A stretch of DNA of 64,000 nucleotides from Deltaproteobacteria bacterium (lineage in GTDB: Bacteria > Myxococcota_A > Polyangia > Polyangiales > Houyiibacteriaceae): NCBI GenBank assembly GCA_034670305.1, contig JAXMNT010000007.1, positions 64,001 through 128,000 of the forward strand, written 5' to 3'. The position numbers and the translations under genes were made by a program. This document shows positions 1 through 64,000 of the stretch, one piece after another. The notes below the pieces were generated by a model that had not been told where the DNA came from, did not search any database, and worked only from the letters and a program-made list of their open reading frames with translations. How positions within the stretch are numbered: the stretch's first letter is position 1; every line of letters starts with the position of its first letter.

Positions 1-52
1 TCCGGCCGACCTCGGGGTCGTTGGCAAGATTCAGCGGCGGGGCTGAAGCCGC

Positions 53-1165
53 TCAGTCCACAGACAGGTCGCCCTCGATCAGGAGATCGCCTCCGTCGAG
101 GATCGTCACTGCGGGCGAGACCAGTTGAAACGCATCCGCGATGCGAAGCGGTCCGCCGTCCTGGCCGGCGAAGGCCATCGCCCGCGTGTCCCCCACGATC
201 TTCGGCGCGATGAAGACGGCGGCGCGGTCGGCGTGCCCACCGTGCAGCAGCGCGGCGTGGAGGGTCGGGCCGCCTTCGACCAGCAACCGCACGATGTCCC
301 GCTTGCCGAGGGCCCGCAGTGCGTCGCCCAGGTCGACCCGCGCGCCGGTCCCCACGCGCTCCACCTCAGCGCCGGTCGTGACGAGGGCCGCCTCCGCCTC
401 GGCGCTTCCGTCGCTGTGCAAGACCAGGGTCCCAGGCGCGGCCAACTGGGACGTGGTCGGAAGGCGCAGCGAGGAGTCGATCACGACCCGGAGTGGATCC
501 CGGCCGTCGACGTGGCGCACCGTCAGGGCGGGGTCGTCGGCGAGCGCGGTCCCGATGCCGACCAGCACCGCATCGGCCCGGTCCCGCATTCGGTGCGCCT
601 CCGTGCGGGCCGCGGCGCCGGTGATCCATTTCGAATCGCCGGTGCGCGTGGCCATGCGGCCGTCGAGGGTGACCGCCGCTTTGAGCGTGACGAACGGAAG
701 CCCGGTGCGGATGTGTTTCGCGAAGTCCGAAACGAGCGCGGTGCAGGCGTCTCCGAGCACTCCGACGTCCACGCGGATGCCGGCGTCGCGGAGCCGCTCG
801 ATGGCACCGGGCACGTGGGGGGCAGGATCCCGCGCGCCCACGACCACACGCTCGAGGCCCGCCGCCAGGACCGCTTCGGTGCAGGGTCCGGTGCGGCCGT
901 GGTGGTTGCACGGTTCCATGGTCACGTAGAGGGTCAGGCCCACGCAGCTGCCCGCATCCGCGATGGCGGCGACCTCGGCGTGCGCTTCGCCGGCGCGTTC
1001 GTGGTGACCGACGCCAACCACTGCGCCGGCCGCATCCACGATCACCGCGCCCACATGGGGGTTGGGACTCGGCCGCCCTCGGCGGGCCGCTTCGAGCGCC
1101 ATCGCCATGAACCGCTCGTCTTCGCTTCGCTGCCGCTCCAGCCACTCCTCGCGCACTTCCTTCAT
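53..1165 (-). CDS. ribD: Bifunctional diaminohydroxyphosphoribosylaminopyrimidine deaminase / reductase
   Basis: PNPHVGAV, HAE and EPCNHHGRTGPC deaminase motifs; KAAVTLDGRMAT...SKWIT and LLVEGG reductase motifs. Confidence 0.97.
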   Translation of the reverse strand: MKEVREEWLERQRSEDERFMAMALEAARRGRPSPNPHVGAVIVDAAGAVVGVGHHERAGEAHAEVAAIADAGSCVGLTLYVTMEPCNHHGRTGPCTEAVLAAGLERVVVGARDPAPHVPGAIERLRDAGIRVDVGVLGDACTALVSDFAKHIRTGLPFVTLKAAVTLDGRMATRTGDSKWITGAAARTEAHRMRDRADAVLVGIGTALADDPALTVRHVDGRDPLRVVIDSSLRLPTTSQLAAPGTLVLHSDGSAEAEAALVTTGAEVERVGTGARVDLGDALRALGKRDIVRLLVEGGPTLHAALLHGGHADRAAVFIAPKIVGDTRAMAFAGQDGGPLRIADAFQLVSPAVTILDGGDLLIEGDLSVD

Positions 1166-1178
1166 TCGCTGTGCGGCT

Positions 1179-1667
1179 TCATCCGTGGGGGCGGGCAGTG
1201 GCGGATTTGGCGGCGTCTTCGTTCAACAGCCGCTCGAGCTCCTTCATGAACTCGCGCACATCCTGGAACTCCCGGTAGACGCTGGCGAAACGCACGTACG
1301 CGACCGGGTCGAGATCTTTGAGTTGCGCGAGCACCATCTTGCCGACGATCGACGACGGGATCTCACTCTCGCCGCGCTCGACCGCTTCCCGTTGCACCGC
1401 GTCGACGACCCGCTCGAGCGCATCGGCGGAGATGTCGCGTTTGGCGCAGGAACGCCGAAGCCCCGCCAGGATCCGGTCGCGGTCGAAGGGCTGGCGTCGA
1501 CCGTCCTTCTTCATCACGAGGGGCAGGGCCACCTCCACCCGCTCGTAGGTGGTGTAGCGCCGCCCGCAGGCCTCGCACTCACGCCGGCGGCGGATCACTT
1601 CGCCCGCCTGCGAAAGGCGGGAGTCGATGACTTTGTTCTCCAGAGTCGAACAGAAGGGACAGCGCAC
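1179..1667 (-). CDS. nrdR: Transcriptional repressor NrdR
   Basis: C-terminal part of ORF 1179..2966, GTG start at 1667: RCPFC...VIDSR...IRRRRECEACGRRYTTYE, ATP cone, VAYVRFASVYREF. Confidence 0.96.
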   Translation of the reverse strand: MRCPFCSTLENKVIDSRLSQAGEVIRRRRECEACGRRYTTYERVEVALPLVMKKDGRRQPFDRDRILAGLRRSCAKRDISADALERVVDAVQREAVERGESEIPSSIVGKMVLAQLKDLDPVAYVRFASVYREFQDVREFMKELERLLNEDAAKSATARPHG

Positions 1668-1820
1668 CCATCGGGTGTAGCAGTGCCGCCACGAACGTCC
1701 ATGGATTTGGGACTCCGCCGACCGACGCGACGTCCAGCCGTGGGGGCTCGCCGTCGCGCCTCCGTCCGAGGAATGGAACGGGCTGTTGGCCCCCTTGCTC
1801 CCGACTGCTAAGCCCCAAAC

Positions 1821-2969
1821 ATGCGCACCGCCGCCATCGAACGGGTCTTGGCCGCCCTGGAAGACATCCGCCTCGGCAAGATGGTCATTCTGACCGACGA
1901 CGAGGATCGCGAGAACGAAGGCGACCTCGTGCTCGCGGCGGAGCTCTGCACGCCCGAGTCGATCAACTTCATGGCCCGACATGCGCGTGGCCTCATCTGT
2001 TTGAGCCTCACCGACGAGCGCTGTCGGCTGCTCGACCTGCCGATGATGGTGGATGAGAATCGTTCCAGCCGGAGCACCGCGTTCACCGTCTCGATCGAAG
2101 CGCGCCACGGGGTCACGACCGGCATCAGCGCAGCGGACCGATGCCACACGGTACTGGCCGCGGTCGCGCCCGAAGCGCGCCCCGCCGACCTCGTCTCGCC
2201 CGGACACGTGTTCCCGCTGCGTGGACGGCCGGGTGGGGTGCTGCAGCGCACCGGCCACACCGAGGGCAGCATCGACCTCGCACGCCTCGCAGGGCTCGAC
2301 CCCAGCGGCGTCATCTGCGAAATCATGAACGAGGACGGGACGATGGCCCGTGCGGACGACCTCGTCGCGTTCGGCCAGAAGCACGGCATCCGCCTGATCA
2401 GCATCGCCGATCTCATCGAATACCGCCTGGCCCGGGAGCGCCTCGTGCGGGTGGTGCGCGACGCCGAAGTCACGCTGCCCTCGAAGGCCGTCTGGCGTGC
2501 GCGCGTTTACGAGGTCGCGACGGACGGACGTCAGTTCCTCGCGATGCTGCACGGAGAGATCGACCGCGAACCGACCATGGTGCGCGTCCACACCGGTTCG
2601 GTGCTCGGAGACCTGGTCGGACTCGAGGAGCCCGGTCGGGTGCAGATGCGGGAAGCGATCGAACGCATCGAAGAAGAGGGGAAGGGCGTCGTGCTCTTGC
2701 TGCCCTCGACCGCGCATCTCCAGGACGACCTCGCGTTCTTCCTGGGCGAGACCCCCGAGCGGCCGCGCCCCGCCCAAGGAGAGGTGTTGCGCGAGTACGG
2801 CCTCGGCGCGCAGGTGCTCGCGCACCTCGGTCTCGGTCGCATCCGCATTCTGACCAATCGGCCCCGCCGGATACCGAGCCTGGAAGGGTATGGTCTGGAA
2901 GTCGTCGAACAGTTGATACTTCGCGAGCCGGTGGTCCCTCCGGCAGCGCCCGCGCGAACCACGCACTAG
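1821..2969 (+). CDS. ribBA: 3,4-dihydroxy-2-butanone-4-phosphate synthase fused to a degenerate GTP cyclohydrolase II domain (RibBX-like)
   Basis: [39 protein letters not shown]; the C-terminal GCH-II-like domain ([16 protein letters not shown]) lacks the Zn-binding cysteines. Confidence 0.93.
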
Positions 2970-2985
2970 TCAGAAGAACATCGTC

Positions 2986-3465
<480 letters not shown>

Positions 3466-3472
3466 GCGCACG

Positions 3473-3883
3473 ATGGGCATTCGTCGAAAAGCACGCGAGG
3501 CTGCGCTCCAGATCCTCTATCAGATCGATGCCTCCGGTGCGTCGTGTGAGGATGCGGTCCGTACCTACTGGACCCATCTCGCGGCGACCCCCGATGCGGA
3601 GGAGTTCGCGACGGAACTCGTACGCGGCGTGGACGGACACATGGAGCGGATCGACGACACGATCCGCAATGTGAGCCATCATTGGCGGCTCGAACGCATG
3701 ACCCGGGTGGATCGCAACATCATCCGTCTCGCCACCTTCGAGTTGCTCGAGATGGCGGAGATCCCTCGGCGGGTGACCCTGAACGAAGCGATCGAACTCG
3801 CGAAACGGTTCGGGGCCGAGGGCAGCGCCAAGTTCGTCAACGGTGTGCTCGATCGGATCGCAAGCGACGCCGGCAAGGTCTGA
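3473..3883 (+). CDS. nusB: Transcription antitermination factor NusB
   Basis: RRKAREAALQILYQ, WRLERMTRVDRNIIRLA, NEAIELAKRF, FVNGVLD; usual position after ribH. Confidence 0.97.
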   Translation: MGIRRKAREAALQILYQIDASGASCEDAVRTYWTHLAATPDAEEFATELVRGVDGHMERIDDTIRNVSHHWRLERMTRVDRNIIRLATFELLEMAEIPRRVTLNEAIELAKRFGAEGSAKFVNGVLDRIASDAGKV

Positions 3884-4404
3884 TGGAGATCCGGTTCGCG
3901 CCGGCCGACCTCCGTCGGCTGGATGGCATCCAGAGCGAAGCGCTCGCGATGACGTTCTTCCAGGACGAACGCCCCCTCCGCGGTGCGCTTGGTCTGATCG
4001 ATTGGCGCCTCTGCGGCTTTCTGTCGCGGCAGCTGATCGCTGGTCGATTGAGCGGTCGTTTGGACGACATGGTGCTGGTGCCGACGCGCGGGCGGCTCAG
4101 TTGCGACAAGCTCTTCGTCCTGGGGCTCGGCAAACGCGAGGCGTTCGATGGCGAACGCTACGAGACCGTACTGACGACCCTGTTCGCCGCGCTCTCGAGG
4201 GCGAAAGTGCGTTCGAGCGTTTGGTCTCTGCCTGGACGTGCGACGCACGCCATCGGCGCTGGCGAAGCCATGGAACGTTTGCTCCGTGTCTCGCAAGGCT
4301 TCCAGGATCAGGACGAGTTGACGGTCCTTGAAGGGCAGGATGGACAGCGTGAGATGGAGTCCGTCGTACTGCAGGAGAAACGAAGGCTGCGTGCCTTCGA
4401 GTAG
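3883..4404 (+). CDS. Stand-alone M17 leucyl aminopeptidase N-terminal-domain-like protein
   Basis: ATG overlaps the nusB stop (TGATG); FFQDERPLRGALGLIDWRLCG and KLFVLGLG resemble the PepA N-terminal domain; no catalytic domain. Confidence 0.7.
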   Translation: MEIRFAPADLRRLDGIQSEALAMTFFQDERPLRGALGLIDWRLCGFLSRQLIAGRLSGRLDDMVLVPTRGRLSCDKLFVLGLGKREAFDGERYETVLTTLFAALSRAKVRSSVWSLPGRATHAIGAGEAMERLLRVSQGFQDQDELTVLEGQDGQREMESVVLQEKRRLRAFE

Positions 4405-4407
4405 CGT

Positions 4408-6354
4408 CTAACGACGCTTTTTCTTCTTGGCGGCCTTCTTGGTCGTCTTCTTCTTGGCGGCCTTCTTGGTCGTCTTCTTCTTGGCGGCCTTCTTGGTCGT
4501 CTTCTTCTTGGCGGCCTTCGTGGTCGTCTTCTTCTTGGCGGCCTTCTTGGCGGTCTTCTTCTTGGCGGTCTTCTTCTTGGCGGCCTTCTTGGCGGTCTTC
4601 TTCTTGGCGGCCTTCTTGGTCGTCTTCTTCTTGGCGGCCTTCTTGGTCGTCTTCTTCTTGGTCGTCTTCTTCTTGGCGGCCTTCTTGGTCGTCTTCTTGG
4701 CGGCCTTCTTGGTCGTCTTCTTGGCGGTCTTCTTCTTGGCGGCCTTCTTGGTCGCCTTCTTCTTGGCGGTCTTCTTCTTGGCGGCCTTCTTGGTCGCCTT
4801 CTTCTTGGTCGCCTTCTTCTTGGTCGCCTTCTTCTTGGTCGCCTTCTTCTTGGTCGTCTTCTTCTTGGCGGCCTTCTTGGTCGTCTTCTTCTTGGTCGCC
4901 TTCTTCTTGGCGGCCTTCTTCTTGGTCGCCTTCTTCTTGGTCGCCTTCTTCTTGGTCGCCTTCTTCTTGGTCGACTTCTTCTTGGCGGCCTTCTTCTTGG
5001 TCGCCTTCTTCTTGGTCGACTTCTTGGCGGCCTTCTTCTTGGTCGCCTTCTTCTTGGTCGCCTTCTTCTTGGTCGCCTTCTTCTTGGTCGCCTTCTTCTT
5101 GGTCGCCTTCTTCTTGGCGGCCTTCTTCTTGGCGGCGGCGGCCTTCTTCTTGGCGGCGGCAGCCTTCTTCTTGGCGGCGTCGGCCTTCTTCTTGGCGGCG
5201 GCCTTCTTCTTGGCGGCCTTCTCGCGAGCGATGCGCTTCTTCTCGGCGACGACGGCGGCCTTCTCGCGGGCGATGCGCTTCTTCTCAGCGGCCACGGCCG
5301 CCTTCTCGCGGGCGACGCGCTTCTTCTCAGCCGCCTTTTCGCGGGCCACGCGCTTCTTCTCGACCGCAGCCAGTCGGGCGAGCTTCTTCTTCTCGCGATC
5401 GGCCTTCTTCTTCGCCGCCGCCTTCGCTTTGGCGACGCGCTTCTTCTCGGCTGCGACCTTCTTCTTGGCCGCCGCCTTCTCGCGAGCGATGCGCTTCTTC
5501 TCGGCCAGCTTTTCAGCAGCCTTCCGCTTGGCGAGTTTCTCGGCGGCGCGTTGGGCATCCCGCTTGCGTTTCTCCGCCTCTTTCTTCTCGCGCTTCTTCT
5601 TCGCAGCGGCGTCTTTGATCGCCTGCTGCTTTCGAAGCTCCGCGTCGCGCTTCTCCTGGATGCGTCGCTGTGCTTCTGCCTTCGCGTCGGCGGCCTTCTC
5701 AGCCGCCCGCTTGACCGCGAGCTCCTTCGCCTTGGCCTGCTCCGCGGCGCGCTTGGGCTTCTCGGCCTCGACCGCCTCGACCGCTGCTTTGGATCCGACC
5801 GGCGGGACGCGCGTGCGTTTGGGGGGCGCGAGGATGGGGCGTCGGCCGTGCCGCTGGTCCGGCGTCGGCATGACGCCCTTGCGGGAGGCGTCGCGCAGCG
5901 CGCGCCGAGCGGACTCAGGGCTCGAGAAGAAACGCTTCATCGACTCCAAGTAGAGCGATCGCCAGAGCTTCTTGTATTGCTCGGCCTGTCCGGCCGGAAT
6001 CTCGGTGTGCTGGATGATGACGCGGGTTCCACCCGCCACCGGCTCCAGCAACACTTCTACCTGCGAGTCCGCGACATCCGTCGGAAAGTCAGAGGTTCGC
6101 CAGGTGAGTACGATTCGCCGCCCCGTGTCCAGAAGGATGTGGGTGGCGTCGATGTAGCCATCGGCGGCGGTTAGCCGCCCCCCAACCCATTGATCCACGG
6201 TCGCGCGTTTGCCGGTGAACGCCGAATGTCTGCGTTCATCCATCCACGCTGCATAGATGGAGTTGGGGCTGCTTGGTATCAGCGAGGACACCTTCAGCTC
6301 TTCGTTCCCTCCACCCTCAGGCGGCGGGACATTTTCGGGCGGGTCTTGAGCCAT
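4408..6354 (-). CDS. SRPBCC/AHSA1-domain protein with charged helical segment and very long histone-H1-like Lys/Ala/Thr tail
   Basis: ATG at 6354 after an AGGGAG RBS; N-terminal IYAAWMD...HSAFTG...[14 protein letters not shown]...[24 protein letters not shown] (AHSA1-like), then [12 protein letters not shown] repeats and [14 protein letters not shown] repeats. Confidence 0.85.
4417..5220 (-). repeat. Coding minisatellite of mixed 12/15-bp units (e.g. CTTCTTCTTGGTCGC, CTTCTTGGCGGC) encoding [14 protein letters not shown]
   Basis: Directly visible tandem array of about 800 bp. Confidence 0.97.
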
Positions 6355-6549
6355 TCCGCTCCCTTGGGTCGTCCGGCGCCACCTTGGGCGGAACCGCTGT
6401 GCCTCACGCTGGGCCACCCCTGCACGCTTGGCGAAGAAAGGAACTGTTCCGCATCGTGCCATCGACCGGCACACTTTCACCAGAAAAGTCGCCAGCCCGG
6501 TCTCAATCGCACCGCTTGACCCAACTCGGCCGCGTGCTTCTCTCAGGGC

Positions 6550-9500
6550 ATGCCAGGGCGTGCATCGCAAGGGGACCAGGGCCGATGGGCCATCTGGATC
6601 GACCGCGGCGGCACGTTCACCGATTGTGTCATGCGGCACTCGGGAACCGGCCAAGTGCTCGTATCCAAAGTGCTTTCTGGTCCTCGGTCCGCGCTCGAGG
6701 CGGTCCGTTGCGCCCTCGGCCGGTCCGCCTCCGAAGCACTTCCCCAAGCCGACTGGAGGTTGGGCACCACGGTCGCCACCAACGCACTGCTCGAGCGCCA
6801 GGGCGCGCGGACTGTGCTGATTTCGAACACTGGTTTGGGCGATCTGCTGCGCCTCGATGACCAGACTCGGCCTTCGCTCTTCGCGCTCGGGGTCGCTCGG
6901 CCGGTCCCTCTGGCCATCGCGCGCGAGGTCTCGGGGCGGCTCGACGCAGGTGGCCACGAGCTCGAGCCGCTGGACGAGGGCGCGGCCGAGGCTCTGTTCC
7001 GAGGGTTGGCGGCCGAAGGGGTCGAGGCGTTGGCCATCGCGCTGCTGCACAGCACCAAGAACCCCGATCACGAACGTGCGCTGGCCGAGGTCGCCGCCCC
7101 GTTCTTCGACACGGTGGTCTGCAGCCATGAAGTCTCCGGGGCGCGTGGCCTCTTGGCGCGGGCACAGACCGCCGCCCTCGACGCCTACCTCACACCGGTC
7201 CTCCAGCGCAGCCTTCACACGCTCCGGCGCGAAATTCCGGACTCCGAACTCCTCCTGATGCAGTCCAGTGGAGACCTCCTCGAGTCCGCGCAACTGCGGG
7301 GACGAAACGCGGTGGGCAGCGGCCCTGCGGCAGGCGTCATCGCGTGCGCGGCCTGGCACGCCCGGGTCGGCCAGCCGATCCTGGGCTTCGACATGGGTGG
7401 CACGTCGACCGACGTGTGCCGGGTGGATGGCACGCTCGAACGAACCGACGAGATGTTCGTCGATGGCGTGAGGGTCCGTGCGCCCGCCCTTCAGCTACAC
7501 ACGATCGCGGCAGGCGGTGGATCGATCTGCGAGATCGCAGCGGGCCGGTACTTGGTGGGTCCCCGGAGCGCGGGCGCGGATCCGGGCCCGCTGTGCTACG
7601 GGCGGGCTGGCGCGGGCCACCCGACGCTGACCGACGCGGCGGTCACGCTCGGACTGATCCCGGAGGGTGCGCTCCCAATCCCGATCGACCGGGCGCGGGC
7701 CCGGGCTGGATTCGAATCGCTCGATCCCAACCGCACCCCCGAAGCGTGTGCCGCGGGCTTTGTGCGGGTGGCGGTGGAGACCATGGCGACCGCCATCGAG
7801 GTCGTCTCGACGGCGCGCGGTCACGACCCTCGGGATCACGCGCTGCTGAGCTTCGGAGGCGCCGGCGGTCAGTACGCCTGTGCGATCGCAGAGCGCCTTG
7901 GGATCCGGAGGGTCGTCCTTCCGCCGTTCGCGGGGGTGTTCTCTGCGTGGGGCATGGGGGTGGCGTCGGTGGGTCGGCACGCAGAGCTCGGATGCGAAGG
8001 GGTGCTCGACGCCCCGCACCTGCAGCGCGTCAGAGACGCGGTCGCCACACTCGAGCGGACACTCGACTCGGATGCGGAGACGGCACCGGCGGACACCACG
8101 ACGTACCTGGCGCTGCGGCTCGCCGGCATGGAGCAGGCGCTCGAGGTCCCGTTCTCCCGGGAGGATTCGTTGGCTGAGGTGCTCGGCAAGTTCGGCGCGG
8201 TGCACCGGGCTCATTTCGGGTACGAAAACGAAGGCACAGTGCACGCGTCCCATGTGCGTGCGCACCGCCTCGAGCGCCAGGGCGGAACCGCGTTCGACGC
8301 AGCCGTGGGGCTTGGCGAGGCGCGGTCGGGCGATGCGCCCACACCGCGGCGGGTTCGCCGGTTCATGGGCGGCGCCTGGCGGGAAATCGATTGCGTCGCT
8401 CGCCAAGACGTTCGCGGTGGAGAGAACGGACCGCTCGTGGTGCTCGACGCGACCAGCACCTGTGTGGTCGACGAAGGCTGGCGGACCCGCCGGGAGGGTG
8501 GGCTGCTCGTACTCGAACGCGTTTCCGCGGGCGAGTCTCCGACCGTGTCTCCGACCGTCCCTCGCGACGCCTCGATCGTGGATCCCGTGTCGTTGGCCGT
8601 GATGACGGAACAGTTCAAAAGCATCGCGGACCGGATGGGGGTGCGGCTGCAACGCACCGCGTCCAGCGCCAACATGCGAGACCGGTTGGACTTCTCCTGC
8701 GCGATTTTCGATCGCGCCGGGCAACTGATCGCCAACGCGCCCCACATCCCGGTGCATCTCGGTGCGATGGGGGAGAGCGTGCGTGCGGTCCTGCGCAGGC
8801 ACCCCACGATGCGACCGGGCGATGCCTTCGCCACGAACGACCCCCGCGAAGGTGGCTCGCATCTGCCGGACATCACCGTCGTGATGCCGGTGTTCGGCGC
8901 GGGCGACGATCACCCCCGCTTCTTTGTCGGATGCAGGGGACACCACGCGGACATCGGTGGTGTCGAACCAGGATCGATGCCCGCCAGCAGTGGTCGCCTG
9001 AGCGAAGAAGGCGTGTTGATCGACTGCGTCCCGCTGGTGCGGGAGGGGGCGTTTCAGACCGCGCAGATCCTCCGCGCACTCTCCGAGGGCCCGTACCCCG
9101 CCCGCCAGCCAAACGAGAACCTGGCCGACCTCCGCGCGCAGGTGGCTGCGTGCCACCTTGGCGTCGAGTTGCTGCTCGCCACCTGCGACCGACACAGCGC
9201 CGCGTTCGTCGAACGCTACATGGGCTTTGCGTGCGACGAGGCCGAACGCGCGGTGCGTCGCAAGGTAGGCGCGATGCCCGATGGCACGCATACGTTCTCG
9301 GATCGACTGGACGACGGAACCGTCCTGCAGGTTCGGGTCGACATCGAGGGCGAGCAGCTGCGCATCGACTTCGCAGGGACGAGCGCACGGCATGCGGGCA
9401 ACCTCAACGCGCCACGTGCGGTGACGCGCGCCTGCGTGCTCTTCGTGCTGCGGGCGCTGCTTGGCGAGAGCCACGCCCCGCTGAACGATGGGTTCCTGCG

Positions 9501-10143
9501 GTCGGTCGAACTGCACGTCCCGCCTGGCTCGGTGCTGGATCCATTCGTGGCCGCGGGTGCCGCCCCGCCACGGTCCGAGGAGGCCGCCGCGGTCGCCGCG
9601 GGCAACGTGGAGACCAGCCAGCGGGTGGTCGATGTGCTTTTCGGCGCGCTCGGCTTGGCCGCCGCTGGGCAGGGCACCATGAACAATCTGACCCTCGGCA
9701 ACGAGGGGTTCGGGTACTACGAGACCATCGCAGGGGGCGCCGGTGCCGGTGACGGATTCGAAGGTCCCTCCGGGGTCCAAGTGCACATGACCAACTCGCG
9801 CATCACCGATCCAGAAGTCGTCGAGTCCCGTTTCCCGCTTCGGGTGCGGGTGTTCCGTCTTCGGACCGGGTCGGGCGGCGAAGGCCGCCACCACGGAGGA
9901 GACGGCGTGGTGCGTGAACTCGAGGCGTTGGTGCCGTTGCGTGGCTCGGTGCTCACGGAGCGTCGCCGGGTCGGCCCGTTCGGCCTGGCGGGCGGCGCCG
10001 CAGGGCTGGCAGGCATCAACACCGTGGTGCACGCCGACGGTTCGGAGACCCGGCTCGCAGGACACGCTCGCTTTCTTCTGGAACCTGGAGAGCGCATTCG
10101 GATCGAGACGCCGGGCGGCGGTGGGTTCGGCCCCTGTGAATGA
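6550..10143 (+). CDS. Fused hydantoinase A/B / 5-oxoprolinase family protein
   Basis: IDRGGTFTD, GTTVATNALLER, FDMGGTSTDV, SAGADPGPLCYG, DFSCAIF, NAPHIPVHLGAM, GGSHLPD, GNVETSQR, ETPGGGGFG. Confidence 0.93.
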   Translation: MPGRASQGDQGRWAIWIDRGGTFTDCVMRHSGTGQVLVSKVLSGPRSALEAVRCALGRSASEALPQADWRLGTTVATNALLERQGARTVLISNTGLGDLLRLDDQTRPSLFALGVARPVPLAIAREVSGRLDAGGHELEPLDEGAAEALFRGLAAEGVEALAIALLHSTKNPDHERALAEVAAPFFDTVVCSHEVSGARGLLARAQTAALDAYLTPVLQRSLHTLRREIPDSELLLMQSSGDLLESAQLRGRNAVGSGPAAGVIACAAWHARVGQPILGFDMGGTSTDVCRVDGTLERTDEMFVDGVRVRAPALQLHTIAAGGGSICEIAAGRYLVGPRSAGADPGPLCYGRAGAGHPTLTDAAVTLGLIPEGALPIPIDRARARAGFESLDPNRTPEACAAGFVRVAVETMATAIEVVSTARGHDPRDHALLSFGGAGGQYACAIAERLGIRRVVLPPFAGVFSAWGMGVASVGRHAELGCEGVLDAPHLQRVRDAVATLERTLDSDAETAPADTTTYLALRLAGMEQALEVPFSREDSLAEVLGKFGAVHRAHFGYENEGTVHASHVRAHRLERQGGTAFDAAVGLGEARSGDAPTPRRVRRFMGGAWREIDCVARQDVRGGENGPLVVLDATSTCVVDEGWRTRREGGLLVLERVSAGESPTVSPTVPRDASIVDPVSLAVMTEQFKSIADRMGVRLQRTASSANMRDRLDFSCAIFDRAGQLIANAPHIPVHLGAMGESVRAVLRRHPTMRPGDAFATNDPREGGSHLPDITVVMPVFGAGDDHPRFFVGCRGHHADIGGVEPGSMPASSGRLSEEGVLIDCVPLVREGAFQTAQILRALSEGPYPARQPNENLADLRAQVAACHLGVELLLATCDRHSAAFVERYMGFACDEAERAVRRKVGAMPDGTHTFSDRLDDGTVLQVRVDIEGEQLRIDFAGTSARHAGNLNAPRAVTRACVLFVLRALLGESHAPLNDGFLRSVELHVPPGSVLDPFVAAGAAPPRSEEAAAVAAGNVETSQRVVDVLFGALGLAAAGQGTMNNLTLGNEGFGYYETIAGGAGAGDGFEGPSGVQVHMTNSRITDPEVVESRFPLRVRVFRLRTGSGGEGRHHGGDGVVRELEALVPLRGSVLTERRRVGPFGLAGGAAGLAGINTVVHADGSETRLAGHARFLLEPGERIRIETPGGGGFGPCE

Positions 10144-10161
10144 TCTTTGCGGCGGTTGGCC

Positions 10162-10683
10162 GTGAGTCCGTTCGAGCGGCTCCGGCGCACCATCGTCCAC
10201 CGCATCCTGGGTGTGGGCGACACCCCCCGCCGCATCGCATGGGGCATGTTCCTCGGAACGATGGTCGGTTTCACGCCGACGCTCGGATTCCAGATCATGA
10301 TCTACCTCGCGCTCGCCACGTTGCTGCGGGCCAACAAGATCAGCGGCATCCCGATTCTGTTCATCAGCAACCCGCTCACGGCGGTCCCGCTGTACTGGTC
10401 GTGCTGGCGGGTCGGCGCGTGGGTCCTCGGCACCCACGTCGATCGCGAAGATGTCCACCTCGAGGACCGGCTGGCACACGCGGAATCAGAGGCGGCCGAG
10501 ACCGACCTCTGGACCGACTTGTGGACCGAGCAGTTCTGGACCGATCTGTGGCAGACCTTCCTGGAGATGGGGCAGGAGATGTGGATGGGCTCGTTGGTGC
10601 TCGGTCTGACCTGCGCGGTGCCGCTGTCCCTGCTGACGTACTGGGGCGTGCGTGTGTACCGTCGCGCCCGAGGCCCGGGCTAG
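10162..10683 (+). CDS. DUF2062-family membrane protein
   Basis: DTPRRIAWGMFLG...FTPTLGFQ...LRANK...ISNPLT pattern with hydrophobic helices; start may be 10147 or 10162. Confidence 0.8.
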   Translation: MSPFERLRRTIVHRILGVGDTPRRIAWGMFLGTMVGFTPTLGFQIMIYLALATLLRANKISGIPILFISNPLTAVPLYWSCWRVGAWVLGTHVDREDVHLEDRLAHAESEAAETDLWTDLWTEQFWTDLWQTFLEMGQEMWMGSLVLGLTCAVPLSLLTYWGVRVYRRARGPG

Positions 10684-11639
10684 ACGAGCGGGAGCCGATC
10701 CCAGAGTTCGGCCGGGACGCGTTGCACCACGTCGGCGTGCAGCTCCAGCCGCTGCAGGGTGGGGTGGTCTGCCAGGTGCGCGAGCGAGGGGAGGTCCACG
10801 TGCATGTGCATGAACCGGAGGTGGGTCAGCCTGGACGCTCGGAACACCGCCAAGTCGACCGGTGCGTCACCCTTCACCCAGTCGATGTGGAGCGATCGCA
10901 GGTCCGGCAGCGCCGCCAACGCATCCAGGTCGGCTCGGGTGAGCGCGGTGTACCGGGTGCAGAGGATCTCGTGCACGCCCTTCAGCGGCATGATCCGTGC
11001 GGCGCTCAACCCGGCGTCGAAGCCCACCCGGCGCGCGCCCGCCAGCCCGCCGGTGTTCAGCGACGACACGCCGCTGATCCCGACCGACCAACAGGACGCC
11101 GGCAGTCGAAGTCCCGTGGTGTCGAGTGTGCCGATCTCGAGAAACGCGAGTTCACCGAGCGCGTTCAGTTCCCCGACGTGGTTCAAACCGAGGACCTCGG
11201 TCGCGTTGCAAACCACGAGCTGTTCGAGTCTCGGAAACGCGGTCGCGACCTGTGCCAGATCGACGGCCCCTCCATACCCCCGCATCCAGAGCCGTCGTGT
11301 GCGGCGGATCGGCCCGGCCACCCTCGACTCCGCTGGCGCGGCACCGAGCAGGGCGCAGAGCGCTGGCATCCGGATGCGCATGTCGGAGTGGGCACCTTCG
11401 AACAGAGCATTCGGATGAAGTTCTGGAACCGAGGTGCCGATCGCGAGCACCTCCCGCTGACGGGGCGAGAGCCGGGGCACGTTGTCCTTCGGACGCAGCA
11501 CCCGGACTCCGGCGAGCAGGTCGTCGAAGAGGGCTGGGTCGCCGGTGGCGGCGCAGAGCGCGACCGCCTGCAGGTTGGTCTCCGGGACCAGCACCCGCAG
11601 CAACCCAGACAGCTTCTCCACCCGTGACCTGCTCACCAA
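10680..11639 (-). CDS. Hypothetical protein with leucine-rich-repeat-like segments
   Basis: Recurring LxxLxL motifs (FPRLEQLVV, LPDLRSLHI, HPTLQRLEL); fills the gap between convergent genes. Confidence 0.55.
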   Translation of the reverse strand: MVSRSRVEKLSGLLRVLVPETNLQAVALCAATGDPALFDDLLAGVRVLRPKDNVPRLSPRQREVLAIGTSVPELHPNALFEGAHSDMRIRMPALCALLGAAPAESRVAGPIRRTRRLWMRGYGGAVDLAQVATAFPRLEQLVVCNATEVLGLNHVGELNALGELAFLEIGTLDTTGLRLPASCWSVGISGVSSLNTGGLAGARRVGFDAGLSAARIMPLKGVHEILCTRYTALTRADLDALAALPDLRSLHIDWVKGDAPVDLAVFRASRLTHLRFMHMHVDLPSLAHLADHPTLQRLELHADVVQRVPAELWDRLPLV

Positions 11640-11714
11640 GACCGCAGACCACGACGCGCGGGCGACGTCAATCCGTGGTCGCTGGTTGGCTCGGACGCGT
11701 CGCCGTGGGGCCGG

Positions 11715-13541
11715 TCAGCTGCCGCCTCGATCCTCGGTGTTCACGCTGCTGGGCCAGTAGCCGCTGGTGAGTGGCTCGCTCTCTGCGGTGGCGTGGCCTC
11801 CGTCCGGGCCAAAGCCCTCGACGATCTTCTTGAGCTCCTCACGGCTCGGCCGCGCGGGCGCAGGCGCGGCGCCGGGCTTCGCCATCGCTTCGATGTGCAG
11901 GGTCTGGGTCGGGAACGCGAACGACACGCCGATTCGATCCGCCAGCCGCATGATCTCGAGGAAGACGTTCTGGCGCTGCGCCAGCTCTTCGGTCCAGCTC
12001 GGCACCTCGAAGAAGAAGTAGAGCAGCACTTCGAGCGCGCTCTCGCCGAAGTTCCGGAAGTGCACTTCGTACGAGTCCTGTCGCACCTTGGGGTTGGCCT
12101 GAAGAATGGCGCGCACGCCTTCGACGAACGCCTGCATCTGGTCGGGGCTCGTGTCGTAGGTCAGCCCGAGCGTGACCATGCAGCGGCGGTACTTGCGGTG
12201 CCCGTAGTTGTCGATGGCGGCGTTGGCCACGATCGAGTTGGGGACCGTGATGAGCGAATCGTAGAACGTGCGGATGCGGGTCGAGCGCATGCCGACTTCT
12301 TCGATGATGCCCTCGTGGCCGTCGACCGTGACCCAGTCCCCGATCTGAAACGGCTGGTCGGCGAAGATGGACACGCTGCCGAAGAGGTTGGCGACCGTGT
12401 CCTTCGCGGCCAGCGTGAACGCGAGACCACCAAGCGAGACACCCGCGAGCAGCGAGCCGACGTCCACGTCGAGGTTCTGCAGAACGAAGATGATGCCGAC
12501 CACGGCCACGAAGACTTTGAGCGTCTTGCGGATGAGCGGAACGATTTGATCGTCGAACTTCGACTCGGTCTTCTCCGCGCGTTTGGCGAAGATGTCGGCG
12601 CCGAAGTCCACCAGTCGGTAGAGCACCAACACCGCCGCGGAAGCGGCGATCACCCGGATCGCGATGGTGCCGATCTGGTTGACCCGGACCCCGAACCGCA
12701 GAAGCGGCAACGCCCACCAAAGCACTCCGGCCATGGCGAGGGTGCCCAGCGGGTTCGCGGTCCGGCGCAAGACCTCCGGGTCCCACTTCTGCTGGCGGCG
12801 CTTGAGCACGCGCGCGATCTGCGAGGACAAGATCCGCGCGAGCAGGAGCCGCACGAGCATGCCGAGGAGCAGTGCCGCCAAGATGCCGAGCAGCTGCCAC
12901 ACCGCCACCCCAGGCACGGGCATCGCCCGCATCCAGCCCGGAAACGACTCCACCATCGACTCGACATCGACACTGAAGGTGTCTGCGTGCAGGCCGTCGA
13001 TGGTCGCGATCGAGTGGGCGGAGATCAGCCACTCTTCGCCATCGCGCACCAGGTAGATCTCGGGCATGCGCGCATGCGGCCGAACCTTGCCGTCCTCGGT
13101 GACGTCGTCGCCCGGTTCGGCCACATCCGGGATCGAGTCGGGATCAACCATGTACCCGCGTTGGTCGAACACCGCTTGCAGCTGGCGCGCGAGGCGGTGT
13201 TTGCGATGGCGCTCCGTGATCCCGGCGCCGCTCCAGTCGAAACACGTCGCCGCATCCTCGGGTTCGTCGTGATCGGACTGCAGGTTGCCGAGCCAGGTGT
13301 TCACCGCGCGCCGGGGCGTCGAACAATCGACGGTCGGGGCTTGCGCGCTGCCGATGCCGGAGACGCCGACCAGGACGGTGGCCAGCAGCAGGGCGGGCCA
13401 TCGCCGGGCCCGAGGCCAGCACTGCGATTCCCGAGGCCAGCACTGCGACTCCCGAATCCAGCACCGCAAGTCGTAGACGAATGCACGCAAACCGAAGGAC
13501 GCGCGCATGAAGTACCTTCCGTTCATGGGGCGGGGGTGCAT
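11715..13541 (-). CDS. mscS: MscS-family mechanosensitive channel with N-terminal periplasmic domain
   Basis: LLAGVSLGGLAFTLAAKDTVANLFG, QPFQIGDWV, IEEVGMRSTRIRT, VPNS, SFAFPTQT; start among ATGs at 13508, 13526 and 13541. Confidence 0.9.
   Translation of the reverse strand: MHPRPMNGRYFMRASFGLRAFVYDLRCWIRESQCWPRESQCWPRARRWPALLLATVLVGVSGIGSAQAPTVDCSTPRRAVNTWLGNLQSDHDEPEDAATCFDWSGAGITERHRKHRLARQLQAVFDQRGYMVDPDSIPDVAEPGDDVTEDGKVRPHARMPEIYLVRDGEEWLISAHSIATIDGLHADTFSVDVESMVESFPGWMRAMPVPGVAVWQLLGILAALLLGMLVRLLLARILSSQIARVLKRRQQKWDPEVLRRTANPLGTLAMAGVLWWALPLLRFGVRVNQIGTIAIRVIAASAAVLVLYRLVDFGADIFAKRAEKTESKFDDQIVPLIRKTLKVFVAVVGIIFVLQNLDVDVGSLLAGVSLGGLAFTLAAKDTVANLFGSVSIFADQPFQIGDWVTVDGHEGIIEEVGMRSTRIRTFYDSLITVPNSIVANAAIDNYGHRKYRRCMVTLGLTYDTSPDQMQAFVEGVRAILQANPKVRQDSYEVHFRNFGESALEVLLYFFFEVPSWTEELAQRQNVFLEIMRLADRIGVSFAFPTQTLHIEAMAKPGAAPAPARPSREELKKIVEGFGPDGGHATAESEPLTSGYWPSSVNTEDRGGS
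13409..13471. repeat. 21-bp tandem repeat, two near-perfect copies plus one degenerate, in the mscS 5' end
   Basis: CCCGAGGCCAGCACTGCGATT / CCCGAGGCCAGCACTGCGACT / CCCGAATCCAGCACCGCAAGT. Confidence 0.9.
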
Positions 13542-13589
13542 CGGATCGCTTCCATCCGCAAGTGCGACGGTGTGGGAGGAGATCGTTCG

Positions 13590-14360
13590 ATGACGGTGAG
13601 AGTCGAGAGAGATGGCGCGGTCACGACGGTGATCCTCGCGCGTCAACACGTCCGCAACGCGGTCGACCGCGAAACCGCGGAGGCGCTCGCGGCGGCGTTT
13701 CGTGCATTCGAGGCGGACGAGTCGGCGCACGTCGCCGTGCTGCATGGTGAGGGTGGGACCTTCTGTTCGGGTGCCGATTTGAAGAAGTTTGCCGACGGGG
13801 ATCCGAACCGGGTCGAACTCGATGGGGACGGCCCCATGGGCCCCTCGAGAATGGCCCTCCGCAAACCGGTGATCGCGTCCATCGCAGGCCATGCGGTGGC
13901 GGGTGGGCTCGAGTTGGCGCTCTGGTGCGACCTGCGGGTGGCTGAAGAAGATGCGGTTCTCGGGGTCTTCTGCCGCCGGTGGGGGGTGCCACTCATCGAC
14001 GGGGGCACCATCCGGCTGCCCCGTCTGATCGGCCTGAGCCACGCGCTGGACCTGATCCTCACCGGCCGCGCTGTCGGGGCCGCAGAAGCGCTGTCGATGG
14101 GCCTGGTCAACCGTGTGGTGCCGCGGGGCGGGTCGCGTCAGGCGGCCGAGACGCTGGCTCGGCAAATCGCCGCGTTCCCCCAGGGATGTCTGCGCGCCGA
14201 TCGCGAGAGCGCGTATGGACAGCACGATCTCTCACTGGTGGACGCGCTCCGAGAGGAGACGCGCGGTGGCCTCGAGGTGCTGGAGGAAGCGGCCGCGGGC
14301 GCCGCGAAGTTTCGCGCGGGCGCTGGACGCCACGGGGTGTTCGAAGAGTTCGAAGAGTAG
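13590..14360 (+). CDS. Enoyl-CoA hydratase / crotonase family protein
   Basis: GGAGGA RBS, ATG 13590; RNAVD, FCSGADL, GHAVAGGLELALWCDLRV, GVPLIDGGTIRLPRLIG. Confidence 0.93.
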   Translation: MTVRVERDGAVTTVILARQHVRNAVDRETAEALAAAFRAFEADESAHVAVLHGEGGTFCSGADLKKFADGDPNRVELDGDGPMGPSRMALRKPVIASIAGHAVAGGLELALWCDLRVAEEDAVLGVFCRRWGVPLIDGGTIRLPRLIGLSHALDLILTGRAVGAAEALSMGLVNRVVPRGGSRQAAETLARQIAAFPQGCLRADRESAYGQHDLSLVDALREETRGGLEVLEEAAAGAAKFRAGAGRHGVFEEFEE

Positions 14361-14392
14361 CCGCAGCGTTGGGCGAGGCGATGCGTCGGGGC

Positions 14393-15640
14393 TCAGGCCG
14401 CGCGACGAATGTCGACCGGCTCGAGCTCGGCTTCGAGCTCCACGTGGTCCGCCCGCGCGAGCTCGGCATCGGTGGGACGCAGGGGAATGAGCTGGGTGTT
14501 CTTGCCGAAGCGAAGTTTGCGTCCACGCCACACGACCGTGCGCGAGAAGATCGCGTTCACCCACAGGGGCAGCAGCATGAGGTCTTTGACCACGCTCAGC
14601 CACGCGTAACGGAGCGCCACCGGCTCGCGGGTCAGGCGGATCGCCATGTGATCCGCGAACGACTTGAGCACGATGAACCCACCGGCGACCGCACACACGA
14701 AGGGGTCGAACGCGCTCGTGACGATGGCCAGCGCCGAGAGCGCCACCGGGTTCGAGCCGAGGTCGGCGATGAAACCCGGCACGTGCAGCGTGATGCGCAT
14801 CTTCAGCCAGCGGCTGTGGCGCATCAAGAAGCGGTCCGGACCACAGTCGATGTTGACGTTCCACACGGGCGTCGGGGACAGCACGACCTTGCGGCCGAGC
14901 GCTTTGAATCGCTCGCCCATGACGAAGTCTTCGCAGAGCACGTCTCGCACACTGGCGAGGCCGCCGAGGTCGCGATCGAGCTCTGAACGCCGCAGGAGCA
15001 TGGACTTGCCACACACGCAGGTGACCTTCGCGGCTTCCAGCGCCAGACACATCGCCGGCCCGATGAACGCGCTGAGCTGGATGTTCTCGAGCGCCGCGCC
15101 GAGCGACTTCTCGCCGACCCCGATGACCACGCTCGTGAGCACCGAGGCATCCTCGGCGACAAACTCGCTCACGATGCGGGCGAGGTAGTCGTTGGGCACG
15201 CGTACGTTGGCGTCCGACTGATGCACCAGGTCGTAGCGGGCGGCGGCGAGGGCGCCGGCGAGGTTCGACACCTTGGGGTTCAGCCCGAAGCCGTCGTCCG
15301 AGAGCACGAACTGGACGGGCACCCGCGGGTAGCGCGCGGCGACCTTCTTGGCCACGGCGAGCGCTGGATCGAGACGGTCGGTGACCGCGAAGACGATCTC
15401 AAACGGACTCGGGTACCGCTGGAGGAAGAAACTCTCGAGGTTCTCCTCGAGTTCGTCCTCGAGCCCCTTCAACGGCTTCAACATGGAGACCGGCGGGAGG
15501 GCGGACTCGGCGCGCTTCGGCGTGCGGCGGGTGTGGCGCCACGTGGCGGCGATGGCGGCTCCGAACAGGAGCAGCGCGACCGCGGCGACCGCGAGGAGGG
15601 TGTAGGCCACGAGCACGTGGGTGGCGGTCAAAAGGAGCAT
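14393..15640 (-). CDS. Ceramide glucosyltransferase / HpnI-like GT21 glycosyltransferase
   Basis: PPVSMLKPLKG, GLNPKVSNL, SDANVRV, LCEDF, RHSRW, VVWRG; N- and C-terminal TM segments. Confidence 0.87.
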   Translation of the reverse strand: MLLLTATHVLVAYTLLAVAAVALLLFGAAIAATWRHTRRTPKRAESALPPVSMLKPLKGLEDELEENLESFFLQRYPSPFEIVFAVTDRLDPALAVAKKVAARYPRVPVQFVLSDDGFGLNPKVSNLAGALAAARYDLVHQSDANVRVPNDYLARIVSEFVAEDASVLTSVVIGVGEKSLGAALENIQLSAFIGPAMCLALEAAKVTCVCGKSMLLRRSELDRDLGGLASVRDVLCEDFVMGERFKALGRKVVLSPTPVWNVNIDCGPDRFLMRHSRWLKMRITLHVPGFIADLGSNPVALSALAIVTSAFDPFVCAVAGGFIVLKSFADHMAIRLTREPVALRYAWLSVVKDLMLLPLWVNAIFSRTVVWRGRKLRFGKNTQLIPLRPTDAELARADHVELEAELEPVDIRRAA

Positions 15641-15692
15641 TCCCGGCGGACTATGTCATCGCCCCCCACGCCGGCAAACGTTTGGGTCGCCG

Positions 15693-15710
15693 GGTTACAA
15701 TTGGTTACAA
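15693..15710 (-). promoter_or_regulatory. Direct repeat GGTTACAA-TT-GGTTACAA, candidate winged-helix response-regulator site
   Basis: Perfect 8-bp repeat with 10-bp period, AT-rich, 53-70 bp upstream of the glycosyltransferase start. Confidence 0.5.
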
Positions 15711-15762
15711 GCCTCGACAGACCCCTACTTTTGCGAGGGATTCGAGTCGGAGCGCATTCGGC

Positions 15763-16446
15763 TCAGCCGCAGCCACCCATGCAGACGTGGTGATCGCTTC
15801 GGCAGGCATCCACGCACGCGGAGCTGCGACCGCGGCACCGATGCACGCAGGTGTCCCAGCGGGGCAGGCAGACTTCGTTGCATGGGTTGGGTGCCGAGCC
15901 GGTGCCGATGCGTCGCAGGGCAGGGGCTCGAATCCGTTCGGGTTCGGCCACTTCAGCCTCCAACACGATCTCTCCATCGGTGGTGGTGCGCGCTTCGGTC
16001 CGCACCACCCGGACCTGAACCGGGGGATCGCCTTCGACGCCGGGGGTATCGTTCGTGCTCCGCGACTCGCCAATCTCGGTCTGCACTGGATCGGAGTCGA
16101 CGCCTTCGGTCTGCACCAAGCCGGCTTCGTCGGGCGAGGGGCCGTCCTCACCGAACGACGTGACGTCGAGGTCGGGCAGGGCGTCCACCCCTTCGCCCGC
16201 CTGGCAGGCGTCTCGCCTCGCCTCCGCATGGCGAACCCGTGGCGCCGGCTGTCCCGTGGCGTAGTGCTCGAGCCAGGCCTCCCAGCAGGCGGTTCGCTGT
16301 TCGAAAGTGCGCGCCGGGTCGAAGTCCGCGGCGTTGCATCGCTCGTAATACACGTTGCTCTGGTGCAACATGCGAGGGCTGGCGCCGCAGCCGATTCCGA
16401 CCAACGCGGCGCACCACAACGCCCCCACCACGCGTGAACCGACCAT
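15763..16446 (-). CDS. Hypothetical lipoprotein with Cys-rich ends
   Basis: Signal and lipobox-like ALVGIGC; YYERC...ACWEAWLEHY; C-terminal CNEVC...CVHRC...CVDAC...CMGGC. Confidence 0.65.
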   Translation of the reverse strand: MVGSRVVGALWCAALVGIGCGASPRMLHQSNVYYERCNAADFDPARTFEQRTACWEAWLEHYATGQPAPRVRHAEARRDACQAGEGVDALPDLDVTSFGEDGPSPDEAGLVQTEGVDSDPVQTEIGESRSTNDTPGVEGDPPVQVRVVRTEARTTTDGEIVLEAEVAEPERIRAPALRRIGTGSAPNPCNEVCLPRWDTCVHRCRGRSSACVDACRSDHHVCMGGCG

Positions 16447-17011
16447 GAACGGCCAACCTAGCACGACCGAAGATGACCGCGCAGGCGGTGCCGTGGTGGT
16501 GGGACAGGGACAGCTCTCGCTTCCGACGGTCGGCACCGTGGCGCTCCGCTGGACCGAGCGCGGGCTTTCGATGCTGAGCTGGGACGAACTCCCGGTGCTT
16601 GCGGACGTGAAGACCTACCGCCGGATCCCGAGTCTGTTCGCGAAGCCGCTCCGAGCGTACGCGGACGGCAAAGGGGTGGACCCGGCGCGAGAGGTGCCGG
16701 TCGACTTGGTCGGGACCGAGTTTCAGGTCCGGGTGTGGCACGCCCTGCGCGAGGTGCCGCTCGGCGCGGTCCGCACCTACGCCGGCATCGCATCCGACAT
16801 CGGGCAGGTGCGGGCGTCGCGGGCGGTCGGTCTGGCCAACGGCCGCAACCCCGTACCGATCGCCGTGCCATGTCATCGCATCGTGGGCAGCGGACACACG
16901 CTTGGCGGCTTCAGCGCTGGGCTCGACGTGAAGCGGCGCCTGCTTCGGCTCGAGGGGGTGCGCATCCTCGACAACGACCAGCTGCACCCCGGCCAACTGA
17001 CGCTCTTCTGA
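16445..17011 (+). CDS. ogt: Methylated-DNA--protein-cysteine methyltransferase
   Basis: GTEFQVRVW, TYAGIA, SRAVGLANGRNP, active-site PCHR; start uncertain and may lie further downstream. Confidence 0.92.
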   Translation: MNGQPSTTEDDRAGGAVVVGQGQLSLPTVGTVALRWTERGLSMLSWDELPVLADVKTYRRIPSLFAKPLRAYADGKGVDPAREVPVDLVGTEFQVRVWHALREVPLGAVRTYAGIASDIGQVRASRAVGLANGRNPVPIAVPCHRIVGSGHTLGGFSAGLDVKRRLLRLEGVRILDNDQLHPGQLTLF

Positions 17012-17178
17012 GGGCCGCTCAGAGCAAGCCGTGCTTCATGGCCAGCAACGCATCTGTGGTCGAGCCCGCTGCGCTGGCTGGCTTCCGAGAGGTTGCAGGA
17101 GTGAGGCCTTGCAGCCCGCCCCGCCCTAGGCGCGGCCACGGAAGGCGCGGTCGCACAGGCGACAGCCGAGCGTGCGCC

Positions 17179-19998
<2,820 letters not shown>

Positions 19999-20074
19999 GC
20001 CGGTCACGTAACCTCAAAGGGCGGCTCCGTCGACCATCTCCGACGTACCGGTTGGGCGTTCTGCGACGGTGCGT

Positions 20075-21196
20075 CTACTCGGCGGATGCGAGCGCGCGGC
20101 AGCGGACTTCGGCGTCTGCGCGGACCCGCGCCTGGCGGGCGTGCAGAATGTGCGGCGGCACGACCGCGCTCGGGGCCGAGGCAGAGGGGTCGTCGTCCGC
20201 GGCGCGTGCCTGGAAGAAGAGCGCCGGGTCGTCGACGATGTCGAACAGCTCCTCGTCCGTTTCCAGCAGTTCGCAGTTGCGTCGGCGGATCCAATCCACG
20301 ATGCGGGGGAGGGCGCGCACGGTCCAGGGATGGGTGTCGTGCATGAGCACGATGCCGCCCCGCTCGCCTTCTTCGCGTTCGACCCGGGCGAGCACCCGCC
20401 GCCACGTGTCGAAGACGATCTCAGGATCGGTGACCTGGAAGTCGCCGCTGCCGATGTTCCACAGCACGGTGGTGTAGTCGCGCTCCGCCAAGATGCGGTC
20501 GATGCGCGCCGATCGGGCGCCGTAGGGCGGGCGGAAGAGGTAGGGGCGCTGGCCGATGATGCGTTCGATGGCTTCTTCGGCTCGGACCACCTGCGCCCGT
20601 GCATCGCGCGAATCGAGCAGGGTGAGCTGTTCGTGGTCGGCGGTGTGGTTGCCCACCACGTGGCCGCGGTCGACGATGTCTTTGAGAAGCTCCGCCTGCG
20701 CCCGGATCCGATCCCCGCGCCCTTCGACGCGGCTGGTCGTGACGAAGAAGACCGCCCGGATCCCCAGCGTGTCGAGTTCGCGCAGCAGGCGCGGGGTGGT
20801 TCGGCGGTCGGGGCCGTCGTCGAACGTGAAGAGGATCATCCGATGCGCGGTGCCGCCCCGAATGATGCGACCGCCCCGCAACTGTTCCGCCACCCCGTGG
20901 TCCAGCCGCACTTCTTCGGCATCGAAGACCAGGTCGCTCGGGGGTTCCGCCGCAGGTGCAGGGGGCGCTTCATGCACCACCGGGCGAGCGCGGCGGCGGG
21001 GTGTTCGCGTGCCGCTGCTGGAGTGGGCTTGCGCCAAGGCCACGCCAGACACGTCACTCGACACGACCGAAGGGGACCCGGGTTCTCGAACGGACATCTC
21101 GGCCGCCCACGTACCGGCGAGCAGCGCCAGCGCGCACGCCAAGACCCGTGCTGCAGCCGCGCTCCGCGATCGGCGCCCCTCGGAAAGTCGTCCCAC
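20075..21196 (-). CDS. Secreted polysaccharide deacetylase (NodB/CE4)
   Basis: TFDDGP, GNHTADH, FRPPYG, LMHD motifs; N-terminal signal or TM segment. Confidence 0.9.
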   Translation of the reverse strand: MGRLSEGRRSRSAAAARVLACALALLAGTWAAEMSVREPGSPSVVSSDVSGVALAQAHSSSGTRTPRRRARPVVHEAPPAPAAEPPSDLVFDAEEVRLDHGVAEQLRGGRIIRGGTAHRMILFTFDDGPDRRTTPRLLRELDTLGIRAVFFVTTSRVEGRGDRIRAQAELLKDIVDRGHVVGNHTADHEQLTLLDSRDARAQVVRAEEAIERIIGQRPYLFRPPYGARSARIDRILAERDYTTVLWNIGSGDFQVTDPEIVFDTWRRVLARVEREEGERGGIVLMHDTHPWTVRALPRIVDWIRRRNCELLETDEELFDIVDDPALFFQARAADDDPSASAPSAVVPPHILHARQARVRADAEVRCRALASAE

Positions 21197-21414
21197 GTCC
21201 CGAAGGTAGGATGATGTCCTACATCATGGCGAGAAAGTGGCAGGTGGCGTGGGCCAACATCCAACCAGGGGGTCCGTTCGAGGCTGACGTTCGTTCGTGT
21301 TCGGCGCCGGACAGCGGTCTCGCCCCTGACGTGAGCGAAAGGAACGTCGAGGAAACGTGACCACGCGGCGGCTTGGCTTGCAGGGGGCGTGCGAAGTGGT
21401 ACCGCCCGCGCACG

Positions 21415-22728
21415 ATGAAGCGACCCGAAGAGATCCGACCCGCGTCCGGCAAGCTGGGCATTCTTCTCCCCGGCATGGGCGCCGTAGGCACGACCCTCAT
21501 TGCTGGCTGCATACTGGCCCGCAAAGGCATCGCGAAGCCGTTCGGCTCGTTGACCCAGATGGGCACGATTCGGATCGGCAAACGCACCGATGGCCAGAGC
21601 CCACGGATCAAAGACTTCCTTCCCATCGCCAAGCTGGACGACATCGTCTTCGGCGGCTGGGACCTGTTCCACGACGACGCTTTGACCGCGGCCCGCAATG
21701 CGTCGGTGCTCTCCCGCGACCACCTCGATGCGATCGCAGACGAGCTCGCGGCGGTGAAGCCGATGCCGGCCGTGTTCTTTCCCGAGTTCGTCAAACGGCT
21801 CCGCGGCGAGAACGTGAAGACGCAGACCAACAAGATGGAGCTCGCCGAAGCGGTCCGTCAGGACATCCGCGACTTCAAGAAGAACAACGGGCTCGACCGG
21901 GCCGTCGCCGTCTGGTGTGGCTCGACCGAAGTCCACCGCGAGCCGACCGAGGTCCATTCGTCGATCGAGAAGTTCGAAGCAGGCCTCCGGGCCAGCGACC
22001 CGGCCATCAGCCCGTCTCAGGTGTACTGCTACGCGTGCCTCAAGGAAGAGGTCGGCTACGCGAATGGCGCGCCGAACCTCACCGAAGACCTCCCGGTCAT
22101 GCTGGAACTCTCCAAGCTCACCGGCGCACCGCTCTCCGGCAAGGACTTCAAGACCGGTCAGACGCTGATGAAGACGATCCTGGCGCCCGGTCTTCGCGCC
22201 CGTCAGCTCGGCATTCGGGGGTGGTTCTCCACCAACATCCTGGGCAACCGAGATGGCGAAGTGCTCGAAGATCCGGAGAGCTTCAAGAGCAAAGAAGTGA
22301 GCAAGCTCGGGGTGCTCGAGACGATCCTTCAGCCCGAAGTTCAGCCCGAACTCTACGGCGACATGTACCACGCCGTTCGGATCAACTATTACCCGCCGCG
22401 TGGGGATGAGAAAGAGGGCTGGGACAACATCGACATCTTCGGATGGCTCGGTTATCCCATGCAGATCAAGATCAACTTCCTCTGCCGGGACTCGATCCTG
22501 GCCGCGCCGTTGGCGCTTGATCTGGCCCTCTTGATGGACCTCGGTCAGCGCGCGGGCATGACCGGCATCCAGGAGTGGTTGAGCTTCTATTACAAGAGTC
22601 CCGCCACCCCAGCCGGGCTCTACCCGGAGAACAACCTGTTCGTTCAGCAGGCCAAGCTGAAGAACACCATGCGCTGGATCATGGGCGAAGAGCTCATCAC
22701 CCACCTCGGGAACGAATACTACGACTGA
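21415..22728 (+). CDS. ino1: myo-inositol-1-phosphate synthase
   Basis: GMGAVGTT, FGGWD, GKDFKTGQTLMKT, NILGNRDG, YYPPRGDEKEGWD, CRDSILAAPL. Confidence 0.95.
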   Translation: MKRPEEIRPASGKLGILLPGMGAVGTTLIAGCILARKGIAKPFGSLTQMGTIRIGKRTDGQSPRIKDFLPIAKLDDIVFGGWDLFHDDALTAARNASVLSRDHLDAIADELAAVKPMPAVFFPEFVKRLRGENVKTQTNKMELAEAVRQDIRDFKKNNGLDRAVAVWCGSTEVHREPTEVHSSIEKFEAGLRASDPAISPSQVYCYACLKEEVGYANGAPNLTEDLPVMLELSKLTGAPLSGKDFKTGQTLMKTILAPGLRARQLGIRGWFSTNILGNRDGEVLEDPESFKSKEVSKLGVLETILQPEVQPELYGDMYHAVRINYYPPRGDEKEGWDNIDIFGWLGYPMQIKINFLCRDSILAAPLALDLALLMDLGQRAGMTGIQEWLSFYYKSPATPAGLYPENNLFVQQAKLKNTMRWIMGEELITHLGNEYYD

Positions 22729-22782
22729 GCCAACGTAGATCGAACGGCTGGGCCCACCACTGAGTTTGGGAGACCCAGCGTT

Positions 22783-24603
22783 CTATCGAAACGTCTCTCG
22801 AAACTGATCTTCCAGAGATGCGAAGATCAAATCATCCATTCGTTCGTCTTCTTCGAGCCGGTCGAGTTCCTTGAGTGCCTGCCGTTTGTACTTGCCGAGG
22901 GTGAGCGCCGTGAAGAGGTCGATCCGGGCTTCGATCCAATCGGGGCGCAGGTCGAGACAGAACTCGAACTCCTCGATCGCCTCGTCGATCCGCTTGACCA
23001 GCAAGTAGACGTTGCCGCGGTTGAACCGCAGCAGATCCCCGCCCGGCAGCGTGGGAATGACCGCGTCGTAGTGTTCCAGCGCCGCGAGGTCGTCCCCCGA
23101 GGCGCTGAGCGCGTACCCCAGGCCGGCGTGTGCGCTGAGGGCGGTGGGGTCGAGCTCGACCGCGCGGCGGAACGCGACCACCGCCTCCGGCCACCGCTCC
23201 GTGTCGCACTCCGACCAGCCGAGCTCCGACATCAACGCGGCGTGCATGGGGAAGTGAGGGGTGTGGTCGCTCGGCGGCAGACCTTCGTCGAGTGCGATCC
23301 GGAGCTGTCCGAAGACCAATGGGTCGAGCACGGGGTGGGAGGCCTCGAGCAGCGCCTTCGCGCCCTCGAGGTCGCCGGCGTGGGCGCGCACCACCACCGC
23401 CGCGCGCACGCAGAGGGCGTCGCTGGGGTGCGCCTCTAGGGCTGTGTCGATGGCTGCGCGTGCTGCCTCGGGGTCGCCGCGGCGCAGTCGGAGGCCCGCC
23501 AGGTTGATGCCCGCGATGGAGAATGGGAGCTCGGCCTCGAGGGCGGCCTGCAAGCTGGCTTCCGCTTGGGCGTACGCCGCCTCGGGGTCCTCCGCGGTGG
23601 CGGCGCCCATGGTCTGGATCACCCCGAGTTGAAAATGCAGCGCGCCCACGTCCGGATGCGTCTCGATGGCGATTTCGGCGAATCGCAAGCCCGACTCGTC
23701 GCCGCGCGCAGCGAACGCGGTGAGGCTCTGTTCCAGCCCGCGCGGCGTCATCGCTTCGACGGCGGCTCGGGCGAGTGCCTCGTTCCCGTCGCGCAGCTCC
23801 CGAGCGACGGTCATGCCCTGCACAATCCACGCGATCTCGCCCACGACGACGTGGGGCACCACCGAGTCCTCGAACATCTGGATGACTCGGTTCTGGGCGT
23901 TCTCCCCGCCCAGTTCGCAGTGCCGCAAGTACATCACCTCGTGCAACGCGGTGATGGCGCCCGCGAGCCAAAGGGCTTCTTCGGTCTCGGTCGGGAACTG
24001 GATGCTCCCCACGAGAAAGTTCGGAGAGGTTCGAGAGGGCAGCTTCGGCTCGAGCAGTAGGTCGGTGCCGATCGTGGCCTGCCACGGCGCGCCGTGATCC
24101 TCCCAAGTCGCGTAGAGCGTGTGCGGGTCCAACGCCTTCACCTTCAGCCGGCCACGCTCCAGTGTCCCGAGCGGCTCGACGGCGGGCGGGTTTCGTTCGG
24201 TGTCCGCCTGGCCGTTGGCTCTGCGATCGACGGGCGCGTTCGCATCGGTCGCGTACACGGGCACGTCCCCCAATCCCAGCACTTCGAGCGCCAGGCTGGT
24301 GCGGAGTCTTCCGAGGCGGGCTGGGTCGTTCACGACGACGACCGCGTCGGTCCGCGTCACCAGGTCGTCGGTGCTGGGCGTCGGGTCGGGTGCATCCTCG
24401 GAAACCGGGAGCAGCACGAGCACGTTGCCGGCGTCGGTCTCCAAGAAGACGCCCCCGAATCCAGCCGCACCCAGGATGGGCGGGACCCGCTGTTCAGAGG
24501 CCTTCGTCCCGTAGAATCCGGTCTTGCTCCGCCGCCGCTCAATCAAGAAGAAGACGAGCACCACCGCCGCAACCAACCCGCCGACCCCGAGCGCAAAACC
24601 CAT
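22783..24603 (-). CDS. Membrane-anchored tetratricopeptide-repeat protein
   Basis: N-terminal TM helix; TPR-like units (AVVAFRRAVELDP...AHAGLGYAL, FNRGNVY...AIEEFEFCLDLRPDW). Confidence 0.75.
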   Translation of the reverse strand: MGFALGVGGLVAAVVLVFFLIERRRSKTGFYGTKASEQRVPPILGAAGFGGVFLETDAGNVLVLLPVSEDAPDPTPSTDDLVTRTDAVVVVNDPARLGRLRTSLALEVLGLGDVPVYATDANAPVDRRANGQADTERNPPAVEPLGTLERGRLKVKALDPHTLYATWEDHGAPWQATIGTDLLLEPKLPSRTSPNFLVGSIQFPTETEEALWLAGAITALHEVMYLRHCELGGENAQNRVIQMFEDSVVPHVVVGEIAWIVQGMTVARELRDGNEALARAAVEAMTPRGLEQSLTAFAARGDESGLRFAEIAIETHPDVGALHFQLGVIQTMGAATAEDPEAAYAQAEASLQAALEAELPFSIAGINLAGLRLRRGDPEAARAAIDTALEAHPSDALCVRAAVVVRAHAGDLEGAKALLEASHPVLDPLVFGQLRIALDEGLPPSDHTPHFPMHAALMSELGWSECDTERWPEAVVAFRRAVELDPTALSAHAGLGYALSASGDDLAALEHYDAVIPTLPGGDLLRFNRGNVYLLVKRIDEAIEEFEFCLDLRPDWIEARIDLFTALTLGKYKRQALKELDRLEEDERMDDLIFASLEDQFRETFR

Positions 24604-24734
24604 CGTCTGAGCTTACCTCATCGGCCCTATCGGCCTGGCACGCGTGCTGGCGGAAGAAGCGCCCTCCCTCTGCGTTTGCAGAACACGACCGAAGCCGGCC
24701 GACGCGGTAGGTGAGAGGCCGCGACGGGATCGAT

Positions 24735-25592
24735 TCAGTCCGACTTCGCGAAGTCGGCGGCGGAATGGCGCTCCGGGAGTTGGGTGGCTTCGTCGCCCCA
24801 GGTCCGGTTCACCCGCCGGCCGCGCTGTGCGGCGGGGCGCTTCGCGATCTGGTCGGCCCAGCGGATCACGTGTTCGTATTCGTGTACGGAGAGGAACTCG
24901 CCCGCGTCGTAGATCACGCCCTTCACGAGGGCGCCATACCACGGCCACACCGCGATGTCGGCGATCGAGTACTCGCTTCCCGCGAGGAACTCGTGCTCCG
25001 CGAGGCGCTTGTCGAGCACGTCGAGTTGGCGTTTGGTCTCCATGGCGAAGCGGTCGATCGCGTATTCGATCTTCTCGGGCGCGTACGCATAGAAGTGCCC
25101 GAACCCGCCGCCGAGGTAGGGACCGGCGCCCATCTGCCAGAAGAGCCACGACAGCGCTTCGGTCCGTCCCGCGTGGTCCTTGGGCAGCAACGCGCCGAAC
25201 TTCTCGGCGAGGTAGAGCAGGATCGCACCCGATTCGAAGACCCGCTGCGGCTCGTCGCCGCTTCGGTCGAGCAGGGCAGGGATCTTGGAGTTCGGGTTGA
25301 TCCCGACGAACCCGCTCCCGAACTGATCGCCTTCGATGATGTTGATGATCCAAGCGTCGTACTCGGCCTCCGAGAACCCGCGCTCCAGCAGCTCTTCGAA
25401 CATCGTCGTGACCTTCACCCCGTTCGGTGTGGCCAGCGAGTACAACTGGAACGGGTGCTCACCGAGAGGCAGTTCTTTGTCGTGGGTGGCACCCGAGATG
25501 GGTCGGTTGATGCTGGCGAACTTGCCGCCGCCCTCGGGGTCCCAGGTCCAGACCCGGGGGGGCACGTACGCTTCAGGTTTCGGATCGGTCAT
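24735..25592 (-). CDS. yghU: Glutathione-dependent disulfide-bond oxidoreductase (nu-class GST)
   Basis: YVPPRVWTW, FASINRPISGATH, YSLATPNGVKV, NPNSKIPAL, FESGAIL, ERHSAADF. Confidence 0.95.
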   Translation of the reverse strand: MTDPKPEAYVPPRVWTWDPEGGGKFASINRPISGATHDKELPLGEHPFQLYSLATPNGVKVTTMFEELLERGFSEAEYDAWIINIIEGDQFGSGFVGINPNSKIPALLDRSGDEPQRVFESGAILLYLAEKFGALLPKDHAGRTEALSWLFWQMGAGPYLGGGFGHFYAYAPEKIEYAIDRFAMETKRQLDVLDKRLAEHEFLAGSEYSIADIAVWPWYGALVKGVIYDAGEFLSVHEYEHVIRWADQIAKRPAAQRGRRVNRTWGDEATQLPERHSAADFAKSD

Positions 25593-25622
25593 GCGTTTCC
25601 TGTCGGGCTCGAGCAAGGGACG

Positions 25623-26222
25623 TTACGTTTGTTGGGCCAGGCGCGCCCGCACGAACGGAACGCTCGCGACGATCCACGCGTCGGTGGCCGTCAGCCCGAG
25701 CCGCTGAAAGAGACCGTTCGGTCCTTCGACCCAGACGCTGAGCACCAAACACACGATGGACACGCCGCCGCACCCGATTCCGAACCACGCGAGGCGAGGG
25801 CGGTGCCGCACTCCCGAGAATGCGAGCAAGGGGGTGAAGGCGAGCGAGACGTAGCCGATGCCCGCCGACGCGTTGTGCCAGCCGTCGATGGATTCGGAGT
25901 ATCCGAGCGGGAACGCCGCCACCGCCAACGTCGCCACGCCGGTCGTCGCCGCGGAAGCCCACGCCCAGCCCGGCAGCGCGCGCCGAAGCGCCCACGCGTA
26001 CAGGGGCACGCAGACTCCAAACCCGACAAAGCCCACGTTCATCAGGACCTGGGTGGGCGCTCCCTGAGCAGCCAGGCGGCTGATGGCGTCGTCGATCGGC
26101 GAGTAGCCCTCGAAGCGCAGACCACCGATCAACCACGCGAGCACGAAGAGCCCAGGACCAAGAAACCCGCCCAGCGCACACAGCGCGAGGCGGGTCTGGT
26201 CGGTGCGGGCCGGGGAGGTCAG
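25623..26222 (-). CDS. DUF998-like membrane protein
   Basis: GYSPIDDAISRLAA, H-containing helices, GLFQRL; five hydrophobic segments; start uncertain. Confidence 0.7.
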   Translation of the reverse strand: MTSPARTDQTRLALCALGGFLGPGLFVLAWLIGGLRFEGYSPIDDAISRLAAQGAPTQVLMNVGFVGFGVCVPLYAWALRRALPGWAWASAATTGVATLAVAAFPLGYSESIDGWHNASAGIGYVSLAFTPLLAFSGVRHRPRLAWFGIGCGGVSIVCLVLSVWVEGPNGLFQRLGLTATDAWIVASVPFVRARLAQQT

Positions 26223-27241
26223 CGTCGGCCGGCGCGCAGCGCTTTGAGCAGGTTCCGGGCCCCGGAACCGACCTTCGCGGCCACGCGGTCCGGCACGTTC
26301 CGGGCGGTCGCGGCGAACGCGCTCCGCTCGGCAGCGGTCGGCCGGTGCACTTGAATGCCGTAGCGCTCGAGGTTCCGGATGAGCACCGGGTCCATCGACC
26401 GCACGCTCTGTCGACCCTCCGCCACGAGCGAAGGAGGCACGTTCGTCAGCACCGTTTGAATGTCCGCCGGCAGTCCGTCGAACCACCGCTTCGAGTACAC
26501 GATGATGCCCGGCTGGTAGCTGTGTTCGCTGACGTTGAGGTGCTGGGCGGCCTGGTACCAGCTCGTCGCGAACGCGAAGAGCGGGGTGTTGTCGAAACCG
26601 TCGACCGCGTTGGTGCGCAGTGAGGTCAATACGTTGGGTACGTCGATCGGCACCGGGTTGGCGCCGAATGCGCGGTAGCTGCTCAGGTGGACGAACGCTT
26701 CTTGGGAGCGCATTCGCAGCCCCTGCAAGTCGGCCGGGTTGCGAATGGCCCGCTCTCGCGTGAACCAGGAACGGAACCCGTTCTCGGCCCAGAACGCGAA
26801 CTTGAACCCGCGCGCTTCGACCAGGGTGTTGACCTGTCCGAGCACCGCGGCGCTGTCGAGGGCGCGGTCGGCCTGCGTGGTGTTGTCGAAGAGGTAGGGC
26901 GCTTCGATGACGTTGAGCTCAGGTACGAGCGAACCGAGCGCGGCGGTGGATCCACCGAACACCTGGATGCTGCCTTGCGACGTGCGACGCACGAGCGCCT
27001 TCTCACCACCGAGCGCGCCACCCATGAACATCTTCACGCGGACACGTCCGCCGGTGTTCTCTTGGACGTAGCGCCGCATCTTGCGGAGCTGCTTCTCCCA
27101 AGGCGTGCCTTCAGGGGCGATGGTGGCGATCTTCATCTCGATCGTCTCTTGCGCGTCGGCCGGTTCCTCGGCCCCCACGATGAGCAATCCTGAGAGAACG
27201 GCACTCATGGCCGTTACGATGGTCAATACTCTCTTTCGCAT
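26219..27241 (-). CDS. dctP: TRAP transporter substrate-binding protein (DctP / TatP type)
   Basis: Signal peptide; KIATIAPEGTPW, GGALGGE, PYLF, ENGFR, DLQGLRMR, VDGFDN. Confidence 0.92.
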   Translation of the reverse strand: MRKRVLTIVTAMSAVLSGLLIVGAEEPADAQETIEMKIATIAPEGTPWEKQLRKMRRYVQENTGGRVRVKMFMGGALGGEKALVRRTSQGSIQVFGGSTAALGSLVPELNVIEAPYLFDNTTQADRALDSAAVLGQVNTLVEARGFKFAFWAENGFRSWFTRERAIRNPADLQGLRMRSQEAFVHLSSYRAFGANPVPIDVPNVLTSLRTNAVDGFDNTPLFAFATSWYQAAQHLNVSEHSYQPGIIVYSKRWFDGLPADIQTVLTNVPPSLVAEGRQSVRSMDPVLIRNLERYGIQVHRPTAAERSAFAATARNVPDRVAAKVGSGARNLLKALRAGRR

Positions 27242-27337
27242 CACACTCTCCTCACCACGCACGTGCGGCCCCGCTTGGACGAGGCCGCGATTCACTCATT
27301 CAACGGACACGCGAGAATCCTGCGCCCGTCTCCCACG

Positions 27338-28267
27338 TCACTCGAAGAGATCGTCGGCCTGGGCCTGCAGTTCGCGGGCCTTCCGTTGCTCACACCGGTT
27401 CTCCGGTGCGATCTCGGGGCCACCCATTTCGGGGTCGTTCGCGAGCACCCAAGCGAGGTTCTCGTCGAAGTTCGCCCGGTCTTGCGCTTTCACGGCGTAG
27501 TCGCCGGCCATGAGCACGCGGGTCGCGAAGTAGTTCGGCGCGTGGCGCAGCGAGACCTCGAAGTGCTCGCGGCTGCGCTCCACGTCGCCACCGGCGAAGG
27601 AGGGTGCGCGGCCGTAGAACACACCGAAGTAGCGGTCGGGACCGCGGTGGTAGTAGTCCGGGTCGAGGTCGAGACATCGGCCCATGACGGCCCGGATCTC
27701 GTCCTTGAACGAGAGCAGGGTGGCGAAGCCATCCGCCGAGGCCCACTTGCCGAGGTTGCTGGCGCGCCAGTAGAGGGCTGGCACCGCGCGGGCGTCGAGC
27801 ACTTCGATGGCCTCTTCGATGCGGGTGCCGTTCCGCATCCGCGTCGCGAAGTCGTCCGAGATCGCCATGAGCGCGAACTCGGCGGAGCGGGTGCCTTCTT
27901 CAAACGTCGAAAGCAGCTCTTCGCGCTTCGATTCGTCGAAGCGAAGGTGGCAGTCCGCCAAGAAGTACTGGCTTCGAGACAGCATGGTCCACGCCTCGGG
28001 GTCCGAGCGGTTGGCATTCGCCGCCGCTTGGTACGCCTCGATGGCACGGCGAACCCCGGCCTCTTCGTCTCGTTGTGCCCACGCCTCATTGGCCGTGCTC
28101 ATGAGCGTCGTTTGGTCCGACGCCGTGGTCTGACCCTCGTCGTTGGCCGTCGTATCCCAGGCCGCTTCTCGGCCGCCGCCACATGCAACCGTCACAGCCA
28201 TCGTCCCCACCATCAAAGTGGCGAACATGGACCGTGCGACCAGGAGCGTGCGAATTCCCCGCTTCAT
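27338..28267 (-). CDS. TRAP-associated TPR lipoprotein (TatT / T-component)
   Basis: GAGGAG RBS; lipobox VTVAC; VPALYWRASNLGKW, LDPDYY, PSFAGGD..RSREHFE, PENRCEQRKA; directly upstream of dctP. Confidence 0.82.
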   Translation of the reverse strand: MKRGIRTLLVARSMFATLMVGTMAVTVACGGGREAAWDTTANDEGQTTASDQTTLMSTANEAWAQRDEEAGVRRAIEAYQAAANANRSDPEAWTMLSRSQYFLADCHLRFDESKREELLSTFEEGTRSAEFALMAISDDFATRMRNGTRIEEAIEVLDARAVPALYWRASNLGKWASADGFATLLSFKDEIRAVMGRCLDLDPDYYHRGPDRYFGVFYGRAPSFAGGDVERSREHFEVSLRHAPNYFATRVLMAGDYAVKAQDRANFDENLAWVLANDPEMGGPEIAPENRCEQRKARELQAQADDLFE

Positions 28268-28519
28268 GACATCCTCCTCGGGCACCGAAGTGCGCGGAAG
28301 CCAGGTACCACCCCCCCAACGAGGGGTCAACGCCGACCAGCTTACGACCCCGACGCGGGACGCCCATCTCGCCAAGCGAGCCAGGGCCGGTAGCGGGATG
28401 AACATCGACGCGGCGAAGCCGAGCGAAGCGAGCAAGCCGTGTCACCGGGACGGGGTTTGGGGGCCGTGCCCCCAATGAATATTGCGCTCGGGCGGGGACG
28501 CGGCGTATCGTGGCCCGAC

Positions 28520-28942
28520 GTGGCTAAGGAGCACCTTCAGGTCAATGTCGAGACCGTCGAGTCGCTCCTCCGCGAGGGCCGCTGGGACTTCAGCCGGATC
28601 ACCGAGGACACGTGGCGCGGCCACTTTCGGGGACGCACGTCTACGTTTCCGTTCCTCGTTCGAATCATGCCCAGCGGCTACCTCGTGTTCGCCATCGTCC
28701 CATTCCTGGCGTCCCCCGAAGATCAGACCGCTGCAACCGCGCTCTACGATCGGCTGCTGGAACTCAACCAGGTGCTGCTGATGGCGAAGTTCTCCATCGA
28801 CGACGACTTGGATGTCGTGTTGAGTGTCGAGTACCCGACGAGCCACTTCGACAAGAGCGAGTTCGTCGACGCGCTCGATGTGCTTTCGTTCTATGCCGAC
28901 GCGCATTTCGACGAACTCAAACAACTCGCCGCCGAGCCCTGA
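28520..28942 (+). CDS. YbjN / type III chaperone-like domain protein
   Basis: LYDRLLELNQVLLMAKFSIDDDLDVVLSVEYP pattern; small acidic protein; GTG start. Confidence 0.72.
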   Translation: MAKEHLQVNVETVESLLREGRWDFSRITEDTWRGHFRGRTSTFPFLVRIMPSGYLVFAIVPFLASPEDQTAATALYDRLLELNQVLLMAKFSIDDDLDVVLSVEYPTSHFDKSEFVDALDVLSFYADAHFDELKQLAAEP

Positions 28943-28944
28943 TC

Positions 28945-29120
28945 CCGGACCGTTTGTTGTCCGAGGGGATGGGCGCATCCCCCTCCGGCCTGCGGGGCAA
29001 AGCCCCTCCGGCCTCCTCCCCAACTTCGCTTCGCGCAAAGTGCTGCGCACTTTGACCGTCTTCGGCGCACTCGACCGGCGAGGGTGGTCGAGTGAGCCAT
29101 CGCACGGGACGAATCCGGCG
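28945..29120. repeat. Multi-hairpin intergenic element (REP/MITE-like or structured RNA)
   Basis: Five hairpins in about 150 bp, including CAAAGTGC-TGC-GCACTTTG (29036-29054) and CACTCGACC-N9-GGTCGAGTG (29068-29094). Confidence 0.55.
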
Positions 29121-29215
29121 CCTCCGAGCCCCTGGAGAAGGACGCATTGGGGCGGGTTGCCGCAGTGAATTGAGCGTGATATGTCGTCGCCGACAAAGCT
29201 TCGGGGTTGCGCTTC

Positions 29216-29246
29216 GGGGTGGGCCACATGGCCTGCCCATTTTTGT
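29216..29246 (+). promoter_or_regulatory. rimP leader (terminator-like attenuator)
   Basis: GTGGGC...GCCCAT stem followed by a T-tract upstream of rimP, matching the known GGGC/GCCC rimP-leader pattern. Confidence 0.7.
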
Positions 29247-29359
29247 CTCTAGACCACGATTTTCACTGCGATTGAACGCGGCCCCGAACCACGCCCACCT
29301 TGCACATCACCTCCCACCAGACGTTTCCCCTCGGCACGCGCCCCACACCCACCACCCCC

Positions 29360-29863
29360 ATGGTCCAAGATCGACAGTCGCTGCTCGAAGAACTCGCCGA
29401 GCCCGTGTGCGCCGCACATGGGTGCGAGCTCGTACAGCTGCGTCAGGTGCAGGGGAAGGGTGGCTGGACGTTCCAGGTGATCATCGATTGCCCACGCGCC
29501 GACGGTGGCGAGGGCAGTGGGGTGACGCTCGAGGAGTGCACCGGCGTCAGCCGTGATCTCGGCGACGCCCTCGATGTCCACGAGTCCGCGCTGCCGACGA
29601 AGTACCGGCTCGAGGTGAGCTCGCCCGGTCTCGAGCGCCCACTCGTCAAACTGCCCGACTTCGAGCGTTTCTCCGGCAAGGAGATCACGCTCAAGACCCA
29701 CGTCCCGATCTCGATCGACGGTGCGGCCAAACCCCGCAAGAGCTTCCAGGGGCTCCTGTTGGGTGTGTCCGACGGGCACCTCGTTCGACTCGACGAGGAC
29801 GGGGTAATCGTCTCGATCCCTCACGACTCCATCGCGAGGGCCAACCTCGTCTTTCGGTTCTAG
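29360..29863 (+). CDS. rimP: Ribosome maturation factor RimP
   Basis: GVTLEECTGVSR, YRLEVSSPGLERPL; first gene of the nusA-infB operon. Confidence 0.95.
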   Translation: MVQDRQSLLEELAEPVCAAHGCELVQLRQVQGKGGWTFQVIIDCPRADGGEGSGVTLEECTGVSRDLGDALDVHESALPTKYRLEVSSPGLERPLVKLPDFERFSGKEITLKTHVPISIDGAAKPRKSFQGLLLGVSDGHLVRLDEDGVIVSIPHDSIARANLVFRF

Positions 29864-29926
29864 TTCTCTGGTCCTCGCCCGTTCGCGGGCGCGCCAGACC
29901 CTGTCACGCAGACACCTAGGTACGTC

Positions 29927-31741
29927 ATGTCCCAACAAGCACCGCCCAGTCTCATGCAAGTCATCGAATCGGTCAGCCAAGAGAAGGGGATCGAACACGC
30001 GATCCTCATCGAGGCGATCGAGCAGGCGATCCTCACCGCCGCCAAACGACAGTTCGGCATCGGTCGGGAGCTCGAGGCCGAGTTCAACAAAGAGACCGGC
30101 GCCGTCGATCTCAAGATGTACATGACGGTGGTCGAGGAGATCGACGACGACGAGACCGAGATCTCGCTCGCGGACGCGCGTCGCCACGGACTCGACGACG
30201 AAGAGAACCCGCTCGCCGAGGGCGAAGAGCTGGGGTTCCAGATCTTCTACCTTCCGCAGGACGCGGACGAAGCCCGCAAGCAGGACCGAGAGTACGGCAC
30301 GCTGCTCGGCATCTCCCAGGCCCGGCAGGGCTTCGGTCGCATCGCGGCGCAGACCGCCAAGCAGGTCATCATCCAGCGGGTGCGGGACGCCGAGCGCGAG
30401 CGCATCTTCGCGGAGTTCAAGAATCGCAAGGGCGAGCTCATCAGCGGCACCGTGCGGCGCTTCGAGCGCGGCTCGAACATCATCGTCGAGCTCGACCGCT
30501 CGAGCGAAGGACAGCAGCGCACGGTCGAGGCCGTGTTGCCGCCCCGAGAGCAGACGCCCCGCGAGAGCTACCGGCCCGGCGATCGAATCGTCGCACTGCT
30601 CAAGGACATCGACCGCGAAGCGCGCGGTCCGCAGATCATCCTCTCCCGTTCGGATGTCGGCCTGCTTCGCAAGCTCTTCGAGATGGAAGTCCCCGAGATC
30701 TACGAAGGCATCGTGAAGATCGTGGCCGCCGCCCGCGAGCCCGGCGCGCGTTCGAAGATCGCGGTCAGCAGCCGCGACAGCGATGTGGATCCGGTCGGCG
30801 CATGCGTCGGCATGAAGGGCTCCCGCGTTCAGGCGGTGGTCCAGGAACTGCGTGGCGAGAAGATCGACATCGTGCCGTTCGACCGCGACCCGGCCCGCTT
30901 CGTTTGCAACGCCATTGCGCCGGCCGAGGTGGTCCGGGTGGTCATCGACGAGACGAACAACACGATGGAACTCGTCGTGCCCGACGCCAAGCTCAGCCTG
31001 GCGATCGGACGGCGTGGCCAGAACGTGCGGCTCGCCTCTCAGCTGACCAACTGGAAACTCGACATCGTCAGCGAGCAGCGCTTCAAGGACATGGAAGAAG
31101 AGTCCATGCGGGTGCTCTCGCGGGTCGACGACGACGAAGAGATCGCGCGCAGCCTCTACCGCATGGGTTTCCGAACCCTCGACGAGGTCGCCGAGGCGAG
31201 CGAAGAAGAACTCGTGGGTGTCGATGGCATCGACAAGAGCAACGTCGGCCGGCTCAAGGAGCAGGCGTCCAAGGCGCTGGAAGAAGTTCGGCTCGAGCGC
31301 ATCGCAGAAGCGGCAACCAAGCCCGACCTTCCCACGGAGAAGGAACGCCTCGTCCTCGTGCGCGGCGTGACCGACCGGATCGCCGACCAGCTCGAACGCG
31401 GTGGCTACGGCAACCTGCTCGCGATCATGAAGGAGATGGATGTCGATCGTTTCGCGATCCGCACCCGCATCCCGCATGAGCAAGCACAGCTTCTCAAGAA
31501 GTCGATCGAAGCCTTCGTGAAGGAAGACTGGCCGCGCATCGAAGCGGGCGTCGTCGAGGCCAAGAAGGTCGAGATGGCCCGCATCGAAAAAGAGGAAGCC
31601 GAGGAGCTGCGACTGGCTGAAGAAGCCGCCGCCGCCGCCGCGCTGATCGCGGAGAGCGCACCCGAGGCCGCCGAGGGCGCGACACTCGAAGCCGCGCCGA
31701 CCGACGCTCCGGACAACGCACCCGTAGGCGAGGGCGCCTGA
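29927..31741 (+). CDS. nusA: Transcription termination factor NusA with extended acidic C-terminal domains
   Basis: [14 protein letters not shown]1 domain, [38 protein letters not shown]. Confidence 0.98.
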
Positions 31742-31742
31742 G

Positions 31743-32454
31743 ATGAACGCGACTCCGGATGGCACGACCCCACGTTCGCCGCGCGACCCCGTCGCGCCGG
31801 TGCGGACGTGTGTCGGCTGCCGGAGTCCACGTCCCCAGGAGGACCTCGTGCGTCTCGCGGTGGTCCCCGATGCCCCCTACGTCGTACCGGACGCCAAGGG
31901 GGCCCTGGGCGGCCGTGGGGTGTGGGTGATGCCGAACCCGACGTGCCTGGAGCGCGCCGCGAAGAAGGGCGGGTTCTCCCGATCCCTCAAGCGGCAGGTG
32001 TCGATCGACCCGGAGCTGCTGCGGACCCAGATCCAGGCCCAGCTCGAGCGCCGTCTCGAAGGGTTGGCGAACGGGGCCCGGCGGGCGCGACACGCCCAGC
32101 TTGGGGCCGAAGCGGTACAGGAGAGCATCGATCGAGGGCGCGCCACCGCGCTCTGGGTCGCAGAAGACGCCGCGCGACGTGACGCGCTCGAGGCCATGGC
32201 GGAGCGGCTTGGATGCCGCCTCATCGTGCTCGGATCACGCGGATGGCTCGGTGAACTGTTCGGTCGCGACTTGCTCGCGGTCGTCGCACTCGAGCACGAA
32301 GGGCTGGCAACAGCCATTGGACAGGTCACGAAGCAACTGATCGGGTTGCGTCGAGACTCCGATGTTCGTACGGGCGGGGCGGCCGCTCCCGAACTTGGCA
32401 GTGCGCGTTCCCCAAAGAGGGGCGCGATCGAAGAGCCGGAGGGCCGGAACGAGG

Positions 32455-32462
<8 letters not shown>
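31743..32462 (+). CDS. ylxR: YlxR (DUF448/RnpM) domain fused to an L7Ae/YlxQ-like domain
   Basis: PVRTCVGCR, GRGVWV, CLERA..K..FSRSLK; second half LGAEAVQESI...LWVAEDAA...LGELFGRD. Confidence 0.85.
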
Positions 32463-35130
<2,668 letters not shown>

Positions 35131-35136
35131 CCGACC

Positions 35137-35487
35137 GTGATGATCGGAGCATGCCGCGTCGAACTCGCGCTCTCGGGCGTGGATTCACTGAAGGCGAAAC
35201 GCTCCATCGTCCGGTCGGTCCTCGACCGGACGCGTGCGAAGTTCGACGTCACCGCCGCAGAGGTGGAGGCGATGGACGAACACACGCGTGCGGTGCTCGG
35301 ATTCGTGGTGGTCAGCAACGAACGCGCCCATGCCGAGGGCAGACTGCGGGCCATTCATGAGTTCGTGGAGCACACCGGCCTCGCCCGCGTCCGCCAAGTG
35401 AAGACGGAGTTCACGCGCATCCTGGAAGGGCGCGCCACCGGAGGCGACGTGGTCGCCGACTGGTCGGATTTCGAGGCGGACGAATGA
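35137..35487 (+). CDS. DUF503 (YlxP) family protein
   Basis: SLKAKRSIVRS...KFDVTAAEV; usual position between infB and rbfA. Confidence 0.88.
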   Translation: MMIGACRVELALSGVDSLKAKRSIVRSVLDRTRAKFDVTAAEVEAMDEHTRAVLGFVVVSNERAHAEGRLRAIHEFVEHTGLARVRQVKTEFTRILEGRATGGDVVADWSDFEADE

Positions 35488-35927
35488 AACGTAGCAGCAC
35501 CCGTCCTGGAAGCCGCGCAGAGCGCGTGGCGGAACTCGTGCGCGCCGAGATCGCGGACGTGGTCCTGCGCGGCCGTCTGCGCGACCCGCTGGCCAAAGAC
35601 GTGGTCATCTCCGGCGTGAAGCTGACGCCGGACCTGCAGCAGGCCTACGTGTACGTGCGGGTGCTCCAGGAGGCCGACGACCAGCGGCAGACCGCGGTGG
35701 TGGAGGCGATGAACCGGGCGGCAGGCTTCCTTCGCCGGGAGATCGCGCCCAAACTGCAACTTCGGCGGGTGCCCGAACTCACCTTCTTTTGGGATGCGGT
35801 GATCGACCGCGCCCAGCGGCTGGACGCGATTTTCGCCGAGATCGAGTCCGACACCCGCCCCTCGGCAAGCACCTCAGACAGCACTGCGGTTCCTGCAGCG
35901 GGCGCGGTAGACTCCGAAAGCGAATGA
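35484..35927 (+). CDS. rbfA: Ribosome-binding factor A
   Basis: RAERVAE, LRDP, VKLTPDL, AAGFLR, LRRVPELTFFWD. Confidence 0.95.
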   Translation: MKRSSTRPGSRAERVAELVRAEIADVVLRGRLRDPLAKDVVISGVKLTPDLQQAYVYVRVLQEADDQRQTAVVEAMNRAAGFLRREIAPKLQLRRVPELTFFWDAVIDRAQRLDAIFAEIESDTRPSASTSDSTAVPAAGAVDSESE

Positions 35928-36949
35928 CGGAGGCACCCCATGCGTCGCTCTCGGAAGAGGTCATCCGAGAAGCGCTCTCCGTGCTCCGGGGTGGTGCCCG
36001 CTTCCTGGTGACCTGCCACCGGCGGCCGGATGCCGACGCCCTCGGGTCGGCCATCGGCATGACCGTGTTGTGCCAGAGCCTCGGCAAGGACATCACGCTC
36101 TGGATCCCCGAGCCACTCGCGCCCAACCTCCAGTTCCTGGCCACCCAGTTCGTTGCGGAGGGCGGCGTCATCGAACGCACCCTGGCCGACGGGGAGCGCT
36201 ACGACGCGACCTTCGTCATGGACACCGCGGCCCACACCCTCTTGCCACCTGGTCTTCCCTCGGACGATGTGACCGGACCGCTCGTCGTGGTGGACCACCA
36301 CGCGATCCACGACGACGTGGGCGACCTCGTCGTGCGCGACATCGAAGCCTGCTCCACCGGCGAGGTCGTGATGGACTTGGCGGAAGCCCTCGGCATGCGA
36401 CCGGTTCCGCGCGGCGCGGCCGCACCGCTCTACGCCGCCATCGTGGCCGACACGGGCGGCTTTCGATACGCCACCACCCGCAGCAAGACTCTGCGGCTCG
36501 GCGCCGAGCTGCTCGACCAGGGGGTCGACGCTTGGCACACCGCGTACGAACTCTTCGAAGGCTGGACCGCCGAGCGGATGAAGTTGCTGGGGGTGGTGCT
36601 CGACACCCTGGAACTCGCCTTCGACGGCCGCTGCGCCATTCTCCGCATCACCCGGAAGATGCTCGACGAGTGCCAAGCGACGGACGACATGGTCGAGGGC
36701 ATGGTCAACTACGGGCGGATGCTTCGCGGCGTGGAAGTGGCGATCCTGCTCTGGGAGTTCCCGAACTCCGAGGGCGGACTCGACACCAAGATCAGCCTGC
36801 GCTCGAGCGGCGACGCCAACGTCGGGGCCATCGCCCAGCAGCTCCACGGGGGCGGCCACCGCGCAGCCGCTGGCGGGCAGGTCTCGAAGTCCCTCGCTGA
36901 AACCGAGACGTTGGCGCGCGCCGCCATCCTGGCCGAACTCGACGGCTGA
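35924..36949 (+). CDS. nrnA: DHH-family oligoribonuclease / pAp phosphatase
   Basis: HRRPDADALGS, VDHH, DTGGF, KISLRS, GGGHRAAAG. Confidence 0.92.
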   Translation: MTEAPHASLSEEVIREALSVLRGGARFLVTCHRRPDADALGSAIGMTVLCQSLGKDITLWIPEPLAPNLQFLATQFVAEGGVIERTLADGERYDATFVMDTAAHTLLPPGLPSDDVTGPLVVVDHHAIHDDVGDLVVRDIEACSTGEVVMDLAEALGMRPVPRGAAAPLYAAIVADTGGFRYATTRSKTLRLGAELLDQGVDAWHTAYELFEGWTAERMKLLGVVLDTLELAFDGRCAILRITRKMLDECQATDDMVEGMVNYGRMLRGVEVAILLWEFPNSEGGLDTKISLRSSGDANVGAIAQQLHGGGHRAAAGGQVSKSLAETETLARAAILAELDG

Positions 36950-36950
36950 C

Positions 36951-37877
36951 ATGGGTCGCCGCGGCCGATCGAACGACGGACCCGACGGGGTCTACGTCGT
37001 CGACAAACCACGCGGTCCCACGTCGCACGATGTGGTCGCCCAGATCCGCCGCGTCCTCCGCACTCGGGCGGTCGGCCACGCCGGTACGCTGGATCCGATG
37101 GCGACAGGGGTCCTGGTCATCGCCGTGGGGCGGGCCACGAAGCTCGTTCCATGGCTGACCGCGGCCGACAAGTCGTACTCGGCGACGATTCAACTCGGCA
37201 CCGGGACGGACTCACTCGATGCCGATGGCGACGTCGTCGAGACGAAGCCGGTGCCGCCGCTCGACCTCGCGACCGTGAAGAGGGTCGCCGCGAAGCGCCT
37301 TGGCGTTCAGATGCAGCGTCCACCCGCGGTGAGCGCCATCCGCGTCGATGGCGAGCGGCTCCATGAGAAGGTCCGCCGCGGTGAAGTGGTTGAGGCGCCG
37401 CTGCGCGAGGTGGTCGTGCGGTCGATCGATGTCACGCGCGTCGAAGGCGCGGAGATCGACGTGACCCTGACCACGGGGAAGGGATTCTACGTTCGGTCGT
37501 TCGCGCGGGACCTGGCCATCGACCTCGAGACCGTGGGGCACCTGACCGCTCTGAGGCGGCTGGCGAGTGGCGCGTTCGTGCTCGACGACGCGTGTTCGAT
37601 GAACGACCTCGCGGAACACGTGCCGCTCGACCTCGCGCAGGCCGCCGCGCGCATCATGACCTGCCTGGAGCTCGACGCCGACGGCGTGACCCACGCGAAA
37701 CACGGACGCCCGATCCCCGTCGCCCACGTGACCTCCGGCGACCCGCAGGGCGAGGGCCCGTTCGGACTCGTGTGCGCGTCTTCGACCGACTCGGAACTGC
37801 TCGCGGTGGTGCGCCGCGAAGAAGACCTGCTGAAGGTCGTCCGCGGCTTCCCCCCACGCGGCCAGCGCACGGGTTGA
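36951..37877 (+). CDS. truB: tRNA pseudouridine(55) synthase
   Basis: DKPRGPTSHDVV, VGHAGTLDPMATGVL, KSY, GFYVRS. Confidence 0.96.
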   Translation: MGRRGRSNDGPDGVYVVDKPRGPTSHDVVAQIRRVLRTRAVGHAGTLDPMATGVLVIAVGRATKLVPWLTAADKSYSATIQLGTGTDSLDADGDVVETKPVPPLDLATVKRVAAKRLGVQMQRPPAVSAIRVDGERLHEKVRRGEVVEAPLREVVVRSIDVTRVEGAEIDVTLTTGKGFYVRSFARDLAIDLETVGHLTALRRLASGAFVLDDACSMNDLAEHVPLDLAQAAARIMTCLELDADGVTHAKHGRPIPVAHVTSGDPQGEGPFGLVCASSTDSELLAVVRREEDLLKVVRGFPPRGQRTG

Positions 37878-37957
37878 GCCGCAATCACGACCGATTCAAA
37901 CCGGTCGGCGCTCTCGCGTCTGGCTGCGCCCGTCGAGGAATCGGATATGCTGCCGCC

Positions 37958-38752
37958 ATGTCGCTGCCCCGCTTCTCTTGGTCGTTCGTTCTGACGCTGA
38001 GCCTGTTCGCGTGGGGCGGAACGTCTGGTTGCGGCGACGACGACTCGGGCGTGGAAGATGCCGGGGAGCGCCCGTCCGATGTGGGCCCCGACGCGCCCCG
38101 GGACAGCGGGGTGGGGTGTCCGATGTCCTGCGGCTCGACCGAAGGGTGTTGCCCGAGCAGCGAGGGCGGCAACGAGTGCATCGACATCAACGACGACCCG
38201 CTCAACTGCGGGGGCTGCGGGGTGGTCTGTGCGGAAGGCCGTGGCATGGCGTGCGAGCTCGGGCTCTGCATCTGCGGCCGCAACCGGATGGGCTGCGGCG
38301 GGGACCGCGAGAGTTTCTGCTGTCCGGCCACCGACGAGCGGCCGCTGCCGTACTGCGCGAACCTGGAGCAGGACGGCGAGGACTGCGGCGCATGCGGCGA
38401 GCCCTGCGACCTCGACGTCGGCAACGCGTGCGAAGGCGGACGCTGCATCTGTGGCGTTGAACGCGGGGGCTGCGATGGCACCGCGGAGTCCCGCTGCTGT
38501 ACGGGCGCGTTCAACACCTCCTGCGTGGACACGACGAGCGACCGCGATCACTGCGGCGGATGCGATCGGCGATGCAGCCTTGGACAGAGCTGCGAAGCGG
38601 GCGTTTGTGTGGGACGCGACGGAGGTCCGGGCGTGGACGCAGGCGTCGACGCCGGCATGGACTCGGGAACAGGCGTGGACGCCGGCATGGACTCGGGAAC
38701 AGATGTCGACGCGGGCACCGATGCAGGCGTTCCGCCGGGCGCAGGGGATTGA
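37958..38752 (+). CDS. Cys-rich repeat lipoprotein (DxxNCGxCGxxC, STIG1-like repeats)
   Basis: Signal plus TSGC lipobox; three D..[ND/H]CG.C...C units; DAG/DSG repeats at the C-terminus. Confidence 0.8.
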   Translation: MSLPRFSWSFVLTLSLFAWGGTSGCGDDDSGVEDAGERPSDVGPDAPRDSGVGCPMSCGSTEGCCPSSEGGNECIDINDDPLNCGGCGVVCAEGRGMACELGLCICGRNRMGCGGDRESFCCPATDERPLPYCANLEQDGEDCGACGEPCDLDVGNACEGGRCICGVERGGCDGTAESRCCTGAFNTSCVDTTSDRDHCGGCDRRCSLGQSCEAGVCVGRDGGPGVDAGVDAGMDSGTGVDAGMDSGTDVDAGTDAGVPPGAGD

Positions 38753-40036
<1,284 letters not shown>

Positions 40037-40062
40037 GCCAGCGGCAGACCCCAGGCCGGCTG

Positions 40063-40163
40063 GCATCGGTTTCGGGATCGGCTTCGGGATCGGCTTCGGC
40101 TTCGGGATCGGCTTCGGCTTCGGGATCGGCTTCGGGACCGGCTTCGGCGTCGGCTTCGGCTTT
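40063..40163. repeat. Intergenic hexamer-period repeat (TCGGCT/TCGGGA)n
   Basis: About 16 tandem 6-bp units directly visible. Confidence 0.92.
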
Positions 40164-40308
40164 CCTCATCGCCTTCGCGAGCGCCGCGGTTTCACCCCAT
40201 CGGGAACCTCCGCGCCTCCTTGGTGTCGGAGTAGGGGTGCGCGGTCCGATCCGCGCGTGACCCACCGCGAACCCCGTCGCGCTGCCCAGCGCGAGACAAG
40301 GACTTCCC

Positions 40309-41751
40309 ATGGCTTCCCAAGAACGCACCGAGGTGCGTGAGGCACCCCTGCATTCGAAACACGCCCGCCCGAACTCCGGTCGAGGTGCGATGACCATGGC
40401 CATGCAGGCACTGCCACAGAAGTCCGAGGTCCAGGTGCTCCGGATCGCGCGGGTGGCCAAGGGACGCATCGAAGAAGAACGGTTGGTGTCCGATGCGCTG
40501 AGGGTGGGACCCGGCGAGCGGGCCCACTTCGTGGTGCCGGGACTCGGCGGCATGAAGACGGTCTTCGAATGCAAGGGCGGGCAGTGGACGCTGAACGTGC
40601 CCGCCGGCTGCGACGAAGTGCGCCTCGCCAACGGCGCCGAAGTCGGCAGCGCGACCGGCACGACCCGGCTCGTCGAGAGCGCCCGCGGCCGCCTCCGCTT
40701 CGGCGAAGTCTCGCTCCTCTTCCAGCTCGTCGCGCCCCCGCCCAAGATGGCCAAACCCATGCTGCCGAGCTCGGTGCGCGGCGGCCTCTTCGGCCAGGTC
40801 GATTGGGCCTTCACCAGCATCGCCTCCGCGATCTTCACCTTCTTCTTCGCGGGACTCGTGTTCCTCGAAGGCGCGGACTGGCCCGTCGCGATGGGTCTGG
40901 AAGACAACAGCTACGCGATGACGCTGATCCTCGAAGAGCCGCAGGAGCCTCCGGCCGCGACCCAGTGGCAGGACCACGAACCGGAGCCGGAACTGACCCG
41001 CGACAACGGTCCGGCACCCGACGTGGCGCCCAACGATCCGCCCCCGACGACCGACCGCACACCACGGCGTGCGGACCGACCGTCCACGCCACAGCAGACC
41101 AGCGACGCGCCGCCCAGCTTGGACTACGAGTCCATCGCACAACAGGTCGCCCAGGCGCTCGTCATTGGGACCAACGGCGAGAGCGGCGGCATGACCAGTT
41201 TCAACGAGCTGATCGAAGGGGCCGATACGACGGGGGCGGGAGACATCCTGGCCCAGGTCACCGGGGTCGACGATCAGCGGGTCGCCCGCTCCGACCGGGT
41301 CCTCGTGCGCGACACGCCCGGCTCAGGCGAGGGGATGGATCTGGGCATGCTCGCGCGCCGCAACCAGCCGCGCACCGAGATGGAAGGCAGCGACGTGACC
41401 GAACGCGATCTGCCGCCCTCTCGGCTGGACTACGACGAACCGATCGACGTCGACGGCGCCGAGTTCGATGCCCGCCTGCTCGCCCAGCGCGTCCGCCGAC
41501 TGAGCTCCCGCATCGCGCGCTGCTACGAGCTGGAGCTCAGCCGAAACCCGACGGCCCGCGGCCGGGTTGGCTTGCAACTCACCGTCTTCGAACCCGGCCA
41601 CGTGCGGGCCCGGGTCACGAGCAGCCAGCTCACATCCGCCACCGGTGCGTGCATCGTCCGGCACCTGAATACCATCCGCTTCCGCGACGGCGGACCCGAG
41701 GGTGGCAACGCCGTCTTCGAGTGGCCACTGGTCTTCTCACCGCAGCAGTAG
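40309..41751 (+). CDS. AgmX/PglI C-terminal domain protein (GltG-like single-pass membrane protein)
   Basis: ARGRLRFGEVSLLFQLVAPPP...PMLP.SVRGG, one TM helix, Pro-rich linker, C-terminal IARCYELELSRNP...GRV.....C...FEWPLVF; start may be at 40390. Confidence 0.82.
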   Translation: MASQERTEVREAPLHSKHARPNSGRGAMTMAMQALPQKSEVQVLRIARVAKGRIEEERLVSDALRVGPGERAHFVVPGLGGMKTVFECKGGQWTLNVPAGCDEVRLANGAEVGSATGTTRLVESARGRLRFGEVSLLFQLVAPPPKMAKPMLPSSVRGGLFGQVDWAFTSIASAIFTFFFAGLVFLEGADWPVAMGLEDNSYAMTLILEEPQEPPAATQWQDHEPEPELTRDNGPAPDVAPNDPPPTTDRTPRRADRPSTPQQTSDAPPSLDYESIAQQVAQALVIGTNGESGGMTSFNELIEGADTTGAGDILAQVTGVDDQRVARSDRVLVRDTPGSGEGMDLGMLARRNQPRTEMEGSDVTERDLPPSRLDYDEPIDVDGAEFDARLLAQRVRRLSSRIARCYELELSRNPTARGRVGLQLTVFEPGHVRARVTSSQLTSATGACIVRHLNTIRFRDGGPEGGNAVFEWPLVFSPQQ

Positions 41752-41754
41752 CGC

Positions 41755-42729
41755 TCAGCGCTTGAGCGACTCGAGCGCCGCCCGCGCGGCGCCGAGCAGA
41801 CCGACCCGCTCGTCCGTGATCAGGGCGACGCGGGTCGTGTCGATCAGCGGCGCCATCGCGCCCTTGTTCCGCATCGCGCCGAGCAGGGTCTTCGCGAACC
41901 CCTCCGGGTCTGCGGCGTGCAGCTTCGGTGCGATGCCGCCGGCGATGAACAGACCGCCGGTCGGCAACACGTCGAGCGCGAAGTCCCCAATCGCCGATCC
42001 GTAGAGCTGCACGAACCACTCGATCGCACGGGCGGCCTGCGGGTCTCCCTGTGCAGCGCGCGCGGAGACTTCGGCGCCATCCATCTCTCCGTCGTTCTTC
42101 GGTGAAGTCGACTGCGTGAGGTACGCGTAGATCGTCGCGATGCCCACGCCGGAGACCAGCCGTTCGAGCGGCACGTGGTCTTCTTCGGCCTTTTGCCGCA
42201 CGAACGCGAGCAACGCCGCGTCGTCCGCGTTGCGCGGCGCGAACCCCACGTGTCCGCCTTCCGATCGCAGCACCCGCGCGAGGACGTGGTTCTCCTTCGC
42301 AGGCAGGATCACCGCTTTGCCGAGCCCGGTTCCCGCCCCGACGATGAGACGCGGGCCGTCGGCTTCGACCTGGCCGGACTGCAGCACCACCGACTCGGCC
42401 AGGTTCGACCCCAGCGCCGCGGCTTCGAAGTCGTTGAGCAGGGTGATGGGGACCTGAAGCCGGAACCGCAGTTCGGATTCGCGGATGGTCCAGGGGAGGT
42501 TGGTCGTGTGGACTTCGCGGCCGCCGTTCTTCCCGGGCGTCACCGGTCCCGCCACGCCGAACGCCGCGGCGGCGATCGGCGCGCCGGCTGAGAATGCGTC
42601 GAGCGCGTCCTCGAAGCGCTCGAACGCTCCGCTCTCGAACTTCGTCTCGCGGATCAGTTCTCCGCGCCCGTCGAAGACGGCGAGCCAAGTCTTGGTGCCG
42701 CCGATGTCGCCGACGAGAACGTGGGTCAT
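41755..42729 (-). CDS. glk: Glucokinase
   Basis: GDIGGTKT, GVAGPV, TNLPW, LLNDFEA, GAGTGLG, SEGGH, GGIAPK. Confidence 0.95.
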   Translation of the reverse strand: MTHVLVGDIGGTKTWLAVFDGRGELIRETKFESGAFERFEDALDAFSAGAPIAAAAFGVAGPVTPGKNGGREVHTTNLPWTIRESELRFRLQVPITLLNDFEAAALGSNLAESVVLQSGQVEADGPRLIVGAGTGLGKAVILPAKENHVLARVLRSEGGHVGFAPRNADDAALLAFVRQKAEEDHVPLERLVSGVGIATIYAYLTQSTSPKNDGEMDGAEVSARAAQGDPQAARAIEWFVQLYGSAIGDFALDVLPTGGLFIAGGIAPKLHAADPEGFAKTLLGAMRNKGAMAPLIDTTRVALITDERVGLLGAARAALESLKR

Positions 42730-42825
42730 GCCGCAGTGCAGCCGACCCACGGCCGCCGCGCAAGCGCTTCGAGCGGTGCCTGCCGCCGCGCCACCATCCA
42801 GGAGCGTCTTTCGCCTGCGCGGAGA

Positions 42826-44466
42826 CTAGTCCTTGAGTAGCCGGGTCACGGTGTTGCGCCCGATCCCGAGTTTCTCCGCCGCATCCTTCCGGCTGCCCCC
42901 ACACGACGCCACCACCGCTTCGACAAACGCCCGCTTGGCTTCTTCCATCGTCGCGCCGAGTGGAATGGTCACGCCCGCCGAACGACGTGCGCGACCGCGG
43001 GGCGTCGGAAGGTGGCGCAACAGGATCTTGCCCTGCGGCGCGAGCACCACCGCACTCTCGATCCAGTGTTCGAGTTCGCGCACGTTGCCGGGCCAGTCGT
43101 GTGCGCGCAGTCGGCTGAGCACATCGGCGGAGAGCTCCGGCACTTCGCCCGCGCTGCCCAACCGCTTGTGTCGCCGAGCGTAGAGATCCAGGAAGTGACG
43201 CGCCAACCGTTCGACTTCGTCGGGGCCGCGGGCGCGGAGCGGCGGCACCTCGATCTCGACCACGCGGACGCGGTAGTAGAGATCCTCTCGGAAGGTGCCT
43301 TCCTCGACCGCGGCTTCCAGATCGCGGTGGGTCGCGCAGAGAATGCGGGTGTCGCTGTGCAGGGTCTCGCGCCCGCCCACCCGCTCGAACTGCTTCTCTT
43401 GCAGGAACCGGAGCAACTTGCCCTGGATCTCGAGCGGCAAGTCGCCGATCTCATCGAGAAAGAGCGTGCCGCCTTCCGCCATCTCGACCTTGCCGCGCAC
43501 CCGCCGTTCGGCGCCGGTGAACGAGCCGCGTTCGTGTCCGAAGAGTTCGCTCTCGACGAGATCGCCGGGGAGGGTGGTGCAGTCCACGGTGACGAAAGGG
43601 CCACCCTGGCGTGCGCCGTTCACGTGGACCGCGCGGGCGAGCAACGACTTGCCGGTCCCGGTCTCTCCCCGCAGCAGCACCGACGCGTCCGTCTGCGCCG
43701 AGAGCGCGACGCGCTCGTAGACCTCGTCCATCGCAGGGCTTCGACCAACGATGTGGTTGAAGGGGCCGCGCATCACGACGCCGGGACCACTCGCGTCCTC
43801 GGCCCGCAGGGTGGTCAGCGAGAGCACGTGCCCGAGCTGGATCGCGAGCGCGGCGAGGAACCGTTCGTCTTCTTCGCTGAAGGATCCCTCGGCCCGGTTG
43901 AGCACCTGCACCACCCCGCGGACCGGCGCCGTCGGTCCTTCGCGCACCGGCGCGACGAGCATGTTGCGGGTGGTGTATCCGGTCGCGGCGTCGGCGCTCG
44001 GATCGAATCTGGGATCCGAGTGTGCGTCGTCGACCCGCAACACCTCGCCCTTCTCCGCAACGAATCCAGCGATGCCCCGGCCCATCGGTTGCCGGAGCGC
44101 GGGCAACTCTGGCAACACCGCGACCTGGGTGAACAAGTCCCCCCGCTCGGCATCGACCAGCCACAGGGTCGCCCGGTCCGCATGCATCGCTTCGGCCAGC
44201 CGCTCGCACGCGGCCTGCAGCAACGAGTCGAGGTCGACCTCGCGGGGAATGAGCGACGCGAGGTCGACGAGCAGAGAGAGGCGGCTCATGGGCAGCGCGA
44301 GTGTACCGCTCTCTTCGCCGAGGTCGGCGAGCTCCGCGAAGAGGCGGCGCGCCGCCGCGCCCGAGGTGGGTTCGAGCAACGCGGACTCGGCCTCCATCGG
44401 CGCACCGCGCGGGTCCTTCATCGCCGCACCCACCGCCAACTGCAAGGTCTCGGGCTCAGGCCGCAC
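42826..44466 (-). CDS. Sigma-54-dependent transcriptional activator (GAF + AAA+ + HTH)
   Basis: GAF (GIAGFV...DPRFD...TGYTTRNML...VLNR...FSEEDE); GETGTGKS, ESELFGHERGSFTGA, LFLDEIG, FREDLYYR, WPGNVREL; Fis-type HTH. Confidence 0.95.
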   Translation of the reverse strand: MRPEPETLQLAVGAAMKDPRGAPMEAESALLEPTSGAAARRLFAELADLGEESGTLALPMSRLSLLVDLASLIPREVDLDSLLQAACERLAEAMHADRATLWLVDAERGDLFTQVAVLPELPALRQPMGRGIAGFVAEKGEVLRVDDAHSDPRFDPSADAATGYTTRNMLVAPVREGPTAPVRGVVQVLNRAEGSFSEEDERFLAALAIQLGHVLSLTTLRAEDASGPGVVMRGPFNHIVGRSPAMDEVYERVALSAQTDASVLLRGETGTGKSLLARAVHVNGARQGGPFVTVDCTTLPGDLVESELFGHERGSFTGAERRVRGKVEMAEGGTLFLDEIGDLPLEIQGKLLRFLQEKQFERVGGRETLHSDTRILCATHRDLEAAVEEGTFREDLYYRVRVVEIEVPPLRARGPDEVERLARHFLDLYARRHKRLGSAGEVPELSADVLSRLRAHDWPGNVRELEHWIESAVVLAPQGKILLRHLPTPRGRARRSAGVTIPLGATMEEAKRAFVEAVVASCGGSRKDAAEKLGIGRNTVTRLLKD

Positions 44467-45328
44467 GTTCCGCCACGTCGGGCATCACGATCTCGCGTCC
44501 TTCGCGGGCGCACTCGGTGCGGTCGAACTCCGCCCGCGCGCGGTCTTCGAGCGCCTGCACCCCCGCGTCGTCGCGGCTCGGATCGTGGTGGAAGAGCACC
44601 AGCCGCCCAACGCCGGCGGCGCGCGCCAACTTGGTCGCCGCTTCGTAGGTGGAGTGGCCCCAGCCGACCTTCGCCATGCCCACGTCGCCGCGGTACTCCT
44701 CCGGCAGGTACTGCGCGTCGTAGATGAGCACGTCGGCGCCGAGCGCGAGCTTGAGCAGAGTCGGGTCGATGCACTCGTAGTGTTCGGTGTCGGTCGCGAA
44801 CACCACGCTGCGGCCCCCGTGCTCGAGCCGGTACGCGAGCACCCCGCCGCCTGGGTGGTTGAGCTTCGCGCACCGCACTTCGACGTCGTCGATGACGAAG
44901 CGCTGCCCGTGGCGCAGGGTCCGGTAGCTCAACTGCGCGGGCAGGTCCTCCCAGAGCACCGGGAAGGTGGGCGGCCGCATCTGGAGGCTCAGCGCCTCCC
45001 GCAGACCGAGCTCCGGGCTGCCTTCGCCGCAGATGCGCAGCTTGGTGTGCGGCATGTAGATGGGGGCGAAGAACGGGAGCCCCTGGATGTGGTCCCAGTG
45101 CAGGTGCGAGAGCAAGAGCGTCGCTTCGACCCCCTTGGCCTGCGCTGCGGGGTCCTGCAGCAAGAGCCCGCCGAGGGCCCGGATGCCGGTCCCCGAATCG
45201 AGAATCAGCCGGGTGTCGCCCACCCGCACCTCCACGCAACTGGTGTTGCCCCCGAACCCCGCCGTGCTTTCGCCTGGCGATGCGATCGACCCACGCACTC
45301 CAAAGAACCGAACCGTCATGTCTGCCAT
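44456..45328 (-). CDS. MBL-fold metallo-hydrolase (RNase Z / phosphodiesterase-like)
   Basis: GVRGS, GGNTSC, DSGTG, SHLHWDHIQG, TDTEH, DAQY, GHS, FHHDP. Confidence 0.92.
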   Translation of the reverse strand: MADMTVRFFGVRGSIASPGESTAGFGGNTSCVEVRVGDTRLILDSGTGIRALGGLLLQDPAAQAKGVEATLLLSHLHWDHIQGLPFFAPIYMPHTKLRICGEGSPELGLREALSLQMRPPTFPVLWEDLPAQLSYRTLRHGQRFVIDDVEVRCAKLNHPGGGVLAYRLEHGGRSVVFATDTEHYECIDPTLLKLALGADVLIYDAQYLPEEYRGDVGMAKVGWGHSTYEAATKLARAAGVGRLVLFHHDPSRDDAGVQALEDRARAEFDRTECAREGREIVMPDVAERAA

Positions 45329-45351
45329 TCGCTACCTCCGAGGGGGTACTT

Positions 45352-45367
45352 TGCGAACGGTGTGCCA
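45352..45367 (-). promoter_or_regulatory. Sigma-54 (-24/-12) promoter for the MBL hydrolase / activator operon
   Basis: Minus-strand TGGCACA-CCGT-TCGCA, one mismatch from TGGCACRnnnnTTGCW; GGAGG RBS follows. Confidence 0.75.
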
Positions 45368-45430
45368 GCGCGCTATCGGGTCAATTCATGAATGGTTCTG
45401 GGAAGATGCCCGGCGCACCATGCATGGCGA

Positions 45431-45447
45431 TGCACTGTTATGGTGCG
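45431..45447. promoter_or_regulatory. Candidate enhancer (UAS) for a sigma-54 activator
   Basis: TGCACTGTTATGGTGCG resembles the NtrC-type TGCAC-N7-GTGCA dyad; GCACCA half-sites at 45415 and 45452. Confidence 0.55.
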
Positions 45448-45471
45448 TGGTGCACCAACGTGTCCGAGGCG

Positions 45472-46086
45472 CTACAGGACGCCGGTCGCCTCCAGGTACG
45501 CGATGACCTGGGCCGCGGACTCGTCGATCGAGAGCGCGCCCGTGTCCACCCGCAGTTCGGGGTCGATGGGTGCTTCGTAGGGCGCGCTGATCCCGGTGAA
45601 CTGGGGGATCTCGCCGCGCCGGGCTTTGGCGTAGAGGCCCTTGGGATCCCGCGCTTCGCAGACGCCCACGTCGGCGGCCACGTGCAGCTCGATGAAGCGG
45701 AGAGGCTGCAGCCGCGCTCGGACGAGCGCGCGGTCTTCGAGGTACGGGCTGATGAACGCGGTCAGCACGATCGCACCGGCGTCCGTGAAGAGCCGTGCGA
45801 CCTCGCCGACGCGCCGAACGTTCTCTTGGCGTTCTTTCGGATCGAACCCGAGGTCGACGTTGAGCCCATGCCGGACGTTGTCGCCGTCGAGCACGTACGC
45901 GAACGCGCCGCGCTCGATGAGCAGGCGCTCGACCCGATGGGCCAAGGTGCTCTTGCCGGAGCCGCTCAAGCCGGTCAGCCAGATCGTGGCGCCGCCGTGT
46001 CCGTGCGCTTTGCGGCGCGCGGATGCGTCCACTTCGCCGGCGTGCCACGTGAGGTTGTCTGCCTTCGGTTCTTTCGGAGCGTCCAC
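45472..46086 (-). CDS. cysC: Adenylyl-sulfate kinase
   Basis: NLTWH, WLTGLSGSGKST, LDGDNVRHGL, AFISPY, RDPKGLY, FTGISAPYE. Confidence 0.97.
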   Translation of the reverse strand: MDAPKEPKADNLTWHAGEVDASARRKAHGHGGATIWLTGLSGSGKSTLAHRVERLLIERGAFAYVLDGDNVRHGLNVDLGFDPKERQENVRRVGEVARLFTDAGAIVLTAFISPYLEDRALVRARLQPLRFIELHVAADVGVCEARDPKGLYAKARRGEIPQFTGISAPYEAPIDPELRVDTGALSIDESAAQVIAYLEATGVL

Positions 46087-46167
46087 GGAGGCGGCATAGC
46101 AGGCCCGACGCCATCGGTCCCGGCCTCGGTCTGCAGATGCGGGGTGCGCCGCCCGGGGGACCGGCCT

Positions 46168-46632
46168 ATGAGGACGGTCATGGTTCGGTTGCTTGGCGTG
46201 GACCCGGGGAGGGTGCGGATCGGGCTCGCGCTCTCGGACGAGGCGAACGGCACGATGGCGCTCCCATGGCGCACGGTGGCCCGAGGCCAGAGCGACCGAG
46301 AAGGCGCCCGCGCGGTGAAACGTGAACTCGCTGGGGCCGAGACCACCGTCGGCGAGGTCATCGTGGGTCTCCCGCTTCGACTCGATGGGACCGAGGGGGA
46401 AGCGGCTCGGCGTGCCAGACGTTTCGGGGACGTGCTGGGGGACGAACTCGGAGTGCCTGTGACGTACTGGGACGAGCGGCTGACCACCGTGTCGGCGGAG
46501 CGCGGTCTGCGCACGTTGGGCGTGAGTGGTCGAAAGCAGAAGCAGGTGGTGGACCAGGCCGCGGCCGCCATCTTGCTGCAGAGTTGCCTCGACGCGCGCG
46601 TCGCCCAGCGCACTCGGTCGGAGGAGGAATGA
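46168..46632 (+). CDS. ruvX: YqgF/RuvX pre-16S rRNA nuclease
   Basis: LGVDPG..RIGLALSD, VGLPL, WDERLTT, VDQAAAAILLQ. Confidence 0.93.
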   Translation: MRTVMVRLLGVDPGRVRIGLALSDEANGTMALPWRTVARGQSDREGARAVKRELAGAETTVGEVIVGLPLRLDGTEGEAARRARRFGDVLGDELGVPVTYWDERLTTVSAERGLRTLGVSGRKQKQVVDQAAAAILLQSCLDARVAQRTRSEEE

Positions 46633-47714
46633 GCCGGCCGAAGCGCAAGCGCACGAAGCGCGGCAAACGGCTCATGCGCTTGCTCGGGCTCTTGCTGCTG
46701 GTGAGCATCGGCGCGCTCGCGTGGCTGCTGCTGGTCTACCCGCGCTCGGGCAACCATCGCCCGACGGAGTCGGTGGAGCTCGAGATCGCCGAACACGCCT
46801 CTGTCGCCGAGGTGGTGAACCAGCTCGCCGAAGCGGAACTCGTCGAGCGGCCCTTCGTCTTCTCGATCTACCTGCGCCTGCGCGGCGTGGGGAAGTCGCT
46901 CCGGCACGGCACCGTGTTGCTCGGCCGCGGGCTCTCGCCTGAAGCACTCGCGGCGCGACTCGACGACCGGCGCGAAGACCACTTGGTGCGGGTGACATTG
47001 CCGGAGGGCATTCACCGGTTCGACATCGCGGAGCGGCTCGCGGCCGCGGGCATCTGCGACCGCGACGCGTTTCTCGAAGCGTCGCTCGAGCGCCGCGATG
47101 GGCTGCCCGGCACCGCGGAAGGCATGTTGTTCCCGGACACCTATGAGTTTCGTCGGGGCAGCGATCCAAGGCGCGTGAGCCGGCGCATGCAGCGGGTCTT
47201 CGAACAACGCATGGAGGCGGTGCGTGAGCGGCACGCGGCGCGACTGACCGAGCTCGGTGAAACCCTGGGCTGGACGTTTCAGGAAGTGCTCACACTCGCA
47301 TCGGTGGTGGAGAAAGAAGCGGCCGTCGCCGTGGAGCGCCGGACCATCGCGGGGGTGTTCCTGAACCGGCTGCAAAGCGAGACCTTCCGGCCCTTGCAGC
47401 GACTTCAAGCGGACCCGACGGTGAGTTACGGATGCATCGCCGAACCAAACGCGACGCCCAGCTGCGCGAACTTCGGCGGCACGATCACCCGCGCGATGCT
47501 CAACGATTCGGGCAACCGCTACAACACGTACCGGCACCCGGGGTTGCCGCCGACCCCGATCTGCAACCCTGGCCTTCCGTCGATCGAAGCCGTCCTCGAT
47601 CCCGAACCACACGACTACCTCTACTTCGTGGCGCGCGGCCACGGGCGGCACTCGTTCAGCGCGACCCTCGAGGAGCACAACGAAGCGGTCGCCCGGTACC
47701 GCGCCCAGCAGTGA
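46629..47714 (+). CDS. mltG: Endolytic transglycosylase MltG
   Basis: N-terminal TM; VTLPEG, EGMLFPDTY, LASVVEKE, LQADPTVSY, YNTYRHPGLPPTPICNPG. Confidence 0.95.
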   Translation: MSRPKRKRTKRGKRLMRLLGLLLLVSIGALAWLLLVYPRSGNHRPTESVELEIAEHASVAEVVNQLAEAELVERPFVFSIYLRLRGVGKSLRHGTVLLGRGLSPEALAARLDDRREDHLVRVTLPEGIHRFDIAERLAAAGICDRDAFLEASLERRDGLPGTAEGMLFPDTYEFRRGSDPRRVSRRMQRVFEQRMEAVRERHAARLTELGETLGWTFQEVLTLASVVEKEAAVAVERRTIAGVFLNRLQSETFRPLQRLQADPTVSYGCIAEPNATPSCANFGGTITRAMLNDSGNRYNTYRHPGLPPTPICNPGLPSIEAVLDPEPHDYLYFVARGHGRHSFSATLEEHNEAVARYRAQQ

Positions 47715-47718
47715 GCTC

Positions 47719-48693
47719 GTGTCGGACGGACGGACACGCCTCTTCGGCGACCCCCAGCTCGACCTCTTCGGGCGCGCGATCGAGGAACCTCAGCTCGACC
47801 TCGAAGCGCTCGGGGCGCTCGCGGCGCGTCTTCCGAAGGCGCTCCGGTTCGGCACGTCGAGTTGGACGTTTCCCGGGTGGGCCGGCATCGTCTACCGGGA
47901 GCGTTACCGCAACGAGAAGGCGTTCGTGCGAGAGTCGCTTCGCGAGTACGCGCGCCACCCGTTGCTGCGAACGGTTGGCATCGATCGGAGCTTCTACGGC
48001 CCGCTGACCGCGAAGGATTACCAGCACTACGCGTCGCTTCTGCCGGCGGATTTTCGCTGCGTGCAGAAGGTCTGGTCGGCCATCAGCACCCGTGTGTTTG
48101 CGAGCGGCGATGCACGCGGGCGGGTCAATCCATCGTTCCTGGATCTGGACTTGCTCGAGTCGGTGTTGCGTCCGCTGCGCGAGGCCCGGTTCGAACCACA
48201 CCAGGGTCCGATCCTCGTCTGCGTGCCGCCGGCGCCTGGACCCGTGAACGCGGATGGCTTCGCGCGGGTCGTCGCGCGGTTCCTCGAAGGGGCGCCCCGC
48301 GACTTCACGTTCGGGTTCGAGCTTCGAGACGTGCGTCTCTTGTCGCCGCAGTACGTGGACGCGCTCGGCGCCCATGGCGGCGTGCATGTCTTCAACTACT
48401 GGGAACGCATGCCACAGCTGGCCGAGCAACGCGCCCGCATCGGGGTCCTGCCTGGGCCGCTCGTCGTCCGCTTGATGATTCCGCCGGGGGAGCAGTATGC
48501 GAAGCAGAAGGCGCTGCTCGAGCCCTTCGATCGACTCGCGGCACCGCAGCCCGAGATGCGGGCGCAGACCGTCGCGCTCATCCAAGAGTTCAGCGACCTC
48601 GACCGCGACGCTTACGTCATCGCCAACAACAAGGCGGAAGGCTGCAGCCCACTGACCGTGCGGGCGATCGCAGAGTCACTCACACGTTCTTGA
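47719..48693 (+). CDS. DUF72 family protein
   Basis: FGTSSW.FPGW, LREYA, VGIDRSFY, FELR, NNKAEG. Confidence 0.88.
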   Translation: MSDGRTRLFGDPQLDLFGRAIEEPQLDLEALGALAARLPKALRFGTSSWTFPGWAGIVYRERYRNEKAFVRESLREYARHPLLRTVGIDRSFYGPLTAKDYQHYASLLPADFRCVQKVWSAISTRVFASGDARGRVNPSFLDLDLLESVLRPLREARFEPHQGPILVCVPPAPGPVNADGFARVVARFLEGAPRDFTFGFELRDVRLLSPQYVDALGAHGGVHVFNYWERMPQLAEQRARIGVLPGPLVVRLMIPPGEQYAKQKALLEPFDRLAAPQPEMRAQTVALIQEFSDLDRDAYVIANNKAEGCSPLTVRAIAESLTRS

Positions 48694-48732
48694 AGTCAGT
48701 CTCGCGAAGCGAGCCAGGCGTCTCACCGGAGC

Positions 48733-50039
48733 TCAGAACGCGAGGGTCTGGTCGTACTGGCCCGCGACGAAGGCGCCATGGGCGAGAACCTTCCGGATCT
48801 CATCGCGGTTGGTGGTGACCGGAGGCGCCTCGCTGATCGCCAGAAGCCGATCAAGGGTCAAGAGCGCCTGATGCCGAATCGCGGCGTGGCAGGTGAGCTT
48901 CGCGATGCGCGGCCAGTCGTCCGGCGGCACGCCCGCGCCGGGCACGACGGACGCTTCGATGCGGGCGCGGCTCTGCGGGAGCGTGAGGAACCGGAGGTCT
49001 TCCACGATCTGAGTCCGGCTCGCCTCGTCGGTGCCGAGCAGTTGGGCGCCGATCGCGTGACCCGTCGTTTGAAGCAGCGTGACGTCGTCGTTCAAAGGCT
49101 CGCCCGCCGCGCAGCGAAGCTGAAGCTCGACGAGATCGAGGCCGGTGACCATCTCGAACACGGCGTGCAGGTTCGGAAGCCCGAGACGCGCGCCGCGCAC
49201 AAACACGCGCGCGTGTTCGTCGAGCAACATCTGGACGCCCAGCAGGCCGCAGTGGTCGAGTCCACGTGCGATGCGGATGCCCACGTCGAACATGTACTCA
49301 CGGACCGCTTCGCCGTATCCGCGGAAGACGAGCTCCGGCGAGGGGCATTCGCGCACCAGCCCACGGCCGTCGCGGACGATGCTGGTCTCGCCCTCCGCGA
49401 GCGCGCAGACGTCGCCGTGGGAGTCGGCCGCGAGCAAGACTTCGATGCTGCGCGAGCGTGGGATCCAGCGCTCGACGACGATCGGTCCTTCGGGCACGTC
49501 GAGACGCATGACGTCCCACACCTTGAAGAGGTCGTCTTCGTCGTCGACGACCCGGTGTCCGATGCCGGAGCGTGCGAGCCGTGGGGCGAGCCGGATCGGG
49601 TAGCCGATCTCGTCCGCGATCTCGATCGCTTCGGAGAGGACGTTGGCGGAGCCGCCAGGAAGGAAGCGAACGTCGACGGCGTCGGCGACGGCGCGCAGCG
49701 CGATGCGGTCGCGCACGAGCGCGAGCACATCCGGGTCCACGCCGACGAACGGGATGCCTTCCGCTTCCAAGCACCGCGCCAGTTCGTGGTGCTCGGTGTG
49801 CGACGCGTACCCCGGGTACACCGCGTCGACCTTCGCCTTCTTCGCGATGGCGAGCACGGTCTCCGGCGGCACGGTTCCGTTGACCGCCTCGACTTCGAAG
49901 TTCTCGTCGCACGCGTCGACGTGCACGCTCTCGGTGGGATGGCTGTGCAGGCCAATGACGTCGATGCCGAGCCGTTTGCAAGTGCGGGCCACGCGCGCTG
50001 CGGCTTCCCCGCGCCGCGCGATCAAGATGCGTTGGAACA

Positions 50040-50040
<1 letters not shown>
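48733..50040 (-). CDS. Biotin-carboxylase-like protein with degenerate catalytic motifs
   Basis: MFQRILIARRGE, DAVYPGY, EIGYPI, RSIEV, EMVTGLDLVELQLRCAAGEPL, IAKL give the BC fold; ATP and bicarbonate motifs are altered. Confidence 0.82.
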
Positions 50041-51419
<1,379 letters not shown>

Positions 51420-51432
51420 TCACAGTGACGAC

Positions 51433-51882
51433 GTGCCGGTTTTCGTTTCTTCGCAGGGCGTCCGTCGTCGTCCCATCCAGAACTCCACCGTTCGGCTGCG
51501 GGCCGAGCGCATGTTGAAGGCGCTGCGCCGCGGGAAGGCCGAACTCTCGATCCTCCTGTGCGACGACGAGACGATTCATCGCCTCAACCGGGAGTTCCGT
51601 AAGAAGGACCAGCCGACCGATGTGCTCGCGTTTGCGATGTCGGAGGGGGAGGGCGGCGCCCTGCACCCCGAGTTGCTGGGAGATGTGGTGATCTCCATCG
51701 ATACCGCCCGACGTCAGGCCAGCGACGCGAACCGGACGATCGCCTACGAGGTGACTTTCTTGCTCGCCCACGGACTGCTGCATCTTCTGGGATACGACCA
51801 CCGAGACGAGGATGAGCGCCGCGTCATGATGGCCCGGACCGACGGTTTGGTGGCCGCCGCGACCTCTCGGTTGTCCCCATGA
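51433..51882 (+). CDS. ybeY: rRNA maturation RNase YbeY
   Basis: LNREFRKKDQPTDVL, LGDVVIS, HGLLHLLGYDH; GTG start inferred. Confidence 0.95.
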   Translation: MPVFVSSQGVRRRPIQNSTVRLRAERMLKALRRGKAELSILLCDDETIHRLNREFRKKDQPTDVLAFAMSEGEGGALHPELLGDVVISIDTARRQASDANRTIAYEVTFLLAHGLLHLLGYDHRDEDERRVMMARTDGLVAAATSRLSP

Positions 51883-52270
51883 ACTGGGGATAACTCTGCG
51901 GATTGCGCCTCCGCCCCGGAGCCCTGGCGACCCGCCGGCGCGCCGCAATTCGGCGCAATTCCAAGGTGTTGCAACAGCCATGGCTCTGACTCTTCGTCGA
52001 ATCAGTTGCGAGACCACCCTGTGGAGAAGCTGGGGTCAAACCGTGGGGCAGTGCGTGGCGGGCCACGCTGCGCTGGGACCGATTGGGTCCGCGAAATGGG
52101 GCCATGCCAGGCAGGGGCTAGAATGCGTTCTCGGTTTTCTTCGGTTCTTTTCGCAAATTGTGCTTGTCACGGTTGAACCAGCCGTGCATAGGTTCGCCCA
52201 CTTTTATGGGGCGATTCACGCCTCGCCCTGGCTTTCGCCGGGGAATATTGAAGGTTGAATGGAGGGAGCG

Positions 52271-52582
52271 ATGGCAGCTGGAAAGCGCATGACGAAGGCT
52301 CAGATCATCGGCGAGCTCGCAGAGCGAACCGGCCTGACCAAGCGTGAGGTATCTGCGGTCTTCGAAGGGATGCGCGATCTCATCAAGCGTGAGCTTGGAA
52401 AGCGCGGACCGAAGGAGTTCGTGGTTCCGGATCTCATCAAGCTGAAGCTCAAGGAAGTTCCGGCGGCGAAGAACAAGAAGTTCCGCAACCCCGGTACGGG
52501 CGAGATCTTCTACAAGGACGTCCCGAAGTCGAAGAAGCTTCGTGCAACGCCCTTGAAGAAGCTCAAGGACATCGTCCTCTGA
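52271..52582 (+). CDS. HU/IHF-family DNA-binding protein
   Basis: GGAGGGAG RBS; MTKAQII.ELAE.TGLTK, RNPGTGE; Lys-rich. Confidence 0.9.
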   Translation: MAAGKRMTKAQIIGELAERTGLTKREVSAVFEGMRDLIKRELGKRGPKEFVVPDLIKLKLKEVPAAKNKKFRNPGTGEIFYKDVPKSKKLRATPLKKLKDIVL

Positions 52583-52609
52583 GACGAATCACCTTCGGGT
52601 GAAGAGGGG

Positions 52610-52640
52610 AAGCGTGCCTTCGGGCGCGCTTTTTCTTTTT
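52610..52640 (+). terminator. Intrinsic terminator after the HU gene
   Basis: AAGCGTGCC-TTCG-GGCGCGCTT stem-loop followed by TTTCTTTTT; a second small TTCG hairpin at 52589-52602. Confidence 0.88.
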
Positions 52641-52694
52641 AACCTGCGCGCGTTCGCTGAACTCCGACTCGACGGCGTTCAAGCGCGCGAAGGT

Positions 52695-54104
52695 TCACTC
52701 GCCCGGACCGTCGGACCCGGTCGCCACGCCGTCCGAACCCTCGTTGCCAGGACCGTCTGATCCGGGCGCGTCCATCGCGGTCGACTCCATGGGCGTGGGG
52801 TCTGCGCTTCCGCGTTGCTCTTGCCGCAGGCGACGTTCCCGCGCCCGCTGTCGCGACACCAGCGCACCCTCGAGGTAGCTGATCACCAACCGCGTCTGTG
52901 AGACGGTCAGCGCCGCTTCGATTTCGACCCGCGCCCCGTCCCGTTCCATGCGCGCATCGCGAAGCGGGCGACCCATGCCGCTGATGGCCACGAACGGGTT
53001 GCCCATCAGACGCTCGCGCTGCTCTTCCCAGTACGCGACCGCGACCTCGGCCTCTGCGGCGTTCGGGAACACCGCCATGCCTTCGAGGACGATGTGGGTC
53101 GGGTCTCGGTGACGCACGGACGCCCGCAGGCTCTGAGGCATCAGTTCGGGCCGGCCTCGACGTTGAAAGGCCCGGATGCCTTCCATCTCCACAGTGAACG
53201 CCGCCTCTGCCCCCATGGAGAGCAGCGCATCCGGACCAGCGGCGTCCTCGAGATCCGGGTTCTCTTCGGGATCGGCTTCGTCGCGTGCGCGCGCAATCGC
53301 CAGCACCCGGACCAGATCCTCTGGCCGGGTGATGGTGAAATGCCGGGGTCCCACGATCGCGATGACCCGCTCGGTCTCGTCTTCGTTCGGCCAGTTCGCC
53401 ACCGGCACACCGCCTTGGGTGCGCCAAGTGACCGCCACGTCGCGGGCGGCGCCGAACCGCGCGGCGACCTCCCGCACGTAGGCGTGGCCTGCACCGGCTT
53501 CCTCGCCTGCGTGGTTGTGCCGGCCGGCGATCACCAGCTGCGCACGCTGGAGGTTGGGGCTGGCGATGAGAAGGCGATCCAGATCTTCGAGGGGGCGAAT
53601 GCCGCTGCCATCCAAGATGAGGTGCCAGTCCGGGATCGCGTTCAACAGCCCGCGCACGTCGGGGCCCAGCACGGATGCGCGCACCCGCGCGAGGTCGAGC
53701 CGCAGCGCGATCTGGGCGCCCGGAGGAATCCGAGACGTCCCCTCCGACGCGACCTCGGCGCCTTCGTCGCCTGCCTGCTCTGGTCCTGCGTCGACCCCTG
53801 CATCCGGCCTGCGCATCCCGGCATCGGGTGGAGGCGGCGGACCGGCATCCACCAAGGAGGTCTCTCCTTCGCCCTCGGGTTCGACCACGGGCTCGGTCTC
53901 GGGCGGGGGCTCCGGTTCGTTGGGCACGGCAGCGGCCATCATCTCGTCCGACATGCCCAGTTCGATGTCCATCGGGAGTTCGAACTCGAAGTCGAACTCG
54001 GGCGGCTTGGCGCAGACCCCCACACCGATGGCGAGCGCCGCGTGGAAGACGAGCGAGAGCGTGGCGCCGAACACGGTCGCACGGGCTGCCTGGGCGTCGT
54101 TCAC
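52695..54104 (-). CDS. Hypothetical single-pass membrane protein with Pro/Glu-rich linker
   Basis: TonB-like TM (SLVFHAALA), PEPPPE/PPPPDAG linker, globular C-terminal region. Confidence 0.7.
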   Translation of the reverse strand: MNDAQAARATVFGATLSLVFHAALAIGVGVCAKPPEFDFEFELPMDIELGMSDEMMAAAVPNEPEPPPETEPVVEPEGEGETSLVDAGPPPPPDAGMRRPDAGVDAGPEQAGDEGAEVASEGTSRIPPGAQIALRLDLARVRASVLGPDVRGLLNAIPDWHLILDGSGIRPLEDLDRLLIASPNLQRAQLVIAGRHNHAGEEAGAGHAYVREVAARFGAARDVAVTWRTQGGVPVANWPNEDETERVIAIVGPRHFTITRPEDLVRVLAIARARDEADPEENPDLEDAAGPDALLSMGAEAAFTVEMEGIRAFQRRGRPELMPQSLRASVRHRDPTHIVLEGMAVFPNAAEAEVAVAYWEEQRERLMGNPFVAISGMGRPLRDARMERDGARVEIEAALTVSQTRLVISYLEGALVSRQRARERRLRQEQRGSADPTPMESTAMDAPGSDGPGNEGSDGVATGSDGPGE

Positions 54105-54146
54105 AGGCGGACCTCCGGGTGGTCGGTTTGACCGTGTGGAGGTGGC

Positions 54147-56042
54147 GTGAAACTACGGCTTGCGATGGTTTCTTCGTCTCGAGAACGTTCTGTCCGCTGG
54201 GTTCTGATCGCGCTGTTGCTCGCTTCTGCGTGCGGGGAGTCCGGGGTTGGGGTCGAGGAGGCGCCAGAGATCGACCGCGAAGCCGCCGAAGCGGACGAGA
54301 CGGACGACCTCGAAGGGGCCGACGAGGCCGAGGCGCCAGCGCCCGTCGTGGACACCGGCCCGCCCAAACGCATCTTCGCCCGTCGTTTCGTGGTGCCCGT
54401 CCGTGCGGAGCCGTCTCGGGATGCGGAACGAATCGGGTACCTGCGCGCGGGTGCGGTGCTGATGGCGAAGACCTCCCAGCCGGTGGGCACGGAACGATGC
54501 CGCGGCGGGTGGTACGAGCTTACCTCGGGTGGGTTCGTCTGCAACGGCCGACACGTCACCGCCTTCGAAGGCGAACGGCTGCCGGAACGCCGAGGACGTC
54601 AGCCCAGCCGCGAAGACGTGCTGCCTTACGAGTACGGTTTCGTGCGGCGTCGGGCGCCGATGTACCGACGCCTTCCCACCATCGAAGAGGCCTCGGAACA
54701 CGAAGGCTTCCGGATCCCCGGCGCCGCGCCGGCGGCCGGTTCCGAGGGCGACGATGGATCCGAGATGGCGGCGATGGACACCACCATGACCGACACTGCG
54801 ATGACGCAGACCGCGATGACAGAGACCGCGATGACGGAGACCGCGATGACGGAGACCGCGATGGCCGACACCGCGATGGCCGCCATGGTGGAGATGGCCA
54901 GTCCCATGGTGACGGCGATGGCCCACGATCCCGAGCCCGCGTCGGGCGAGACCGGCACCAACCTCGAGACCAGCGACGACGAAGAAGAAGAAGACACCGG
55001 ACCGACGCTCGAGACACTCGCGGGCGACCCGGAGAGCATCGTCATGCGGTGGATGATGCGCGGGTTCTTCGTGAGCCTCGACCGCGATTTCCGCCGCGCT
55101 GGACGACGCTACTGGCGCACCCAGAACAACGGCTTCGTCCCGCATGGGGCGATCATCACCCGCAGCGGCAGCGAGTTCGTCGGCACCGAGCTGCCGGGGA
55201 TCCCCGCGGACTCCGAAGCGGCAGAGGCGATCGCCAACTCGCAGGCGGACCCCGAGCCAGAAGAAGTGGCCGAGGAGGCGGATGGCGAGCCGGAGGGCGA
55301 AGAAGAGGGCGACCAAGAGCAAGACGTCGCCGTCCGCGCACCGCAACTGCCGTATGCGTGGACCTTGTCGAGCCGGGTCAACGCCTACAGCCGCAACGAA
55401 ACCAACGGTTCGTTCCGGCGGGCCCGCGGAAACGTCGAGTACCACGAAGGGTTCAGCGTGGTGGCCGAGGAGGTCTGGCGCGACGACACGTACTTCGCAG
55501 ACGCTCAGGGGCGATGGTTCCGTGATCGCGATGTTCGGGTGGCCCGCTTGCAGAGCCGCCCTCGACGACTGCCCGAGACCACCCACAAGTGGCTCGACAT
55601 CAACCTCGCCTCCCAGACACTCGTCGCCTACGAAGGCGAGACCCCGGTGTACGCGACGCTCATCTCATCCGGCAAAGCCGATCGGGTCGAGAACCCGGAT
55701 GAGAGCTGGCGCACGATCGACGGGATCTTCCACGTGAAGTCCAAACATCTGACCGACACGATGGACGGTGACACCGCGGTCGACGGCCCGTACTCCGTCG
55801 ACGACGTGCCGTACGTCATGTACTTCGAGCTCGCCTACGCGCTGCACTCCGCCTTCTGGCACAACGGGTTCGGACGCCCCCGCAGTCACGGTTGCGTGAA
55901 CCTCTCGCCCCTCGACGCGCGCCACGTCTTCAACTGGGCGGACCCTCCGTTGCCCAACGGCTGGCACTCCGTCTATCCGGTGGAGGGGGGGCCACGGACC
56001 GGCATCTACATCCACGGCGAGACCCCTCGGCCGGGGCACTGA
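54147..56042 (+). CDS. L,D-transpeptidase (YkuD family) lipoprotein
   Basis: Lipobox LASAC; C-terminal DINLASQTLVAYEG, ISSG, DVPYVMYF, ALHSAFWH, SHGCVNL; start may be ATG 54165. Confidence 0.92.
   Translation: MKLRLAMVSSSRERSVRWVLIALLLASACGESGVGVEEAPEIDREAAEADETDDLEGADEAEAPAPVVDTGPPKRIFARRFVVPVRAEPSRDAERIGYLRAGAVLMAKTSQPVGTERCRGGWYELTSGGFVCNGRHVTAFEGERLPERRGRQPSREDVLPYEYGFVRRRAPMYRRLPTIEEASEHEGFRIPGAAPAAGSEGDDGSEMAAMDTTMTDTAMTQTAMTETAMTETAMTETAMADTAMAAMVEMASPMVTAMAHDPEPASGETGTNLETSDDEEEEDTGPTLETLAGDPESIVMRWMMRGFFVSLDRDFRRAGRRYWRTQNNGFVPHGAIITRSGSEFVGTELPGIPADSEAAEAIANSQADPEPEEVAEEADGEPEGEEEGDQEQDVAVRAPQLPYAWTLSSRVNAYSRNETNGSFRRARGNVEYHEGFSVVAEEVWRDDTYFADAQGRWFRDRDVRVARLQSRPRRLPETTHKWLDINLASQTLVAYEGETPVYATLISSGKADRVENPDESWRTIDGIFHVKSKHLTDTMDGDTAVDGPYSVDDVPYVMYFELAYALHSAFWHNGFGRPRSHGCVNLSPLDARHVFNWADPPLPNGWHSVYPVEGGPRTGIYIHGETPRPGH
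54775..54880 (+). repeat. 15-bp coding tandem repeat encoding TAMT(E/Q/D)
   Basis: ACCGCGATGACGGAG-like units, about six copies. Confidence 0.88.
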
Positions 56043-56267
56043 TTCTCAGCAGTCGCCCGCTGGGTGCGCATGGACCGGACACCGGGCGGATCGGTTTCGA
56101 CCTTTCAACCAGCGCCAGGAACGTGCCCATTGGGGCATTTTGCGCTACGCCCGGCGGGTGCTGTCATCCGCTCCGGATTCGCCGACCGTGTCGTGGCCGA
56201 TACGCCTGCGATTCCAGGAGGTTGCAAGGCTGACCGTGCAAACTTCGGACACCCGTTTGCCCCGCGT

Positions 56268-56283
56268 TGGCACGTCGTGTGCT
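56268..56283 (+). promoter_or_regulatory. Candidate sigma-54 promoter upstream of the nucleotidyltransferase
   Basis: TGGCACG-TCGT-GTGCT, one mismatch from consensus, in a 390-bp intergenic region. Confidence 0.6.
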
Positions 56284-56431
56284 CCATCCGTGGCCAAGAA
56301 AAAAGACGAAACGTTTTTGTGTCGCTTTCGACTGCGAAACGTACCTAGCCGGGGACGGGCGCCAAGTCCTTCCGTTGCTCTTGTTCACACAGTGTGAACG
56401 CCAGATACACCTCTCCTACCTTCGAGCCCCC

Positions 56432-57196
56432 ATGACCCGAGCCATCATTCTCGCCGCCGGAAAAGGCACCCGCCTCGTGCAGGGCCGCCCGTACCCGAAG
56501 CCGCTCGAAGAAGTCGACGGGATCCCCCTCATCGTGCGCATCCTGTCCGCGCTCGATCGATCGGGCATCAGCGAGGTGGGCATCGTCGTCGGTCACCTTG
56601 GCGACGTGCTGCGAGACGCGCTCGAGACCCGCACCATCGGTCCACGAATCACGTTCTTCGAGAACGACGAGATCGACAAACCGAACGGGACCTCCCTGCT
56701 CAAGGCAGCCGAGTTCGTCCGCGGCCCGACCTACCTGCTCATGAGCGACCATCTCTGGTCGCCATCGCTGATCCGCAAAGTCTCTCGCTTCCCGCTGGCC
56801 CATGACGAGTCGGTACTCGCCGTCGACCGAGACGTCCCGGGCTGCTTTGACTTGCCCGACGCGACCAAGGTCCGCGTCCGCGGCGATCGCATCGTCGAGA
56901 TCGGCAAGGAGCTTCCGAGCTTCGATTGCCTCGACACCGGTGTCTTCCGAATCACCCCGGCGCTCATCGAAGCGCTGCAGGCCGCCGAGACCGAAGAGGG
57001 CTGTTCGCTCTCCCAGGGCGTGGCGACGTTGGCCGCCCGCGGCAAGATGCGGGTCGTCGATGTGACGGGATGCAGCTGGATCGACGTGGACACCCCCGAC
57101 GCGCACGAGGAAGCCGAACGCCGCATTCGACGCTACGGCGACGACCTGACCCCGCGCCGCGTCCCGGCCGTGGCCGCCATGGGCCTGCTCGCCTGA
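56432..57196 (+). CDS. Nucleotidyltransferase (inositol-1-phosphate / choline-phosphate cytidylyltransferase-like)
   Basis: AIILAAGKGTRL, PKPL, NGTSL, LLMSDH, DATKV, IGKEL, DTGVF, WIDVDT. Confidence 0.85.
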   Translation: MTRAIILAAGKGTRLVQGRPYPKPLEEVDGIPLIVRILSALDRSGISEVGIVVGHLGDVLRDALETRTIGPRITFFENDEIDKPNGTSLLKAAEFVRGPTYLLMSDHLWSPSLIRKVSRFPLAHDESVLAVDRDVPGCFDLPDATKVRVRGDRIVEIGKELPSFDCLDTGVFRITPALIEALQAAETEEGCSLSQGVATLAARGKMRVVDVTGCSWIDVDTPDAHEEAERRIRRYGDDLTPRRVPAVAAMGLLA

Positions 57197-57252
57197 GCTC
57201 AGTCCGAGCGCCTGACCCCGACGCCGTGCTTGCCAACGCAAGCGCGGCGTTC

Positions 57253-57288
57253 GTGTCTGAGGCTGCCGCTGTGTCTGAGGCTGCCGCT
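57253..57288. repeat. Perfect 18-bp tandem duplication GTGTCTGAGGCTGCCGCT
   Basis: Two identical adjacent copies between convergent genes. Confidence 0.92.
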
Positions 57289-57290
57289 GC

Positions 57291-58949
57291 TCAGCGAGAC
57301 GTGAAGTTCAGCGGCACTTCGAAGTGCATGGGTCCACCCGGAGACGGGAAGGACCAACGACGCGCTTCTTCCTCGAGGCAGCGGCTGAACGCGGGCGGCG
57401 CCTCGTCTGAAGAGACCACCCGAACCTGACGCACGCGACCGTCCCGCGCGAGCGCGACCCGGAGCGCGTACCGACCGCGCAGATCGGGGTGGGTGCGACG
57501 CAGCGTGTGTTCGTAGCAGCGGCGCAGCCAACGTTGCCGCGGGGCGACCACCGCTCGGATCACCGCCGGCTCCAAGTGCCCCGGCACGACCTCCGTGCGG
57601 AGCGAACGTTCTTCCAGCGTGCCGCCTTCCGCGAGCAGTTCGAGTTCCGTCTGGTGCGCCCGTCCCGCGGTGTCGAACGCGGTGATGGAGACCTGGCCGG
57701 CCGGGAGTCGCAGATGAAGTGGACCCGCACCTTCCATTCGATCGCCATCGATCTCCCACGCCACGAACCGGTCACTCGCCGGGATGGTGAGCGGCGCGAG
57801 TGCTTCGTCCGAAGGAGTGAGATCCCGCGGCGTCGCGACGTGCCCCTCGCCGTCTCCACGCAGGGCGGTCGTGGTCACGGACTCCGCGCTGTGCCACTGC
57901 GCGGGCGCCTCGAGCAACTCGATGCGCGCGCCGTCGCGGTGCCGGAGCTCGACCCTGCCTTCGTCGAGCGTCACCGAGAGGTGCTCGCCGTCCACCGCCA
58001 CCTCGAAGCGCGTCCCCCGGACGTGCACTTCGTACAAGTCGGTGTGGACCATGTACCGAGTCCCCGTCCGGACCTGGTTCGAGATGCGGCCGCTGCGGAG
58101 TTCGATCGTGATGCCGTCCTCGGTGAGTTCGGTGGGCGCGGCGTCCCCCTCGAGTACGAAGCCGGTGCCCTCCGCCAAACGCACGTGAAGCGCACCCTCG
58201 GCGCGGAGCGGCTGGTCGACCCGGACCGCGTCTCCGAGTCGAATCGGCTCCAAGGCGTCGCCATCGAGTCGGTATGCCTCACCCACCATTGCCGTGACTT
58301 CGCCGACGATCACGGCGGCGATCTCTGGCGCGCGGGTCGGCAGCGGACGTTCGACTTCGGCCACCGTGTCCGAAGCCGGTTGGTTCGAAATCCATGCGAC
58401 TGCGAGCGCGGCCGCGGCCGCGAGTCCGACCATCCAGACCGCGGTGCGACGCGCAGGCTGCCGCGCGACACTGCGCGCCTCGCGGCGAAGCGCGAGCTCC
58501 ATGCGCGAGAAGTCCACCGGCGGCATCGCGGTCTCGGCTTCCGCTTCGCCGGAGAGCTCGGCGAACGCCCGGATTTGCGCGAGCGCCTCCCGGTCGATCG
58601 ACGAGGCCTCCAAGAAGCGTTCGAGCGTCTCCCGAGCTCCGGTCGACAGGGCCCCTTCTTCGTATGCCATCAGCGCCCGCCAGCGCGGCGTGCGCGAACG
58701 TCCCGCGCCTCGCTCCGCTGTCTGCTTCGGCTCATCCGCGATGGCGGCCGACAGTCCCTCCGCGACCCGGTCCCAGTCGAGCGTGGGGACCGGCAACGTC
58801 CCGACGTCGCCGGCGACGGAGGCGAGCGCCCGAACCTCCGCGAGCGCGCGGCGATGTTCGCTCGATTCGAGGAGACGTTCGACGCGCCGCTGACCGGCTT
58901 CGCTGAGGCGACCCGCCGCGTACGCTTCGAGTGCTCGAAGTTTGCTCAT
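57291..58949 (-). CDS. Anti-sigma factor-like membrane protein: duplicated N-terminal domain, TM, FecR domain, AgmX/PglI C-terminal domain
   Basis: Overlaps the ECF sigma stop; VHVRGTRFEV...VTLDEGRVE (FecR); LRRCYEHTLR..PDLRGR...CL...W.FP...FEVPLNF. Confidence 0.82.
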   Translation of the reverse strand: MSKLRALEAYAAGRLSEAGQRRVERLLESSEHRRALAEVRALASVAGDVGTLPVPTLDWDRVAEGLSAAIADEPKQTAERGAGRSRTPRWRALMAYEEGALSTGARETLERFLEASSIDREALAQIRAFAELSGEAEAETAMPPVDFSRMELALRREARSVARQPARRTAVWMVGLAAAAALAVAWISNQPASDTVAEVERPLPTRAPEIAAVIVGEVTAMVGEAYRLDGDALEPIRLGDAVRVDQPLRAEGALHVRLAEGTGFVLEGDAAPTELTEDGITIELRSGRISNQVRTGTRYMVHTDLYEVHVRGTRFEVAVDGEHLSVTLDEGRVELRHRDGARIELLEAPAQWHSAESVTTTALRGDGEGHVATPRDLTPSDEALAPLTIPASDRFVAWEIDGDRMEGAGPLHLRLPAGQVSITAFDTAGRAHQTELELLAEGGTLEERSLRTEVVPGHLEPAVIRAVVAPRQRWLRRCYEHTLRRTHPDLRGRYALRVALARDGRVRQVRVVSSDEAPPAFSRCLEEEARRWSFPSPGGPMHFEVPLNFTSR

Positions 58950-59581
58950 GGCGCGTTCTCCGCGGAGGTCGCCTTCGCCTTCTTGCGCTTCTTCCGGGCC
59001 GGCTTTCCGGGCAACGCGTCGAGCAGTTCATCGACCACCGCGGCGAGGCTCGGCTCCTCGGAGAGCGCGGCGTAGAGTTCCTTGCGCGCGTAGAAGAGGC
59101 GGGTCCGCACGGTGAGCACCGGAGCCTCGACCACCTCCGCGATCTCTTTCGCGCTCATGCCCTCGAAGTCGTGCAGCACGAGGACCTCGCGCTTCTTCTC
59201 GCTGAGCCGATCCACCAGACGGTACAGCGCTTCGACCCGCTCGCGCCGCTCGACCGCCTGGTCGGGGGCGTCGTCCCGGGGTTCGAGCCGCTCTGGAATG
59301 GGCACGTCCGCAAAACGCGGGCGCGACTTCTTCCGGCGCAGATGCATCTTCGTGACGTTGGCCGAAAGCCGGTAAAGCCACGTGGTGAACTTCGCCTCAC
59401 CCCGGAAGGTGTGCAGCGAGCGGTAGACGTGGATGAACACGTCCTGGACCACATCCTCGATCTCAGAGGAGGGGCCCATCACCCGATACACGACCCGCGC
59501 AACGGTGTCCCTGTACTTCAGGAAGAGCTCTTGAAACGCTGCCTGGTCCCCGTTTTGGGCCCGCTCGACAAGAGGATCCAC
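58946..59581 (-). CDS. ECF RNA polymerase sigma factor
   Basis: LVERAQNGDQAAF, EDVVQDVFI, FRGEAKFTTWLYRL, VLVLHDFEGMSAKEIAE, TVRTRLFYARKEL; GTG start inferred. Confidence 0.94.
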   Translation of the reverse strand: MDPLVERAQNGDQAAFQELFLKYRDTVARVVYRVMGPSSEIEDVVQDVFIHVYRSLHTFRGEAKFTTWLYRLSANVTKMHLRRKKSRPRFADVPIPERLEPRDDAPDQAVERRERVEALYRLVDRLSEKKREVLVLHDFEGMSAKEIAEVVEAPVLTVRTRLFYARKELYAALSEEPSLAAVVDELLDALPGKPARKKRKKAKATSAENAP

Positions 59582-59758
59582 ACGTCGCCTGGGGTTCTGA
59601 GTCGCGGAGTTCGTGGTGAAGGCGGGCAGAATGCCCGCTGCCGGGGACGGTAGCACGGTCACACCCACTGGTTGCCGGGGCCACACCCGACATTCACCCA
59701 CCGGGTGAACCCAGCCAAGCCCGTTGCGGTCGCAGGCACACCGGTCTATGGCTCCGCC

Positions 59759-60760
59759 GTGCTGGAGGTCGAAGGGCTCACCAAACTCTACGGGTCGCGG
59801 GTCGCCGTCGACGATGTCTCATTCCGGGTGGGACGCGGCGAGGTCGTGGGATTTCTGGGACCGAACGGCGCCGGCAAGAGCACGACGCTCCGGATGATCA
59901 CGGGGTTCCTTGCCCCGACCGCCGGCCGCATCCGGGTCGATGGCATCGACGCCATCAAGTCGCCGCTCGAGGCCCGCGCCCTCATCGGATACATGCCGGA
60001 AGGTGTGCCGCTCTACCCCGAGATGCGGGTGTTCGAGTACCTGCGCTACCGGGCCGAACTCAAGGGCATCCGTGGCAAGAAGGGCATCGCCGCCGCGGTG
60101 GACCGCAGCCTCGATCAAGCCGCCGTGCAGGACGCCGAGACCCGCATCATCGGCCAGCTCTCGAAGGGCTACCGCCAGCGGGTGGGACTCGCCGACGCAC
60201 TGCTCACCGACCCGCCGCTCTTGATTCTGGACGAACCCACGAGCGGTTTGGACCCGAACCAGATCCGTTCGGTGCGTGCTCTGGTGCGCGGCTTCGCGAA
60301 GGACAAGACCGTCTTCCTCTCGACCCACATTCTTCCGGAGGTCGAAGCGATCTGTTCGCGCGTGATCATCATCGATCGCGGGCGCATGGTGGGGGAGGGC
60401 GAACCCGGCACGCTGCGGCGCGGCGAATCCTCCGTGGTCACGTTCGTCGGACTCGGGGCCGTGGACGCGTTCGAAGACGTGCTCGAGGGGCTCGAGGTGG
60501 TCGTGGACTACGAGCTCGAACCGCAGGGGGATCTGCTGCACGGACACGTGCGGGTCACCGCCGACACGGGCGCCGAAGCCATCTTCACCGCGGTCGCCGC
60601 CGCCGGACTCTCGCTCCGTGAACTGCGTCCCGGCGGCGCGAGCCTCGAAGACGTCTTCACCTCCCTCACCGCCGAGGAAGACGACGACGAAGAAGACCAG
60701 GGCACCGACGAGGACGACGGCGAGCCGAGCGCCGCGGCCCGTGGGGGAGAAGAACAATGA
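59759..60760 (+). CDS. ABC transporter ATP-binding protein (GldA-like)
   Basis: GPNGAGKST, GYMPE, LSKGYRQRVGLA, LILDEPTSGLDP, STH. Confidence 0.94.
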   Translation: MLEVEGLTKLYGSRVAVDDVSFRVGRGEVVGFLGPNGAGKSTTLRMITGFLAPTAGRIRVDGIDAIKSPLEARALIGYMPEGVPLYPEMRVFEYLRYRAELKGIRGKKGIAAAVDRSLDQAAVQDAETRIIGQLSKGYRQRVGLADALLTDPPLLILDEPTSGLDPNQIRSVRALVRGFAKDKTVFLSTHILPEVEAICSRVIIIDRGRMVGEGEPGTLRRGESSVVTFVGLGAVDAFEDVLEGLEVVVDYELEPQGDLLHGHVRVTADTGAEAIFTAVAAAGLSLRELRPGGASLEDVFTSLTAEEDDDEEDQGTDEDDGEPSAAARGGEEQ

Positions 60761-61503
60761 GGGCCGCGTGGACCATCGCCAAACGCGAGGTGCGCTCGTA
60801 CTTCACCTCGCCCATCGCGTATGTGTTGCTCGTCGCCTGGATCCTCGTGACCGGCCTGAGCTTCTACACCCTCGTGCACTGGTTCGCGGGACGCCCAGCC
60901 ACCGGCGGCAGCGACAACCCGCTCACGCTCTTCTTCGGCGGCACCGTCTTGTTCTGGCTTCCGCTTCTGGTGTTCGCACCCATCATGACGATGCGGCTGT
61001 TCGCAGCCGAGCGCAGCAGCGGCACGCTCGAGCCGCTCATGACGGTTCCCATCCGCGAGGTCTCCATCGTCGCCGGCAAACTCGCGGCGGCCATGACCTT
61101 CTGGGTCGCCCTTTGGGTCCCGACGTTTCTGTATGTCTGGATCGTCAGCCGCTACGGCGACATCGATCTCGGCGCGGTGGCGGCGAGCTACTTCGGCGTG
61201 TTCGGCATCGGCTTGTTCTACATGTCGTGGGGCATGCTGATGAGCGCGCTCTCCACCAACCAGATCGTCGCGGCCATCTTGAGCTTCCTGGTCATCGGGT
61301 TGTTCTTCGTCGCCGGCATCTTCCAGTTCGTGGTCGACGGTCCCACCCGTGACCTGCTCGCGTACGTGAGCGTCTGGAGCCAGATGACCGACTTCGCCAA
61401 AGGCGTCGTCGACACCCGCTACCTCGTCTTCTACGGGAGCTGGAGCGCGGTCGCGTTCTTCCTCACGGTCCGAGTGCTCGCCTGGCGGAGGATCGCAGGA
61501 TGA
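60757..61503 (+). CDS. ABC-2 permease (GldF-like)
   Basis: IAKREVRSYFTSPIAY, TMRLFAAERSSGTLE.LMT.P, NQIVAA. Confidence 0.92.
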   Translation: MRAAWTIAKREVRSYFTSPIAYVLLVAWILVTGLSFYTLVHWFAGRPATGGSDNPLTLFFGGTVLFWLPLLVFAPIMTMRLFAAERSSGTLEPLMTVPIREVSIVAGKLAAAMTFWVALWVPTFLYVWIVSRYGDIDLGAVAASYFGVFGIGLFYMSWGMLMSALSTNQIVAAILSFLVIGLFFVAGIFQFVVDGPTRDLLAYVSVWSQMTDFAKGVVDTRYLVFYGSWSAVAFFLTVRVLAWRRIAG

Positions 61504-63080
61504 GCGCGTCGAAGAAGAAGCCCGACCAAGAGTCGACCGAGCCGGACGTGGCGAAGGCAACCGAAGACCGGGTGCCCACCCGAGACGACGCGGAGACCGG
61601 CCGAGCGATGGCAAGGCAGCGGCTGCACGCGATCGTCGGCAGCCTGCTCGCGCTCTTCGTGTGCCTCGAGGTGAACTACCTCGCGTTCCGCCACTTCCAC
61701 CGCTTCGACTGGACGAGCGACGACCGCTTCACGCTCTCGGAGCGCACCCACGAAGAGCTGGCGCGCCTCGACCAGAACATCGACGTCTTCATCATCCTCT
61801 CCGAAGCCGAACCCGCCTTCGCGGATCTGCACGAACTGTTGCAGCGCTACCGAGCGGACTCGACGCTCCTGACGGTCACCCACGTCGACCCCGACCTGCA
61901 GGCCGCGGAGCTGCGCCGGGTCGCGGAGCGGTTCGACCTCGAGGTGGGCATGGCGTCCACCGGCGAAGCCATCGCCGACGTCGCGATCGTCATCGCCAGC
62001 GGTGATCGGCACTGGAAGATCACCCGCGACGATTTGTTCTCGCTCGACGTCGACGACCTCGAAGGCAACGCCGCACCGATGGTCGACGTGAAGTCGGAGC
62101 GAGCGCTCACCGGCGGCATCGTCCAGGTCCTGCGCGGCGACGCGACCCACGTGTGCTTGACCACCGGGCGCGGGGAGTGGGGCCCGAGCGGCGAGCGGCC
62201 GAACTACCTCCTGCGCGAAGAGTTCGAACGCGAGAACATCGTGCTCGAGATGTTGCCGGCGGTTGGGCTCGCCGCCATCCCAGACAGCTGCGACGCGGTC
62301 TTCGTGCTCGGGCCGCAGCGCGGGTTCTCGATCGACGAGGCACGGGTTCTGATCGAATGGGTGCGCGCCGGCGGCGATGTGTTGCTCGCCCTCGATCCGA
62401 TCCTCGAGCGGGAGGCGGTCGAACCAAGCGGCTTCGAGGACGTGCTCTCCGAGCTCGGCATCTCGCTCGACCCGGACGTGGTGCTCGAACTCGACCCGCG
62501 CTTGCTCTTGCGCCGAGATCCGAGCGACCTCTTCCGCATCGCAACACTGGGCGACCACGTGACCACCCGCGCTGCGCGGATCCGTGGCGGGAGCTTTGGC
62601 GTGAACCTCGTCCGAAGCGTGCGCGCCGACGAAGGCTCGACCGCGATCCCGCTGCTGTTGACCTCCGACGCGGCATTCGGCGAGATGGATCTGGGCGCGA
62701 TGATTCGCGACGCGGACCTCGAGGCGGGGCCCGAGGATCTGCCAGGACCGCTTTCGATCGCCGTCGCGGCCGAAGCACCCACCCCCGGCGCCGAACCCGG
62801 CGACCGGCCGGGTCGCATCGTCGTGTTGGGCGACTCGGATTGGTTGGAGCCCGGACTGCTGCTGGACGGACAGTTCAGCAACATCGATCTGCTCATGGCG
62901 TGGACCGGGTGGCTCACCGAACGCGACGCACTCATCGCGATTCCGCCGAGGCGCGCCAACCTCCAGGCGGTCGTCATGAGCGAGGCCGACGTGGCCGGCG
63001 TGCGTTGGCGGGTGTTCGGCATGTTGCCCGGCGCGGTGTTGCTGCTCGGCTTCGCTGTGTGGTGGTCGCGGAGGCAATGA
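61500..63080 (+). CDS. GldG-like ABC auxiliary component
   Basis: RFDWTSDDRFTLSERT, VDPD, GRIVVLGDSD, N.DL...WL, C-terminal TM ending WWSRR. Confidence 0.88.
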   Translation: MSASKKKPDQESTEPDVAKATEDRVPTRDDAETGRAMARQRLHAIVGSLLALFVCLEVNYLAFRHFHRFDWTSDDRFTLSERTHEELARLDQNIDVFIILSEAEPAFADLHELLQRYRADSTLLTVTHVDPDLQAAELRRVAERFDLEVGMASTGEAIADVAIVIASGDRHWKITRDDLFSLDVDDLEGNAAPMVDVKSERALTGGIVQVLRGDATHVCLTTGRGEWGPSGERPNYLLREEFERENIVLEMLPAVGLAAIPDSCDAVFVLGPQRGFSIDEARVLIEWVRAGGDVLLALDPILEREAVEPSGFEDVLSELGISLDPDVVLELDPRLLLRRDPSDLFRIATLGDHVTTRAARIRGGSFGVNLVRSVRADEGSTAIPLLLTSDAAFGEMDLGAMIRDADLEAGPEDLPGPLSIAVAAEAPTPGAEPGDRPGRIVVLGDSDWLEPGLLLDGQFSNIDLLMAWTGWLTERDALIAIPPRRANLQAVVMSEADVAGVRWRVFGMLPGAVLLLGFAVWWSRRQ

Positions 63081-63081
63081 C

Positions 63082-64000
63082 GTGAACCGCCACACCACCA
63101 CCGCGCTCGCCGTCGTCGCGATCGGCCTGTTCGCCTTCATCGTGCTCTACGAGCGCCACACCCTCTCGAGTGGAGAGGTGGCGGAGGTGCGGGGGCAGCT
63201 GCTCGAGCGCTTCGTGCGCGCGCGAGTCGACCGCATCGAGATCACCCGCGGCGACGATGCCACGACGCTGCAGCGCCACCGCGAAGCCGACGAGTTGCTC
63301 GGCTCCTGGCGTGTCGAAGAACCGTTCGATTCGCTCGCCGACGACGACGTGGTCGGGTCGCTGCTCGGCGCGGTTCAGTACGCGGCCGCCCGCCGCACGC
63401 TCGAGGACGTGTCCGACGCCAACCGCGACGAGTTCGGCCTTGGTTCGCCGCGTCTGACCGCGCGCTTCCGGGTCGCCAACGAGTGGGTCGAGTTGGCGTT
63501 CGGTTCGGAAGACCCGACCGAGACGGGCCTCTACATGGCGGTCGACGACGTCGTGCACGTGGTCGGCAAAGACGTGTTCGAGGCGCTCGACCACGACCCC
63601 GCGTACTTTCGTTCGAAGCGCCTCCTCGAGCGGGGTGTCGTCACCGCGACGACGTTGGAGATCGAGTTCGAGAGCGGTGTTCGCAGCCTCACCCGCGAGG
63701 GATCGAACGAGCAGGTGGGCAGTTGGTTCATGGACCTCGGCGACGGCCGAGTCTTGGCCGCGACCACGCGGGTGGAAGAAGCCCTGCAAGCCTTCACCGA
63801 TCTCACCGCGAGCACGTTCCCCTCGAACGATTCGATTGGCACGGTCTGGCTGCGCGCGACCGCGTCGCTCGTGGCGGTGGGCGACCAACCCGCCCGTCGG
63901 GTGGAGCTCCGCGTCGGCGAACCTTGCGAAGGCGGCAGGCTCGCACAAGCGACCACCCGTCCCGACTCTGGCGACGCGCTGGAGAGTGCCATCGGATGCA
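63082..64000 (+). CDS. DUF4340-like protein, partial (runs off the window)
   Basis: Manually read frame from GTG 63082: NRHTTTALAVVAIGLFAFIVLYER...VDRIEITRG...WRVEEPF...AD...EFGLGSPR; usual position after GldG-like genes. Confidence 0.78.
   Translation, partial: MNRHTTTALAVVAIGLFAFIVLYERHTLSSGEVAEVRGQLLERFVRARVDRIEITRGDDATTLQRHREADELLGSWRVEEPFDSLADDDVVGSLLGAVQYAAARRTLEDVSDANRDEFGLGSPRLTARFRVANEWVELAFGSEDPTETGLYMAVDDVVHVVGKDVFEALDHDPAYFRSKRLLERGVVTATTLEIEFESGVRSLTREGSNEQVGSWFMDLGDGRVLAATTRVEEALQAFTDLTASTFPSNDSIGTVWLRATASLVAVGDQPARRVELRVGEPCEGGRLAQATTRPDSGDALESAIGC

Follow-up and report, generated by a model that had tools for sequence, protein, structure and literature searches.

Translation of the 64-kb stretch of DNA under study (hereafter the window) revealed a single open frame on the minus strand at positions 4408-6354, which is free of stop codons over 648 aa and starts with an ATG at 6354-6352. 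An earlier reading made from the letters only (the sequence-only reading) had placed the frame at exactly these positions. It had also divided the protein into a head, a Pro/Arg linker, an E/K/A/R-rich helical segment, and a K/A/T tail of about 265 residues, and all four parts were recovered by composition and structure modeling (Table 1). The N-terminus is identical in P0173, a partial protein with 99% identity to the window protein, and the last six residues, KKKKRR, match the C-terminus that the orthologues have in common. Within the tail, GC content at third codon positions (GC3 0.93-0.98) exceeds that at first positions (GC1 0.27-0.47), which marks the annotated frame as the coding frame.

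The neighbors of the fusion gene are ribBA, ribH, and nusB (i.e. riboflavin genes plus nusB), an M17_N-like ORF, and a 5-oxoprolinase gene. A scan of the 195-bp intergenic region found no sigma-70 consensus promoter. In six RNA-labeled runs, the share of sampled words was only 0.07-0.09, which probably stems from low-complexity matches. Codon usage was scored against 17 ORFs of the ribosomal-protein operon. The head resembled an average gene, with an LLR of -0.079, a score reached or exceeded by 71% of background genes; the tail scored as ‘ribosomal’, but from few repeated codons. Judged by codon usage, a protein whose non-repetitive head has no high-expression bias would fit poorly with an abundant structural chromatin protein.

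Table 1 Features of the fusion gene and its flanks, in window coordinates
Feature	Position	Strand	Basis and remarks
Whole CDS	4408..6354	-	648 aa plus stop codon 4408-4410; open frame; same architecture in orthologues
Shine-Dalgarno-like AAGGGAG	6359..6365	-	Four bases upstream of the ATG at 6354; read from sequence
AHSA1/SRPBCC (Aha1 C-domain-like) head, residues 29-142	5929..6270	-	Pfam PF08327; fold predicted over residues 17-142
Additional conserved helix following the domain, residues 146-159	5878..5919	-	Model helix; conserved in 16-row alignment and in relatives' tail starts
Pro/Arg-rich linker, residues 160-190, predicted disordered	5785..5877	-	Composition; pLDDT
Motif GRRPILAPP, residues 170-178; family consensus RRP(I/F)(V/L)xP	5821..5847	-	Relatives' tail starts; P0176
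E/K/A/R-rich helical segment, residues 191-383, net charge +44	5206..5784	-	Composition; 42-nt repeats; predicted helix
K/A/T array, residues 384-648, units including KKKTT	4411..5205	-	Composition; 15- and 27-nt tandem repeats
C-terminal KKKKRR	4411..4428	-	Terminal Arg cluster conserved family-wide
Terminator-like hairpin	4381..4399	-	9 bases past the stop codon, within the end of the convergent M17_N-like ORF; consensus scan only
Intergenic region, 195 bp, common to the divergent 5-oxoprolinase gene; presumed promoter	6355..6549	.	ORF layout

Tandem Repeats Finder reported arrays with units of 15 and 27 nt at 4421-5132 (score 752); a further array, at 5212-5331, has 42-nt units. In four DNA runs, all from one study, Logan contigs showed 0 differences to the window over 5107-6600 and 4300-4450. 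None of these contigs bridges the K/A/T array between 4450 and 5107, which is covered by fragments of 40-95 bases only; the exact repeat number is therefore that of the source assembly alone. A joint labeled ‘skips 47’ at 5059-5107 in the run contigs has a shorter side of just 30 letters, too few for an interpretation. An assembly artefact, in which the array is collapsed, expanded, or chimeric and the true protein shorter or broken, would account for short-read contigs of all four runs breaking throughout the array, for contigs of other loci with the same repeat running into it, and for two contigs of the same assembly (C25 and C96) ending within KKKAT repeats. We nevertheless consider it highly improbable, because the 1,947 bases form an unbroken frame that closes with the K-K-R-R terminus conserved in the family, because three runs place the 3′ end and its stop codon (4300-4450) on the contig of the downstream neighbor, and because tails of 285-386 aa occur in four relatives (L004, L038, L044, and L064) on contigs of 0.4-9 Mb. 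The window gene is real and intact.

The AHSA1 head and the lysine-rich tail

Scans of the whole protein against Pfam and NCBIfam matched 0 families, which we attribute to the low-complexity tail. When scanned alone, the head matched Pfam AHSA1 (PF08327) over residues 29-142 with 57 bits (cut-off 22.1, E 3e-15); besides AHSA1, Pfam gave only a weak Polyketide_cyc2 match. An AlphaFold2 model of the head, built from a 100-row alignment, reached a pLDDT of 95.2 and displayed a helix-grip fold with six strands (of at least three residues) between residues 17 and 120, followed by a helix at 124-142. Both the profile search and the model thus bear out the AHSA1/SRPBCC-like N-terminal domain of the sequence-only reading. 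Among PDB sequences, the head matched the human Aha1 C-domain 1x53 (E 9e-8). The best Foldseek match was 8z3h, also a human Aha1 C-domain (TM 0.91, rmsd 1.4 A, 22% identity), and the six best structural matches were all eukaryotic Aha1 C-domains, some of them solved on Hsp90 (6xle, from yeast, and 6xlf). In total, 342 PDB matches were obtained at E ≤0.001; those listed are SRPBCC-type folds, with CalU16 and DynU16 among them. The protein atlas returned generic AHSA1 clusters only (scores 0.91-0.92). A complex prediction with two copies of the head scored 0.00, which gives no verdict either way on dimerization. To judge from the profile match and the model, the head is an AHSA1 domain whose predicted structure comes closest to eukaryotic Aha1 C-domains. 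To our knowledge, AHSA1 has no DNA-binding function.

The stretch following the head (residues 146-190) is rich in Arg (20%) and Pro (18%), and pLDDT falls below 50 over residues 156-187 of the full-length AlphaFold2 model. It does not contain the canonical AT-hook core R-G-R-P; the nearest sequence, H-G-R-R-P at residues 169-173, is AT-hook-like. The helical segment (residues 191-383; A 30%, K 26%, E 13%, R 12%) contains 14-residue AEKKR(V/I)AREKAAxx repeats. From the single sequence, AlphaFold2 predicted one continuous helix over residues 189-431 (pLDDT 83-93 over about 200-400), a prediction in which a single helix and a coiled coil are indistinguishable. The coiled coil assumed in the sequence-only reading is not borne out by the residues themselves: only 22 of the 193 are large hydrophobics, no heptad pattern was found, and the power at a period of 3.5 was reached by 97.7% of 2000 shuffles.

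The K/A/T array (residues 384-648) consists of 147 K (55%), 68 A (26%), and 45 T (17%), with a net charge of +148. Over the whole tail (residues 161-648), K makes up 41%, A 26%, and T 10%. Nearly all tail Lys codons are AAG (192/200). Across 1,324 long ORFs of the genome, Lys accounts for only 2.0% and Arg for 8.3% of residues, i.e. Lys is enriched 20-fold in the tail. A tail that selects Lys in an Arg-preferring proteome carries, by its composition, the signature of known H1-like DNA-binding tails. Against Pfam, residues 161-648 matched no phasin, Hc2, or other family, even at E 10. The Arg residues at the extreme end are a feature of their own: RR closes 42 of 67 basic tails, compared with 0.84 expected from composition, and the fraction of R is 0.44 in the last six residues but 0.10 over whole tails.

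Conservation of the fusion and related tails in the genome

The gene was found in 27 of 41 related genomes and, in the phylum survey, in all 17 sampled genomes of the same family. The check proposed in the sequence-only reading, that orthologues should keep the tail, gave a clear answer: a basic tail, 99-386 aa long, is present in each of the 55 complete relatives whose heads are at least 55% identical. Of all 76 complete distinct loci, these 55 included, 67 have a basic tail, and 105 of 156 proteins (representatives plus search hits) have one of at least 40 aa. The 55 close relatives, all from uncultured Polyangia/Myxococcota, display conserved synteny, and the divergent arrangement with the 5-oxoprolinase gene is kept in 17 of 19 relatives' loci; no neighboring genes common to the distant tail-bearing members were found. 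In permuted members (P0147 and P0136), the basic tail is N-terminal to the head, and this occurrence of both domain orders argues for functional coupling of head and tail. Some relatives (P0087 and P0145) have an acidic stretch ahead of the basic tail. For the Hc2 model PF07382, precomputed hits exist in relatives P0011, P0178, and P0179; P0147 scored 22.9 bits, under the cut-off of 40.

Tail length varies among relatives through repeat number. None of the best 150 of all-length representative homologues exceeds 559 aa, and the window protein, with 488 tail residues and +198 charges, has the longest tail seen and is the family's extreme case. Overall, these proteins form a conserved, widespread, and so far undescribed family of Polyangia-type myxobacteria. 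Its specific features are (i) the post-domain helix, (ii) the RRP(I/F)(V/L)xP motif, and (iii) the C-terminal Arg cluster. The common build is the head, the conserved helix and the RRP motif, a long and highly charged single helix (in close relatives), a Lys/Ala(/Thr/Pro) tail, and the Arg cluster. The fusion of domain and tail is conserved and under selection, including selection for Lys specifically. A literature search found no characterized fusion of AHSA1 with an H1-like tail, in agreement with the sequence-only reading, to which none was known either.

In the same genome, K/A-rich (Lys) tails occur on at least 12 other, unrelated proteins, which makes the tail a generic module of the lineage; to see in the window protein a dedicated coupler of a signal to compaction, as had been proposed, is thus an over-reading. 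The carriers include TopA, trigger factor, MetK, RimK, an Smr-domain protein, a thiolase, and a WGR-PARP-like protein. A KKKAT tail is also present on a glyoxalase/bleomycin-resistance-type protein (G000:C25:1-600), and the tail of another protein scores on the Hc2 model PF07382. The tail of TopA speaks for DNA as a target of such tails, and those of the ribosome-linked trigger factor, RimK, and Smr-domain protein, as well as of MetK and the thiolase, speak against it; RNA or ribosomes may be bound instead.

Candidate roles of the fusion protein

Lys-rich H1-like tails bind DNA in mycobacterial HupB and TopA, Chlamydia Hc2, and Pseudomonas PhaF and AlgP. With moderate confidence, we regard the window protein as tethered to DNA or the nucleoid, its tail binding nucleic acid by charge and its head bringing a second activity. 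The tail would bind non-specifically, chiefly to chromosomal DNA (possibly to RNA instead), and would keep the head on the nucleoid, where +198 charges could neutralize and compact DNA locally. The head, in turn, might bind a small hydrophobic molecule or dock a partner protein. We infer the binding to DNA, the place on the nucleoid, and whatever role the head plays.

The nearest competitor would direct the tail to rRNA or other RNA and let the head act on or near the translation machinery. Trigger factor, RimK, and Smr families act at the ribosome, and their tailed members in this genome, together with the conserved synteny that places the gene next to ribH-nusB, lend this reading some weight. 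We consider it rather unlikely, since TopA and the WGR-PARP-like protein bear the same tails, the nusB synteny is common to the whole neighborhood (with the gene convergent and not in an operon), and characterized Lys/Ala(/Pro) tails bind DNA (for CarD, as described in PMC9304148). A granule tether after the fashion of PhaF or PhaM, with the head or helix bound to a granule of polyhydroxyalkanoate or polyphosphate and the tail on the nucleoid or polyphosphate, had been suggested in the sequence-only reading by analogy with PhaF. The order of head, helix, and H1-like tail indeed resembles PhaF. Lys-rich tails also bind polyphosphate. Such a tether is improbable all the same, given that the helical and tail parts match no phasin, that neither a leucine zipper nor a heptad pattern is seen in the helix, and that no pha or ppk genes lie among the neighbors here, which are those of riboflavin synthesis, nusB, the M17_N-like ORF, and 5-oxoprolinase, or in the loci of 14 relatives.

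Equally doubtful is a lipid-binding START-type protein that senses or transfers lipids with its polybasic tail on the anionic inner membrane. The helix-grip fold of the head does belong to the START/SRPBCC superfamily, and multidomain START proteins, as PMC13525633 describes them, often couple the pocket to membrane-targeting modules. A 488-residue tail with a charge of +198, however, lies far above known membrane-targeting polybasic patches, the protein has no amphipathic or transmembrane segment, and the nearest structures are Aha1 C-domains rather than lipid-transfer STARTs. These Aha1-like matches, some of them on Hsp90, and the presence in the genome of an HSP90-family protein (NF010683, 733 bits) could instead point to a bacterial co-chaperone whose head stimulates that protein, a chaperone link that had also been raised before. 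This is barely credible. When a strong Hsp90-family match was defined as E below 1e-40, 14 of the 41 related genomes had both the gene and a match, 13 the gene only, nine Hsp90 only, and five neither. Thus, 13 of 27 gene-bearing genomes, including G002, G010, G015, and G018 (99-100% complete), have no strong match, and one is present in nine of the 14 genomes that lack the gene. Moreover, Pfam scans of the whole protein and of residues 1-160 detected no Aha1 N-domain. The co-chaperone idea was rejected because the gene does not co-occur with Hsp90.

A bolder version of the nucleoid tether, which we hold to be unlikely, would make the protein a component of chromatin specific to the Polyangia lineage, one that sets a pocket domain directly on DNA. 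It could take two forms. In form (a), a linker-histone analogue, the Aha1-like head would sense a hydrophobic metabolite or a partner, and roughly 45 KKAT-type threonines, whose sites we infer to resemble those of basophilic kinases, would allow kinase-controlled release from DNA. In form (b), a DNA-tethered ‘guardian’ would capture or inactivate hydrophobic natural products that damage DNA, right where they act, in the manner of CalC, which acts on calicheamicin. The KKKAT-tailed glyoxalase/bleomycin-resistance-type protein mentioned above is an observation that favors form (b).

Comparison with known systems

The tail shares Lys/Ala-rich short tandem repeats of variable number with PhaF, AlgP, and Hc2 (HctB). 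A folded head is absent from Hc2 and AlgP; PhaF combines a phasin domain with a leucine zipper, neither of which was detected in the window protein. With linker histone H1 of eukaryotes, it has in common the order of a globular head and a long C-terminal tail rich in K/A/T/P, but its head is not a winged helix, Pfam gave no linker-histone match, and there is no evidence of nucleosome-like partners. Compared with eukaryotic Aha1, whose C-domain is the nearest match to the head in structure and PDB sequence, it has neither the N-domain nor the association with Hsp90.

Of the same logic, and from the same phylum, are the CarD transcription factors of Anaeromyxobacter dehalogenans and Vulgatibacter incomptus, for which PMC9304148 describes a K/A/P-rich H1-like C-terminal DNA-binding domain. 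Their head, however, is an RNAP-interacting CarD/CdnL domain instead of AHSA1, the window tail is several times longer and Thr-rich, and no CarG partner gene lies among its neighbors. Lys-rich low-complexity tails on folded domains in an Arg-preferring proteome, as here, also occur in mycobacterial HupB/Hlp, Ku, and TopA and in HupS and DdbA of Streptomyces. The PAKKA repeats of M. smegmatis Ku are described as modulating its DNA binding (PMC3553676), and DdbA as a fusion of an H1-like domain with a DksA-like domain that does not bind DNA (PMC3643593). Most of these proteins have a folded domain that acts on DNA in its own right, whereas AHSA1 is not known to bind DNA. Finally, a helix-grip pocket domain joined to, or near, DNA is found in Rv0576 of M. 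tuberculosis, in plant HD-Zip III/IV proteins, and in CalC. According to the account in PMC13525633, Rv0576 combines a classical DNA-binding motif with a START domain, and the START-fold CalC, in which a small region interacts with DNA, inactivates an enediyne that cleaves DNA. These systems rely on a sequence-specific helix-turn-helix or homeodomain, or have no tail; the window protein presumably uses a giant non-specific polycation.

Bacterial chromatin outside model organisms is poorly known, and Lys-rich H1-like tails are a recurring, little-understood part of it. If the tail is merely a generic address tag, the window protein is just one ordinary instance of a practice common to the lineage. 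The family to which it belongs has been conserved throughout an order of uncultured myxobacteria and pairs such a tail with a domain of no known DNA role. Its RRP motif and terminal Arg cluster are conserved motifs that can be mutated, and both domain orders occur, which makes the family well suited to study. It thereby offers a route to the function of the tails, i.e. whether or not they are general nucleoid-address tags, and to the role of bacterial Aha1-like AHSA1 domains.

Gene layout and the AHSA1 head

The gene is a single open frame of 648 codons on the minus strand (window 4408-6354), and P0173, a partial protein of a second assembly with 99% identity, has the same Met start. Composition, DNA repeats and the AHSA1 profile match agree with the four-part layout of the sequence-only reading, i.e. 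an AHSA1 head, a Pro/Arg linker, an E/K/A/R-rich helical segment and a K/A/T array. In the tail, AAG encodes 192 of the 200 Lys, and GC3 in the coding frame is 0.93-0.98. The background of the genome (1,324 long ORFs) is 2.0% Lys and 8.3% Arg; relative to it the tail is enriched 20-fold, specifically in Lys.

Features of the gene, its neighbors and other tailed proteins of the genome (G000)
Feature	Position	Strand	Description	Net charge
Start ATG	window 6354	minus	AAGGGAG four bases upstream	
Protein segment	residues 146-190		R 20%, P 18%	+9
Protein segment	residues 191-383		A 30%, K 26%, E 13%, R 12%	+44
Protein segment	residues 384-648		K 55%, A 26%, T 17%	+148
Whole tail	residues 161-648		200 Lys	+198
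15- and 27-nt tandem arrays	window 4421-5132		DNA repeats	
42-nt repeats	window 5212-5331		DNA repeats	
M17_N-like ORF	window 3883-4404	plus	173 aa, solely cytosol-aminopeptidase N-terminal (M17_N) domain	
Fused HyuA/HyuB 5-oxoprolinase	window 6550-10143	plus	1,197 aa, only 5 Lys codons	
Tailed-protein loci	G000:C20:62728-65748, C4:125900-127364, C1:301082-302350, C30:24194-25300, C5:203615-204529, others		L126-L141	

Searched as a whole against Pfam and NCBIfam, the 648-aa protein matched no family, which we attribute to the low-complexity tail. When residues 1-160 were scanned alone, residues 29-142 matched AHSA1 (PF08327; 57 bits, cut-off 22.1, E 3e-15), confirming the SRPBCC/AHSA1 domain proposed earlier. 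The AlphaFold2 model of the head (100-row alignment, pLDDT 95.2) is a predicted helix-grip fold with an extra helix at residues 146-159. In a Foldseek search of the PDB, eukaryotic Aha1 C-domains ranked at the top (best 8z3h, E 2e-12, TM 0.91, rmsd 1.4 Å; then 1x53, 7dme, Plasmodium 3ni8 and yeast 6xle), above bacterial AHSA1 proteins such as 3q63, with the enediyne-resistance-type CalU16 and DynU16 lower still. The best PDB sequence match was the human Aha1 C-domain (E 9e-8), so that this domain is closest by both structure and sequence.

Family, conserved features and assembly integrity

The gene is a real member of an undescribed, order-wide family. A search of representatives of all lengths returned 1,547 relatives at E <=0.001 (617 at E <=1e-10). 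Among 156 re-scanned proteins, comprising these representatives and the matches of another homologue search, a basic tail reached 40 aa or more in 105 and was absent from 17, and the other 34 were mixed, partial or frameshifted-looking. The gene was present in 27 of 41 related whole genomes (19 of 24 within the same family); across the phylum, 62 of 301 sampled genomes matched at E <=1e-15, among them all 17 sampled from that family. Matches in other classes mostly lay in open frames of 135-240 aa, i.e. stand-alone domains. Named relatives were MAGs of uncultured Polyangiales, Sandaracinaceae or Myxococcota, except for four bins that bear the labels Coxiellaceae, Xanthobacteraceae, Nitrospiraceae and Melioribacteraceae. 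In one member, recorded as Vulgatibacter sp., the tail is Arg/Thr-rich, not Lys-rich.

For a locus survey, the related whole genomes, the phylum-wide sample and a search for related loci were pooled into 94 distinct loci, all picked by head similarity alone; 18 of them, truncated at an end or masked, were left out. Among the other 76, a basic tail of >=60 aa with a net charge of +15 or more was found in 67, a basic tail of 40-42 aa in two, and none in seven, all at <=47% identity. Presence of the tail in orthologues, which the sequence-only reading had left to a survey, extended to all 55 loci at >=55% identity. Counted from head position 145, tails measured 75-504 aa (median 310).

Several features outside the domain and the tail core are also conserved: (i) a helix directly after the AHSA1 domain; (ii) an RRP(I/F)(V/L)xP motif about 25 residues beyond it (GRRPILAPP in the window protein); (iii) in many members, an acidic patch ahead of the basic tail; and (iv) an RR terminus, present in 42 of 67 tails vs. 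0.84 expected from composition. The R fraction was 0.44 in the last six tail residues vs. 0.10 overall. No other tail-bearing protein of the genome ended in RR, and the Arg-cluster terminus is therefore family-specific. Two representatives (P0147 and P0136) showed a permuted order, in which the basic region precedes the head. In P0087 and P0145, a strongly acidic stretch separates head and tail. The same AHSA1 subfamily was also seen fused to a carboxymuconolactone-decarboxylase domain (P0063) and, with a short basic tail as well, to a MobA-like NTP transferase (P0075) or a periplasmic-binding-protein domain (P0101).

Logan contigs from four DNA runs of one study, possibly the source sample of the assembly, matched window 5107-6600 and 4300-4450 with 0 differences, which corroborates the head, the linker, most of the helical segment, the stop codon and the downstream neighbor. 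No contig of these runs bridged the K/A/T array (4450-5107), and its repeat number is that of the source assembly. Contigs of other loci sharing the repeat extend into the array. KKKAT repeats terminate two further contigs (G000:C25:1-600, where the frame is a glyoxalase/bleomycin-resistance-type protein with a KKKAT tail, and G000:C96:2-322), so the assembly breaks at such repeats elsewhere too. The frame terminates in KKKKRR, the conserved C-terminus of the family, which argues against a frameshift. In relatives on contigs 0.4-9 Mb long, the tail measures 285-386 aa. The tails of P0006, P0008, P0010/L020 and L087 shift part-way into an alternative repeat reading (e.g. QEACPQEAC or acidic runs), probably through repeat-assembly frameshift errors or real pseudogenisation. 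At 504 aa as assembled, the tail of the window protein is the family extreme (next 386).

Lysine tails across the genome and gene neighborhood

A six-frame scan of the genome revealed at least 12 further proteins with K/A(P/T/S) tails. By Pfam these include topoisomerase I, trigger factor, MetK, RimK, an Smr protein, thiolase, TfoX_N, DUF2461, an ArsR-methyltransferase and a glyoxalase/bleomycin-resistance-type protein (KKKAT repeats), as well as a DUF1801 protein whose tail scored 43.5 bits on Hc2. In a WGR-PARP_reg-PARP protein (G000:C21:95150-97000), about 100 residues of H1-like KKAA/KKAP tail precede these domains. The window protein had the highest Lys count per frame (212; runner-up 109). 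The Lys-tail habit is thus lineage-wide and extends beyond DNA enzymes.

We also noted an intergenic hexamer repeat (GGCTTC/GGGATC-type, about 100 nt) at window 40062-40162, just past the stop of ORF 38753-40036. The pattern (GGNNT[C/G]) x >=8 formed 690 arrays in the 7.9-Mb genome (median 102 nt) and none in a shuffled sequence of 1 Mb; when translated in six frames, such arrays appear as PKPKPK or RKRKRK frames.

Synteny around the gene is conserved, with ribH, nusB and the M17_N-like ORF converging on it. This ORF directly follows nusB. Among 19 loci of relatives, eight had it at the same place, as far as the length of the flanks allowed it to be counted, and in 17 the 5-oxoprolinase was divergent from the gene. 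Distant tail-bearing members had unrelated neighbors.

Possible roles of the fusion

Comparable DNA-binding tails are those of Hc2, AlgP, PhaF and HupB. The earlier analogy with PhaF as a granule tether found no support: residues 161-648 matched neither a phasin nor any other family, even at E 10, and granule genes were absent from the neighborhood. Nor did the proposed coiled coil, as the helical segment has few large hydrophobics (22 of 193) and no power at period 3.5; period 3.6 was significant (1 in 1000 shuffles). Single-sequence AlphaFold2 predicted one helix at residues 189-431 (pLDDT 83-93 over about 200-400) and a second at 439-647. A charged single helix would fit better than a zipper, without this being decisive.

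The suggested chaperone link, in which the protein would act as an Hsp90 co-chaperone, was likewise not supported. The genome does encode an HSP90-family protein of the divergent NF010683 (PRK14083) type (G000:C30:81622-83427), its only strong gene of that family, which falls under the cut-off of Pfam HSP90 (21.7 bits). Among 41 related genomes, no association was seen: 14 had both genes, 13 only the AHSA1-tail gene (four of these genomes being 99-100% complete), nine only Hsp90 and five neither. Codon usage of the head, examined as a test for high expression, was average.

Full-text literature searches turned up no publication that describes a fusion between AHSA1 and an H1-like tail, in keeping with the sequence-only reading, which knew of no characterised fusion. 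The word "lysine" is absent from a review of START proteins in bacteria published in 2026, which mentions Rv0576, a DNA-binding motif joined to a START domain, and CalC, a START-fold protein with a small DNA-interacting region that inactivates a DNA-cleaving enediyne (PMC13525633). In A. dehalogenans and V. incomptus, the C-terminal DNA-binding domain of CarD is H1-like and rich in K/A/P (PMC9304148). Other published work deals with DdbA from Streptomyces and with the PAKKA repeats in Ku from M. smegmatis.

The main rival reading is that the tail binds the ribosome or RNA instead of the nucleoid. The best-supported reading is electrostatic tethering: the Lys tail would hold the protein to nucleic acid, most likely the nucleoid, and the Aha1-like head would supply a ligand- or partner-binding function.
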